This document shows, piece after piece, positions 1 to 64,000 of a DNA stretch of 64,000 nt. The notes under the pieces were generated by a model. That model had not been told where the DNA came from and searched no databases. It was given only the letters and a program-made list of their open reading frames with translations. The stretch covers positions 27,218,001-27,282,000 of the forward strand of contig NC_073399.1 of NCBI RefSeq assembly GCF_028641065.1, read 5' to 3'. Source of the stretch: Leucoraja erinacea. Its lineage: Eukaryota. Made by a program: the position numbers and the translations under genes. Numbering within the stretch: the first letter of the stretch is position 1; each line of letters starts with the position of its first letter.

Positions 1-1585
1 GTGCTAGTGTATGGGGTTGGCGGTTGGCGTGGACATGGTGGGCCGAGGTGCCTGTTTCCGCACTATATCTCTAAAGTCTAAAGACCAGCATTAGGCACAT
101 TGTGAATTAGCTGCTTGATTTCTAAAGGCTGCTTTGTTTAATTTTAAGAACGGGAAGGAAGAACACAAGGACATCTAACCATTCGAGACTCCTTCACCCA
201 TCAACAAGAATCTGGCCGATTTAATGTCTCAAACCATTTCCTGACCAATCACCTTTTCATAGATTTCCTTTGCTATCAGGAATGTATTGCTCAATATTTT
301 AAAATTCAATCTGCGATCAAGCCTCCACCATGAAGCAGGGTTCTCCAAAGGCTCCCCATCCTCTGAGTATAAAGACCTGTGAACAGGACCGTGGATAGGA
401 AAGGTTTTGAGGCCGAATGCGGGTAAATGCAAGGGCATAAATGGGGCATCTTGGTCAGCATTCCATACTGTATGACTCTCTGAAGAAATTTATATTTTCA
501 ATCCTGAATGGTCAGCTCTTTAGAGTCATAGAGCTGTACAGCTTGGAAACATACCATTCGCCCACCTTGCCCATGCTGACCAAGTTCACATTCTGGGCTA
601 GTCCCATTTGCCTGCATTTTCCCGATAACCTTCTAAAACCTTTCTATCCATATCTCTGTCTTAATGTCTTTTAAAAGTCAGAGCTGCTATGCCTGCAGGT
701 GATCCATATCCTTCCATTCCCTGCATATCTGCCAACATTGTATTTGCCTCCACCACCACCTCTCTGGCAGTGTGTTCCAGACACCCGCCACTCCCTGTGT
801 AAAAAACAACTTGCCCCACACATCATCTATAAACATTGCTCCCCTCACCGTAAAGCTATGCTGTCTACTTTATCTATGCCTATCATAATTTTATATACTT
901 GTATTGGGTGTTGTAGAGAAAACAATCAAAGCCTGTCCAAACTCTCCTTATATTTTCTAAACCAGGCATCATCCTGGTAAACCTCTTCTGCACCCTCTCT
1001 AAAGCCTCCACATTCTTCCCATAATGGGGTAACCAGAACTGCATGCAATACTCTAAATAAGTTTGAGATGGTTATCTGCTGTAATGTGACAGAGGAACTT
1101 TACATTTATCCGTGGATTTCTGCAGAATAACTACTTTTAGTTTTTTAAAACAAAAATCAAGCTCCCGTTCCTTCCATACAGAAAGCGGGACGTAAACCAT
1201 ACCAGCAACGTTTGAGTCCCGAACATCTGCAGGGAAATGTGAGGCATGCCATTAATAATCAATAAGAGCAGAATAGATTGAGAAGCCCAAGACACAGACA
1301 ATGGGCCAGGGACATCCTAAAAGTACAATATTCAGCTGCCAGAGAATGTTTCTGCAGCCTCTTTCATTTTCAATAATGATTTCATTTGAAGTAATTTTAT
1401 TTCCTGTGTAAAAGGAAATAAGTTACTGTGGTGGGGACAAAGGAATAATGTGGACTTTGCTGTCATTGAAAGCAGATGAATGTAAAATGTTTAACATTCC
1501 ATACATTGTTTCAATTGCATTTTTTGTTAAGAGGAGGGCAAGGAAACCCTGCCTTCATTGAGGGGACGGTGGAGGAGAGAGTATT

Positions 1586-2228
1586 GGGCCTGTCCCACTT
1601 AGGCGATTTTTCAGGCACGCGCACACACACACACCTTTCTTCACCAGCCCGTTATGCAGGCGGGGGACAGGGCAAGCGGGGAGCGCTGTCTGAGTGAAAT
1701 TCACACGGTGCAAAGCCAAGGTGATACAGACACACACCGTGATGAACAGGGAGGTTGGAGCTGAAATTAAGACGGCTAAAGCATAGTGTACGGTAAGTCC
1801 TTTAAAAGAGGGGGGGGGGGAGAAGGAGTGGAGACAACTTTTAAGAAGCCAGAGATACACGGCTGTGAAGCTCGGTGGACATTTAACATTACCGGTCGAT
1901 TATCCTTGGTTCTGTAAACTACTGCATAAGTTTTTTTCCCTCATTGAGCCAATGAAATTGACCGGTCAGCACCGGCTACAACCTACATGAACCTTCAACC
2001 TCCTGGCGACCTACCTACGGCACGTGAATTCTCGTTACTCTCCATGGCGGCTTCATTCTAGTCGCCGATAATTTTTCAACATGTTGAAAAATTCACGGCG
2101 ACCATAATGAGGCCGCGACTTGTTCCCAGAATGTGGGAACTCCTCACGACCACGAAGGCGACTCCCCGGCAACCACCCGCGGACATGTGGCGACTGCACA
2201 GTCTCCTGCAGTCGCCTAAAAAGTCCCA
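1586..2228. mobile_element. PIF/Harbinger-type MITE with degraded right end
   Basis: Left end GGGCCTGTCCCACTTAGGCGATTTTT resembles the other MITE TIRs. Right end has only GTCGCCTAAAAAGTCCC. CpG-rich body related to 47455-48053. Confidence 0.7.
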
Positions 2229-2259
2229 GCATACTGATGCAATCATAAACACAGCTCAC

Positions 2260-3025
2260 TAACGCCTACATCTTGAGAAGACTGAGGAGATTCAACACGT
2301 CAACGAATACTCTCTTGATCTTCTACAGGTATACGGTAGAGAGCATGTTGACTGGTTGCATCACGGCATAGTTCGGCAAATGCCCAGGAACGTAGAAGAT
2401 TGCAAAAAGTGGTGAACACTGCCCAGTCCATCATGGGTACCAACCTCCCCACCATCGAAGGGATCTATAGGAATTGCTGCTTCAAAAAGGCAGCCAGCAT
2501 CATTAGAGACCCACACCACCCTGGCCACACTCTTATTTCACTCCTGCAATCAGGAAGAAAGTATAGGAGCCTGAAAAAATGTAATATCCATATTCAGGAG
2601 CAGCCTTGCCGACAACAACCAGGCTATTAAACACAGCAATCTCCAAATAAGCTCAGAACTCCATAGACTTGGGGGCATTGTTTTTGCACTGTTGTTGTTT
2701 GTTCATACTCANNNNNNNNNNNNNNNNNNNNNNNNNNNNNNNNNNNNNNNNNNNNNNNNNNNNNNNNNNNNNNNNNNNNNNNNNNNNNNNNNNNNNNNNN
2801 NNNNNNNNNNNNNNNNNNNNNNNNNNNNNNNNNNNNNNNNNNNNNNNNNNNNNNNNNNNNNNNNNNNNNNNNNNNNNNNNNNNNNNNNNNNNNNNNNNNN
2901 NNNNNNNNNNTTATAATGATGTTTACAGACTACTATGTTTACATATCTGTTGAACTGCTGCAAGTAAGAATTTCATTATTCCATTTTGGGACGTATGACA
3001 ATAAAACCCTCTTGACTCCAAACTC
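2260..3025 (+). mobile_element. Rex1/Babar-like LINE 3' fragment spanning the N gap
   Basis: QKVVNTAQSIMGTNLPTIEGIY...DPHHPGHTLISLL.SGRKYRS C-terminal motif, ending ...gacaataaaaccctcttgactc. Confidence 0.75.
2712..2910. other. Assembly gap (199 N)
   Basis: Run of n, flanked on both sides by LINE 3'-UTR-like sequence. Confidence 1.
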
Positions 3026-3311
3026 TTGAAATAATTCTACAACTGGAATAAGAACCATTTGCTTTCCTAGATGCTTGATGAACTTGCATGTTAACTTGCA
3101 GTGATAGGTATACCCGGACTTACAGGCGCCGCTCAGCATTAACACTTCAATCACTCCGCATGTAAAACATTCCTCACTTTTTTTTCAACCAAATTGAACG
3201 TTCTGACATTTTCCACACGACGCGCGGTTTCCTTTGCACAGATATACCTCACACAGACGGCTGTTTCACATGGGTTGCCTTTGTTCACCTTTACATGTTG
3301 CTTCCCCATAG

Positions 3312-3422
3312 ATGGTGGTGCTGATGGACCCGATGGGGGATCCTGATGACATACTGCGAGCCAACCGGTCTCGGGAGAAATCGTACCTGTTTGACGTAGC
3401 CTTCAATTACTCTGCAACGCAG
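3312..3422 (+). CDS. KIF19: KIF19 coding exon (first in window, ~exon 3), kinesin motor domain: MVVLMDPMGDPDDILRANRSREKSYLFDVAFNYSATQ
   Basis: Acceptor ttgcttccccatag, donor CAG|gtgagg, 111 nt, phase 0-0. Peptide closely matches recalled vertebrate KIF19 (MVVLMDPMEDPDDILRAHRSREKSYLFDVAF). Confidence 0.96.
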
Positions 3423-5058
3423 GTGAGGCATTTACTTTTGCACAACACCATGGGCAAGGCTCACTTACAAGGCGCGGTCCAGTTTTACCCCCCACCACCC
3501 CCGCCCCCCACCCCGTAGCAGTTGTGATGTTGATATCAGCCCCGCACAAGGGCACCTGAAGGAACAATTTCTCAAGAGTTACCAATTAGTGACATTCAGA
3601 GTGAGCAATACCTGTGTAAGATTTAAATCGTAACCATCTAAACCTGATATCTTGTGAATGTTGAATGTAGAGGCAGGAAATATGATTCTTGATGCATCTG
3701 AATGACAACTTACCAAGAAAAAAGTTTGATTCCATTTCATTCCGTTCCATCACCATCAAATCAAAAATATGAATGGGTTACATTTACTCAGTGTTTGTAT
3801 CTTGGAGCAGAGTGCAAGATTTATGCATCTAAACTTCAACACCATGTGGGGCAGAGCACAACATAAGTTGTAGAAATATTGTTGACAGCACCAGGCAGCA
3901 CACTGTTGGGCTCAGACCAGGTCATTCTTGGTTGGATAGCTGTTCACGATGATGTTTGTTGTAAACAAATAGCTGTGACAATCCAGCAGAATAGTGAAGC
4001 TGTACGCCACACATTTCAGCTGGCCTCCAATCTCTGATTCATGGTTTTAGTTTAGTTTAGAGATACAGAGCAGAAACAGGCCCTTCGGCCAACCGAGTCC
4101 GCACTGACCAGCGATCCCCGCACATTAACACCATCCTACACACACGAGGGAGAAAACCCACGCAGTCAATGAGCGTAGTACAAATTTTGTACTGACAGAG
4201 CCCGTAGCCTGGATCGAACCCTGGTCTCTGGCGCTGTAAGCGCTGTAAGGCAGCAACTCTACCGCTGCGACGCTTGGTGCCTCGGGGCTCCCTGGGACGT
4301 AGAGGTCTCTTGCTGGTGTGGTTCAGCAGACTGCCTAAGAAGGACATTTCACTTCCGTTATGAAACTGCCAACTGGAAAAGTGGACCAGGCCACAGGTCA
4401 TTTGGAGATTTTTTTCATCCTTGCCACTCTGATCTACCGCTATATATTTCTTTTAATTACTATCCAAAGATCTGTCTCGACAATTTTCACTTCAGGAAGT
4501 GTAGTTCAGATCACCCGCCTTAAAAAAATGAAAGGATCATCAAAACTTTTGTTTTTAATTATTGAAACCGTCTTCTGTTCTGATACAACCGAGCTATCAC
4601 TGGATTTTATTATAAGCAGTAAATTTGTAGATGCCTCAATTTAAAAAAAGTAATAAACATGCTGAATTTCTTATTTGGAATTTATTAATCTGTTTGAAGG
4701 TGCTGAATATTATTTGATGATCACAAAAGATGAATCTGTTATTAATTTGTACAAAGGGGAGGCGGTGGGGAAAGTGTGGAGATACAGTGATGTAGAGGCC
4801 TGGACTAATAGACCAGCGACCTGGGCTAAAACCCTGTCCTGACAGTCCGTGATTGGGGTTTGAAATGATGGCCACTTCTACCACCGAGTTTGCTGTGACC
4901 ACTATGGAGGGGGAAATCTGCCATCTCTTAGCAAATGTTTCCTACTTACGACTCCAATGTGACTGACTTTTAAATGAGTCGATAAATATTCTACAGTTAA
5001 AGATATTTATGCACTTCTCATGATACCAGGTAGTCCCATTGTGCTTTACAGCCAATGA

Positions 5059-5380
5059 GGGCAACACAGTGGTGCAGCGGTAGCGTTGCTGCGTGGCAAT
5101 GCCAGAGACCAGGGTTCGATCCTGGCTATGGGTGCAGAGTTTGTTCGTCCTCCTTGTTACCGTGTGGGTTTCCTCGGTGTGCTCCGGTTTCCTCCCACTT
5201 TCCAAAGACATGCAGATTTGTAGGTTGATTGGCTTTGGTAAAAATTGTAAATTGTCCCTAGTTTTTCGAATAGTGCAAGTGAACTGGGATTGCTGGTAGG
5301 TGCAGAATTGATGCAGAATTGGTGGGCCGAAGGGCCGAAGGGCCTGTTTCTACAATGTATCTCTAAACTAAACTAAATTA
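5059..5380 (+). mobile_element. tRNA-derived SINE (HE1/V-SINE-like) with LINE-derived tail
   Basis: Pol III box A gtggtgcagcggt, box B gggttcgatcc, central gggtttcctcggtgtgctccggtttcctccca, tail gaagggcctgtttc...(CTAAA)n. Confidence 0.85.
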
Positions 5381-5544
5381 AATGGATCTGGTCGGGAGGT
5401 AGCCTGATCACACGGACGAGTTGGGCTGAAGGGCCTGTTTCTGTGTTGTGTAACACAGTAACTGATGTATTTTGATATTATATTTAATGTATTTGTTAAT
5501 GTTATAACAGTGGAAGTCAACAGCTAGTTTGGACCCACAACACC

Positions 5545-5745
5545 CCTCAAATACCAAGACCCATCAACCCACCCTTACCTGTGTTCACATATTACCTGCC
5601 ACACTTTGTCCTGCCCTTTATCCCTTCTGACTTTCTTTCCCTCCCCCAACAATCAGTCTGAAGAAGGGTCCCGACCCGAAACATCACTTATCCATGTTCT
5701 CCCGAGATGCTTCCTGGCCCCTTGAGTTATGCCAGCATTTTTATC
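5545..5745 (+). repeat. Representative of an abundant short dispersed repeat (Penelope terminal-repeat-like) carrying a hammerhead-like core
   Basis: cagtCTGAAGAagggtcccgacccGAAACatc followed by ...gagatgctgcctgacccgctgagttactccagca. Many copies on both strands, often as inverted pairs (e.g. 8128-8330, 19220-19430, 30160-30485, 53388-53585, 56780-56960). Confidence 0.75.
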
Positions 5746-5965
5746 TCTTCTTCCACAAACACCTATGCTGCTTATGATATAGATTAATCAATGGCCTTTG
5801 TGGATTTGTCATACAGTGGGTAAATAGGCCCATCGGCCAACTCATGCCTGCTGACCAAGGTGCCTCATCATTTTGGTAATTATTAATAATAAATTATTTA
5901 TAATTATTTATTAATAATAAAAATCCATTGCTATTATTTGTTAATCTACTTTGTATCTTTTCAAG

Positions 5966-6053
5966 GATGATGTGTATCGGTCAACCACCAAGGATCTGAT
6001 TGAAGGAGTTATTTCAGGGTACAATGCCACTGTATTTGCTTATGGCCCCACAG
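5966..6053 (+). CDS. KIF19: KIF19 exon ~4: DDVYRSTTKDLIEGVISGYNATVFAYGPT(G), first half of P-loop
   Basis: Acceptor tatcttttcaag, donor CAG|gtaggc, 88 nt, phase 0-1. Kinesin GYNATVFAYG motif. Not in the ORF track (too short). Confidence 0.96.
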
Positions 6054-6787
6054 GTAGGCAGCATGGTATTTATTGCCAAATGGAGCACTTTAAAAATCAT
6101 TTGTGTTTATGGTTAAAAAACATATAATATTAAAGCTGAAGAAGGGTCTTGGCCCAAACCGTCGCCTATCCATGTTCTCCAGGGATGCTGGCTGACCCGC
6201 TGAGTTAATCCAGCACTTTGTGCCCTTTTGTGTATTAACCAGCATCTGCAGTTTTTTTTTTGTTTCTTCATAATATTGAAGCTAACTTGCTGATTCGAAG
6301 TAGAATTTTATCATTCTGTGTGGCATGAAGTTGAGTCAGCAGATATGTTGGGTTGACCTGTCTTTAGCTCTGTAACATTACCCTGTGTGCACTTGTCCAG
6401 TGACATTGGTATCAGGGCAAACTACTGATCTTCTGTAGCAAGGCTTTCAATTATTTGACTGGTGAGAGGGGAAGGTTATTAATGAGATTTCACGATACCA
6501 CCACAAATTAAACTGTAAATTTGAAAGCTCTTTATCTCACATAAATTTTCATTGCACATGCACTACGTACTTGGAGGTGACACCAGACTGAATGATTGTT
6601 TCGTTCCCCAGTTTCTCGTCCGTTTGGATGTGAAGTGCAGGAACTGGCGGCATGTTGAGCCTGACTGAACCAAGCTCCGTGCACGGTGCCCTTCTATCGG
6701 CCGTGCCTGTGGGTCCAACTAGCTTGGGTTCATGTTGGCAAAAGTAATAATAACTGATGCAATCCCACCTTGTAGTTCATATGTAGG

Positions 6788-8020
6788 TCATAGTTTAAGG
6801 ATAAGGGGGAAATCTTTTAGATGAGGAAAACTTTTTTCACACAGAGAGTGGTTAATCTCTGGAATTCTCTGCCGCAGAAGGTAGTTGAGGCCAGTTCATT
6901 GGCTATATTTAAGAGGGAGTTAGATGTGGCCCTTGTGGCTAAAGGGATCGGGGGGTATGGAGAGAAGGCAGGAACAGGATACTGAGCTGGATGATCAGCC
7001 ATGATCATATTGAATGGCAGTGCAGGCTCGAAGGGCCGAATGGCCTACTCCTGCACCTATTTTCTATGTTTCTATATATAAGTTATAGGAATAGAATTAG
7101 GCCATTCCACCCATCGAATCTACTCCACCATTCAATCATGGCTGATTTCTGCCTCCTAATCCCATTTTACTGCCTTCTCCCCATAACCCTTGATACCCTT
7201 TCTAATTAAGAATTTATCTATCTCTGCCTTAAAAATATCCACTGACTTGGCCTCCACAGCCTTCTGTGACAATGAGTTCCACAGATTAACTACCCTCTGA
7301 CTAAAGAAGTTCCTCTTCACCTCTTTTCTAAGCGAGCGCCCTTTAATTCTGAGGTTATGACCTCTGTGGTCCTAGACTCTCCCACCAGTGGAAACATCCT
7401 TTCCACATCCACTCTATCTATGCCTTATATTATTCTGTAAGTTTCAATGAGGTCCCTCCTCAACCTTATAAACTCCAGTGAGTAGAGGCCCAGTGCTGTT
7501 ATATGCTCATCATATGCTAACCCACTCATTCCTGAAATCATTCATGTAAACCTCCTCTGGACCATCTCCAGAGCCAGCACATCCTTCCTTAGATATGGGG
7601 CCCAAATTTACTCATAGTACTCCAGATTCGGCCAAACCAGCGCCTTATAGAGCCTTAGCATTACATCTATGTTTTTGTATTCCAGTCCTCTTGATATAAT
7701 TGAATTTCCATTTCTTACTACCGATTTGCCTTGCAAATTCACTTTTTGGGACTCATGCAACCCCATTGCAGTCCCATTGCAGCTCTGATTTCTGGATTCT
7801 ATCTCCATTTATTATTATTACCAAAATGCAAGACTCTGCACTTTGCTATACTAAATTTCATCTGCCACTTCTCTGCCCACTCTCCTAACCTGTCCAAGTC
7901 CTTCTGCAGAGTCCTTGCTTCCTCTACACTGCCTGTCCCTTCAGCTACCTGAGCATCATCTGCAAACCTGTTAACAAAGCCTTCAATCCCCTTATCCAAA
8001 TCATTAATATACAACGTGAA
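6788..8020. mobile_element. Two tail-to-tail CR1 fragments (6788-7075 +, ~7085-8020 -)
   Basis: CR1 3' end on + (FFTQRVVNLWNSLP-coding, gaagggccgaatggcctactcc). RT motifs YINDLD...FADD and LYKALV..NLEY on -. Confidence 0.85.
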
Positions 8021-8366
8021 GGGGCTCCAGACCCTTGCGGAACTTGTAGGTTAATTGGAGTCTATGCTTCACACAGGTAAATCCGCACAGTAGCCCTTCC
8101 AAAGCCAATACATCCTTGCACACTAAGATAGACACAAAATGATGGAGTAACTCAGCGGGTCAGCAGCATATCTAGAGAAAAGGAATAGGTGATGTTTCGT
8201 GTCGGAACCCTTCCTCGTTCCAATCCGAAACGTCACTTATTCCTTTTCTCCAGAGATGCTGCCTGACCCGCTGAGGTACTCCAGCACTTTGTATCTTTTT
8301 TTTTTGTAAACCAGCACTTGCAGTTCCTTGTGTCAGCATGTTTTCTTGTCTATCTTTGTTGTCTAG

Positions 8367-8503
8367 GTGCAGGGAAAACATACACAATGTTGGGGACAGA
8401 TAGTGAACCGGGCATTTATGTACGGACCCTCAACGACTTGTTCAAGTGCATTGAAGAGACGAGTGATGATATGGAATACACAGTCTCCATGTCGTACCTG
8501 GAG
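8367..8503 (+). CDS. KIF19: KIF19 exon ~5: (G)AGKTYTMLGTDSEPGIYVRTLNDLFKCIEETSDDMEYTVSMSYLE
   Basis: Acceptor tttgttgtctag, donor GAG|gtaagt, 137 nt, phase 1-0. Completes the P-loop GPTGAGKT. Confidence 0.97.
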
Positions 8504-11500
8504 GTAAGTCCGATCGTGGAAGCGCCCAAGTCAGCCGTCCTGCTGTGGTCAACAGAGTGCAAAGCCTCACAGTGTGGGAACTCTGCCTCCACAGAAGCAC
8601 GCTGGCCTGTTGTCTAACGCGAGGAGATGCAGTTTGTCAGAGATCCCTATAGTTGTGCACCCTGTGTACCAGTTTAACCTGCTGGGGGGGGGGGCACAAT
8701 AACTGGGCACATCCTCAGCTCACTGCCTCCTCAGGGTCAACTCCAACCCAAATATGTCACTTAAATCAGGATTAGTAGATTACTAACCCAATCCAGCATT
8801 AGATTCATGCTGCATAGTGTAAAATGGGCAGAAATGGTTATTCTTTTGCCTTTAGTTTTTATTTTATCTACAAATATGCAGTGCTTTCCTTGTAGACTAA
8901 AAGGTGCCAATATGCATATCAATTTAAAATTAAGCTACCATTCCTTCCTTCCCCCCCCCATTCCTTCTCTCCAGAGATGCTGCTTGTCCCGCTGAGTTAC
9001 TCCAGCATTTTTGTGTCTATCTAAAATTAAGCTACATTTATCATCACTTTTTTTCCATCAATAGTCCCAACGTTGTGAACACTTTAACTAATATAAGATC
9101 TGAACTCCAAGTCTAAACAAATACATGTTCTAATTCTTTCACATATTATTCCTTAGCTAAACATGATAAAAATCACCCCTCATTCTCCTGCCCTTCAAGG
9201 TATAAAGTCCTAGCCTGCCCAACCTCTCCCTGTGGCTCACGCCCTTGACTCCTGGCAACATCCTCACAAATCCTCTCTGCATTTTTTCCAGCTGAACAAC
9301 ATTTTTATATCACGGCTGATCTCACGTTAGAGGTGTCGGTACGCCATTCTGGCGCGTACCATCACAAAAATATGCTGGTGATATGGAAACACAAAACAGG
9401 CATCGTGTTCTAGCTACAAGGGAGGTGATTTACAGTAATCATCTACAGACATCATTCTCCTTGGCTTAAGGTTACATATTTGACATAGTAATTTTCAAAT
9501 CATGTGGAATGTAGGAAGATCTCTTCCCAGAATATCCCTCTCTCTCTCCTGTGCTGTCTGATGATATGTGTAGCAGCAATGATAATTAACGCTGTAATTA
9601 TGTCATGGGTGGCAGAGGGAATGGTTGGGAGACTTCATCTACATACACTGGATGCTCCTCATCACGACAGGCATGTATCAGAACATACAGGTAGAGGCCA
9701 CTTTGCCCATCACACCTAATAAGAGTCATACAGTACAGTAACTGGCCATTCAGCCCAACTCATCTATGTTGACTAAGGTGCCACATCTAAGCTAATCCCA
9801 TTTGCCCGCGTTTTGCCCTTATCCCGTTAAACCTTTCCTACCCATGTACCTGTCCAAATATCTTTTCAATGTTGTTATTGTACTTGTCTCAACTACCTCC
9901 TCTGTCAGCTGGTTCCATATACCCACCACCATCTGTGTGAAAAAGTTGGCCTTATGGTTCTTATTAAATCTTTCCCCTTAAACTATGTCCTCTGGTTCTT
10001 AATTTCCCTGCTCTGTGCATTCACCTTATATCTTCCCCTTATTATGATACACTTCCATAAGATCACCACTGAGCCTCCTGCACTCTATTGAGTAAAGTCA
10101 TAGCCAGCCCAAACACTCTTAATAGCTCAGGCCCTCAAGTCCTGGCACCATCCCCGTAAGTCCTCTCTGCATCCTTTCCATCTTAACAGCATTTTTAAAT
10201 GATGGGTGATCGGATTGTGATCTCAATTCTGCATTCCTCTCTACTTGTGATAACCTTCGCTCCTTCAATATCTGTCGTTTCCTGCCTTGAAAACACTCAT
10301 AGACTCTGCTTCCTATGAGGAAGAGAGTTCCAAAGACTCGGAGCTTCTTAGAGAGTGACAGACATTGTCGTGACTCTGTCTTGATTGGGAGACCACATCT
10401 CTTTAAACAGTCATACCCAGTTCTAGGTAGTCCCACAAGAAGACATGTCCACTGGTTAGATGTATTTCATGACCACGTATATCTACATACTTGTGAGCTC
10501 AGTGAACACTGGTCTGGCTGTCCAACTTCGAGGTACAGTGAAAAGCTTTGTTGTGTGGTTTCCAGCCAGCGGAAAGACTATACATGCCATACGTGACTTG
10601 CCCACATCTGCCAAGATGATTTGAAGATGGCTACGTTGGAGGTCAAGGCCAGAGTCCAACACGCCCACACACATGGGCCCGGATAGTGTGGATGTGGAGA
10701 GCATGTTTCCACTAGAGAGTCTAAGACCAGAGGGCACATCCTCAGAATAAAAGAACATACCTTTAGAATGAAAATTAGGAGGAATTTCTTTAGTCAGAGG
10801 GCGGTGAATCTGTGGAATTCATTTCCACAGATGGCAGTCGAGGGCAAGCCATTGGGTATTTTTAAGGCAGAGATTGACTGATTCTTGATTTGTAAGAGTG
10901 TCAGGGGTTATGGGGAAGAATGGCGTTGAGAGGGAAAGATAGATCAGCCATGATTGAATGGCAGAGTAGACTCGATGGGCCGAATGGCCTAATTCTGCTC
11001 TATGAATGTATGAAGTTTGCTGACTTGCAGGTCAAGCAGCAAAGCAGTTCCAATCCTGGTGATGATAAGAAGCCAGATGAAACTCACGGGATCATAAGCT
11101 TTGGGCCAGATCAGGTACGAGTCAGTCAGAGCCTTATCACAGGTGACTTCCCTCGAAAGGTGAAAGTTGCTGATTGGAGAACAATTGTGAAACAAGTTTT
11201 AAAACCCTCCCAGTTCTCCTTTAAAATTGTTTTATTCTTCAATTTGCCTATTGATGTATGAACACCGGTCACATATTTATTCAGCGGCCAAAGATATACA
11301 CAAAATGCTGGAATAACTGCATTCTATTACATCCATTCAATGGCCATTTGCCACCAATTGTTGATGCCAAAAAATAAATAGTGTATCATTTATCTTAGTG
11401 TGAATTTGCATTGAAGTGAAATTTAATCCAGTGGGATTGTCAGCACATTGTGAAAGTACTTGCATCTGATTTAAAACTAGACTGAAAGGTAACAAAGGAA

Positions 11501-13599
11501 AACCTGAGAGACAGGGAACCACAGTCCCAGTTGAAAAATCTGAAATATTTTTGAGTTTCATAATTTTACATTTTTTCTGTTTGTATTACAATACAATTCA
11601 CTCACCCCGAACCAAGCCTCTTGGCTGTTGGTTTGCTGACATGTTGCTGACCTGGAATTTGTTGTGTGAGATTATTGCCATGGTGCTGCGATGCATTTGA
11701 TGCAGCATAATAGCATGCCCGGCAGATTGTGTAGGCTAACGCATTAACGGCATTAGTAACAGGAATCTCGCAAATGCTAACAAACACATCGCTTATGTGT
11801 CAGTGACAGGCTGTTGCCCAGGTGTGTTGTTTCAAGGAGGGCACGGGAGCAGTGACGGTCAAGCTGCCTTGTCCGCTCTGGCCGTTTTGATTTTGTGACC
11901 AAATTTAGTGAATAAGAAAAAGCCTAAAATAGTAACATTCATGCACTAATCACACGAGTTAAATCATAAAACGGAGATAGTTCCAACTGTTCATCACTGG
12001 GGAAGTTTGAGAGGGCCGTGGGTGAGACAAGGGACGGAGTTCCAACACCCGCCCCTGTAATACACAGTGCTGGAAAAACTCATCAGGTTAGGCAGCATCT
12101 AGGCAGGGGGTGAACAGGCAAGATTTTGGATCGGGACCCTTCACTCTGCTGGGATTTAGTTTAGTTTCTTGTCACGTGTACCGAGGCTCAGTGAAAAGCT
12201 TTTTGTTGCGTGCTATCCAGTCAGTGGAAAGACTATACATGATTACAATCAAGCCGTCCACCCTGTACAGATACAGGATAGTGCAAGATTAAGTCCAGTA
12301 AAGTCTGGTTAAAGATAGTCTGATGTCTCCAAAGAGATAGATGGGTGGTCAGAACTGCTCACTTGTTGTTGATTGGATGGTTCAGTTGCCTGCTAACAGC
12401 TCAGTTCAGATTTGAACATGCTTTTGGGAAACACCAAAACATTTTTTTTTTTAATGCTGATTAAGAAATATATCTCCATACCTCACTGGGGACTAGATCT
12501 ACTGAGCTATGAGAAGTCCTTGTTTTGAACGTGAAGTGATACTGTTATATATTGCCCGGCACCCTGCACCTGGGCTGAATTACATCATGAGATCATGATC
12601 TGAGCAGAATTGGGTCATTTGGCCCATTGAGTTTGCTCCGCCAATCATGGCTGATCTATTTTTCCCTGGCAACCCCTGCCTTCTCCTGCCTTCTCCCCAT
12701 TACCTTTGACGCACTTACTAATCAGGAACCTATCAATCTCTGCTTTAAAAATACCCAATGACTTGCCTCCACCACCACCTGTGGCAATGAATTCCACATT
12801 CATCACCCTCTGACTAAAACAATTCATCTTCATCTTCATTGTAAAGATGAGTCATTTTATTCTGAGGCTGAGCCCTCTGATCCTAGACTCTCCCACTAGT
12901 GGAAACACCCTCCCCACATCCACTCTATCCAGGCCTTTCATCAAAAAAGGGCATGCCCTTCCAAAGTCGGCCCAGTGTACATGGTTTAAAGGGAGCACCA
13001 TTTAATCTGCTCAAGTTTGAAACTAAATCCAGGTTCTAACAATGAAAGATGGGTTTATTCTGTCATTGCTTCACCGTATCGTCTACCAGAGGGGATACCT
13101 CAGTCTGTTTGTTCACCAGTGATGTTTGGTTCCCTGGATAAATGCAATGTGTGGTCCAAACCAACTAATCCTGGAGAAGGTTTGCGGTCAGAAGGAGCGG
13201 CATTAGGCCATTCGACCCCATCAAGTCTACTCCGCCATTCAATCATGACTGATCTATCTTTTCCTCTCAACCCCATTCTCCCATCTTTCCCCTATAAACC
13301 CTTGACCCCACAAACACAAACTAGACAACAAAATGGCAATTGAATGTAGATGGAAAACAAAAGAAATAGCATTTTACAATTTGGACGGCACATATTCCAG
13401 GCATCCCGATGCATTTATAAGTATTAAGCATATACAGTATTACACTGTTACCTCAATTACTGCCGAGGGAAATGTATTCACTGTTTATTAACGCTCCAGT
13501 ATAACTGAATGCATCTTAAGACAAATTCTTCACAGTAAGCTGCAATTTTGAAATTATTTTCAAGCTTTGAACAAAAAAATATTGTTTTAGTTCTGGCAA

Positions 13600-14110
13600 A
13601 AATTATCAAGTCATGTGTTTACTTGTCAACAGAACAGTCAAATTCGTACTTGCTGCAGCTTAACAGGCCCATTAGTGCAATAACACACAACAAATATCTA
13701 TTAATCACTAATACAATAAATTAATAACCCATCGTACTAGATAACTATAATAGTATATAAAACTAAACCCTGTAGTGCGACCAAAAGCACCGTCCGTAGA
13801 AGATCACAGTTGAGGTTAGTGTTGTGCAGCGTTCAAGTGACTGATAGTTGCCCAGGAAGAAGCTGTTCTTGAACCCAGAGGTCATGGTTTTCAGACTCCT
13901 GTACCTTCTCCCCAATGGTAGCAGTGAGATGAGAGCATGGCCAGGGCGGTGTGGGTCTTTGATCATGCTGGCTGCCCTTTCGAGGCAGCGACTCTTATAA
14001 ATCCCTTCGATGGTGGGGAGGTCAGTAGCTATGATGGACCAGGCAGTGTCTACCGCTCTCTGTAACTTCCTTTGTTTCTGTGCATTCAAGTTACATAACC
14101 AAGCCGTATT
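13600..14110 (-). mobile_element. Rex1/Babar-like LINE 3' fragment
   Basis: KLQRAVDTAWSIIATDLPTIEGIY...DPHRPGHALISLLPLGRRYRS. Related fragments at ~22870-23200(-), 27440-27775(-), 40085-40550(+) and 58200-58740(-). Confidence 0.75.
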
Positions 14111-14632
14111 TGCTTTCAAAGTCACAATCTATTTATCATTTGGCCTGCAGAGCAGCTATTACTTTTAAAGAATAATATTTACTGGATGAAGAGTTTCTGA
14201 ATTAGGTACTGGCTTTATTATTAAGATCCGTACTCCTAGAGAGGATATGGGGTCACTTGCATACAGAGCTTATTTCAGAGCAGGAGTAGGCCACTCGGCC
14301 TGTCGATCCGTCCCTGCTGTACAATGTGATCATGGCTGCTCTACCCAGCCCTCATCTCCTCTACTCTGCCAGATCCCCGTCCCCCACAGTTCCTTGTTGA
14401 ATGTCATCAGTGATCCAGCCTCCACAAGCCTCCAGGTGTGAAGTTCTCTCTGTCCATCAGTTGTAAATGATTGCCCTCAACATTCTAGCCATATCTCCTT
14501 GTTCAAGATTCTCCTGTGTATGGAGGATGCAAGCAGAGGGCAGGTTGTACTAGTTTTGTCTTCTCTCAGTCAGCATCGAAGAACTTGCACGGAGACTTTC
14601 TTCTATTCTTACCGATTTATTTTCCTTCACAG

Positions 14633-14758
14633 ATTTACAATGAGATGATCCGGGATTTACTTAATCCGTTGTCTGGCTTCTTAGATCTACGAGAGGACTC
14701 AAAGGGAGGGATCCAAATTGCAGGAATCACTGAAGTGTCCACCATTAACGCCCACGAG
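14633..14758 (+). CDS. KIF19: KIF19 exon ~6: IYNEMIRDLLNPLSGFLDLREDSKGGIQIAGITEVSTINAHE
   Basis: Acceptor ttttccttcacag, donor GAG|gtaaag, 126 nt. Kinesin (E)IYNE.IRDLL motif. Confidence 0.97.
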
Positions 14759-14873
14759 GTAAAGTACAAATTTCACTTTTACTGGAGCAAAGCACAATGC
14801 GCTGGAGGAACTCAGCGGGTCAGGCAGCATCTGTGGTGGGAAGGGGCAGGTGGTGTTTCGAGTCGCACGTTAA

Positions 14874-15393
14874 TGGGTAGTTTACACGGGGCGACTTGAC
14901 GCAAGATGTAGCCAGAGTGGAGTGGTCGTGGTCTAGCACGATATCACACGATATAACGGGGGGGTAGACCAAGAGTTCCCACGGTACTCGGCAATTCTGT
15001 CATTTTTGCGAGTGACTTGTCCGACTCCCGATCTTTCCCGAATGAACATCGTGGACTGTAGTGTAGTTAATCACGTGGCACAAATGATGTTACTTTGTTG
15101 TCACACACTATATTCGTTTTATTCTCCCGAGCTCTTTAATGAGCTGAAGAATAATCTGTTTTTTTAGACAAATGTTGTTTGGTGTGATGCACCTTCTCTC
15201 ATTATGTGCAAGAAAGAAGTCGTCTTTTTATTTTGTCAAATATGAATAAAGACTGTATCTCACATTGACCGTGATTATTGTGTTTTTTATTCTACTGAGA
15301 GGTGAAACTTTCAGTCTGAAGTTTCAGCCCGAAACGCCACCCGTTCCTGTCGATCCGTCCCTGCTGAGTACAATGTGATCATGGCTGCTCTAC

Positions 15394-15447
<54 letters not shown>

Positions 15448-16578
15448 CTCCCCTCTCTCTCCTCTCTCTCTCTCTCCCGTCCTCCCTCAGTTCCTCTGTC
15501 TCGTCTCTCTCTCTCATCAGTGATCCAGCCTCCACTCTCTCCTCCAGGTGTGAAGTTCTCTCCACCACCCCCCCCCCCCCCCCCCAACTCCCACCCACAC
15601 ACGCGAATGCTGGAGAAACTCAGCGGGTGCAGCGGTGCCGAAACGTTGTCTATTTCCTTCGTTCCATAGATGTTGCCACCAACATTTTAGCCAGCATTTC
15701 TCTCTGTAGATGCTGCCTGGCCCGCGGAGTTCATCCATTCACGCCTGTGTGAGAGGGGGGAGGGAGAGAGAGAGAGAGAGAGAGAGAGACAGTCCTGGTC
15801 AGTCCTTTGAAGATAGACACCAGTTGCTTGGAGCAACTCAGCGGGACAGGCAGCATCGAAGAAGGAACGGGTGCGTTTCGGGTCGAGAGAGCTTTCATCT
15901 ATTCTCTACACAGGCATTTGGAGGAACTCCGCGGGCCAGGCAGCATTTACGTTCCTTCACTCCAGAGATTACGGCCCGTGAGTTGCTCCAAGCAACTGGT
16001 GTCTATCTTCAAAGGACTGACCAGGACTGCCTCGCTCTCTCTCTCTCTCTCGTCTGTCCATTTCTCTCTGTGTAGATGCTGCCTGGCCCGCGGAGTTCAT
16101 CCATTCACGCCTCTGTGAGAGGGACTGAGAAGAGAGAGAGACGCAGGTGGATCCAAATCTTACCTGCCTGTTTCAGGACAGACACCCACCGCCAGTGAAG
16201 TCTTTCAGACCACACACATTAATGAAATGCTTAGCTAGTTTTATTAGATTTGTATGTAAATAGCAAACTGGCTGGATTCACTCTATCCAACTTCTGGGTT
16301 CACCGTTGGCAGGAGTTCCCACGGTGACCGCAAGAGTTACTACGGATATCGCACGGGACACTTCGTTCATAAAATGTTGCAATGCTCAACCACAAGTGCA
16401 CAAGACACTCTTGGACAAATTCAAACATGTTTGAATTTTCTCCCGAGTACCCAAGGTACACGATTAACTGCCGTTAGCGCCACGGTGGTCCACGAATGCC
16501 GTATTGTTACCGCACGAGGTTCCCACGATGTCAAACTCTGGTTACCTCTTGCGTCAAGTCGCACCGTGAAAAGGGGGT
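14874..16578. mobile_element. Non-autonomous DNA transposon (probably Harbinger-like) with nested repeats and (CT)/(GA) microsatellites
   Basis: Subterminal inverted repeat tttacacggggcgacttgacgcaagatgtagccagagt vs actctggttacctcttgcgtcaagtcgcaccgtgaaa. Exact ends are degenerate. Confidence 0.7.
15393..15516. repeat. Interrupted (CT)n microsatellite; (GA)n at ~15764-15789
   Basis: Directly visible dinucleotide runs. Confidence 0.9.
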
Positions 16579-18029
16579 TTTACTTTCTTGCTACAGTCCT
16601 TGCATGACTTCAGAGGCAGAGACGATGAAAAAGGGAAGATTAATAATTTCATGGAACAGTGTTTCGTTTGTGACCATTCACACCCGTATGGCACCTGCAT
16701 AATATTTAAAAAGTCGATTTTCTTGATGTTTAATGATTCAATAGTACTTTATTGTCACAATACCCAAGTAAAGTGAAATTCATTTAGTGTTACAGAATAC
16801 AGTTTGTGACAATCCAACTATACACGGCACATTCACACTAACCTACAAGTGTAAGATAGTAGACCACACTATAGTCAACTTTTTAGTTTAAAATATAGAT
16901 GTTCTACTTTTTCATTATTAGTTTATTGAATTAGAAGTTGATTGGTCACAAAAAAAGGGCGGCATAGGGATGCAGCATTAGGGCTGCAGCCTCACCACGC
17001 CAGAGACCCAGGTTTGATCTCAACCTCAGGTACTGATTGTGCGGAGTTTGTACGTTCTCCCTGCGATCTTGTGGGTTTTCTTTGGGTGCTCCGGTTTCCT
17101 CCCACGCTCCAAAGACGTACAGGTTTGTAGGTTAATTGCCTTCGGTAACAGCAATTGTAAATTGTCCCAATTGTGTAGGGATAGATCTAGTGTATGGGGT
17201 GCTCGCTGGTTGGCATGGACTTGGTGGGCTGAAGGGCCTGTTTCTGTGCTGTACTTCTAAAGTCTAAAATCAAAATAGTATGGAGCTATCTTGTGTGGGA
17301 AAGAACTGCAGATGCTGGTTTAAGTCGAAGATAGACACAAAATGCTGGAGTAACTCAGACAGCATCTCTGGAGAGAAGGAATGAGTGACGTTTCGGGATG
17401 AGACCCTTCTTCAGACGAAGTTTACGGGCAGCATTTTGTCTACAAAAAAGCCCTGACATTGAGGATCGGGCTGAATTGAGTAACTGAGAGAGAAGTTTCT
17501 TTGTTGGAGGGACAGAGAAACTCAACGAATGGCGCAGTCCTTATATGGGACAGGGTGGGTTGGAGAGGAGTCAGTGGCTGTGGGAGCAAGAGATTTGGAA
17601 TGGATGCTGGTAGCTCACCCCGCACATCTTTCCTGTGGTTTATCTGTAAATATTATCCACCCCACTTGGCTGCCTTGTGTCTACCATCAAAGGCAAATCA
17701 TTAATTGGTAAGAGCGCACTAAAACAGCAATAATTGTCATTCAAAACCAATTCAGATTAGATTACCACAAGGTCTGCAGATGAATCAATGGACAATCAAT
17801 GAAGGGTCACGCTCTCCTGTCATTTTACTGCTTTCCTGAGTAAATACTCTGTTTAATTGTCAATGTATTATTTTTTGGAAACATCGCTGCTTACTTGCTA
17901 TGAAAACCATTCTACCTAATGAGATGGTGCATCAATATTGATCACGGTGATCGATGCTGCAGGAAATGCATTCTAGGTTGGAGTTAAAGCTTGTGTGCTC
18001 TGAGGTTTGGTGCCTGTTTTGGTTGTGCG

Positions 18030-18565
18030 ATCTAGAACAACGAACACAGAACTGTGCATCACAGGGACAGGCCCTTCAGCCAACAATGTCTGTGTCGAAC
18101 ATGATGCCAGGTTCACTCCACTACTAGCACATTGATCCATATCCATCCATCCATTCCCTGCATCTCCATGTGCCTATTTAAAAGCTTAAACGACATTATC
18201 ATATTCTCATCCATCATCTTACAGTGCGTTCCAGGCTCCCACCACTCTCTGTGTAAAACAAAAACTTTTCCCGCACATCTCCTTTAAACTCTTCCCCCTT
18301 CACCTTAAAGCTATGCCCTCTAACGTTTGACATTTTCACCAATGGAAAAAGATTCTGACTGTCTATCCTTTCTGTGCCTCTCGTAATTGAATATACTTCT
18401 ATCTGGCCTTCCCTCAGCCTCCGACACTCCAGAGAAAACAATGCAAATTTGTCCAACCTCTCCCTGATACTAACACTCCTTAATCCAGGCAGCAGCCTAA
18501 ACCACTTCTGCACCCTCTCCAGAGCCTGCACATGCTTCATATAATAGGGTGACCAGAACTGCACA
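18030..18565 (-). mobile_element. CR1 LINE 3' fragment
   Basis: QFWSPYYMKHVQALERVQK...FSLECRRLR on the minus strand, plus a 3' end shared with the SINE tail (gaagggcctgtccctgtg). Confidence 0.8.
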
Positions 18566-19871
18566 CGTCATCTAGCAAGATGGTACATGCTTGAGACCCA
18601 TGGCCTTGATTGCCAGTGAGCGACTCCCCTTCATCTACTTCCCCTTGCAGGGTGCATGGGAAATAATCTGGTCATTCTGGGACAGGGGTCGCACAGGGTG
18701 TGGTTGAGGGAGTGGGAGACCTGCTGGTGGAGGTTGGGACACAGATCTGATCCTCGTCAGAAGTCAGGGTGCGAGTGCAGCCAGAGTTTCAGAGGCTCAG
18801 GAGTCAGGGCTGGAGTTTAGTTGGGGATTACCGGCCAGATTACAGAGGGTGTCCCTGGTGTTGGGAGGTGCCTGGAGAGGGAGCGAGTCAGGAAGGCGAG
18901 GGGTGGGGTGGGAACCGATGCTGTGGAGCTCCCAGTCATGGTCTGAGTTGCTCCACTAGGCCAGGGCCGTTCCATCAGATTTCCTCGGCATGTATTCGAC
19001 ACATTTCACGTGTCTTTACGTCATTTCATGCACACGCACAGCAGTGTCATACGTGACTGGAAATGCCCGGTGCAATATCCAACGTGATGTGGTTCAGCCC
19101 AGAGGTTGTCCAATTACTCTACCGCAGAACTAACTGATGTTGCAACACGCATTGCTGAAATTAACACAACAAAGCACGCCCACCCGGGTATCTGACTGTT
19201 TCATCATCATAGAAACAGGGAACTGCAGACACTAGAATATGGAGTAAAAAACAAAGTACTGGAGGAACTCAGCAGGTCAGGCAGCATCTGTGGAGGGAAT
19301 GGACAGAACATGTTTTGTGTCAGGACCCTTCCTCAGAGTTTGAAGATGGGTCCAACTCGAAACATCACCTATCCATTCCCTCCACAGATGCTGCCTGACC
19401 CTCTGAGTTACTCCAGTACTTTGTGTTTCACTCTATTTCAAGATCATATTCCATTAATTAGATTAATCTAGCAGCTTTGGACAGTTTTACATCCTCCTTG
19501 CCTGCAACATGCCGACTATTTTATTTGAATAAATCACCAACTCACCTTTAAATATATATTAAATTAAATAACAAATAATTGTTTCCTCCCTCGGTGTGTT
19601 GAGGAGGGAATAGTCAGAGATAATGCTTCCTTTCCCAGCAGACTTATCAAAATCACTTCAGTTAGATCACCACTTCCACGTAAGCACCTGTTGTCATGCA
19701 GACACTTGTAATGATAGTGCTTTACTGCAAAAACAAGTGCTTGCCATCATGTTGTTCATTGAAGCTGTTGAAAGGAATGATACAGTAGGAACTAAGAGGG
19801 AATTAGATAAGGCTCTTGATAGCACTCATTCATGGAACTTAGCAAACGCCTTGTTTAGAATGAGTTTGATG

Positions 19872-22149
19872 CCTCAATATAATTATGGAGAGGGTCAGAA
19901 CTGGACCTAGGGTTGAGATTTTTGATTGGAGAAAGGCTAACTTTGAGGAGATGCGAAAGGATTTAAAAGGAGTAAATTGGGACAGTTTGTTTTATGGGAA
20001 AGATGTGGAAGAGAAATGGAGGACATTTATAACCATATAACCATATAACAATTACAGCACGGAAACAGGCCATCTCGGCCCCACAAGTCCACGCCGAACA
20101 ACTTTTTTCCCTTAGTCCCATCTGCCTGCACTCATACCATCTATCTATATCTATCTATCTATCTATAAAACTCTGGGGCCATCCGACCGACTGCTGACCG
20201 GCGCCCTTCCTGCCTTTCGATTCGTGCCCGATACTCGCAGATGTCCAATCGGAATGGCCGATGCTCACAGATGACCAATCGGAATGGATTCATTTGCATG
20301 TACGGCTGCCGGCTGCATTTCTTCCTTTGATTCATTGCCACGCCCAATCCAGACGCTCAATCTCCGAGATATTTTCCATTTCGGTAGAGATTTCGCTTTT
20401 CTTTCTAAGTATCCACTCCTCATTTCATTTTGTCGTGTTGAAGTACACGTTTTAAAACAAATCCTTCTCCCCGCCCCCCACCCGCCCACAAGAATTTCAA
20501 AAATAAACAGGCTTCTCCATTTACATGTCAGCTTCCAACACACTTCGAAACAAAGTTGCAAGACAGGAACACTGAACTTTTCACTGCTGCAGCAGGCAGG
20601 GGAGGTGCCATTGGATTTTTTTTTAAAGAGGCAGGGCAGTGCTGGAATCTTACTTTTGAGAACGGCTTCAGTTCCATTGGAGGAGACGGGTGCATGGTGG
20701 AATATTGGTTTGGGGTATTACACCATTAGGTGAGCAGACCCGACAGGTCTGCGCTTGGGATAGTCTATCTATCTATATATATATAAAACTCAAATCAGTC
20801 CGCCTGCCGTCCGGCTGCCGCCCGGCTGCATTTCTTCCTTTGATTAATTGCCACGCCCAATCCAGACGCTCAATCTCCGAGATATTTTCCATTTCGGTAG
20901 AGATTTCGCTTTTCTTTCTAAGTATCCGCTCCTCATTTCATTTCGTCGTGTTGAAGTACATGTTTTTAATCAAATCCTTCTCCCCCCCCCCCCCCACCCC
21001 CAAGTATTTCAAAAATAAACAGGCTTCTCCATTTACATGTCAACTTCCAACACACTCCGAAACAAAGTTGCAAGAAAGGAACACTGAACTTTTCACTGCT
21101 GCAGCAGGCAGGGGAGGGCTGCAATCTTACATTTGGGAACGGGCTCAGTTCCAATGGAGGAGACGGGTGCATGGTGGAATATTGGGCTGGGGGATCACAC
21201 CATTGGGGGAGCAGACCCAACGGGTCTGCACTTGGTCTAGTATATCTATAAAACTCTGGGGCCATCCGACCGACTGCCGACCGGCACCCTTCCTGCCTTT
21301 CAATTCGTGCCTGATACTCGCAGATGTCCAATCGGAATGGCCGATGCTCGCAGATGTCCAATCGGAATGGATCCATTTGCATGTACGGCTGCCGGCTGCA
21401 TTTCTTCCTTTGATTCATTGCCACGCCCAATCCAGATGCTCAATCTCCGAGATCTTTTCCATTTCGGTAGAGATTTCGCTTTTCTTTCTAAGTATCTGTT
21501 CCTCATTACATTTCGTCGTTGTGAAGTACACCTTTTTAATCAAATCCTTCTCCCCCCCCACACCCAAGTATTTCAAAAATAAACAGGCTTCTCCATTTAC
21601 ATGTCAGCTTCCAACACACTTCGAAACAAAGTTGCAAGACAGGAACATTCTGAACTTTTCACTGCTGCAGCAGGCAGGGAAGGTGCCATTGGATTTTTTT
21701 TTAAATCCACTGCTGAGGGAGGCAGGGCAATGCTGGAATCTTACTTTTGGGAATGGCTTCAGTTCCATTGGAGGAGACGGGTGCATGGTGGAATATTGGG
21801 TTGGGGGATCACACCATTGGGGGAGCAGACCCAACGGGTCTGCACTTGGTCTAGTATATCTATAAAACTCTGGGGCCATCCGACCGACTGCCGACCGGCG
21901 CCCTTCCTGCCTTTCGATTCGTGCCCGATACTCGCAGATGTCCAATCGGAATGGCCCATGCTCGCAGATGTCCAATCGGAATGGATTCATTTGCATGTAC
22001 GGCTGCCGGCTGCATTTCTTCCTTTGATTCATTGCCACGCCCAATCCAGACGCGAGCATTCCATTTGCATGTACGGCTGCCGGCTGCATTTCTTCCTTTG
22101 ATTCATTGCCACGCCCAATCTCGTACACGTTTTTAATCAAATCCTTCTC

Positions 22150-22181
<32 letters not shown>

Positions 22182-22835
22182 CCCCCAAGTATTTCAAAAT
22201 ATTTTAATCCACTGCTGAGGGAGGCAGGGCAGTGCTGGAATCTTACTTTTGGGAACGGCTTCAGTTCCATTGGAGGAGACGGGTGCATGGTGGAACATTG
22301 GTTTGGGGGATCACACCATTGGGGGAGCAGACCCAACGGGTCTGCACTTGGTCTAGTAACATTTAAAGGTGAAATTTTAAGAGTACAGAATCTTTATGTC
22401 CCTGTTCGGTTGAAAGGAAATAGTAAAAATTGGAAAGAGCCATGGTTTTCAAGGGAAATTGGACACTTGGTTCGGAAAAAGAGAGAGATCTACAATAATT
22501 ATAGGCAGCATGGAGTAAATGAGGTGCTTGAGGAGTATAAAGAATGTAAAAAGAATCTCAAGAAAGAAATTAGAAAAGCTAAAAGAAGATATGAGGTTGC
22601 TTTGGCAAGTAAGGTGAAAGTAAATCCAAAGGGTTTCTACAGCTATATTAATAGCAAAAGGATAACGAGGGATAAAGTTGGTCCATTAGAGAGTCAGAGT
22701 GGACAGCTATTTGCAGAGCCAAAAGAGATGGGGGAGATATTGAATTATGTGAGGTAAGGGAAACAAGTATAGCTATGGAAACTATGAGGATCAAAGAAGA
22801 GGAAGTACTGACACTTTTGAGAAATATAAAAGTGT
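19872..22835 (+). mobile_element. CR1 ORF2 fragment (19872-20028 + 22361-22835) interrupted by an inverted CR1 3' end and the Helitron array
   Basis: ...EEKWRTF|KGEILRVQNLYVP...NPKGFYSYINSKR reads through when the insertions are removed. Nearly the same sequence as 46100-46625 on the minus strand. Confidence 0.88.
20140..22356 (+). mobile_element. Tandem array of four non-autonomous Helitron copies (~480-620 bp each)
   Basis: Begins A|TCTATCTATATC...TATAAAA. Units end GCAGACCC-AAC-GGGTCTGC hairpin + ACTTGGT + CTAG at 21240, 21854 and 22356, with a degenerate end at 20763. Right flank is T, no target-site duplication. Confidence 0.85.
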
Positions 22836-24519
22836 CATGAAACAGTCATATAAATATGTAAAAGGAAGCTCAATATTTTTTTTTTAAAAACAACATGGTG
22901 CAAAAAGCAAAGCCTAAAGTTTTTCGTGCATCCCAGGCAGCTTGTAGTTCGGAGATTAGTTGATGTTTGTAGTATTCAAGAGACTGATGGGTGTTGGAAA
23001 GAAGCTTTTCCTCACCCTGAGCATTTTGGTTTTGAGGCTCCTGTACCTTTTTTCCCGATGGCAGGAGTGAAGTGAAAGCGTGGCCAGGGTAGTGTGGGTC
23101 CTTGATGATGCTGGCTGCCTTTTTGAGGCAGCACCTCCAGTAGATCCCTTCGATGGTGGGGAAGTCAATACCTGTGATGCACTGGGCAGTGCTCAGCAGA
23201 TCCAAGGTCAACATTGAGCTTGGGCCACTGGAGCTGTGGGGAGCAATGTAAACTGCAGCCTCATCTCATGGCCCCACCTGTAACTAGTTACATTACACTG
23301 TGAATGCTAAAAATCCAAAACAGAGACAGAAGTTGACATATGTACTCAGCAGCTCAGATCCTGGATGTGGAGAAAAACACAATTAATGGACGAGATTCTG
23401 ACCAAAAGGACACAAAGTACTGGAGTAACTAAGTGGGTCAGGCAGCATCTTTGGAGAACATGGGTAGATGAGATTTTGGGTTGGGACCCTTCTTCAGACT
23501 AAACATGCAGTAGGTCCTTCTGAATTGATAATGGAAGATAAGAATGACAGATGAATTCAACCAGCATTTTGCATCACTTTCCCTGTGGAATATAGGTGTC
23601 ATTGCTCAGAATTACAATAACTGGGGCATTAGCACATGACGCATTGCTGGAGCAGCAACCAACCCATCCTCATCAAGTTCATCCTAGGGTTTTAAAAGTT
23701 GCTACAGTAATAGTCGAAGATACATTGCCTCCACAAATGCTGACTGACCCGTTGAGTTCCTCCAGCACATTAAATCTTGTTCAAGATTTCAGCATCTGCA
23801 CTTCCTTACACCTCCATGATAATTGATGCATGGATTCAGTTTTCTAAAAAGCCCTCAAAGTGGACAGGTTCCACTAGATCAGTAAATGGCAAATGTAACT
23901 CCTTTCTCCAAAATGTAGGGAGGTAGAAATGACAGGCCGTTGGCTGAACAGAGGGAAGATGCTTTAATCTCATAGTAGAAGGTGATTCAAAATAACAGGC
24001 AAAGTCAATGTGGTTTTGTGAAATGTATTGGAGTTCTTTGAAGGTAAGATGTGTCATGGATTATGTAAGGAAGGTTCGCTGGTCGGCAGGTCCTCCTCCA
24101 AAGGCACATCAATTGACGGGATCGGGAACCTGCCCGAAGGCTGGTCAGACGGTGTAACCGGGAGGGAGTTGGAGGCATCGGACGTGAAGAGCAAGGGCCG
24201 GCAGGAGGCGTCCCTGGGATACAAAGATGACCAGGCAAGGAGAGGAGAGGGACATTGGTTCTTGTGGGAACTGCTCCAGTATATCCTGGGCCGACTGGAA
24301 TATGGACTTTGAATAATGGCGCCAAAAATGGTGGCGCCATCATGTGTAATATTTGCAAAAAGAAGTTCACTCTGCAGGTGTATAGGTGACTAACAAAAGC
24401 TCCATTGAAGTCTAATTAAGGAGAAGTTGCTCTGCTCAGATGGTGTGGTTAATTTGTAGAATTCACATCCACGAGAGTGAATTAATACATAATCCATATC
24501 CTGCCGTTCTCTCTGGCAG

Positions 24520-24714
24520 ATAATGCAGCTGTTGATGAAAGGGAACAAGCAGCGGACCCAGGAGCCAACGGCTGCCAACAAAACCTCCTCTCGGTCGCAC
24601 GCCGTCCTACAGGTGACCGTAAGGCAGAGGAATCGCATCAAGAACATTTTGCAGGAGGTACGAATTGGCCGCCTGTTCATGATTGACCTGGCTGGATCGG
24701 AGAGAGCTTCACAG
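24520..24714 (+). CDS. KIF19: KIF19 exon ~7: IMQLLMKGNKQRTQEPTAANKTSSRSHAVLQV...LFMIDLAGSERASQ (switch I and switch II)
   Basis: Acceptor ttctctctggcag, donor CAG|gtaagt, 195 nt. NxxSSRSH and DLAGSE motifs. Confidence 0.98.
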
Positions 24715-24746
24715 GTAAGTCTCTGCAATATGCAGCCTCTCTCTTA

Positions 24747-25842
24747 CAAGTCAAGTCAAGTCAAGTCGAGTTTATTCGTCACATACACATACGAGATGTG
24801 CAGTGAAATGAAAAGTGGCAATGCTCGCAGGACTTTGTGCAAAAAGACAAACAACCAAACAAACTATAAACACAATCATGAACACACACATATTCTTTGA
24901 CATATTAAATATTGGAAGGAAAAACGTTCAGTAAAGTTAGTCCCTGGTGAGATAGGAGTTTACAGTCCGAATGGCCTCTGGGAAGAAACTCCTTCTCAAC
25001 CTCTCCGTTCTCACTGCATGGCAACAGAGGCGTTTGCCTGACCGTAGCAGCTGGAACAATCCGTTGCAGGGGTGGAAGGGGTCTCCCATGATTTTATTGG
25101 CTCTGGAGTTGCACCTCCTGTTGTATAGTTCCTGCAGGGGGGCGAGTGAAGTTCCCATAGTGCGTTCGGCCGAACGCACTACTCTCTGCAGAGCCTTCTT
25201 GTCCTGGGCACAGCAATTCCCAAACCAGATGGTAATATTTCCGGACAAGATGCTTTCCACCGCCGCTGCGTAGAAGCACTGGAGGATCCTCGGAGACACT
25301 CTGAATTTCCTCAATTGCCTGAGGTGGTAAAGGCACTGCCTTGCCTTACTCACAAGTGCTGAGGCGTGTGATGTCCATGTCAGATCCTCAGAGATGTGGA
25401 CTCCCAGATATTTAAAACAGCTCACCCTATCCACAGTATCCCCATTTATCCTCAATGGTGTGTACGTCCTCGGATGATGTGCCCTCCTAAAGTCCACGAT
25501 CAGCTCCTTAGTTTTTTTGATGTTCAAGAGGAGGCTGTTGTCCTGACACCAGAGTGCTAGATCAGCCACCTCCTCCCGGTAGGCCTTCTCATCGTTGTCT
25601 GAGATCAGGCCCACCACCACAGTGTCATCAGCAAACTTAATTATTGAGTTGGAGCTGAACCTAGCCACACAGTCATGTGTGTACAGGGAGTACAATAGGG
25701 GGCTGAGGACGCAACCCTGGGGCGATCCTGTGCTGAGGGTGAGGGACTTCGATGTATTCCCTCCCATCTTGATTACCTGGGGCCTGGCGGTGAGAAAGTC
25801 CAGGGCCCAGGCACACAGTGGGGTGTTGAGCCCTAATTCCAA
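24747..25842 (-). mobile_element. 5'-truncated Rex1/Babar-type LINE with intact RT C-terminal frame (ORF 24937-25842)
   Basis: [25 protein letters not shown] and [12 protein letters not shown] motifs. (CTTGA)n 3' tail reads aagtcaagtcaagtcaagtc on + at ~24749-24767. Confidence 0.9.
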
Positions 25843-27967
25843 TCTCTATAGCCAGCAGTCTGGAGCTTATGGAATGGATCCATTGCAGGGGTTGGGGCAG
25901 TAACTGCACCTGCCGGATGGTGCAAGCATTGACAGAGCTCTGTGATAGTCAGCCCTTGCCACAACGTGGGTCGGTGTGTCTCTGAATATCACCTCCTTTA
26001 AATAAGTGAATCAGTGGATGGTTTATGACAGAATAGTTTCTTAGAATTTGGGCTTCAATTGTGAAGAAATATCTTGTGAAGTTGGCTTAACAATTAAAAA
26101 TTGTTAAAAATGAGTGGGCAGCACTGTGGCGCAGCAGTGGAGTTGCTACCATGCAGTGCCAGAGACCCGGGTTCAATCCTGACTATGGGTGCTGTTTTTA
26201 TGGAGTTTGCACGTTCTCCCTATGACCATGAGGGTTTTCTCCGGCGGCTCTGGTTTCCTCCCACATCCCAAAATTATAGGTTAAGTGGCTTCTGTAAAAT
26301 GCCCCAAGTGTGTAGGATAGTAAGTAGTGTACAAGGTGATTGTTGGTCGGCGCGGACTCGGTGGGCCAAAGGGCCTGTTTCTACACTGTATCTCTAAAAC
26401 TCTGAGGAGATGAATTAATTTAAGTGTAAAGAAACTGTCATGATGAAGAGACATCAGTGGGGCTAGGGTGAGGGTGGTGGGGCGTTTGACTCAATGACAG
26501 GTTGTAGCTACCACAGTTTTTTGTTTTTGTTTTGTCCAAATAAAAATGCTTTTCTTTTGTTTTGGAACATAGAGCAGTACAATACTGGGACAACAATGTC
26601 CACGCCAAATATGTTAAATTAATCTCATCGGCCTGCAAGTGATCCACATCCCTCCATTCCCTGCATATCCACGTGCCTATCAAAATGCCTCTCACTGTCT
26701 GCTTCCACAAGGCTCAACATGAATTCAATGCCGCCTTTAATTCATTGCAGTCCCAAAGCCAGGAATTTTAACTGTATCACTGTGTGGGCAGGAGGATGTA
26801 TTTAAGATCTGAATGTTCAGACTGTAGGACGTATTCAAGCATTTTAAACAAAGTTCCTGCACGTAGTTCCGGACTCAGGAACAGCTTCCTCTCCACCATT
26901 ATCAGGCTTCTGAACAGATCTTCCATGAGCTAGGTTGCTGCCCAATTCACCCTTATCCCATTATGGACATTGGACTTTGTTTATGGACTGATGCCCCACT
27001 GATCAGTACTGGTGTCAGAGATTATGGGGAGAAGGCAGGAGATTGGGGTCAGGAGGGAGAGATAGATCAGCCATGATTGAATGGCGGAGTAGACTTGATG
27101 GGCTGAATGTACTAATTCTGCTCCTATCTCATGACCTTATGCTGAGAACTATATTCTGCGCTCCGTATCTTCCCTTTTGCTCTACCTATTGTATGTGTGT
27201 TTAAACAGAGAGTATCTATGTGTTATATTTCTAATCTGATTGACTAGTATGCAAAACATTTTTTTAACTGTACCTTGCTACATGTGACAATAATAAACCT
27301 CAACCTAGTTCCAGTATTAAGCTCAGTAATTGTGCTCTCCAGTGTAAATGTTACTGCGTAACAGAAAAAGGAAATACGGGCATGGTTGCTCTCTCTGGCT
27401 CAAATGCACCATCTAGTGGTTGTAAAAGAAACAGATTTCAAGAGTCCAGAGTGTTTCATTGTCCAAGGCACTGACAATGGGACGATTGCACTCTTACTTG
27501 CTGCAGCCTAACAGGCCCATAAACGTAGTGACACACAGATCACCATATATAATAATCACTAATACAATAAATTAATAATCAGTAATACTAGGTAGCCATA
27601 ATAGTGTAAAAAACCAAAGCCCGTAGTGCAACCAAAGACACAGTCCATAGAAGATCACAGTTGCTGACGTTAGTGTTGTGCAGTGTTCAAGTGCCTAATG
27701 GTCGCTTGGAAGAAGCTGTTCTTGAACCTGGAGGTCACAGTTCCCAGGCTCCTGTACCACATTCCCGATGGTAATCCGTTTCCTTGCTAGATTCCAGGGG
27801 AAGCCAGCAAGGGTGGCACTAGTGAAAGATGTATACAAGATGCTGGAGTAACTCAGTGGGTCAGGCAGCATCTCTGGAGAAAAAGGATGGGTGACGTTTG
27901 GGGTGGGGATCCCTCTTCAGACTAAAAAGAGTAGGGGATACCCCGAGCACTTTGTGTCTATCTTTGG

Positions 27968-28472
27968 TACAGCTATTGAGGGAGTGCAGCGTAGGTTTAC
28001 AAAGTTAATTCCAGGATGGCGGGACTGTCATATGTTGAAAGAATGGAGCGACTGGGCTTGTATACACTGGAATTTAGAAGGATAAGTGGGGAACTTATTG
28101 AAACATATAAGATTATTAAGGGATTGGACACGCTAGAGGCAGGAAACATGTTCCTGATGTTGGCGAAGTCCAGAACCAGGGGCCACAGTTTAAGAATAAG
28201 AGGTAGGCCATTTAGAACGGAGATGAGGAAAATCTCTTTCACCCAGTTGTGAATCTGTGGAATTATCTGCCTCAGAAGGCAGTGGAGGCCAATTCTCTGG
28301 ATGCTTACAAGAGAGTTAGATAGGGCTCTTAAAGATAGCGGAGTCAGGGGATATGGGGAGAAGGCTGGAACGAGGTACTGATTATGGATGACCAGCCACG
28401 ATCACAGTGAATGGCAGTGCAGGCTCGAAGGGCCGAATGGCCTACACTTGCACCTATTGTCTATTGTCTATT
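27968..28472 (+). mobile_element. CR1 LINE 3' fragment
   Basis: AIEGVQRRFTKLIPG / GLSYVERMERLGLYTLEFRR frames, ends in a (CTATTGT)n tail. Confidence 0.85.
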
Positions 28473-29408
28473 ATTGTTTGAAGCAACATCTGCAGTTCCT
28501 TGTTTCTACTGTTTATACCTCATGAAAGATGTGCTGCCCCCATCTGGAGGGCCTCTGTGTTTGCCTGGAAATCCCAAAGTAGGAATGTGTGGGGTTGTGT
28601 GAACACGATGCTGGAAGTGTCAGCGTTTTCCCACTTACCCAGGTCATTGCCTTGTGTATGGATAGGGTGTGTGGAGTCACAGAGGAGGAGGCTGCTCAGT
28701 GTAAGGAGAGGGTCCACCAGACGGTAGCTTGGTGGGGGCTGGTCCTTTGAAGCAAGCGGGCAGCTCTCAGACTGTCCCATGAAGTTGGATGGAGCTTTCC
28801 AGAGAGGGCCCTGGCCAGGTCCAAGCCCTGCCAGCCGTGGCCTACACTGGTTTGTGTTGGCCGTGATGAGCTCCAGTCAGTGGTGATCTAGAACGGAGAA
28901 CAGTACAGCACAGGACCAGGCCCTTCAGCCCACAATGCCCATGCTGAATACGATGCCAAGCTAAATTATCCTCACCCGCCAGCACGTGATCCATATCCCT
29001 GTGTATCCATGTGCCTAACCAATGTCTCTTAAAGGTACACAAGAATGCTGGAGAAACTCCACGGGTGCAACAGTGTCTATCTCCATTAAACTTTGCCCCT
29101 CTCACCTTGGGAAGAATCTGAGAAAGAATGCAGTGATGTTTAGTTCTGGATTCTGATCAGGGGAAATAGTCGGATGTGTTGGAGATTTGGCAAAAATAGA
29201 ATGTCAATTTGTTCCGTACTGCAACTGTGGGATGTAACTGAGAGGTTTCTCTGTGGGCCTTGAAGGGTGGCAACTACATTTAAAAATTAATCAACTTGTC
29301 TTAATGTACATTGGCGTGTATCACTGTTGGGAGAACTGGTCTGTATCCCATGTTATGTTGTCACAAACTCACTGTACTTTATTCTTAATATCTCCCTCAA
29401 CGTCTCAG

Positions 29409-29555
29409 ACACAAAACCGTGGGAAACGGATGAAGGAAGGAGCGCACATCAACCGTTCACTGTTAGCGCTGGGAAACTGCATCAATGCGCTGAGTGAGAA
29501 GGGAGGGAATAAGTATGTCAATTACCGAGACAGCAAGCTGACCCGCTTACTGAAG
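29409..29555 (+). CDS. KIF19: KIF19 exon ~8: [49 protein letters not shown]
   Basis: Acceptor ctcaacgtctcag, donor AAG|gtatgt, 147 nt. [12 protein letters not shown] and [10 protein letters not shown] kinesin motifs. Confidence 0.98.
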
Positions 29556-30596
29556 GTATGTGAGTAAATGCACGTGACAAATGGTCACCAGGTTCATCAA
29601 CAAAATGCTCTCTCTCTATCTCCGTGCAATGGGGCAACCTTCAGACTGTCCTGAGTGGGCCCGTACAGCGTTACTCTGTGAAATTCAAACCCTGATTTGA
29701 TCACCTATTGAATTTAGACACTTCTTGTGGTCTTGGCATCATGTTCGGCACAGACATTGTGGGCCAACAGGCCTGTCCCTGTGCTGCACTGTTCTAGGTT
29801 CTAACAGTAGCACAGATGGTAGAGCTGCTGCCGTCGCAGTGCCAGAGACCCAAGTTTGTTCCTGACCTTGGGTGCTGTCCGTGTGGAGTTCTCCCGTTCT
29901 CCCTGTGATGGCATGGGTGCTTCAGTTTCCTCCCATATCCCAATGACATGCAGGTTTGTAAGTTAATTGGCTCTCTGTAAATTGCCGCTAGTGTGTTGGA
30001 GGTGAATGAGGAAGTGGGATAACAGAGAACTAGTGTGAACGTGTGATTGGTGGTCAGTGTGGACTCCATGGGGCCAAAGGGCCTGTTGTTTCCACAACAT
30101 ATCTCTGAACTAAACTAAATAACAGAAGTAATAAAAAGGAACTACATTTACTGGTTTATACCAGAGATGGACACAAAGTGCTGGAGTAACTCAGTGGGTC
30201 AGGCAGCATCTCTGGACAAAATGGATAGGTGACGTTTCGGTTCGGGACCTTTCTTGAGACTGAGTGTAGGGGTGGGGGAAGAGGGGGGAGGGGGCAACTG
30301 GAAGCAAGAAAAGACCAGGATAAATTAGGGCCTGCAACAGATGACCTCAGGCAGGGTGGTACTGAACTGTTGCTGGCCCTGGTTCCAGTTCCCCACCCCC
30401 CTCACCCCTACAACCAGTCTGAAGAAGAGTCCCGACCCGAAACGTCGGCTATTCATGTCTGCCGGAGATGTTGCCTGACCCATTAAATAACAGAAACCTT
30501 GGGTCATAAGAATGTTTTATTTGTAATGTGGAGGTGTGTTAGGGGCGGGCAGGCATGGAGCTCGGTGTCTGACTGCTCCCTTCTCATTGGCGGCAG

Positions 30597-30719
30597 GATT
30601 CGCTGGGCGGGAACAGTCGAACGGTGATGATCGCTCACATCAGCCCAGCCAGCAGCTCCTTTGAGGAATCGCGCAACACTCTCACCTATGCTGACCGTGC
30701 CAAAAACATCAAGACCAGA
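30597..30719 (+). CDS. KIF19: KIF19 exon ~9: [41 protein letters not shown] (end of motor domain)
   Basis: Acceptor ttctcattggcggcag, donor AGA|gtaaga, 123 nt. Confidence 0.97.
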
Positions 30720-30831
30720 GTAAGAATCAGCCTTTACTGCAGCAAGTTACCTGATCTCTCCGTCTTTATAGGTTTGCTATTAAATGATAACGGGTGGGAT
30801 AGAGGCAATTCGACCCAAAGTGCTGGAGTAA

Positions 30832-31228
30832 AGGGCCTGGCCCACCAGCATGCGACTGCATGCAGCAAGCACAACCTAACGTGGTCGCTTGAGCCGTACG
30901 GCCTCGCGGGGCCAGTCCCACATTGATCGCCGGAGCCGTATGGAGTTGTGCGGAGCTGATCCCAACATCGCACGGGGCTCCGAAAAACTGACACTGTCCA
31001 AAAATTCCGCACGGTAACGGCCTGCCAGCCCGCAGCCGCATTGAGGCCGTACGCAGCGCCTCGACGGGTGTGCGCAGCGTCTCGACGCCATACGCAGCGT
31101 CTGGACGGCGTACGCCTTCGCTCGAACTTCACATCAACTCGTACGGGATCACTCGACCTCCGCGCGGCCCCCACTTCCGGTTTGGTCACGCTTGCCGCAT
31201 GCAGTCGCAAGCTCGTGGGACGGGGCCT
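30832..31228. mobile_element. PIF/Harbinger-type MITE
   Basis: TIR AGGGCCTGGCCCACCAGCATGCGACTGCATGC... / ...GCATGCAGTCGCAAGCTCGTGGGACGGGGCCT, flanked by TAA/TAA. Splits a tgctggagtaa|cagcgggtcaggcagcatc repeat. Confidence 0.85.
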
Positions 31229-32525
31229 TAACAGCGGGTCAGGCAGCATCTCTGGAGAAAAAGAATGGGTAATGTTTCAGGTCAGGACCCTTCAGTCTCC
31301 CTACTTTCATTAATTCCCTCATTTTCTAGTTCCCTTAGTTCCCAGATTTTCTTTACAGGAATTCTTTCCGCACAAAAATTGTGCTTTGATCATCTTTTGG
31401 ATAAAAATACATTTTATGCAATGACATTTAAGAGGGGAGAGGGTTACGAGGGAACTCATGTACAATTGTTTGTTCCGAGATGGTCTGTAGCTCAAATGAA
31501 CTGCCGGAAGTGGATGCAATCACAACTTTTAAGATCTTTGATCAGATAAATGGAAGTGTTTGATCAGATCAAGGAAGTGTTCAGAGGGCTATGGGCCAAC
31601 TGCAGGTAAATTATACTAGCTCAATATCCAAAACCTGGTTGGCATGGACAAGGTGGGCTGAAGGGCCTGTTTCCATGCTGTACAACACTATGATTCTGTG
31701 ACGTATTTGCCTACTGACCACTTGTAACCACCCTGACAATGGCTGTGCAAATTCACAGCAAATATAATAACAATTAACAGAGAGCACAACACATTGATGA
31801 GCATCCAGCAAATTAAAATGTAAAAGATTGATAGTTAAAACATTTAAATTCAAACCATTGCGAGTATTCTAGCCTTGGCCTTAGAGAAAAGGAGTTAATT
31901 TATTGCAACAAATCAATAAGCTTTCTGCATGGAAATGGCAGATTAATGTAAAATCTCGTTATCACAGCTTTGCGAGAATTTCTTTGTAATTATTGCCAAA
32001 TTGAAGAGTACAGGCGCTTCACAGCCAGTGCCAGGTGTCAGGGTATGTTGTGGGCACAACCAACAGCTTTGTGTACAGAAATAACAGCGGCAAGCAGGAA
32101 TTTTCCACAAAGAGCAGCAATTTGAACGTGCCCATGTCACCGAGAAAGAAATAATTTATTGTAGATGCAATATTGCGAACTAAGATGAGAGGGGAGGGAG
32201 CTTGGGGGCAGCTTTTTCACTCTGGAGGGGAGGCTGCATCTAGAATGAGCTGCCAGAGGAAGCTAGAGAAGCGGATACAATCATGATTTTTAGAAAGCAT
32301 TTGGACAAATAAATGGATAGGAAGGGTTTAGAGGGATATGTGCAAAATGCAACAAATTGGACTAGCCCAGTGTGCCAACTTGAACAAGATGGACTGAAGG
32401 GCTTGTTTCCGTGCTTCACGGCTCTGTGAGTCTCTGTAGCTCTAGTCTAGTTTGTTATTCTGATTTTTGGGCAGGGCCAGTTAAGACACAGCCGGTCCTA
32501 ATGTGACGTCTATTTCATTCACCAG

Positions 32526-32682
32526 GTAAAGCGCAATTTGATGAACGTATCCTACCACATTGCTCAGTACACCAACATCATCTCCGACCTACGCAGTGAA
32601 ATCCATCGGCTGAAGAAGAAGATCGACGCACAACGAATTCAACAAACAAAAAATGAAAAAGCGGATATCCGCAACGTTCAAG
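32526..32682 (+). CDS. KIF19: KIF19 exon ~10 (neck/coiled coil): VKRNLMNVSYHIAQYTNIISDLRSEIHRLKKKIDAQRIQQTKNEKADIRNVQ
   Basis: Acceptor tttcattcaccag, donor AAG|gtgaat, 157 nt, phase 0-1. Matches recalled KIF19 VKQNLLNVSYHIAQYTSII. Confidence 0.95.
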
Positions 32683-32989
32683 GTGAATGGTTTAAACTGG
32701 AATTGTAAACAGATATTTTGCCCGCTCCCCTGTAACCTGTCAACTCACTCTGTGTATGTATCCATCCCAGGGATGCTTTCTGTGGAATATCTGTGGAAGG
32801 TTGGTAAGAATTGTTGGCGATGTGTTGAACCTCCTTAGTCTCAAGTGCAAGAGTGTATGAATAGTGCTGTGAGGCAGCACTGGGGCAGTTGTTGGAGGCA
32901 TGCTGAACTTCCTGTGTATGCATTGGCTGTTGCAATGGTTCTTCATGTGTTCCAGTGAAGAAGACCTCTTCTGCTCTTTGCTCTTTCAG

Positions 32990-33164
32990 CCGAGGTACAG
33001 TTTCATTCCTCTCGGTATGACCGGCGGGAGATGGAGAGGCTCCGCGAACATCTGATCACGGCCTTTCGGGAACAGATGGAGATTCGCCGCAATCTCTTGG
33101 AACTGGATAGCAATAACATGCAAATCCAAGTGGACACATCCAGACATCTACTGACTATAGCTGA
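32990..33164 (+). CDS. KIF19: KIF19 exon ~11: (A)EVQFHSSRYDRREMERLREHLITAFREQMEIRRNLLELDSNNMQIQVDTSRHLLTIA(D)
   Basis: Acceptor ctttgctctttcag, donor TGA|gtaagt, 175 nt, phase 1-2. DTSRHLLTIA is conserved in KIF19. Confidence 0.95.
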
Positions 33165-33641
33165 GTAAGTGCACTGCCTGTTTCCCTGGTTACTCCTTCA
33201 ATGACACCACGACCTGAATCAGGGAAGATCATGTTCGATGATCTTCCAAATTTGATTAGTTCAATCAGCCAAATAAATTATGATACATTCATGTCTGTGG
33301 AATATGCAGCAATTATTCCACTATTAATTATTTTTAAATCTTTGATGTCAAAAGTTCATTGTCATTGTGTTGCTGATATGTACATAAAATTAATAACTCT
33401 CTGTGGCCACGTGGGTTTCCTCTGGGTTCCCCAGTATTATCCCACATCACAAAGTTGGATAACATAGAACTAGTGTGAAATGGTGATCAATGGTCGGCAT
33501 AGACTTGGTGGGCTGAAGGGTCTGTTTCCATCTTGGATCTTTCAATCAAAAAAAAATTGAATGAACCAAGTTGGTCAAAGCTAATGATGTGCCAGTAAAC
33601 TAATCCGAGCAAGACGTCAGTTTGCCTGTTTGTACCTGTAG

Positions 33642-33840
33642 CTGGGTGCAGGAAAAGGCACGGCGGGCCAGGAAATGGAGAGAGGAGAATCGCAAGGAGG
33701 TGTACAACAAGGAGGACAGTGAGAAGGACTCGGACACGGGGGATGATCAGTCCGATGTCATGGAGCCGACAGAGGTGGCCATGGCCCGGGAGAACGTTGC
33801 CGCACTCGTGGCCGAGCAGAAGAAGCTGAAGTGGCAGAAG
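33642..33840 (+). CDS. KIF19: KIF19 exon ~12: WVQEKARRARKWREENRKEVYNKEDSEKDSDTGDDQSDVMEPTEVAMARENVAALVAEQKKLKWQK
   Basis: Acceptor tttgtacctgtag, donor AAG|gtaagg, 199 nt, phase 2-0. DSEKDSDTGDDQ is as recalled for KIF19. Confidence 0.96.
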
Positions 33841-34930
33841 GTAAGGGTGAAGCCCTTTGTCCACTGTACAGGAGCACGCTGACCACACAGGTCAACATGA
33901 CCATCTCTGCAGGGGAAAACCATCGGCCTGGGCAAAACACACAGAGTTGGAGAAACTCAGCAGGTCTGGCAGCATCTGTGGACAGGCGATGTTTTTGGGT
34001 CGTGACTATTCTCCAGACTGAGTTTCCTCCACCACCTGTATCAATCCGCAACACTTGTATCAATCCCCATCTACCTATCAATCCTTCTTTGAAACGTCAC
34101 CCATTCCTGCTCTCCAGAGATGCTACCTATCCCGCTGAGTTGCTCCAGCATTCTGTGTCTACAATCAACCCTCTCACCTGTATCCACCTATCATATGGCA
34201 GATTTTTTCCAACCCCCACCTCTCTTCCAACTGTCTCCCGCTACTACATTCAGTTTGAAGAAGGGACCAGGCCCAAAATGTCATCTATCCATGTTCTCCA
34301 GAGATGGCATCTGACCTTCTGAGTTACTCCAGCACATTGTGCCTTTTGTTCCTGCAATACTTTGATTTATGTTTCAGATTCAGGTATCTACAGTTTTTCT
34401 TCCATGAGGAGAGGGTTGACTTAAACACTTTCAAACACTGACTGGGTTTAGTTTAGTTTATTGTCATGTGTGCTGAAGCACAGTGAAAACATTTTGTTGC
34501 GTGCTAACCAGTCAGAGGAAAGACTGTACATGATTACAATTGCTCCATCCACAATGCACAGATACAGGATACAGGGCATAATGTTTAGTGCAAGATAAAG
34601 TCCAGTAAAGTCCGATTAAAGATAGTTTAAAGGTTTCCAATGAGGTAGCTGGGAAGTCATGACCGCTCTCTAGTTGGTCATAGGATGGTTCCGTTACCTG
34701 ATAACAGTTGGGAAGAAACTGTCCCTGAATCTGGATGTGTGCGTTTTCACACAGTTGTACCTCTTGCCTAATGGGAGTTGACCGGATTGAGATTTGTCTT
34801 TGATTGAAGAAGGGTTTTGGCCCGAAACGTTGCTTATTTCCGCTCCATAGATGCTGCTGCACCCGCTGAGTTTCTCCAGCACTTTTGTCTACCTTCGATT
34901 TTCCAGCATCTGCAGTTCCTTCTTAAACAA

Positions 34931-35252
34931 AATGTTCCCCATGTTGGGCGAGTCCAGAACCAGGGGCCACAGTCTTAGAATAAAGGGGAGACTGAGGTGA
35001 GAAAAAACTTTTTCACCCAGAGAGTTGTGAATTTGTGGAATTCCCTGCCACAGTGGGCAGTGGAGGCCAAATCACTGGATGGATTTAAGAGAGAGTTAGA
35101 TAGAGCTCTTGGAGCTAGTGGAATCAAGGGATATGGGGAGAAGGCAGGCGCGGGTTATTGATTTTGGATGATCAGCCATGATCACAATGAATGGTGGTGC
35201 TGGCTCGAAGGGCCGAATGGACTCCTCTTGCACCTATTTTCTATGTTTCTAT
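34931..35252 (+). mobile_element. CR1 LINE 3' fragment
   Basis: SRTRGHS-coding start, conserved 3' end gctcgaagggccgaatggactcctcttgcacctattttctatgtttcta. Confidence 0.8.
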
Positions 35253-35417
35253 TATGCTGGTGGCCTTGCCTAGGTAACGTGAAGTGTAAATGTAATTAGC
35301 ACGCAACAGAAAAGGCTCGTCGCTGTCCCTCTGTATACGTGACAATAAATTAAACTAAACTAAACTAAAGTAAACAGCTTGCTACCGCTGAAGTGTTCCC
35401 GTCCCTTCCCTCTGCAG

Positions 35418-35688
35418 ATGGAGCTGGAGAAGCAGTTTGCGGACATCCGATCGCGAGCTCACCGACTGGAGGAGCTGTTGCCGAAGCGGATCAGCAGTGA
35501 GCAACAGCGCGAGGTGCTCAGCCTGCTGTGCAAGGTGCACGAGCTGGAGATCGAGAACACGGAGATGCAGTCCATCGCCCTACTCAAGGACAACGTCATC
35601 CGGCAGACCAACTACGTCATCCAACGCTTCGAGCAGCACCGGCAGCTGTGCGCTGAAATCATTCAACAGCAACGGCAGATCATAGATG
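35418..35688 (+). CDS. KIF19: KIF19 exon ~13: MELEKQFADIRSRAHRLEELLPKRISSEQQREVLSLLCKVHELEIENTEMQS...IIQQQRQIID
   Basis: Acceptor cccttccctctgcag, donor ATG|gtacaa, 271 nt, phase 0-1. Confidence 0.95.
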
Positions 35689-37615
35689 GTACAACAACAC
35701 TCAGTGCCTCTCCTTCATATATTTTGTTTCAGCTGTTAATTACAGAACAATTGCCCAGAAGAAACCCACACGGTCACAGGGAGATCATGCACACTCCATA
35801 CAGACAGCACCCGTAGACCGGAACAAACCCAGGTCCCTGGTGCTGTAAGGCAGCAACTCTACCGCTGCGCTACTGTGCTGCCCTTGGCAGTGAGTTCCAG
35901 TCACTCACCACTCTCTGTGTACAATAATCTGCCCTGAACGCCCCCTTTGTCCCATTCACCTTAAAGCTGCACTCACTAGTCTTTGATATTTCCACCCTGG
36001 CAAATAGTTTCTGACTGTCCTCCGGGTTTCTCTGTGGTTTTCTCTGGGTGCTCCGGTTTCATCTCACACTCCAAAGGCGTACAGGTTTGTAGGTTAATTG
36101 GACTCGGTGAAATTGTAAATTGTCCATAGTGTGTAGAATAGTGCTCGTGTACGGTGTGATCGCTGGTCGACGCGGACTGGGAGGGCCAAAGAGCCTGTCT
36201 CCATGCTGCATCTCCAATGTCTAAAGTAAAAATAGAACCTAGAATAAAGAACATAGAACAGTACAGCACAGGACAGGCCCTTCGGCCCACAATGTCTGTA
36301 CCGAACATGATGCCAACATAAACTAATCTCCTGTGCCTGCACATGATCCATATCCCTCTGCCCCCTGCATATCCATGTACATGTCTAAAAGCTTCTTAAA
36401 CACCACTGTTGTATCTGCTTCCACCACCACCCCTGACAGCTTGTTCCAGGCACTCACCGCTCTCTGTGTAAAACATCTCCTTTAATCTTTGGCCCTCTCA
36501 CATTAAAGCAGCCCTCTCAAGTCTTTGACATTTTTACCCTGGTTAAAAAGGTTTTCACTGTCTAACCCATCTTGTGCCTCATCAGGTCTCCTCTCAACCT
36601 CCAGCATTCCAGAGAAAACAATCCAAGTTTGGCCAACCTCTCCTTCCAGCTAATACGTCCTAAACCCAGCAGCATTCTGGTTAAACACTTCTGCCACCCT
36701 CTTCATAGCAAAACATCCTTCCTGTAACGGGGCAACCAGAACAGCGTGCAATACCGCAAGATCACCTCATGTTGTTTTCTCCGGTGCATCAGAGGCTGAG
36801 TGGAGCCCTGATAGAAATATATAAAGTTATGAGAGGCAGAAGGGTCGGAACCTTTTTTCCTCAAAGACTAAGGGTAACATTTGAAGGAGATGTGCGGGAC
36901 AAATTGATTACTACGGGTGTCGGGTTATGGGGGAAAAGGCAGGAGAATGGGGTTGGGAGGGAAAGATAGATCAGCCATTATTTAATGGCAGAGTAGATTT
37001 GATGGGCCGAAAGGCCTAATTCTGCTCCTAGAACTTATGAAATTGTTTTACACAGACCATGAGTGAGTGTCTGGAACATGCTGCCGGGGGTGGTGGTGGA
37101 GGAGGCAAATACGATAGTAGCATTTAAAATCTTTCTGACAGGCACGTAGATATACAAAGAATGGAGGGATATGGATTACTTGCAGGCAGCATGTTTGGCA
37201 CAGACATTGTGGGCTGTACTGTTCCATGTTGTACCAGGTTTAGGTTGATGGATTTAATTATGTTTTATTATGTTCATGTCCAGATTTTATGTTCATGTCC
37301 AGACATTGCACAGAAATACATGATTTAGGAATCACTTTTTTGGGTTTTATTGTACAATTATTTAATGATTTCCCTATGTATTCTGTCGGGATCAGCCTGT
37401 CAGTTTTGCTGCTCTTCAGTTTTCAGCTGACCCTGTGGACGGCTCGATTGGAATCATGCATAGCCATGACGCTGCTGGCTGAATAAAATGCAACAAAAGC
37501 TTTACGCTGTACCTCGGTACACATTTACGCTGTACCTCGGTACACATGACAATAAATAAACTAAACTAAACAAACTGAATTGTGTCTGAGTGTTTGACGG
37601 TTTGTGTGTGCACAG

Positions 37616-37737
37616 ATCATAACCTGCTGGTCCCGTCACAGTTGGATGAGTTGTATGAGATTTACCTGCGGGAGTTGGACGAGGGTAATCTCAACCGGAT
37701 CGTATCCATGCACACTGTCACAACGAGAACCCTGAAG
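37616..37737 (+). CDS. KIF19: KIF19 exon ~14: (D)HNLLVPSQLDELYEIYLRELDEGNLNRIVSMHTVTTRTLK
   Basis: Acceptor tttgtgtgtgcacag, donor AAG|gtacag, 122 nt, phase 1-0. Resembles recalled YNLAVPQRLEELYEVYLRELEEG. Confidence 0.94.
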
Positions 37738-37914
37738 GTACAGCATCGCTCAGTGTTACTGCTGCTCTTCATGCACGGGCCACTGTGGAAACCGTGAATC
37801 TGAGACTCACATTAACTATCGAATGACAACAATGTTCCCTACCCATCATGGCTTGTGTCTCAAACTTTCTCCTTTTATTTTAATTCTCACTCATTTTACC
37901 TGGTTCAAAGCTTG

Positions 37915-38360
37915 CCCCTTTCCTAATGTATTGCTTTCTTCCTCTTTCTACCTCTATCCCTCTCACTCTCACTTTTTCCATCCCTCTCGCTATTCTCTTC
38001 CCTGTTTCTATCTCCATTCCTCTTTCACTATCAAATCCCACTTTTCCTATTCCTTTCTTCCCCAGCTATCTCCATCCCTCTCTCAATCCCTCCCTATCTT
38101 CTCCCCTCTTTCTGCCTCTATCCCTCCCTCCCAAATCCCTGCCTCGTTATCCTTCTTCCTATACTCCTCTTCCCTCCTTTCTATCTCTATACTTCTCTCA
38201 CTCTCTTTCTCCACATTCTCATTTCTTTCCCTTCATTCTTAATTTCCCATCCCCCCACTCTCTCTGCTTCTTTTTTATTTCTTTATCTCACCCGCTCACC
38301 CCCTTTATATCTTGCCCAGTCATGTTATTTCTTAAACCTTTGCTCTCCCTCGCTATCCCT
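37915..38360. repeat. Polypyrimidine (CT-rich) low-complexity tract
   Basis: About 450 nt almost devoid of G, without a strict period. Confidence 0.9.
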
Positions 38361-38579
38361 TGTCAAAGCTGTGTATCTGTTAACGTAGCAGTTTTACATA
38401 AAGTATTACATAACTAATGAACACAAGGAGAGAAACATCTTAAATCTCTGAGTCATAAGACTGACGGGCTGTGTCCTCTGGATGCATCATAAGGCTCTGA
38501 AGCAAATGTTATTTATGTGATCAAAGACAAATCTCTTTGGTTAATTGATCATTTACAGGCGTGGTAGGAACATTCGGAC

Positions 38580-39234
38580 GGTTCACATTGGTTCACAGTG
38601 AAGAAAGCAAATGGCATGTTGGCCTCATAACAAGAGGAGTTGAGTATAGGAGCAAAGAGGTCCCTCTGCAGTTGTACAGAGCCCTAGTGAGACCACACCT
38701 GGAGTATTGTGTGCAGTTTTGGTCCCCTAATTTGAGGAAGGACATTCTTGCTATTGAGGGAGTGCAGCGTAGGTTTACAAGGTTAATTCCCGGGATGGCG
38801 GGACTGTCATATGCTGAGAGAATGGAGCGGCTGGGCTTGTATTCTCTGGAGTTTAGAAGGATGAGAGGGCATCTTATTGAAACATACAAGATTATTAAAT
38901 GCTAGAGGCAGGAAACATGTTCCTCAAGTTGGGAGAGTCCAGAACCAGTGTAAGAATAAAGGGTAAGCCATTTGGAACGGAGACGAGGAAACACTTTTTC
39001 ACACAGAGAGTTGTGAGTCTGGAATTCTCTGCCTCAGAGGGCGGTGGAGGCCGGTTCTCTGGATAATTTCAAGAGCGAGCTTGATAGGACTTAGAGATAG
39101 CGGAGTCAGGGGATATGGGGAGAAGGCAGGAATGGGGTACTAATCGGAGATAATCAGCCATGATCACATCGAATGGCGGTGCTGGCTCGAAGGGCTGAAT
39201 GGCCTACTCCTGTACCTATTGTCTTTTGTCTATT
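38580..39234 (+). mobile_element. CR1 LINE 3' fragment abutting the KIF19 exon ~15 acceptor
   Basis: LYRALVRPHLEYCVQFWSP...LERVQRR-type ORF2 C-terminus, then 3' end gctcgaagggctgaatggcctactcc and (CTATTGT)-like tail. Confidence 0.9.
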
Positions 39235-39244
39235 TCTCCCACAG

Positions 39245-39408
39245 GATGGCTCGGTCATTAACGTGGCCCAGAAGCTAAAGGTGGGAGAAGTGGTCCAGGA
39301 TGTGGACTCTGACCAGGAAAGTGTGAGAACCATTGGATCGGAGAAACATTATCCTTGGAGAAAGAATTGCAAAGACGTCCTCCCACCACTGGTTCCAGAG
39401 TCGGAGAG
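39245..39408 (+). CDS. KIF19: KIF19 exon ~15: DGSVINVAQKLKVGEVVQDVDSDQESVRTIGSEKHYPWRKNCKDVLPPLVPESE(S)
   Basis: Acceptor ctatttctcccacag, donor GAG|gtaaca, 164 nt, phase 0-2. DSD.ESV.T and LPPL..ESE motifs as in KIF19. Confidence 0.9.
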
Positions 39409-39410
39409 GT

Positions 39411-39800
39411 AACATAGAGTAGGCCATTCGGCCCTTCGAGCCTGCACCGCCATTTGATATGATCATGGCTGATCATCCAACTCGGTATCCCATCCCTGCC
39501 TTCTCTCCATACCCCCTGATCCCTTTAGCTACAAGGGCCACATCTAACTCCCTCTTAAATATAGCCAATGAACTGGCCTCAACTACCTTCTGTGGCAGAG
39601 AATTCCACAGATTCACCACTCTCTGTGTAAAAAATGATTTCCTCATCTCGGTCCTAAAAGGCTTCCCTCTTATCCTTAAACTGTGACCCCTAGTTCTGGA
39701 CTTCCCCAATATCGGGAATAATCTTCCTGCATCTAGCCTGTCCAACCCCTTAAGAATTTTGTAAGTTTCTATAAGATCCCCCCTCAGTCTTCTGAATTCC
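39411..39800 (-). mobile_element. CR1 LINE 3' fragment abutting the KIF19 exon ~15 donor
   Basis: RRLRGDLIETYKILKG...FFTQRVVNLWNSLP on the minus strand. Its 3' end (gagtaggccattcggcccttcgagc on +) starts a few nt after the GT. Confidence 0.9.
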
Positions 39801-40590
39801 AACTGAATTCTAACGTCACATTACACAAGGACTGAGATAGAGTTCGGAGTCCAACAAGCCACGTGTCAAGTGATTTAATTGTCATTTGTATCCACAACTG
39901 AAGAATGAAATTCTTACTTGCCGCAGCATTACAGACTCGTTAACGTAACAACACACAGATAAATGTACAATAAATAATTGTACAATAAATTAATAATCAG
40001 CAATACTAGGTACCCATAATAGTGCAAAACTGAAATTCATAGTGCAATCAAAATAAAGTCCATATAACATCATAGTTGAGGATGTGGTCCAGTCCCATCA
40101 CACAGACCAGCCTCTGCACCATCAACTCCATCTACACACCACGCTGCCTCGTGAAAGTAGCCAAAATAATCAAGGACCTTTTTTCCATTCCGGCCATTCC
40201 CTCTTCTTCCCTCTCCCATCAGACAAAAAATATAAAAGCTTGAAACCACGTGCTACCAGATTCAGGAACAGCTTCTTCCCTGCTGTTATCAGCGTTCTGA
40301 ATGGTGCTGCCATAAACTAGGGTGCGGTCCTGGTCTTCAAAACTACCTCATTGTGGATATTGGAAGTTTTTCTCCGTAACAATAAAGCCATAACGCTGTA
40401 ACACTATATTCTGCACTCTGCTATTTTTCTCTTTCCACCTGCAGTTATACTTGTGCACGGCATGATTGTACTCGGGTATTGTATGATCTAACCGGATAGC
40501 AGGCAAACAGAAGCTTTTCACTGTATGTTGGTACATGTGACAATAATAAACCTTTTCCTTATCCACCCTGTGCCATTTTTGAATCTTCAG

Positions 40591-40696
40591 TGACAGTAAC
40601 CGTGTGTTTAAAACCAGCCCCCTCGCTCAGCAGAGAAAGAATTCAACGGTAATCACCCCTCCTCCAATCCACTTGAACGGACTGCTAAACCAAGAG
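40591..40696 (+). CDS. KIF19: KIF19 exon ~16: DSNRVFKTSPLAQQRKNSTVITPPPIHLNGLLNQE
   Basis: Acceptor tttttgaatcttcag, donor GAG|gtgagc, 106 nt, phase 2-0. VFK and TPPPI motifs. Confidence 0.9.
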
Positions 40697-40991
40697 GTGA
40701 GCACCAGTAAACCCCACAGCCTGCCTACTGTACGTTTAAAATATGTCCATCTCAAATCTATATATGCAGGAAACTATTCAAAGCCACCATAGGTCAAAAG
40801 GGCGTTGTTGATGTTAACATGAATTAATACAAAGAGCTGGAGTAACTCAGCGGGACAGGTAACACCTGGTGAACATGGATTCGGGTCGGGAGCCATCTTC
40901 AGACTCATGAATAACATGAATTATCTGGGCATTTCCAGGGATTAAACCGTTGCAGTGTCCAAGAATATAAGACCAGCCCTTTTACTCACGT

Positions 40992-41298
40992 GGGGAGACA
41001 TGGTGGCGTTGCGGTAGAGTTGTTGCCTCACAGCGCCAGAGACCCGGGTTCGATCCTGACTACAGGTGCTCTCTGTACTGAGTTTGTACGTTCTCCCCGT
41101 GACTGCGTGAGTTTTCCACTGGGTGCACCAGTTTCCTCCCACATTACAAAGACGTACAGGTTTGTAGGTTAATTGGCTTCGGTAATGATTGTAACATGTA
41201 CCTAGTGTATAGTATAGTGCTAGTGTACTGGGGTCGCAGGTCAGCATGGACTCAGTGGGCCGAAGGGCCTGTTTCCACTCTATCTTCAAACTTAAAAC
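40992..41298 (+). mobile_element. tRNA-derived SINE (same family)
   Basis: Same head/body/tail. Further copies at ~1-85, 4025-4272(-), 16957-17268, 26116-26400, 29805-30120, 33405-33545, 35760-35885(-), 36020-36225, 41690-41860, 48357-48666, 49720-49985 and 51930-52155. Confidence 0.85.
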
Positions 41299-41922
41299 TC
41301 ATATTTTCCTTGTCCACTAATCTTAGCGATGAGAGAGCTATGATCAGTACTATCTTGTTTTCAGATGCTACGCATTGGTTTGACACCCCCAAACAGTTAA
41401 ATACTAGATTTTTCAATTTTTTTGAAATTTTAATATTACAAGATCAGTCAAGATTAAAAAATGAAGTATCTGGTTGTTAGGTGGTCAGGCCATTAAACAG
41501 CTTATAGAACGATGATCACCATAGTCACCAGCATCATAAGTGTACCGGCACCTTTATGTCTACACAACTGCACTGTGTGTGAGTGTGACGTGCGGTCGTT
41601 ATATAGAGAGACTTGATGTTATCAAGTTTGTTCTCTTGTCTATTTGTTCTGGTGCTGTGAGGCAGCAGCTCTACCAGTGGTACAGCTGCTAGAACCACTG
41701 CCTCACAGCACCAGAGATGCAACATCCCAAAGATGTTGGGGTTTGTAGGTTAATTGCCATCTGTCAAAAAAAAAGCCCTAGTGTGTAGAGAGTGAATGAG
41801 AAGGTGGGATGACATAGAACTAGTGTGTACAGGTTCGATGGGTGGTGTGGACTTGCACTGTATGACTCTATGACTGTAAAATGCAAGCAGGGAGTAACTG
41901 TTCTGTTCCGCATGTTCACCAG

Positions 41923-42049
41923 GCACACCAGCTTGAGAGTTTGGTGAGTGTGAGTGGGATGAGCAGTGCCAGCAGCCATCTGAACTCATCGCCCGACAGC
42001 AGCGAGAACTCTGTGGACCACCAGCAACCCCAGACAGTGTTCCTGAAAG
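41923..42049 (+). CDS. KIF19: KIF19 exon ~17: AHQLESLVSVSGMSSASSHLNSSPDSSENSVDHQQPQTVFLK
   Basis: Acceptor catgttcaccag, donor AAG|gtaggg, 127 nt, phase 0-1. NSSPDSSEN is conserved. The acceptor position is slightly less certain. Confidence 0.87.
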
Positions 42050-43409
42050 GTAGGGCATCGAAAAAGTATCACAGAGTCATGGAGCTGTACAGACGGAAAA
42101 CAGACACTTCAGCACATCCTGTCCATGACAACCAAATTGGCATAGTGGGCTAGTCCAATTTGCCTGCATTTGCCGCACATCTCTCTAAACCCTTCCTAAG
42201 CACAAACCTGTCCAAGTATCTCTTAAATGCTGTTATAGTACATGCATCAGCTACCTCCTCTGGCAGCTCATTCCATATACTTCACTACTTGCAGCCATTT
42301 TAAAATGGACATTTTTAAATGCCAAATAATGGGAATGTCACCTCTAAGTCAGCACGAAAAGAAGCTCTGTGATCCACCCTGTCCATGCCGACCAAGTTGG
42401 CATACGGGGCTGGTCCGATTTGCCTGCGTTTGACCAACATCCCTCTAAACCCTTCCTATCCACATATCTGACCAAATGTCTTTTAAAAGTTATAATTGTA
42501 TCCGTTCCTATAACTTGCTCTGGCAGCTCGTTCCAGATACAGACCACCCTGTGACCCGTTGCAGTACAAGTGAGACAATCGCAGGCAGGGAGTGGAGCAG
42601 GGGAGGGGCAACCACATCCTCTCCAGTGGTCCTTCCTCTGGTCTTAGGCAGATAGTTGATTCATATTCACAACACTCTGTTCCTTTCATCAGTTGCAATC
42701 CTTGCTGGTGATGCTCGGCGTGCGTCCCCATGGCAAGGCCGATGACCTTGCAGGTGGCAAGGCAAGTTGTTCCCGAGATCCCACCCACCCCGCGCATAGA
42801 CTCCCTCCCTGACCCAAAGATGGTGCCATCTGAAGGAATATCCAGATTTGATGTCTCTAAATATGATCACCCGGGCATTATAAATGCAGTGTACGTTGCA
42901 AGCGATATAAATGAAATGGACTGCCATGAGGGTGGCAATGAAATTAAAGGTTTACATTTAGAGTGCTGTTTTCTAGTCTTTCTAGAACACTTCTAGACCA
43001 CAAGTTAGCTTTGAAGTTATAACATAGGAGACATGATGACTAAAGTCTCCATGGGTAAGTGAGCAGGTGGGACTAGTGTAGATGAGGTATCTTGGTCGGC
43101 ATGGGCTGATTGGGCCAAAGGGCCTCTTTTTGTGCTGTGCGACTGAATGACCCTGGCTCCTCCCACATGCAGTACTGTGGTTAAAAACGTGGACCTCTGT
43201 CTGTACATAATGTCAAGTATGTGATCAATTGGGCCAGTGCTTCAATGATAATTAGCCTACACCTCTTTGATAAAGGTCTGTAGTGTACAAACACATGAAC
43301 ATTCAGTTGGAAAGATGTTGCCTCCTACAGTGTTTCTGCTCAACTGCAGTTCAGATGTTTGTGTTCAAGTTTCTGGAATTGGAAGCTGCTGACTGAGAGG
43401 CAAAAGAAG

Positions 43410-43612
43410 CAACTGGGCCAGGGACGATGTATAGTTACACCATATACCCACACAACTGGGCCAGAGACGATGTATAGTTACACCATATACCCACACAACT
43501 GGGCCAGAGACGATGTATAGTTACACCATATACCCACACAACTGGGCCAGAGATGATGTATACTTACACCATATACCCACACAACGGGCCATAGATGAGG
43601 TTGTATACTTAC
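43410..43612. repeat. 43-bp minisatellite, ~4.7 copies
   Basis: Unit CAACTGGGCCAGAGACGATGTATAGTTACACCATATACCCACA starting at 43410, 43453, 43496, 43539 and 43582 (last copy degenerate). Confidence 0.95.
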
Positions 43613-43651
43613 CCAGAGAACTGATTAACAACAGAGGTCTCTTTTTAACAG

Positions 43652-44073
43652 ACCGTAAGCAGATGTTGACGGGCACCAAAAACATTGCGGTGAAGGCAGC
43701 ACGGCGGCGATCAAAAGCGCTGGAAAAAGACAACAGGCTGCACATTCTGGAACCGATGAAGGAGAAAACAAGTATCTCACTGCACTCAATGAGCGAGACT
43801 GAGGAGTCGTGCTATCGGGGCGATCCCGGGCTGTCACTGACACTATACAGGCATCAGCAAGGGCAGGTGATGAAGCACGCGGCCAGTGAGGACAATCTGT
43901 CCAGCAGCACTGGCGAGACTGCCAACCATCTCCAGCACCATCGCGGCCACTCCCCCAAGGATTGGCCTCAGTCCTACAAAAAGGAAAACAAAAAGACAAA
44001 CAAAAGAGAGGAAATCGTAGAAGCCAAAAGGAAGAAACGGCGGTCAAGGTCTTTTGAAGTCAACGGTCAAGGG
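43652..44073 (+). CDS. KIF19: KIF19 exon ~18: (D)RKQMLTGTKNIAVKAARRRSKALEK...HAASEDNLSSSTGE...EAKRKKRRSRSFEVNGQG
   Basis: Acceptor tctctttttaacag, donor GGG|gttggt, 422 nt, phase 1-0. VKAARRRS, HAASEDNLSSSTGE and KRRSRSFEV motifs. Confidence 0.95.
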
Positions 44074-44789
44074 GTTGGTATTTGGTTTATCAAGGAATGA
44101 TTTATAATTTAGACAACAAATGCTGGAGTAAGTGATCGGGTCTCCAGCATTTTATGCCTATCTTTGATATAAACCAGCATCTGCAGTTCCTTGTTATTAC
44201 ATTATAATTTACTCATAATTCATATATTTTAATGAATGCTTTTTACTGTGGACATTGTAATTGAAATTAAATGCAATCAGTAGTTGATCACGACCAGACA
44301 CAGAACTCTGCCCTTTTGCTATGGCAATTCTAATTAATGGTATTAAATGGATGGTGCCAATATATTACTAAACCTGGTTTGAATAAATTGTACCAAACAC
44401 CTACCTCCTGCCACGCTTTGTTCTGGCCATCCTCTCTTCCAGCTTTCTTCCCTCCCCAACCCACCTCCCCACAATCAGTCTGAAGAAGGGTCCCAACCCA
44501 AAACGTCACCTGTCCATGTTCTCCAGGGAGGCTGCCTGACCTGCTCAGTTGCTCCAGCACTTTGTGTCCTTTTTTGTAAACGAGCATCTGCAGTTCCTTG
44601 TTTCTACACCTTGCTTTGAATATTTCCTTATTGACCACGTGGGAATGTTTGAATATTATATTGTCATGGTTCGTTTCTTAGAGTAAGCAGACAACAAAAT
44701 TGTTGAGGGTGAAACCAAAGCAATCTTTAATCAAATCGTCAGATGGGAGTGGGGAGATAACAAAGAGCACACATGTTGCTTAGTGCCTC

Positions 44790-46626
44790 CATATAACCAT
44801 ATAACCATATAACAATTACAGCACGGAAACAGGCCATCTCGACCCTTCTAGTCCATGCCGAACACATAATCTCCCCTAGTCCCATATACCTGCGCTCAGA
44901 CCATAAATAACCCTCCATTCCCTTCCCATCCATATAACTATCCAATTTATTTTTAAACGATAAAAACGAACCTGCCTCCACCACCTTCACTGGAAGCTCA
45001 TTCCACACAGCTACCACTCCCTGAGTAAAGAAGTTCCCCCTCATGTTACCCCTAAACTTCAGTCCCTTAATTCTCAAGTCATGTCCCCTTGTTTGAATCT
45101 TCCCTACTCTCAGTGGGAAAATGCACACTGAATGGACACTGGTTGAGCAACGTTTTTTGTTTCCTCTGGGTATGTGAATACTCAGGAAATGACAATAAAG
45201 ATATACAATACAATACAATACAATAAAAGCTTTTCCACGTCAACTCCCCCCTTAACCTTCTGCGCTCCAAAGAATAAAGCCCTAACTTGTTCAACCTTTC
45301 TCTGTAACTTAGTTGCTGAAACCCAGGCAACATTCTAGTAAATCTCCTCTGTACTCTCTCTATTTTGTTGACATCCTTCCTACAATTAGGGGACCAAAAT
45401 TGTACACCATACTCCAGAATTGGCCTCACCAATGCCTTGTACATCTGCATACTTACTAATCCAATTTACCACACCATCATCCAGATCATTGATGTACATG
45501 ACAAACAACAGTGGACCCAACACAGATCCCTGTGGCACCCCACTCGTCACTGGCCTCCAACCTGACAAACAACCATCCACCATTACTCTCTGGCATCTCC
45601 CATTCAGCCACTGTTGAATCCATCTTGCTACTCCACCATTAATACCCAACCATTGAACCTTCTTACCCAACCTTCCATGAGGAACCTTGTCAAAGGCCTT
45701 ACTGAAGTCCATATACACAACATCCACTGCTTTACCCTCATCAATTTCCCGAGTAACATCTTCAAAAAATTCAAGAAGATTAGTTAAACATGACCTTCCA
45801 GGCACAAATCCATGTTGACTGTTCCGAATCAGACCCTGTTTATCCAGATGCTTATATATATTATCTCTAAGTATTCTTTCCATTAATTTGCCCACAACTG
45901 ACGTCAAACTAACAGGTCTATAATTGCTAGGTTTACTCTTAGACCCCTTTTTAAACAATGGAACAACATGCGCAGTACGCCAATCCTCCGGCACTATTCC
46001 CGTTTCTAATGACATTTGAAATATTTCTGCCACAGCCCCTGCTATTTCTACACTAACTTCCCTCAATGTCCTAGGGAATATCCTGTCCGGACCTGGAGAC
46101 TTATCCACTTTTATATTTCTCAAAAGTATCAGTACTTCCTCTTCTTTGATCCTCATAGTTTCCATAGCTACTCTACTTGTTTCCCTTACCTCACATAATT
46201 CAATATCCTTCTCCTTGGTGAATACCGAAGAAAAGAAACTGTTCAATATCTCCCCCATCTCTTTTGGCTCTGCAGATAGTTGTCCACTCTGACTCTCTAA
46301 TGGACCAAATTTATCCCTCGTTATCCTTTTGCTATTAATATAGCGGTAGAAACCCTTCGGATTTACTTTTACCTTACTTGCCAAAGCAACCTCATATCTT
46401 CTTTTAGTTTTTCTAATTTCTTTCTTAAGATTCTTTTTACATTCTTTATACTCCTCAAGCACCTCATTTACTCCATGCTGCCTATAATTATTGTAGATCT
46501 CCCTCTTTTTTCCGAACCAAGTGTCCAATTTCCCTTGAAAACCATGGCTCTTTACAATTTTTACGATTTCCTTTCAACCGAACAGGGACATAAAGATTCT
46601 GTACTCTTAAAATTTCACCTTTAAAT
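44790..46626 (-). mobile_element. CR1-type LINE, truncated ORF2 (RT) with internal deletion and 3' tail
   Basis: ORF 45386-46528 has [30 protein letters not shown] and [13 protein letters not shown] motifs. The frame breaks after YAD by deletion. (ATATGGTT)n tail at ~44790-44812. Confidence 0.93.
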
Positions 46627-47454
46627 GTAGTGCTCCACTCAAAGAACAAAGAGAAAAGTTAGTGTAGTTATACATTTTCTTATCAATAAAACACACCTTC
46701 TAAATCTGAGTGAAAGATCCGTAGCCAAAGGGAAACAAGGGAGGCTGGACCCATATATTTGCAATGTCAGCCTTATTCTCAAATCTTGGCACAGCTTCAG
46801 TAGGGCTGCCCATTCCGGATCGACAACGAATGCCATTTTGTTTTCAAATGACTTCCATCTTGTTTCTCGAATGAGCATCCGCCACTACTGCCTTGTCTTT
46901 AGCTAGAACAGGCAGTTCAGATATTATATCAAATATGGTGCTATGTGCAGACAATACATCTCTATGTTAATACATTGTTTCAATGATTAGTATAAACCAA
47001 GCTTTTAAGGTTTTCCCAGACTTATTCTGCTGGGAAAATTCTTTTTTAAACTTGTCTGCTTTCAGTTGTTCAGCAAACTCCATTTATAATTTACAAACAA
47101 AACTTGAGCAAATTAAACTCTTTCAATATGATCATGGATTGTGTGGTAAATTGGAAAAATCTTGCAGAAATTACTTTTCAAAGCCAGCACCAAGGATTCT
47201 GAGCACAAAAGGACACTGAGCTGTCATGTCTGCATCAGTGCACACCAACTTCAGTACTTGTAAGTGTTAGAAATGTAGATCTTACATAAATCACCACTTT
47301 ACAAATGTCTCTACATGGAGTTTATTTCAACAATCTTCATGAAGAAAGCTGCTTGGAGCTAGGGGTTTTTTTTCCGGTATAATCCTGAGCTGTAAATATA
47401 TTTTCTCCTTTTGGTTTCTCATCAACCAGGACCTTGGTTTGAAAATTATACTAA

Positions 47455-48053
47455 AGGGGCTGTCCCACTGCGGCGACCTAATCTGCCAGTTTGGACGAGT
47501 TTTCCCTCGACTCAAACTCGCAGCATGGTTGACACGTGGTCCTAGGAGGTCCTATGAGGTCACTGGAATTCCCCTTCATGCTCGAGGGAAGTTCCCGAAT
47601 ACCCACGGCCTCAGCTAGGTCACGGGAAATTTTTCAGCGTGCTGAAAAATTTTCCGCGAGTAAAATTTGGTCGGCATGGTTCTTTTTAACTCGTAGTGCA
47701 GTGGAGTGGGGTCGCTATGTAGTTACAGGCAGTCGAGGGCAGCTGTAGGCAATCTCGTTCGCTGACCGGACATTTTGGTTGGCACATTGGAGTTTTCAGG
47801 ACCAAGGAAAACGGACCGGTGGGTAAAATGCCCGCTAAACGTTACTACACTTTTTAAAAGTGTCTCCACTCCTTCTCCCCCCCTTCTCCCCTCCTTCTCC
47901 CCTGTGTGTATGTGCGATCGATTGATCCAGCTCGTGGTTTCAACGCTGACGGTCGATCCAGCTCGAGGTTTTCCAGGCGAGTGCCCTCGAGCTTGAAGGT
48001 CGAAGACAGTCTTCGTAACTCACGGTTTAGGTCGCCCAAGTGAGACAGCCCCT
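47455..48053. mobile_element. PIF/Harbinger-type MITE
   Basis: TIR AGGGGCTGTCCCACTGCGGCGACCTAA / TTAGGTCGCCCAAGTGAGACAGCCCCT with TAA target duplication on both sides. Confidence 0.88.
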
Positions 48054-48753
48054 TAAGGCTGGAACAAATCACTCTGCCTCACTCAGACAACAGCAAACTG
48101 ATGAAACAAAGAACTGCAGATGCTGGTTACAAAAAAGAACAAAATGCTGGAGTAATTCAGTGGGTCAGGCAGCATCTATGGGGAACATGGACAGGTGATA
48201 TTTTGGGTCAGGACCTTTCTTCAGATGTATCAGAAGAAGAGTCTTGGCCCAAAACCTTATCTATCCATGTTCTCCAGAGATACTGCCTGATCCGCTGAGA
48301 TTCTCAGATGCAAATTGATGTAATGTTTGGTTTCTACAACCTAAATCTCATAGCAAGAGGCCAGCACAGTGGAACAGTTGGTAGAGCTGCTGCCTCACAG
48401 CGTCAGAGATCCGGGTTCATCCCAACCGCGGGAGCTGTCCGTGTGGAGTTAGCACATTATCCATGTGACTGCGTGACATTCTTCCGGGTACTCCGGTTTC
48501 CTCCCATGTCCCAAAGATGTGCGGGTTTGTAAGTTAATGGACCTCTATAAAATGTCCCTAGTGTGTAGGGAGTGGATGAGAAAGTAGGATAACTAATGTG
48601 AATGGGTGATCGATGGTCAGTGTGGACTCGATGTGTCCAAGGGCCTGTTTCTATGCTATATTTTTAATGCACCAGTCATAGCTTGCTCTACACCTTGTTA
48701 TGTACTTTATACCCTGTTTTGATTCAGTTCCACCATTTTCTGCATGTTCCCAG

Positions 48754-48907
48754 TTACCCAACTTGAAGAACATCTCATCTCGATTCCAACCGTTGGAGAG
48801 TATTTCGGATAATAGATTTAATGTCAATGGCCAATCTCAGTTCCGGATGCATGGCAAAGCAACGCACGTGCCTGGGAAGGTGAAATTCCCAATCAGCCAT
48901 TATGCAG
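48754..48907 (+). CDS. KIF19: KIF19 exon ~19: LPNLKNISSRFQPLESISDNRFNVNGQSQFRMHGKATHVPGKVKFPISHYA
   Basis: Acceptor tgcatgttcccag, donor CAG|gtatgt, 154 nt, phase 0-1. E.ISD.R and KVK.P similarity to the recalled KIF19 tail. Confidence 0.88.
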
Positions 48908-48974
48908 GTATGTGGGGTCATCACTAACATCGATCGCCCAGTGCTGACACTCTCTCCTGTCAGGGGCAGGGTGT

Positions 48975-49070
48975 GCCAGCTGCTCAGAGGAAGAGGTTCA
49001 CCGACCTACTCAACGTCTCTTTGAGGGAGTGCAATGTCCCCATTGACATCTTTGAATCTCTGGTCAAAAA
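48975..49070 (+). mobile_element. Old RTE-type LINE ORF C-terminal remnant
   Basis: QRKRFTDLLNVSLRECNVPIDIFESL resembles the RTE C-terminal pattern G.QRKR.KD.LK.SL..C.I....WE.LA. Confidence 0.55.
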
Positions 49071-50660
49071 GCAGCGTGGTGATGGTGTTGAGAAGCTCAA
49101 GGCCACATCAGGGACGGGCAGTGGTGGCAGGTGTGGACTCCCTCACCGACCATCACCTGCCCCACCTACACCTCACATCCCTCTCATCCAGAGATGAAGG
49201 AAGTCTTCCTTGATCTCGAGGGACTGCTTAAGACTTGTAAGGTTCACCCTTGACTTTCTTGATTCATTCATGTTTTGGGGATCTTGTGAATTGACTGATG
49301 TAGACTACATTTTCATGTCATTCTGCACATTTTCTGCTGTGCTGGTGATGCGGAAGAGCATGATCACATGGCCAGATCGCACAACTAGCCGGTTATTTGA
49401 GGGGTAACTCAATGTTGTTCGATTAAATTTGAAACGGGATTGAAAAGTGTAATTACTTAAAGCTTTGAATATCATCAGAGGCCTGAAGAGTATTTAAATG
49501 TCATATGTACCAACAACGGAACAATGATAAGTGGTCTTCCAATAGCTTAGTGCGGTGATATATTTTGTTTACATACAACATATCACACTGAGAGTGAGAG
49601 AAAGAGAGAGAGACCACTACTTTGTGCTGACTATCACACAGTTAGAACTGGTTCTACCAGTAAAGTGCTGTTGCTCCTGTGCTCCACACTCAGTATTGCA
49701 TGTTATACTCTTAGAGCTGGCACAGTGGGGAGAACCCACTGAGTGCCAGATTCCAGCATCCGATCCTGACCTCGGCTGCTCTGTGTGTGGTTTGCACGTT
49801 CTCCCTGTGACCGCATGGGATTCCTCCGGGTGCTCTGGCTTCCTCCCTTGTCCCAAAGGTTAATTGTCCCTCTGTAAATGACCCTAGTAGTGGGTAGGGA
49901 GTGTATGAGAAAGTGGAATAATAGAACCAATGTGGTAAGCGATGGCTGGAGGATTTGTTTCCAAACTGTGTCTCTAAACTCGAAACAAAGATGTATTTAT
50001 GTAATACATTCAATACCCCTTCAAGCCCTTGTTCTGTCATCTATGAAAGTATTTGCGATCTGTTGCAGTTTGATCAAGTTCCCACAAACAGTAAAACAAT
50101 ATTGACAGAAAATCTGTTTCCCGTGCTATAGGAAAGGGATCCATATTGCCATAGACGTTGGAGATAATTCCTCATTATATAAACCCACATTGAGGTCACT
50201 CTTGCAAAGAGGCTGCCTTGTTTCCTTATTGACTCGGGTCAGTAGACATGGCCAGATCTCGGTGGAATCAAACCAAGGTGCTCCCATATTGGCTTCCAGG
50301 TTCCACACTCTAATTCAAACAGCAGCAAAATTATCCTCATCAATTCTTGTCCTTTTTTTAAAACTTCAGCCAAGTTCCATGTTAGAAGTCTGAAGAAGGA
50401 TCCCGACCCATAATGTCACCTATCCACGTTCTCCAGAAATGCTGCCTGACCCGCTGAGTTACTCCAGCACTTTGTGTCTATCTTTTGTATAAACCAGCAT
50501 ATACAGTTCCATGATTCGACCAAATGTTAGTGGTCTTCCAACAGCAAACTTATTGCGGGTGATATATTTTGTTTACTTTTTGTTTAAAATCTGCATATAT
50601 TTTGTACAAAGAAATGGAAAAAAAGATATATAATTGTTGTGTCTCCACCTGTGTGTGCAG

Positions 50661-50765
50661 GTGAGAGCGAGCTGCAGATGTTGGAGGTGGTTAGTACACC
50701 GCCCAGCACCATCTACCAGAGAAACTGCACTGGGAGAGGGTTGGTTGTACAGAAGAAGGTCCGAG
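50661..50765 (+). CDS. KIF19: Candidate additional/cassette KIF19 exon: (G)ESELQMLEVVSTPPSTIYQRNCTGRGLVVQKKVR
   Basis: Acceptor ctccacctgtgtgtgcag, donor GAG|gtgaga. 105 nt, phase 1-1, open in the frame required between the flanking exons. Unique non-repeat sequence. No recalled human counterpart. Confidence 0.6.
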
Positions 50766-53700
50766 GTGAGAGCACGGTGATCAAGTGGTGTGTGAAGAGA
50801 TGCAATCTCATAGTGCATTTTTTTGTTTAGGAAAGTGACCATTTAATCAACTTGCATTGATGACTACAATTGGGCTTGCGTCTTGACTTGAATGTACATT
50901 ACAGCATAAAATTGATGTAGCGGTGTGGTTGCACTTAAGAATTTTTAAGTGGTTAGCAATTCCATAGCTGCATTGGTGGCAGCCTCTGGTATGGCCTAGC
51001 GAGACAGTATAATCCTAATGAGGGAAATTATGGTCATATAGAGATCCAAGGAACTAGATGCTGGAATCTTGAGTAAAACACAAAGTGCTGATGTAACTCG
51101 GTGGGTCAGGCATCATCTCTGGAGGACATGGATAGGTGACGTTAGAGTCAGGACCCTTCTTCAGACATCATACATTGGAAAAGCAACAAGGCTAGAATCC
51201 TGAGCAAAGAACAATGTGTGGGAAGAACCCAGTGCGTCAGGCAACATCTGTGGAGGGAATGGACATGCTGAACAAGGTTCCCAATCCAAAATGTCATCTG
51301 TCCATTGGCTTCACCGACACTGGCTGACCCGCTGAGGTCCTCCAAGAGGAGATGCATAGCAGGTGGCTCTGAATCACGACGTCTAAAGCTCTAAATTATG
51401 TCAACAATTTGATTCCGGCAGTACAAATTTCTCACATTTATAAGGGATTCTAAGGTGGTATCCATGAGACAGCTAGATTTATGCAGCAGTCCGAGCATGA
51501 GCAGTCTGGTAGATAAATGTGTGGGTGACTGAACAGTCCCTACCCTTCATGATTGCCGTTTCAATAGCTGCGGTGACATAGAAAGAAACCTTGGCAAATA
51601 AACATGATTTTTAATATTAATATTTGACATTAAATAATTTTGCTTGTGTTATTTGGAGGAGAAGAAATTTCGAAGTAAATTAGTTGGAGGTTTATGTGAT
51701 TAAAATATGCATTTTAAGGAAAACGTTCAGAGTGGTGACTCAAATATTAGCACGAGCAAATGTGAAATAAAGATTAAGAAACTGGGATCAGGAAAGGAAA
51801 CTAAACTGAACGTTCTCATTAAGGGTGTTGAGGTTGACACTGCAAAAGGATTCCAGTCACAAATTACATGATATAAAATGATAGGCCCACACAGCACGTA
51901 AATAGGCCCTTCAGTTTTGATTGTGATTATAGGTGCTGTCTGTACGGAGTTTGCACATTCTCCCTGCTTCAGGTTTCATCCCGCAATTCAAAGACGTGCG
52001 GGTTTGTAGGTTAATTGGCTTCTGTAAATTGCCCCTATTGTGTAAGATGCAAAACTAGGATAACATGGAACTAGTGTACAGGTCAGGTGATTGTTGGTCG
52101 GCGCAGACTCAGTGGGCAAAAGGGCCTGTTTCCATGCTGTATCTCTAAATTAAAAACCTAAATATACTCTTGTCCCACCTATCCACATTTGGCCCACATC
52201 GCTCTAAACCTCTCATGTCCAAACGTCTTTTAAATATTCTTATAGTATCTGCCTCAACTACCTCCTCTGCCAACTTGTTCCATATACGCACCGCCATCTT
52301 CTGAAAACGTTGCCCCTGAGGTTCAGAGAGGGGTGGGTGCCTGGAACACTGTCAGGGATGGCGGTGAAGGCAGATACAATACAGATGCTCCCCAATTTAC
52401 GATGCTTCAACTTACGATATTTCGACTTTATGATGGCGCAAACGCTCGGCAACAGCAGTGAGCCGACGTCACGTGTGGTCACGTGATAACAATGTATTAA
52501 ATGCGTTTTCGACTTGCGATATTTTCGGTTTAAGATGGGTTGTTCAGAACGTAACTGCATCGTAGGTCAAGGAGCAGCTGTAGTGACATTTAAAAGCCTT
52601 TTAATAGGCACATGGATATGTGGGGAATGGAGGGATGTGGATCACATGCAGACAAAGGAGATTAGTTTGTTAAAGAAGGAACTGCAGGTGCTGGAAAAAT
52701 CGAAGGTAGACAAAAATGCTGGAGAAACTCAGCTTCCTTTCCTCTTCCCACCCCCCACCCCCACATCGGTCTGAAGAAAGGTCTCGACCCCAAAACGTCA
52801 CCTATTCCTTCGCTCCATGGATGCTGCCTCCCCTGCTGAGTTTCTCCAGCATTTTTGTCTACTTTTAGTTTAACATGGCCTCATGTTCAGCACCGGCATT
52901 GAGGGCTGAAGGGCCTGTTGCTGCGCTATTCTATGGTCCATGAAAAATTCTGAATGAATTTCCTCACTTTCAACAAATTCTGCCATCTTGAGATCACCCT
53001 TTCCCAATGGCCACTTTACTGCAACATCTTGTTCATTCCACAGCGCTCAATGTTAAATAACCTATTTCCAAATTGGATCCTCAACATTCTGATCCTGAAA
53101 TCCATCTAGTGGCACTAATTTGATTTGTCCAATTAATATTTAAAGTCCCCTCTAATTACTCACGCAGCCATTGTACACGTATCTCTAATTTACTGGTTGA
53201 AGCTGTTTTCTACAACTAATCAGACCAACTCTGGCAACAACTCCCACCAATACTTTATAGATTCCCTCAATCCATCTCCTCCATGCTGACTGAGATGCCA
53301 TCTAAAGCAATTCCGTTTGTCTGCTTTTGGCCCATTGCCCTCTAAACCTTTCCTATGCATGTACCTGTCCAAATATCATTTAAATGTTAGACACAAAATG
53401 CTGGAGTAACTTAGCGAGTCAGGCAGCATCTCTAGAGAAAAGCAACAGGTGGTGTTTCGGTCAAAACCCTTCTTCAGACCCTATCTATTCCTTTTATCCA
53501 GAGATGCTGCCTGACCCGCTGAATTACTCTAGCAATTTATGTCTATCTTCGGTGTAAACTAGTATCTGCAGTTCCTTCCTACATGTTTTTAAAATGTTGT
53601 TATTGTACCTGCCTATTGTACCTAACTATCTCATCTTGCAGCTCATTCCATGTACCCGCCATGCTCTGTGCAGAAAAAGTTGTCTCTCAGGTTCCTATTA

Positions 53701-54112
53701 AATCTTTCCGCAAGCCTTCCAGATACTTGGGTCAACAGATCCATGGTCCTGCCCATGGTCTGATTCTTCTGAGAGGGGACTCCCTCCTCTATTAAGAACT
53801 AATCTGATCTGGGTATTGGCGTGTTGTCTCCACTGTCTTCCACAATATCTGGTGTTGGTATAACGTAAGATTCAACCCCTCATGAGGGCAGGTCTTTGGC
53901 ATGTTGCAGTGGATATGCATCCTCCATTAGTCTTTGTGTACCTCATTACACTTCTGCTGCCTTCCTGTTCTGTTGATAATATTTACGTATTCATCTGTGA
54001 ATCGCAATCTGAGAGGCATTCGCTCAATATTACCTGTAAATATGGAACAGGATTTTTTTTTAAATTTAAACATCGCTGAAGTTAATATCCATATATTTTG
54101 TTTTCATTACAG

Positions 54113-54264
54113 GTCCAAATAACACAGCGCCAGATGCAGCCAGCTCAACCTCAGTGTTCCATCAGGCTGGGAACTTCAAGAAGCCCGTCAGACGTAATCC
54201 TCAGCCACATTTTAACTACACCGTGACAAATGGAAAGAATGACGTCAGATGTAAGAGACACTAA
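54113..54264 (+). CDS. KIF19: KIF19 terminal coding exon: (G)PNNTAPDAASSTSVFHQAGNFKKPVRRNPQPHFNYTVTNGKNDVRCKRH*
   Basis: Strong acceptor ttttgttttcattacag, phase 1, TAA at 54262-54264. Starts GP and ends GK...RH like the recalled KIF19 C-terminus. Followed by AT-rich, repeat-poor sequence. Confidence 0.88.
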
Positions 54265-57200
54265 CTGAGTGAAAGACAAGACTTTAATGTGAATCATGCT
54301 AAAGACTTAGAGGAAGTTCATGGTTTCTTGCTGGAAGAAAGCAAAAAAAAAACATATCTTCCACGGATGGAAAAGATAAAACTGCACCGAAAAAGGAACA
54401 GAAAACTGTAAAACATTACAAATTTGCAAATGCATAAGATCTCTTTTTTAACTGTTAACATATTATGTTTGTCTCGATCGGTGGATAGGCCTGATTTTGT
54501 TATAAATGTATCTTGACAAACGGGATTGTTCTGTGTTTTGCTTTTGTCGAAGGAATACCAAGCTTGGCATTGTTTGTCCATTACCTAGTTCTAAAGAAAG
54601 CTTGGTGCCAAATGCTCACAGTTATTGGACTCAACTAGTTCCCTCTGGGTCTTGCATTAGACAGGGTGCAAATGATTCTTTATTCTTTGGTAATATAATA
54701 GTTGAAAATCTGCTCATGACATGCATTGGCTTAAAACGATGCACAGAGTGAACTAAATGTTTCATTCTTTTTTATTTAAGCAGGCTTTGTGAATATATGA
54801 ATGTTCTCTATTAAAACCAAGGCAGAGTGGATGCCTTATTCATACTCCACTTCTGTCAAGGACTCGGACCAGACAACACACAGGTCCAAGAATGTTCATT
54901 GTATTTTGTATTAAAACCGTAAGCATATTAATTGTTCTCCCTCAGCAGCAGATACATGTCATTTGTGCATCAGACACATTAGGCCTTGATTGAAGATAAA
55001 TTAAGGTTTATCTTAGAGGTCCACTTTTGATCAAGTTTATAACAATTGATTTCAAGTCATCTTGTGATGCTGAAGAAATTGTTAAATTGTTGTAGTTTTA
55101 ATTTAGCTCTTAGTTCCTGCACATTATCATAAGCCTTTAATTAGCTGGGACAATGTGGTAATCTTTATCACAAAATTACAGAACCTATTGGCAATATTGC
55201 TTAGTTTTAGTCAGCTACAAAAGTTTTGTCAAGTGGAGCAAGTTAGTCTGTGCCATTTTTATATGTGTGTTTTTATTACATTGAGAAGCAACTGACCAAC
55301 CCAACTCACAGAAGGAAGAATTATGGGCTCAATCTTACAAGCTAATAAATTCACCTTTACAGGGAAAGGCATATTAAATTACCAGTGGCGTTTGTGTTAG
55401 TGCGTGCAGCAGCAAAATACTGGTGTGCGTGATCCCGGGGAGTTTATTGCAATGTGGCACTGCTAGCCTGTTGAATGAGCAAAGGCGAATGGCCAACAAT
55501 GATTCCACCATTGCAGACAGAGCAACTGAACTCACACATGGTACTAGACAAATTATAGAAACTGGGAAGTCGTGAAGATTGTGTTAGGGCTTCAGAGGGG
55601 TGGCATGACTCGATCCTGAAGCTCGAGTAAGGTAGGCAGGGGTGGGCAAGCCCGTGATGTGGTCGTAGTAGATGAGAGACACTTCATCTAAAACAATGAG
55701 AGAAAGCACACCGGACGAGATAATTTCTTGCAGCCTGAGAAACCTCTGTGCAATGTACATTGGGCACCATACACACAGGCCTGTAGGCATTTTCATAAAT
55801 GTCACTAACGACACAGTAGTAAACCAGTCATCTCCAGTGACAGTCTTCAAATGAAGGTCTATTGTGCGGTGCCCATAAATATTGCAGTATGCAGTCGAAT
55901 TCATGACCAGTGCTGAACTTCAGATGCCTGCTCTTGTGCCCTATGCAATGCAACAAAATCAAAGCTACTACAATATGAAGGAACAGTAAAGGACGGAAAA
56001 AGTGAGAATAGCAAATTATTCCACGTTGAAATTGTAATATTAAAAAATATGTTTTTCATAAAATGATATGTATAGTATTCCACCTTTATGATTTTGAGTC
56101 ATACAGTGCAGAAACAGGCCAATTGCCCCAACTTGTCCATGCTTGCCACGTTGCCCCATCTAAGCTAGACCCATTTGCTTGCATTTGACCTATATCCCTC
56201 TAAACCTTTTTTGAGGTACCGGTAATACACTTGAACTTAAAGACCCAGTTGTGCCATCTACATAGATCTGTTTTCAGTTTGCTATTCCTATTTGATATTA
56301 TTTGATATTGTTTTACTATCAACAGCTAGACAGGTCTTTTACCTTACTCAAATAAATTGTGATTTTACACAAAATAAGACATCGAACATTGAGCAACAGA
56401 AACACATTGAGGCAGGCGAGATCTGGTGAGAGTTTTGGATCTTATCCAAATTGGACACTTTACAAAACAACTAATTGATGGAAGTTTAATTGGTGCTGGA
56501 AAAACATAACACGATGTACTACAAATGTTCTAATTTCACTGAAATTATTAACTAAACACCAAAGTATATTTTCTTCTCTTCTATATGAAAAAAGTAAGCA
56601 ATTCCAGGAACAGCATCTTATTTTAAAATATCCCACATCTTGAAATATAAAGTTAATGCTGTTTTTAAAACTATTTAAAAAAATTGTAAAATATATTCTC
56701 CTGAGTAAATTTCTACAAATTTTACAAATTCTACAAATTTTACATTCAATGGATAAGCAGTAAAAGTCAAAGATTGGACACACAAGGAACTGCAGATACT
56801 GGAATCTACAGTGGTGGAGGAACTCAGTGGGTCTGGCAGCATCTGTGGAGGGAATGGACAGATGATGTTTTGGGTTGTCTGAAGAAGGGTTCCAACCTGT
56901 CACCTATCCATTATCTCCACAGATGCTGCCTGACCTGTTGAGTTATTCCAGCACTTTGAATTTTTCTCAGGACAAAGATTATCTTTTAAACATGAACAAA
57001 TCTGGAAAATTATTATTTTTTTCGATATCTATATGTTCGCCGCTGTTAACTATCCATGTCATTCACCCCATCTTCCCTCCACCCTCTGTTTTAGACCGTC
57101 TAAATCACAAATAAGCAAGTCCTTTTGTCCTGTCATGTTCCAAGTCATCTGCATTCTTGTGAATCTTAGGTGTTGGTGGAACGAAGAATGATGGAACAGT

Positions 57201-58060
57201 TAATACCCTGAGAAGGCGGAGATGAGTCTTGGTGTGTTTCCCATTGAGAGATGTAGCCAAACTTCTTCAAGATAACCTGCAAAAACAAATTTAATCTACC
57301 CTTATGCTAAACATATATTCTCCAACTCAAAAAGATTTTATGGAACAATTAGACATTTTTGGTCTTTTGCCAAGTTACATTTAGAAATCCATTAGGAGGT
57401 TTTTCAACATATTACACTCGGCCACCCACGGCTGTTGTTTGCGATTAATTTGCTCTGCATGGTTACAATGTTACTGGAAGGCAATTCTTTGTGAAAAAGG
57501 TTCTTGGAGTAAATTTCACTGGGGTCTATGTATTAACTTTATAGATTTTGATGTACTATAATCGTGAGTTTTTTAACTGTTACCAAATTTGTCACAATGT
57601 TGTTTTGACGACTACCCACTGGTCCGCTACTATAATAATGTTTTGGTAGCATCTGATGATCTTTGTAGAAAATGCCATGCAAACATTTTCTTAGTACAGA
57701 TATTTACAGGTATTTATTTAACAAGCATCTACCTATATATAGTAAATATAAAATAAAACAGTCAAAATGACCAAAAGATACATGCATGTATTACTTTTTG
57801 TCTTAATGTTTGCATTTGTTATTATTTATTATCAGTTATAATTCGGGTACACAGTAAGCCTACTTTAAGTGACACTTTTTTAACATTGTCAAATTCACAG
57901 TTGAGCCCTTCATGAATGTAAAAACTTGTAGAGTCTTAACATGATATTGTAAAACAAAGAAAATTAACAGAGAAATCTGTTTACTGTACCTCAGCAAGTT
58001 GCTATTGGTTACTCTTTCCTATCCAGGCTAAATAAACTAGTTATTTAAACAGCTGAGAAT
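54265..58060 (+). other. Probable KIF19 3' UTR/downstream region with several candidate poly(A) signals
   Basis: AT-rich and much poorer in repeats than the introns. AATAAA at 55344-55349, 56351-56356 and 58031-58036, ATTAAA near 54810 and 54910. The true 3' end cannot be determined. Confidence 0.5.
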
Positions 58061-59410
58061 TTAAGGATTTATCAAGTGAATAGAGAATTATATTAAACTG
58101 TATGGTTCATAAAGAGCAAACCATCACCCAAATGGATTAATATTCATTTCACTCCTGTAGCATTTATTAAATATCATGGTGGTATTAGGTCAAATTGAGT
58201 TGATTGCCATATGCACAAGTACAGAAACAATGAGAATCAGCCTGACAGACACAACTCAGACAACATGCAGAACATAACAATTCATACAGTGAAAAGGAAA
58301 AGACTGTGCAAAAGGCACAACATTAGTGCAAAATCATAAAGGAAACAATTCTGTGGTAGTGCAAGGGGTGGTCTGTAGTGATCCATTGCCAAGGTAGGAT
58401 TAGGGTTTTGGAGGTTGTAGGAAAGTAGCTATTCCTGAACTGGCTGGTGTGTGACTTGAGGCTTCTGAACCTCCTGCCCGACGGTAGCAGTGAGAAGAGG
58501 GCACGGCCGGGACGGTGGTGATCCTTGATTGTAGATGGCGCCACCTTAAGGCAGCTCCTCGTGTAGATGATTTTGAAGGTGGCGTGGGCTGTGCCCAAAG
58601 AACTCTGTATATTTGGCTGTGCTTGTGATGGACTGGGCTGAATCCACCATTCTCTGCAACCTCTTGTGTTTCTGTGGTTTGGAATTGCCATACCGGGCCG
58701 CGATGCAACCAAACAGGATACTTTCTGAAGAAATTTGTTAGATTATTTGGATTCTCCCTAAACTTCTAAAAAAGTTGAGTTGCAGCTTTAGACAGTGTTC
58801 ACAGGATCATCAGAAGCTGAGAGTTAAATAATTACTGAGAAAACTGTAAGAGGTTCTTTTCAATCCAATACCACTATATCGTATCTACCTCCACCACCAC
58901 CCCTGATAGTGCATTCTAGAAACTCGTCACCCTCTATGTACAAAACAAAATTGCCGCGCACATCTCCTTTAAACTTTGTGCCTTTCACCTTAAAGCCATG
59001 CCCTCTGGTTTTTCATATTTCCATCCTGGGAAACAGGTTCTGAATGTTTACCTTATCAATACCTCTTATCTATATTACTAAAAGTCTGTTCTTGACCGGT
59101 TTTGGCCATCTGTGCTGCGATTTCCAAGAGAACACCGCCACCTACGGCCGTCATTTTTGGCCACCTTGCTCAGAGCCCCCCTCCGCCACATGTGTGCTGA
59201 GGATTTTTCCCGTCGATTAAAAATGACAGAGATATTAATGTTTTTACAAAATTCCCCATTTTCTCTGCTGCCCCCGCTGGCGGCAGGGGGAGGGACTATA
59301 AAACCAGGAAGTGCCACACAGTCTCTTCAATATGGAGGAAGGCAGAGGGTCACGTTTCTCTGAACTGTGAATAACACTGAACACTTGTCTACTCAAATGT
59401 AAGTGCCCTT

Positions 59411-59745
59411 AGTGGTTCTAAAGCTTGCAAAAAAATGGCTATTGGTTCTAAAGCTTGCAAAAAATGGCTATTGGTTCTAAAGCTTGCAAAAAAAGTGTCT
59501 ATTGATTCTAAAGCTTGCAAAAAATGTCTATTGGTTCTAAAGCTTGCAAAAAATGGCTATTGGTTCTAAAGCTTGCAAAAAATTCTATTGGTTCTAAAGC
59601 TTGCAAAAAGTGTCTATTGGTTCTAAAGCTTGCAAAAAATGTCTATTGGTTCTAAAGCTTGCAAAAAAAGTGTCTATTGGTTCTAAAGCTTGCAAAAAAG
59701 TGTCTATTGGTTCTAAAGCTTGCAAAAATGTCTATTGGTTCTAAA
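59411..59745. repeat. Minisatellite, ~29-31 bp unit TTGGTTCTAAAGCTTGCAAAAAA(A)TG(G/T)CTA, about 11 copies
   Basis: Direct tandem repeats differing mainly in A-run length, inside the Helitron. Confidence 0.95.
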
Positions 59746-59772
59746 ATGGTTCATACTAGCGCTCCCGAAAGC

Positions 59773-60645
59773 TGAAGTTGAAAGACACCACTTAATGCAA
59801 ATGGTGGCATGGTTGAAAGGCACTGCTTACTGCAAATGGTGGATTGGTTGCTTTGGCTTGAAGTTGAAAGGCACTACTTACTGCAAATTGTGGCTTGATG
59901 TTGAAAGGCACTACTTACTGCAAATGGTGGCATGAAGTTGAAAGGCACTACTTACTGCAAATTGTGGCTTGATGTTGAAAGGCACTACTTACTGCAAATG
60001 GTGGCATGAAGTTGAAAGGCACTACTTACTGCAAATGGTGGCTTGGGTGCTTTGGCTTGAAGTTGAAAGGCAGTACTTACTGCAAATGGTGGCTTGGGTG
60101 CAATGGCTTGAAGTTGAAAGGCATTACTTACTGCAAATGGTGGCATGAAGTTGAAAGGCACTACTTACTGCAAATGGTGGCTTGGGTGCTTTGGCGAAGT
60201 TGAAAGCACTACTTACTGCAAATGGTGGCTTGGGAGCTTTGGTTTGAAGTTGAAAGGCACTATTACTGCAAATGGTGGCTTGGTTGCTTTGGCTTGAAGT
60301 TGAAAGGCACTACTTACTGCAAATGGCTTGGGAGCTTTGAAGTTGAAAGGCACTACTTCCTGCAAATGATGGCTTGGGTGTGGCTTGAAGTTGAAAGACA
60401 CCACTTACTGCAAATGGTGGCATGAAGTTGAAAGGCACTGCAAATGGTGGCTTGGGAGCTTTGACTTGAAGTTAAAAGGCATTACTGACAGCAAATGGTG
60501 GCTTGGGTGCTTTGGCTTGAAGTTGAAAGGCACTACTTACTGCAAATGGTGGCTTGGGTGCTTTGCTCGAAGTTGAAAGGCATTACTGACAGCAAATGGT
60601 GGCTTGGGTGCTTTGGCTTGAAGTTAAAAGGCACTACTGTAAATG
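59773..60645. repeat. Minisatellite with core GAAGTTGAAAGGCACTACTTACTGCAAATGGTGGC, in short (~37 bp) and long (~51 bp) variants
   Basis: Tandem core followed by either AT or TTGGGTGCTTTGGCTT, inside the Helitron. Confidence 0.95.
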
Positions 60646-61480
60646 CACTTCCTGTTTGCACTGTATATTGATTTTAGATAAAACGCTACCAGTTATGGTT
60701 GTGATTTTTGGCCATCTTACTCAGTCCCCCTCCACTGAGCAGGTGCAGAGAATTCTTCTCATCAATGAAAAATAAAAGTGTTATTAGTTTTAAAATAAAT
60801 GTTGAGAATCTCTCTCCTGTCAATCACTCCATGAAAGCCACACCTTTTCTGGTGTGGGGGGAGGGGTTATAAAACCCGGAAATGTGGGTGTGGCTCAGTC
60901 TCTGCAAGATGGAGGAGGGAGAGGTCACGACTCGCTGTCTTTAGTGGCTTTGCACCCTACTTCAAATGGTATGAAACTGCACTTGAATTTGGTGGCCTTA
61001 TACCCTGCTTGAAATAGAATTTCAAGGATTAGCCGTGAGTCAACTACCAGCCCACCAGCCGTGAGTGAGTGAGTTGCCAGCACAACAGGCTTGATTGACT
61101 GAGACGCCTGCCCAAGAATCCATTTGGCGCACAATTTGCATACTAGCCCTCTGGAAACCAGTCCCTTCAGCCCACAACACCCATACTAGCGCTCCAGAAA
61201 GCCCTCCCCCCCCCCCCCCCCCCCAAACTGGCCCCCCAATATTAGAATTGGTGGAGAGGTGGAATATTGCGTTGGATGACCAGCTCTCCTGTGTGATGCT
61301 GGGACCCAACGGGTCCCACTTAGTCTAGTAACTTTATATACTTCTATCAAGTCTCCCCTCAATCCCTCCGGCATTCCAGGGAAACAATCTGATTCTATCC
61401 AACCTCTCTGTAATGCTAATACCCCTTAATCCAGGGATCATTCTAGGAAACTATCTCTGCCTCCACATCCTTCCTGTAAT

Positions 61481-62337
61481 TTGATTTGATTTGATTTATT
61501 TTATTGTCCTTTTCTTCAATTAAGAGACAACAAAATACTTTTTCCCTTAGTCATACAAATAAAAAAATTTTAAAACCCCCCACAGAAACACAGTCCACAA
61601 CACAAACATCCCCGCAGCGGCACTAAAGTTCCCCACTGTGAGGGAAGGAACCAAAGTCTAGTCAACCTCCCCACTGATGTTCCCCAATGTTCACCCATGG
61701 TCGGGGCCTCCCGAGCCCCCCGCAGTCGCCGCTATGGGCGGCCCCGATGTTCAGGCCCTCTCGCCGGGAACGATGGAACCCCAACGTCGAACGGGAGAAC
61801 ATCGTCCGCGGCCTGGACCTCTGAATTGGCCACCTCCCACCGGAGTCTGCGGCTCCCGATGTCCACAGGCCGTGTTCGGCGGAAATTCGCGCTGGCAATC
61901 CCCGGCAAAGGGTCCCAGGACTCCGCGATGTTGAGGTCAGCGCCGCCCGCGTTGGGAGCTCCGCGATGTTGGAGCAGCGGCCCAACACTCCGGAGCTCCA
62001 AGCGGCGATCCCAGGAAAGGCCTCGCCCACTCCGCGATGTTTCCAGCGCCTCGCCGCCGCCGCTGCAGAAGCTCTTGTCCGGTCCTGGCAGGAAAGGCCG
62101 CGCCAATCCAGTTAGTAGGCTGCGAGGAGGGGGGGGGGGGCGAGGGTGCGACTCTGATAATAGTCGCATTCTCATCAGGAAGTGACTGAAGGACAATTAC
62201 CCTCTTACCATACCCTCTTTCCCCCACATAAAATACTGAAAAAAACTAAAAAATACATACTTTAAACATAGCAAAAAATAAAAAGACAACCAGACTGTGG
62301 GCGGAGGCAGCCAGTAACAGCACCACCGGATGTAGTG
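61481..62337 (-). mobile_element. Non-autonomous retroposon with GC-rich core and (TCAAA)n tail
   Basis: Flanked by GTAAT direct repeats (61476-61480, 62338-62342) that split a CR1 fragment (ccttcctgtaat|ggggagaccagaactgc). Tail reads ttgatttgatttgatttatt on +. Confidence 0.75.
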
Positions 62338-63483
62338 GTAATGGGGAGACCAGAACTGCATGTAATACTTCAAATGCTTCCTAACTAACGCCCTATAAAG
62401 CTGCATCATGACTTCCTGACTCAATGCCTCGACCAATGAAGAGAAGTGTACCACACATTTTCTTTACCACCCTATCTGCTTGCGTTGCTACTTCCAGGGA
62501 GTTATGGACCAGCATCCCAGAAACCCTCTGTTCACCAATGTTTAAAGGGTCTTGCCATGAATTGTATATTTTCCTCTTACATGTGATAAAGTAATCATTT
62601 GTATAAAGAGATGCCAGAGTGAGAATATTCTTTTAATAAAATCAGCAAACGATTGTTCCAGAATAGACATACTTTAAAGTAATTCACCTCATCGTTTTCT
62701 ATGCTGGTGAATACGATGTTAGCATTCAACCTTGCAAATTAATCTGATAAATAACCTTACAGAGGACAAAGAGGTGAACTAATGCTAATTTAGTTGACTG
62801 ATTAATCCACACGTATGGAAGCACAGTAAGAATTATTCAAGAAGTCGGTGGCGTTGAACCTCTTGAATACAACCTGTGATTACCACTTTTTTATTATAGA
62901 TTTTTTTCTAACGCTCTCCAGAAGTGGCCCTTTCTAATGATAGCTATCTTAAAAGCAATGAGCAAACATCACCTTAAAAAAAACACAATTTTGCTCGCCA
63001 CTTTCCTCCTTTCCATGTTTAAATGCCATTACTGTTAATGTTCCAATCATTTTGATTAATATTTCTGTCAGATCATACACTAAGAGCATTTTGCAAAGGA
63101 GAAAATTGATGATTGTGTCTCTCATTTCCTGATAGTGCCATTTATATTCCCTGTTATTTTCCCAAGAGACTATACTTGCAATCAACCGATTCGTATATCT
63201 TTGGTCAATTAAGGGAAAAGGCTATCAAAAGATCAAGTAAGACTTTTGATCAGCAATAGAACTCAAGGTCTCTCCGGCAGTCATCATCCCTCTCCTTTGG
63301 GGATCTAGATGTCTATTGATGGGCATCACAAAGCATTGGAGAGATGCCATCAATGTCACCTCTGCAAAATTCTTCCAATTTACTGGAAGGAGGAACTGGC
63401 TGTGATTTCTTTCTCCCCACCCCCCACCCCAGCTTTGATCCATATACAACCAGCCACTCAAAAGAAACTCCCTGTTCCAAAGC

Positions 63484-64000
63484 TCCATCGCAGGTAACAG
63501 ACGACTGACCAACATCTACTATAAACCCACTGACTCCCATGGCTATCTGGACTACACTTCTTCCCACCCTGCTTCCTGTAAGGACTCTATCCCCTACTCC
63601 CAATTCCTCCGTCTACGCCACATCTGCACCCAGGGCATCGGAGATGTCCTTATTCTTTAGGGAACGGGGGTTCCCCCCTTCGACTAGCTCTCACCAGGGT
63701 CTCTTCTATACCCCGTAACTCTGCTCTCACTCCCCATCCCCCCCCACTCGTAACAAGGGCAGAGTCCCCCTTGTCCTCACCTTCCACCCTACCAGCTGTA
63801 ACACACAACAGATAATCCTCCGACATTTTCACCACCTTCAACAGCATCCCACCACTGGCCACATCTTCCCTTCTCCTCCCCTTTCAGCTCTCCGCAGAGA
63901 CTGCTCCCTCCATAACTCCCTGGTCAATTTGTCCCTTCCCACCCAAACCACCCCCTCCCCTGGTACTTTCCCCTGCAACCGCAGGAAATGCTACACTTCA
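63484..64000 (+). mobile_element. Penelope-like retroelement (Neptune-type) fragment: RT C-terminus and Cys-rich linker, running off the window
   Basis: Manual translation gives TNIYYKPTDSHGYLDYTSSHPASCKDSIPYSQFLRLRHICT (typical PLE RT thumb region), then PLVLTFHP and GTFPCNRRKCYT. Frames are disrupted. Confidence 0.85.

Follow-up and report, generated by a model that had tools for sequence, protein, structure and literature searches.

Four non-autonomous Helitrons stand head to tail in an intron of the KIF19 gene of Leucoraja erinacea, and this array was very probably built by separate insertions that piled up one upon another, new copies entering at an A|T dinucleotide four bases inside the head of an earlier copy. 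An earlier note on this DNA had proposed repeated insertion into the heads of earlier copies as one of two possible routes, and it is this route that is supported by the clipped register of the joints, by leftover TCTA pieces in the front heads, by a target motif found both at host sites and in the heads, and by the independence of the units. All of this evidence comes from one assembly (GCF_028641065.1).

The array and its host site

The window, i.e. the whole stretch of 64,000 nucleotides that was analysed (contig NC_073399.1, positions 27,218,001 to 27,282,000), contains four related units whose boundaries, first proposed in the earlier note, were confirmed in its sequence. The units and the features that surround them are as follows.

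14759-24519, plus strand: KIF19 intron holding the array (phase 0, GT..AG, next-exon match)
19900-20029 (start approximate), plus strand: left part of an interrupted LINE fragment, whose frame ...EEKWRTF resumes as FKGEILRVQ... after the array
20023-20029, plus strand: left copy of the target-site duplication (TSD) ACATTTA, of a retroposon tail and not of the Helitrons (paralogue comparison)
20030-20139, with its last two bases at 22357-22358, minus strand: 5'-truncated LINE 3' tail inserted into the first LINE and split at A|T by the Helitrons
20140-20763, plus strand: unit 1, a non-autonomous Helitron of the same type as unit 3; 18 nt of TCTA/TA pieces precede its 8-nt core, and its 3' end is degenerate
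20734-20752, plus strand: degenerate subterminal hairpin of unit 1, 7 bp (sequence and fold)
20764-21240, plus strand: unit 2, of a different subfamily, with a head closest to that of the autonomous element
20764-20775, plus strand: (TCTA)3, probably unit 2's own TCTA and two from units 3 and 4
21211-21229, plus strand: subterminal hairpin of unit 2, 8 bp (sequence and fold)
21241-21854, plus strand: unit 3, a full-length copy with its head clipped by TCTA
21825-21843, plus strand: subterminal hairpin of unit 3 (sequence and fold)
21855-22356, plus strand: unit 4, with its head clipped by TCTA, an internal duplication and deletions
22060-22120, plus strand: 61-bp internal duplication in unit 4 (unit comparison)
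22327-22345, plus strand: subterminal hairpin of unit 4 (sequence and fold)
22357-22367, plus strand: part of the original target downstream of the insertion point, TAACATT-TAAA (TAAA at +8)
22359-22834, plus strand: right TSD copy (22359-22365) and right part of the interrupted LINE, which matches 46628-46106 at 88.7%

Units 1 to 4 measure 624, 477, 614 and 502 bp, respectively. As had been claimed, units 2-4 end in a hairpin, GCAGACCC-AAC-GGGTCTGC, followed by 7 nt and CTAG, and the end of unit 1 is degenerate. The 8-bp hairpin of units 2-4 has a folding energy of -8.9 kcal/mol (DNA parameters), and unit 1 carries a 7-bp version of it, with ATAG in place of CTAG. Comparison of the units also bore out that junctions 2/3 and 3/4 are identical, that the 5' segment of unit 2 differs from those of the other units, and that unit 4 combines an internal duplication with deletions. 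Of the TCTAT/TATA-rich heads described for all units, those of units 1 and 2 start with TC; those of units 3 and 4 do not and instead begin TATATCTATAAAA, that is, the intact family head TCTATATATCTATAAAA minus its first four bases. Units 1, 3 and 4 share a 30-bp tandem duplication close to their 5' ends (20228-20287, 21313-21370 and 21923-21984), which unit 2 lacks. Open reading frames of 100-401 codons that run across the array were taken as chance frames in a repeat.

The array had been placed in a KIF19 intron, and this location was upheld by the splice sites and by the exon that follows, the best match of which is KIF19 (PDB 5gsz, E 6.8e-32, versus 5e-17 for KIF18A). The nearest KIF19 exon lies 2.2 kb from the array. 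Intronic and nested in old LINE debris, the locus looks neutral, and no function for the host gene is indicated.

Insertion between A20139 and T22357 without a TSD was likewise verified, since paralogues of the host repeat read ACCA|TAACC uninterrupted; the paralogue search gave 24 matches, of which 14, including this locus, are shown, and ACCA|TAA is present in 12 of the 13 others. In uninterrupted paralogues of the first LINE, position 20029 runs straight into the sequence at 22366. The inserted LINE tail (about 110 bp) matches 44792-44904, the tail end of a minus-strand reverse transcriptase (RT) element (RVT_1), at 87%. The site is nested: a plus-strand LINE fragment received a minus-strand LINE tail with a 7-bp TSD, and this tail in turn received the Helitrons at ACCA|TAAC. 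The ACATTTA duplication (20023-20029 and 22359-22365) was rejected as a Helitron TSD, as it pertains to the retroposon tail now split by the array. We take both interrupted LINEs to be members of the CR1 clade. Another intron of the gene contains a longer member of this LINE family (45386-46628, minus strand, and 44790-44904), which has an RVT_1 RT frame and a (CCATATAA)n tail.

Helitron identity and the autonomous partner

The identification of the units as Helitrons, made in the earlier note from their ends, was substantiated by A|T insertion without TSD at empty sites, by hairpin-CTAG ends that are followed by T, and by an element that encodes a Rep-helicase between matching ends. A search with the 18 nt at the 3' end of the units and one loosely specified base downstream gave 6,150 matches in the 2.19-Gb assembly, and the T expected after CTAG is the next base in 100 of 100 3' ends among the matches listed. 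Empty sites were sought with 88 flank queries, of which 81 were uninformative and 7 led to a clean paralogue; none of these 7 has a duplication, and in 6 of the 7 the paralogue reads A|T.

A Rep-Helicase open reading frame between the same termini, the search for which had been suggested, is present in an 11.8-kb element on contig C38 that has an open frame of 1,739 aa. A profile search of the genome with the Pfam Helitron Rep domain (PF14214) gave 78 matches. The frame of the C38 element contains PF14214 and PIF1 domains together with HFH and YxxKY motifs, and its best structure match is Helraiser (7lcc, E 3e-201, full-length over the 1,173 aa searched). Its last 38 terminal nt are 95% identical to those of unit 2, and about 250 nt of its head are 84% identical. 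This autonomous copy itself lies inside a stack. We infer that the units were likely moved by this Rep-helicase element of the genome's own. The C38 element corresponds to L056/L057 (G000:C38:11394001-11414000, minus strand), and the N-terminal part of its frame contains 23-aa repeats. Near-identical copies of it (95-99%) occur on several contigs, and the family has therefore been recently active.

By the definition set out in the passages of PMC11417382 cited here, the array units classify as canonical HLE1 Helitrons. A 5' TC terminus is found in free copies and in empty-site comparisons, which start A|TC, and in units 1 and 2; units 3 and 4 would lack it because they were clipped by later insertion. 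The subterminal hairpin and CTRR end are present in units 2-4, with a degenerate form (ATAG) in unit 1, and A|T insertion without TSD is seen at the listed ends, at the empty sites and at the window's own site. The autonomous partner with an HUH Rep, a Pif1 helicase and shared termini is the C38 element. The same 5' TC, subterminal hairpin, 3' CTAG and A|T insertion without TSD are described for Helibat and Helraiser (PMC4778049, PMC11417382; 7lcc), as are a Rep and Pif1 transposase and non-autonomous copies that share the ends of the autonomous element (PMC4778049, PMC11417382). Assignment to HLE2, Helentron or DINE-1 was rejected, for no inverted repeat joins the unit ends, insertion is at A|T and not T|T, and the partner frame has no endonuclease domain.

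Joints, target motif and growth of the array

Free copies of the unit-3 type start A|TCTATATATCTATAAAACTC, following the pattern TCTA, 8 nt and TAAAA, and units 3 and 4, which start TATATCTATAAAACTC, are four bases short of them. In genome searches the clipped junction of the unit-3 type was found 112 times and the exact full-head junction 0 times. When all subfamilies with this 3' end are considered, joints in the clipped register, a few of which will be chance matches in host DNA, number 1,981 versus 11 joints with a full TCTA head. Inspection by eye of 100 listed unit-3-type heads, of a total of 124, placed 53 directly after a 3' end in the clipped register.

These joints bear directly on the other route that the earlier note had put forward, the insertion of a single rolling-circle concatemer in one event. 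This is how tandem arrays are read in the literature (PMC5876387; PMC11934779; bioRxiv 10.1101/2021.06.02.446622), and Helraiser circles join CTAG to TC precisely (PMC4778049), so that a concatemer should keep the whole head at each joint. At joints 2/3 and 3/4 the TCTA expected of a circle joint is missing, and the absence of exact full-head joints in the unit-3 type stands against 112 clipped ones. In addition, the units come from different subfamilies and are less like one another than like dispersed copies. Perfect CTAG|TC joints between near-identical units were not found in the array; the TC head at joint 1/2 links unlike subfamilies. Elsewhere in the genome, four near-identical full-head pairs do speak for concatemers. 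For this array the concatemer reading was not supported, and we regard it as extremely improbable.

The four pairs in question are the 4 of the 11 full-head joints that link same-type units 96-98% alike, the other 7 linking unlike or only partly alike units. They are L225, L226, L227 and L228, the best candidates for true rolling-circle dimers in the genome, and such dimers may exist at a low rate. Junction 1/2 of the array, a full triple-TCTA head after a degenerate end, does not fit a simple clipping rule. At L009 and G000:C14:1898588 the 3' end reads CTAA (not CTAG) and a full head follows; at these sites a G-to-A change in an existing joint may have created a new A|T target.

The sequence downstream of the 3' ends was characterized in the first 100 listed ends on contig C1, where 80 of 87 merged regions yielded 94 termini. 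As judged by eye, the sequence that follows is a Helitron head at 34 of these termini and host DNA at the other 60, and a recognisable further 3' end follows within 2.5 kb in 18 of the 34 head cases versus 2 of the 60 host cases. The host flanks begin with T, and in 31 of the 60 a TAAA starts at +7 to +10, including 22 at +8. The background frequency of TAAA at these positions is 4.0% among 19,545 nearby A|T sites, the AT-matched expectation is 7.2 of 60, and 5,000 shuffles gave a mean of 8.2 and a maximum of 20 against the 31 observed. Among the 34 Helitron heads that follow a terminus on C1, TAAA starts at +9 in 28. The array's own target, TAACATT-TAAA, has its TAAA at the commonest host-target position. 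Behind its TCTA, the head closely reproduces the preferred host target, T-N6/7-TAAA. These flanks point to a transposase that prefers A|T-N6/7-TAAA, a preference that would make the head, TCTA|T-N7-TAAAA, a ready target.

Two families, A and B, which have the 17 nt TATATTACTAAAACTCT in common, provide a built-in control for head targeting. Intact heads of family B (606 matches) mostly carry TCTA before the motif, giving A|T, and 36 of the 100 family B heads listed were found by eye directly after an exact CTAG, or 48 of 100 when degenerate ends are included. In family A (875 matches) a C precedes the motif in 71 of 100 listed cases, and heads directly after CTAG were seen by eye in 3 of 100. 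The difference between 36/100 and 3/100, both being by-eye tallies, is associated with a Fisher p of 1e-9, and a difference in age between the families could contribute to it. The window itself contains, at 59069-61328 on the plus strand, an unclipped family A head (TC, 8 nt and TAAAA) and a hairpin-CTAG|T end of a different terminus type. They likely delimit one solo element of 2.26 kb, which encloses tandem repeats of 29, 37 and 48-51 bp (59413-60640).

Leftover pieces of clipped heads were counted in arrays and in solo elements. At least two TC pieces are present in the front head of 20 of 20 arrays versus 8 of 29 solos (p 1e-7), the automatic count overcalling a few solos, and the contrast is 18 of 18 versus 5 of 10 when family A is left out (p 0.003). 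The head of unit 2 contains exactly three TCTA, matching units 2, 3 and 4; in general the leftover count is inexact, as TC pieces often outnumber units and many tracts are much longer. L018, a single unit, has three extra pieces that are absent from its empty paralogue. Insertion into pre-existing (TCTA)n microsatellites was considered as a source of the long heads and is disfavoured by 3' flanks in which the repeat does not continue and by the lack of the pieces in the L018 paralogue.

The units of the array resemble dispersed copies more than they resemble each other. Identity to dispersed copies amounts to 96.4% for unit 1, 97.9% for unit 2 (477 nt) and 96.9% for unit 3, and identity within the array to 91% between units 1 and 3, 83% between units 2 and 3, and 83-86% between unit 2 and its neighbours. 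These pairwise nearest-neighbour comparisons point towards array units that do not group together. They also help to weigh the multiplication in place, by unequal crossing-over or slippage, of one or two original insertions, a process that would agree with the identity of joints 2/3 and 3/4 and with the 97% likeness of units 3 and 4 over their first 199 and last 155 nt, and for which L028 offers what looks like a local duplication. However, over its first 199 nt unit 4 shows 99.5% identity to dispersed copies versus 97% to unit 3; 40 differences in 591 sites separate units 1 and 3, with dispersed copies only 16-22 changes away; and duplication leaves the third TCTA before unit 2 unexplained. 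We consider multiplication in place very unlikely for this array. L028 (G000:C20:32570293-32573903) is a five-unit array with alternating A-B-A-B units; between its two B units there are 2 differences in 592 sites, compared with 7 to the nearest copy outside the array, a pattern suggestive of local duplication in addition to stacking. Since clipped joints survive such duplication, not every one of them represents a separate insertion.

Units 1 and 4 have peculiarities of their own. The last 69 nt of unit 1 (20695-20763) carry 10 substitutions, versus 0-2 in 46 other copies, and this odd end may be a local sequence error. No subfamily with the 3' end of unit 1 was found in the assembly, nor one with the rearrangement of unit 4, each sequence (for unit 4, the junction tested) having 1 exact match. 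These single matches leave no visible donor for a stack that had been built elsewhere by self-insertion and then moved here as one block through read-through of inner 3' ends. Bypass of an end is documented for Helraiser (PMC4778049) and the degenerate end of unit 1 might be skipped, but units 2-4 possess perfect terminators, and we see little likelihood of such a block transfer. Still less credible is the expansion of a single unit by the assembly, which the earlier note had asked to be checked with long reads. No contig of four public runs spans joint 1/2 or the left joint, in runs that contain no more than 44% of the sampled words and in which repeats are cut; the Helitron family is at high depth in public contig sets. 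Against such an expansion, the units are 83-97% alike and of different subfamilies, and the joint rule is repeated at about 2,000 other places.

Growth by separate insertions would proceed as follows. A transposase attracted to A|T-N6/7-TAAA would meet this motif in its own head behind TCTA, and each hit would leave TCTA before the newcomer, clip the head that follows it and place a new target at the front. In the present array unit 4 was likely the first to insert, at ACCA|TAACATTTAAA; unit 3 would then have entered the head of unit 4, and unit 2 that of unit 3, which would produce (TCTA)3. Unit 1 may be a late insertion, the last of the four, at the outer A|T. Alternatively, it may have come first, its end being older or chimeric, and unit 4 would then have reused the same target motif at the G|T behind it. 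If front copies jumped again, the extra TCTA pieces would travel along and would grow by slippage into (TCTA)n tracts.

Comparison with other Helitrons and significance

Several features of these stacks have counterparts in the passages of earlier studies cited here. Helraiser is reported to prefer AT-rich DNA, most strongly 3' of the insertion (PMC4778049). In the skate genome the preference on the 3' side is for a spaced T-N6/7-TAAA that recurs in the element's own head, although Helraiser may show the same motif. A further difference is that about one-third of the sampled 3' ends (34/94) run into the head of another Helitron. In maize, Du et al. (2008) argued from a single case for consecutive insertion, disputing the concatemers proposed by Pritham and Feschotte (2007) (PMC2267711). 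As in the present array, that case comprises unlike elements arranged head to tail, with consecutive insertion as the proposed origin. It is, however, one case with a full TC head after CTAG (PMC2267711), whereas here about 2,000 joints fall in a fixed register four bases inside the head, accompanied by leftover TCTA pieces and by a host target motif that matches.

Self-insertion near 5' ends has also been described in Fusarium and Metarhizium (PMC5148889). The FoHeli elements of Fusarium insert into other copies, at the 5' end or close to it, and their multiple 5' ends are attributed to self-insertion followed by transposition from the outermost end, much like the stacks described here (PMC5148889). 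In contrast to these stacks, FoHeli are non-canonical Helitrons, the cases are few and the duplicated ends reach up to 200 bp; the cited parts of PMC5148889 give no target motif for them. Arrays of plants, bats and Drosophila share the head-to-tail, same-strand arrangement (PMC5876387, PMC11934779, bioRxiv 10.1101/2021.06.02.446622). As presented in the cited passages, those rolling-circle arrays are defined by perfect CTAG|TC joints, in contrast to the 11 versus 1,981 joints counted here. The parts of PMC4224331 consulted contain nothing on tandem arrays. Our literature search returned no report of a fixed-register self-target, of a T-N6/7-TAAA motif or of TCTA leftovers, although figures or supplements may describe the motif. 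Nor did it return a report of Helitrons of this kind in cartilaginous fish.

Helitrons are an ordinary class of transposons, and the value of these arrays resides in the mechanism that they record, namely, growth in which most new copies were targeted to the heads of earlier ones. Helitrons in tandem are widely taken as traces left by rolling-circle replication, an interpretation disputed in the maize study from its single case (PMC2267711). Whether the head at a joint is clipped or full constitutes a simple test, and in this genome the answer is lopsided, 1,981 to 11. With considerable reservation, we suggest that canonical Helitron transposases might target their own elements through a downstream motif mimicked by the left end; that most head-to-tail arrays of animals might be stacks; that (TCTA)n/(GATA)n tracts might be scars of stacking; and that one base of the head (TCTA versus TC) might determine which families become landing pads. 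The target motif is directly testable with a Helitron transposase and bears on the use of Helitrons as gene-delivery tools, and stacking points to a route by which GATA-type microsatellites may be born.
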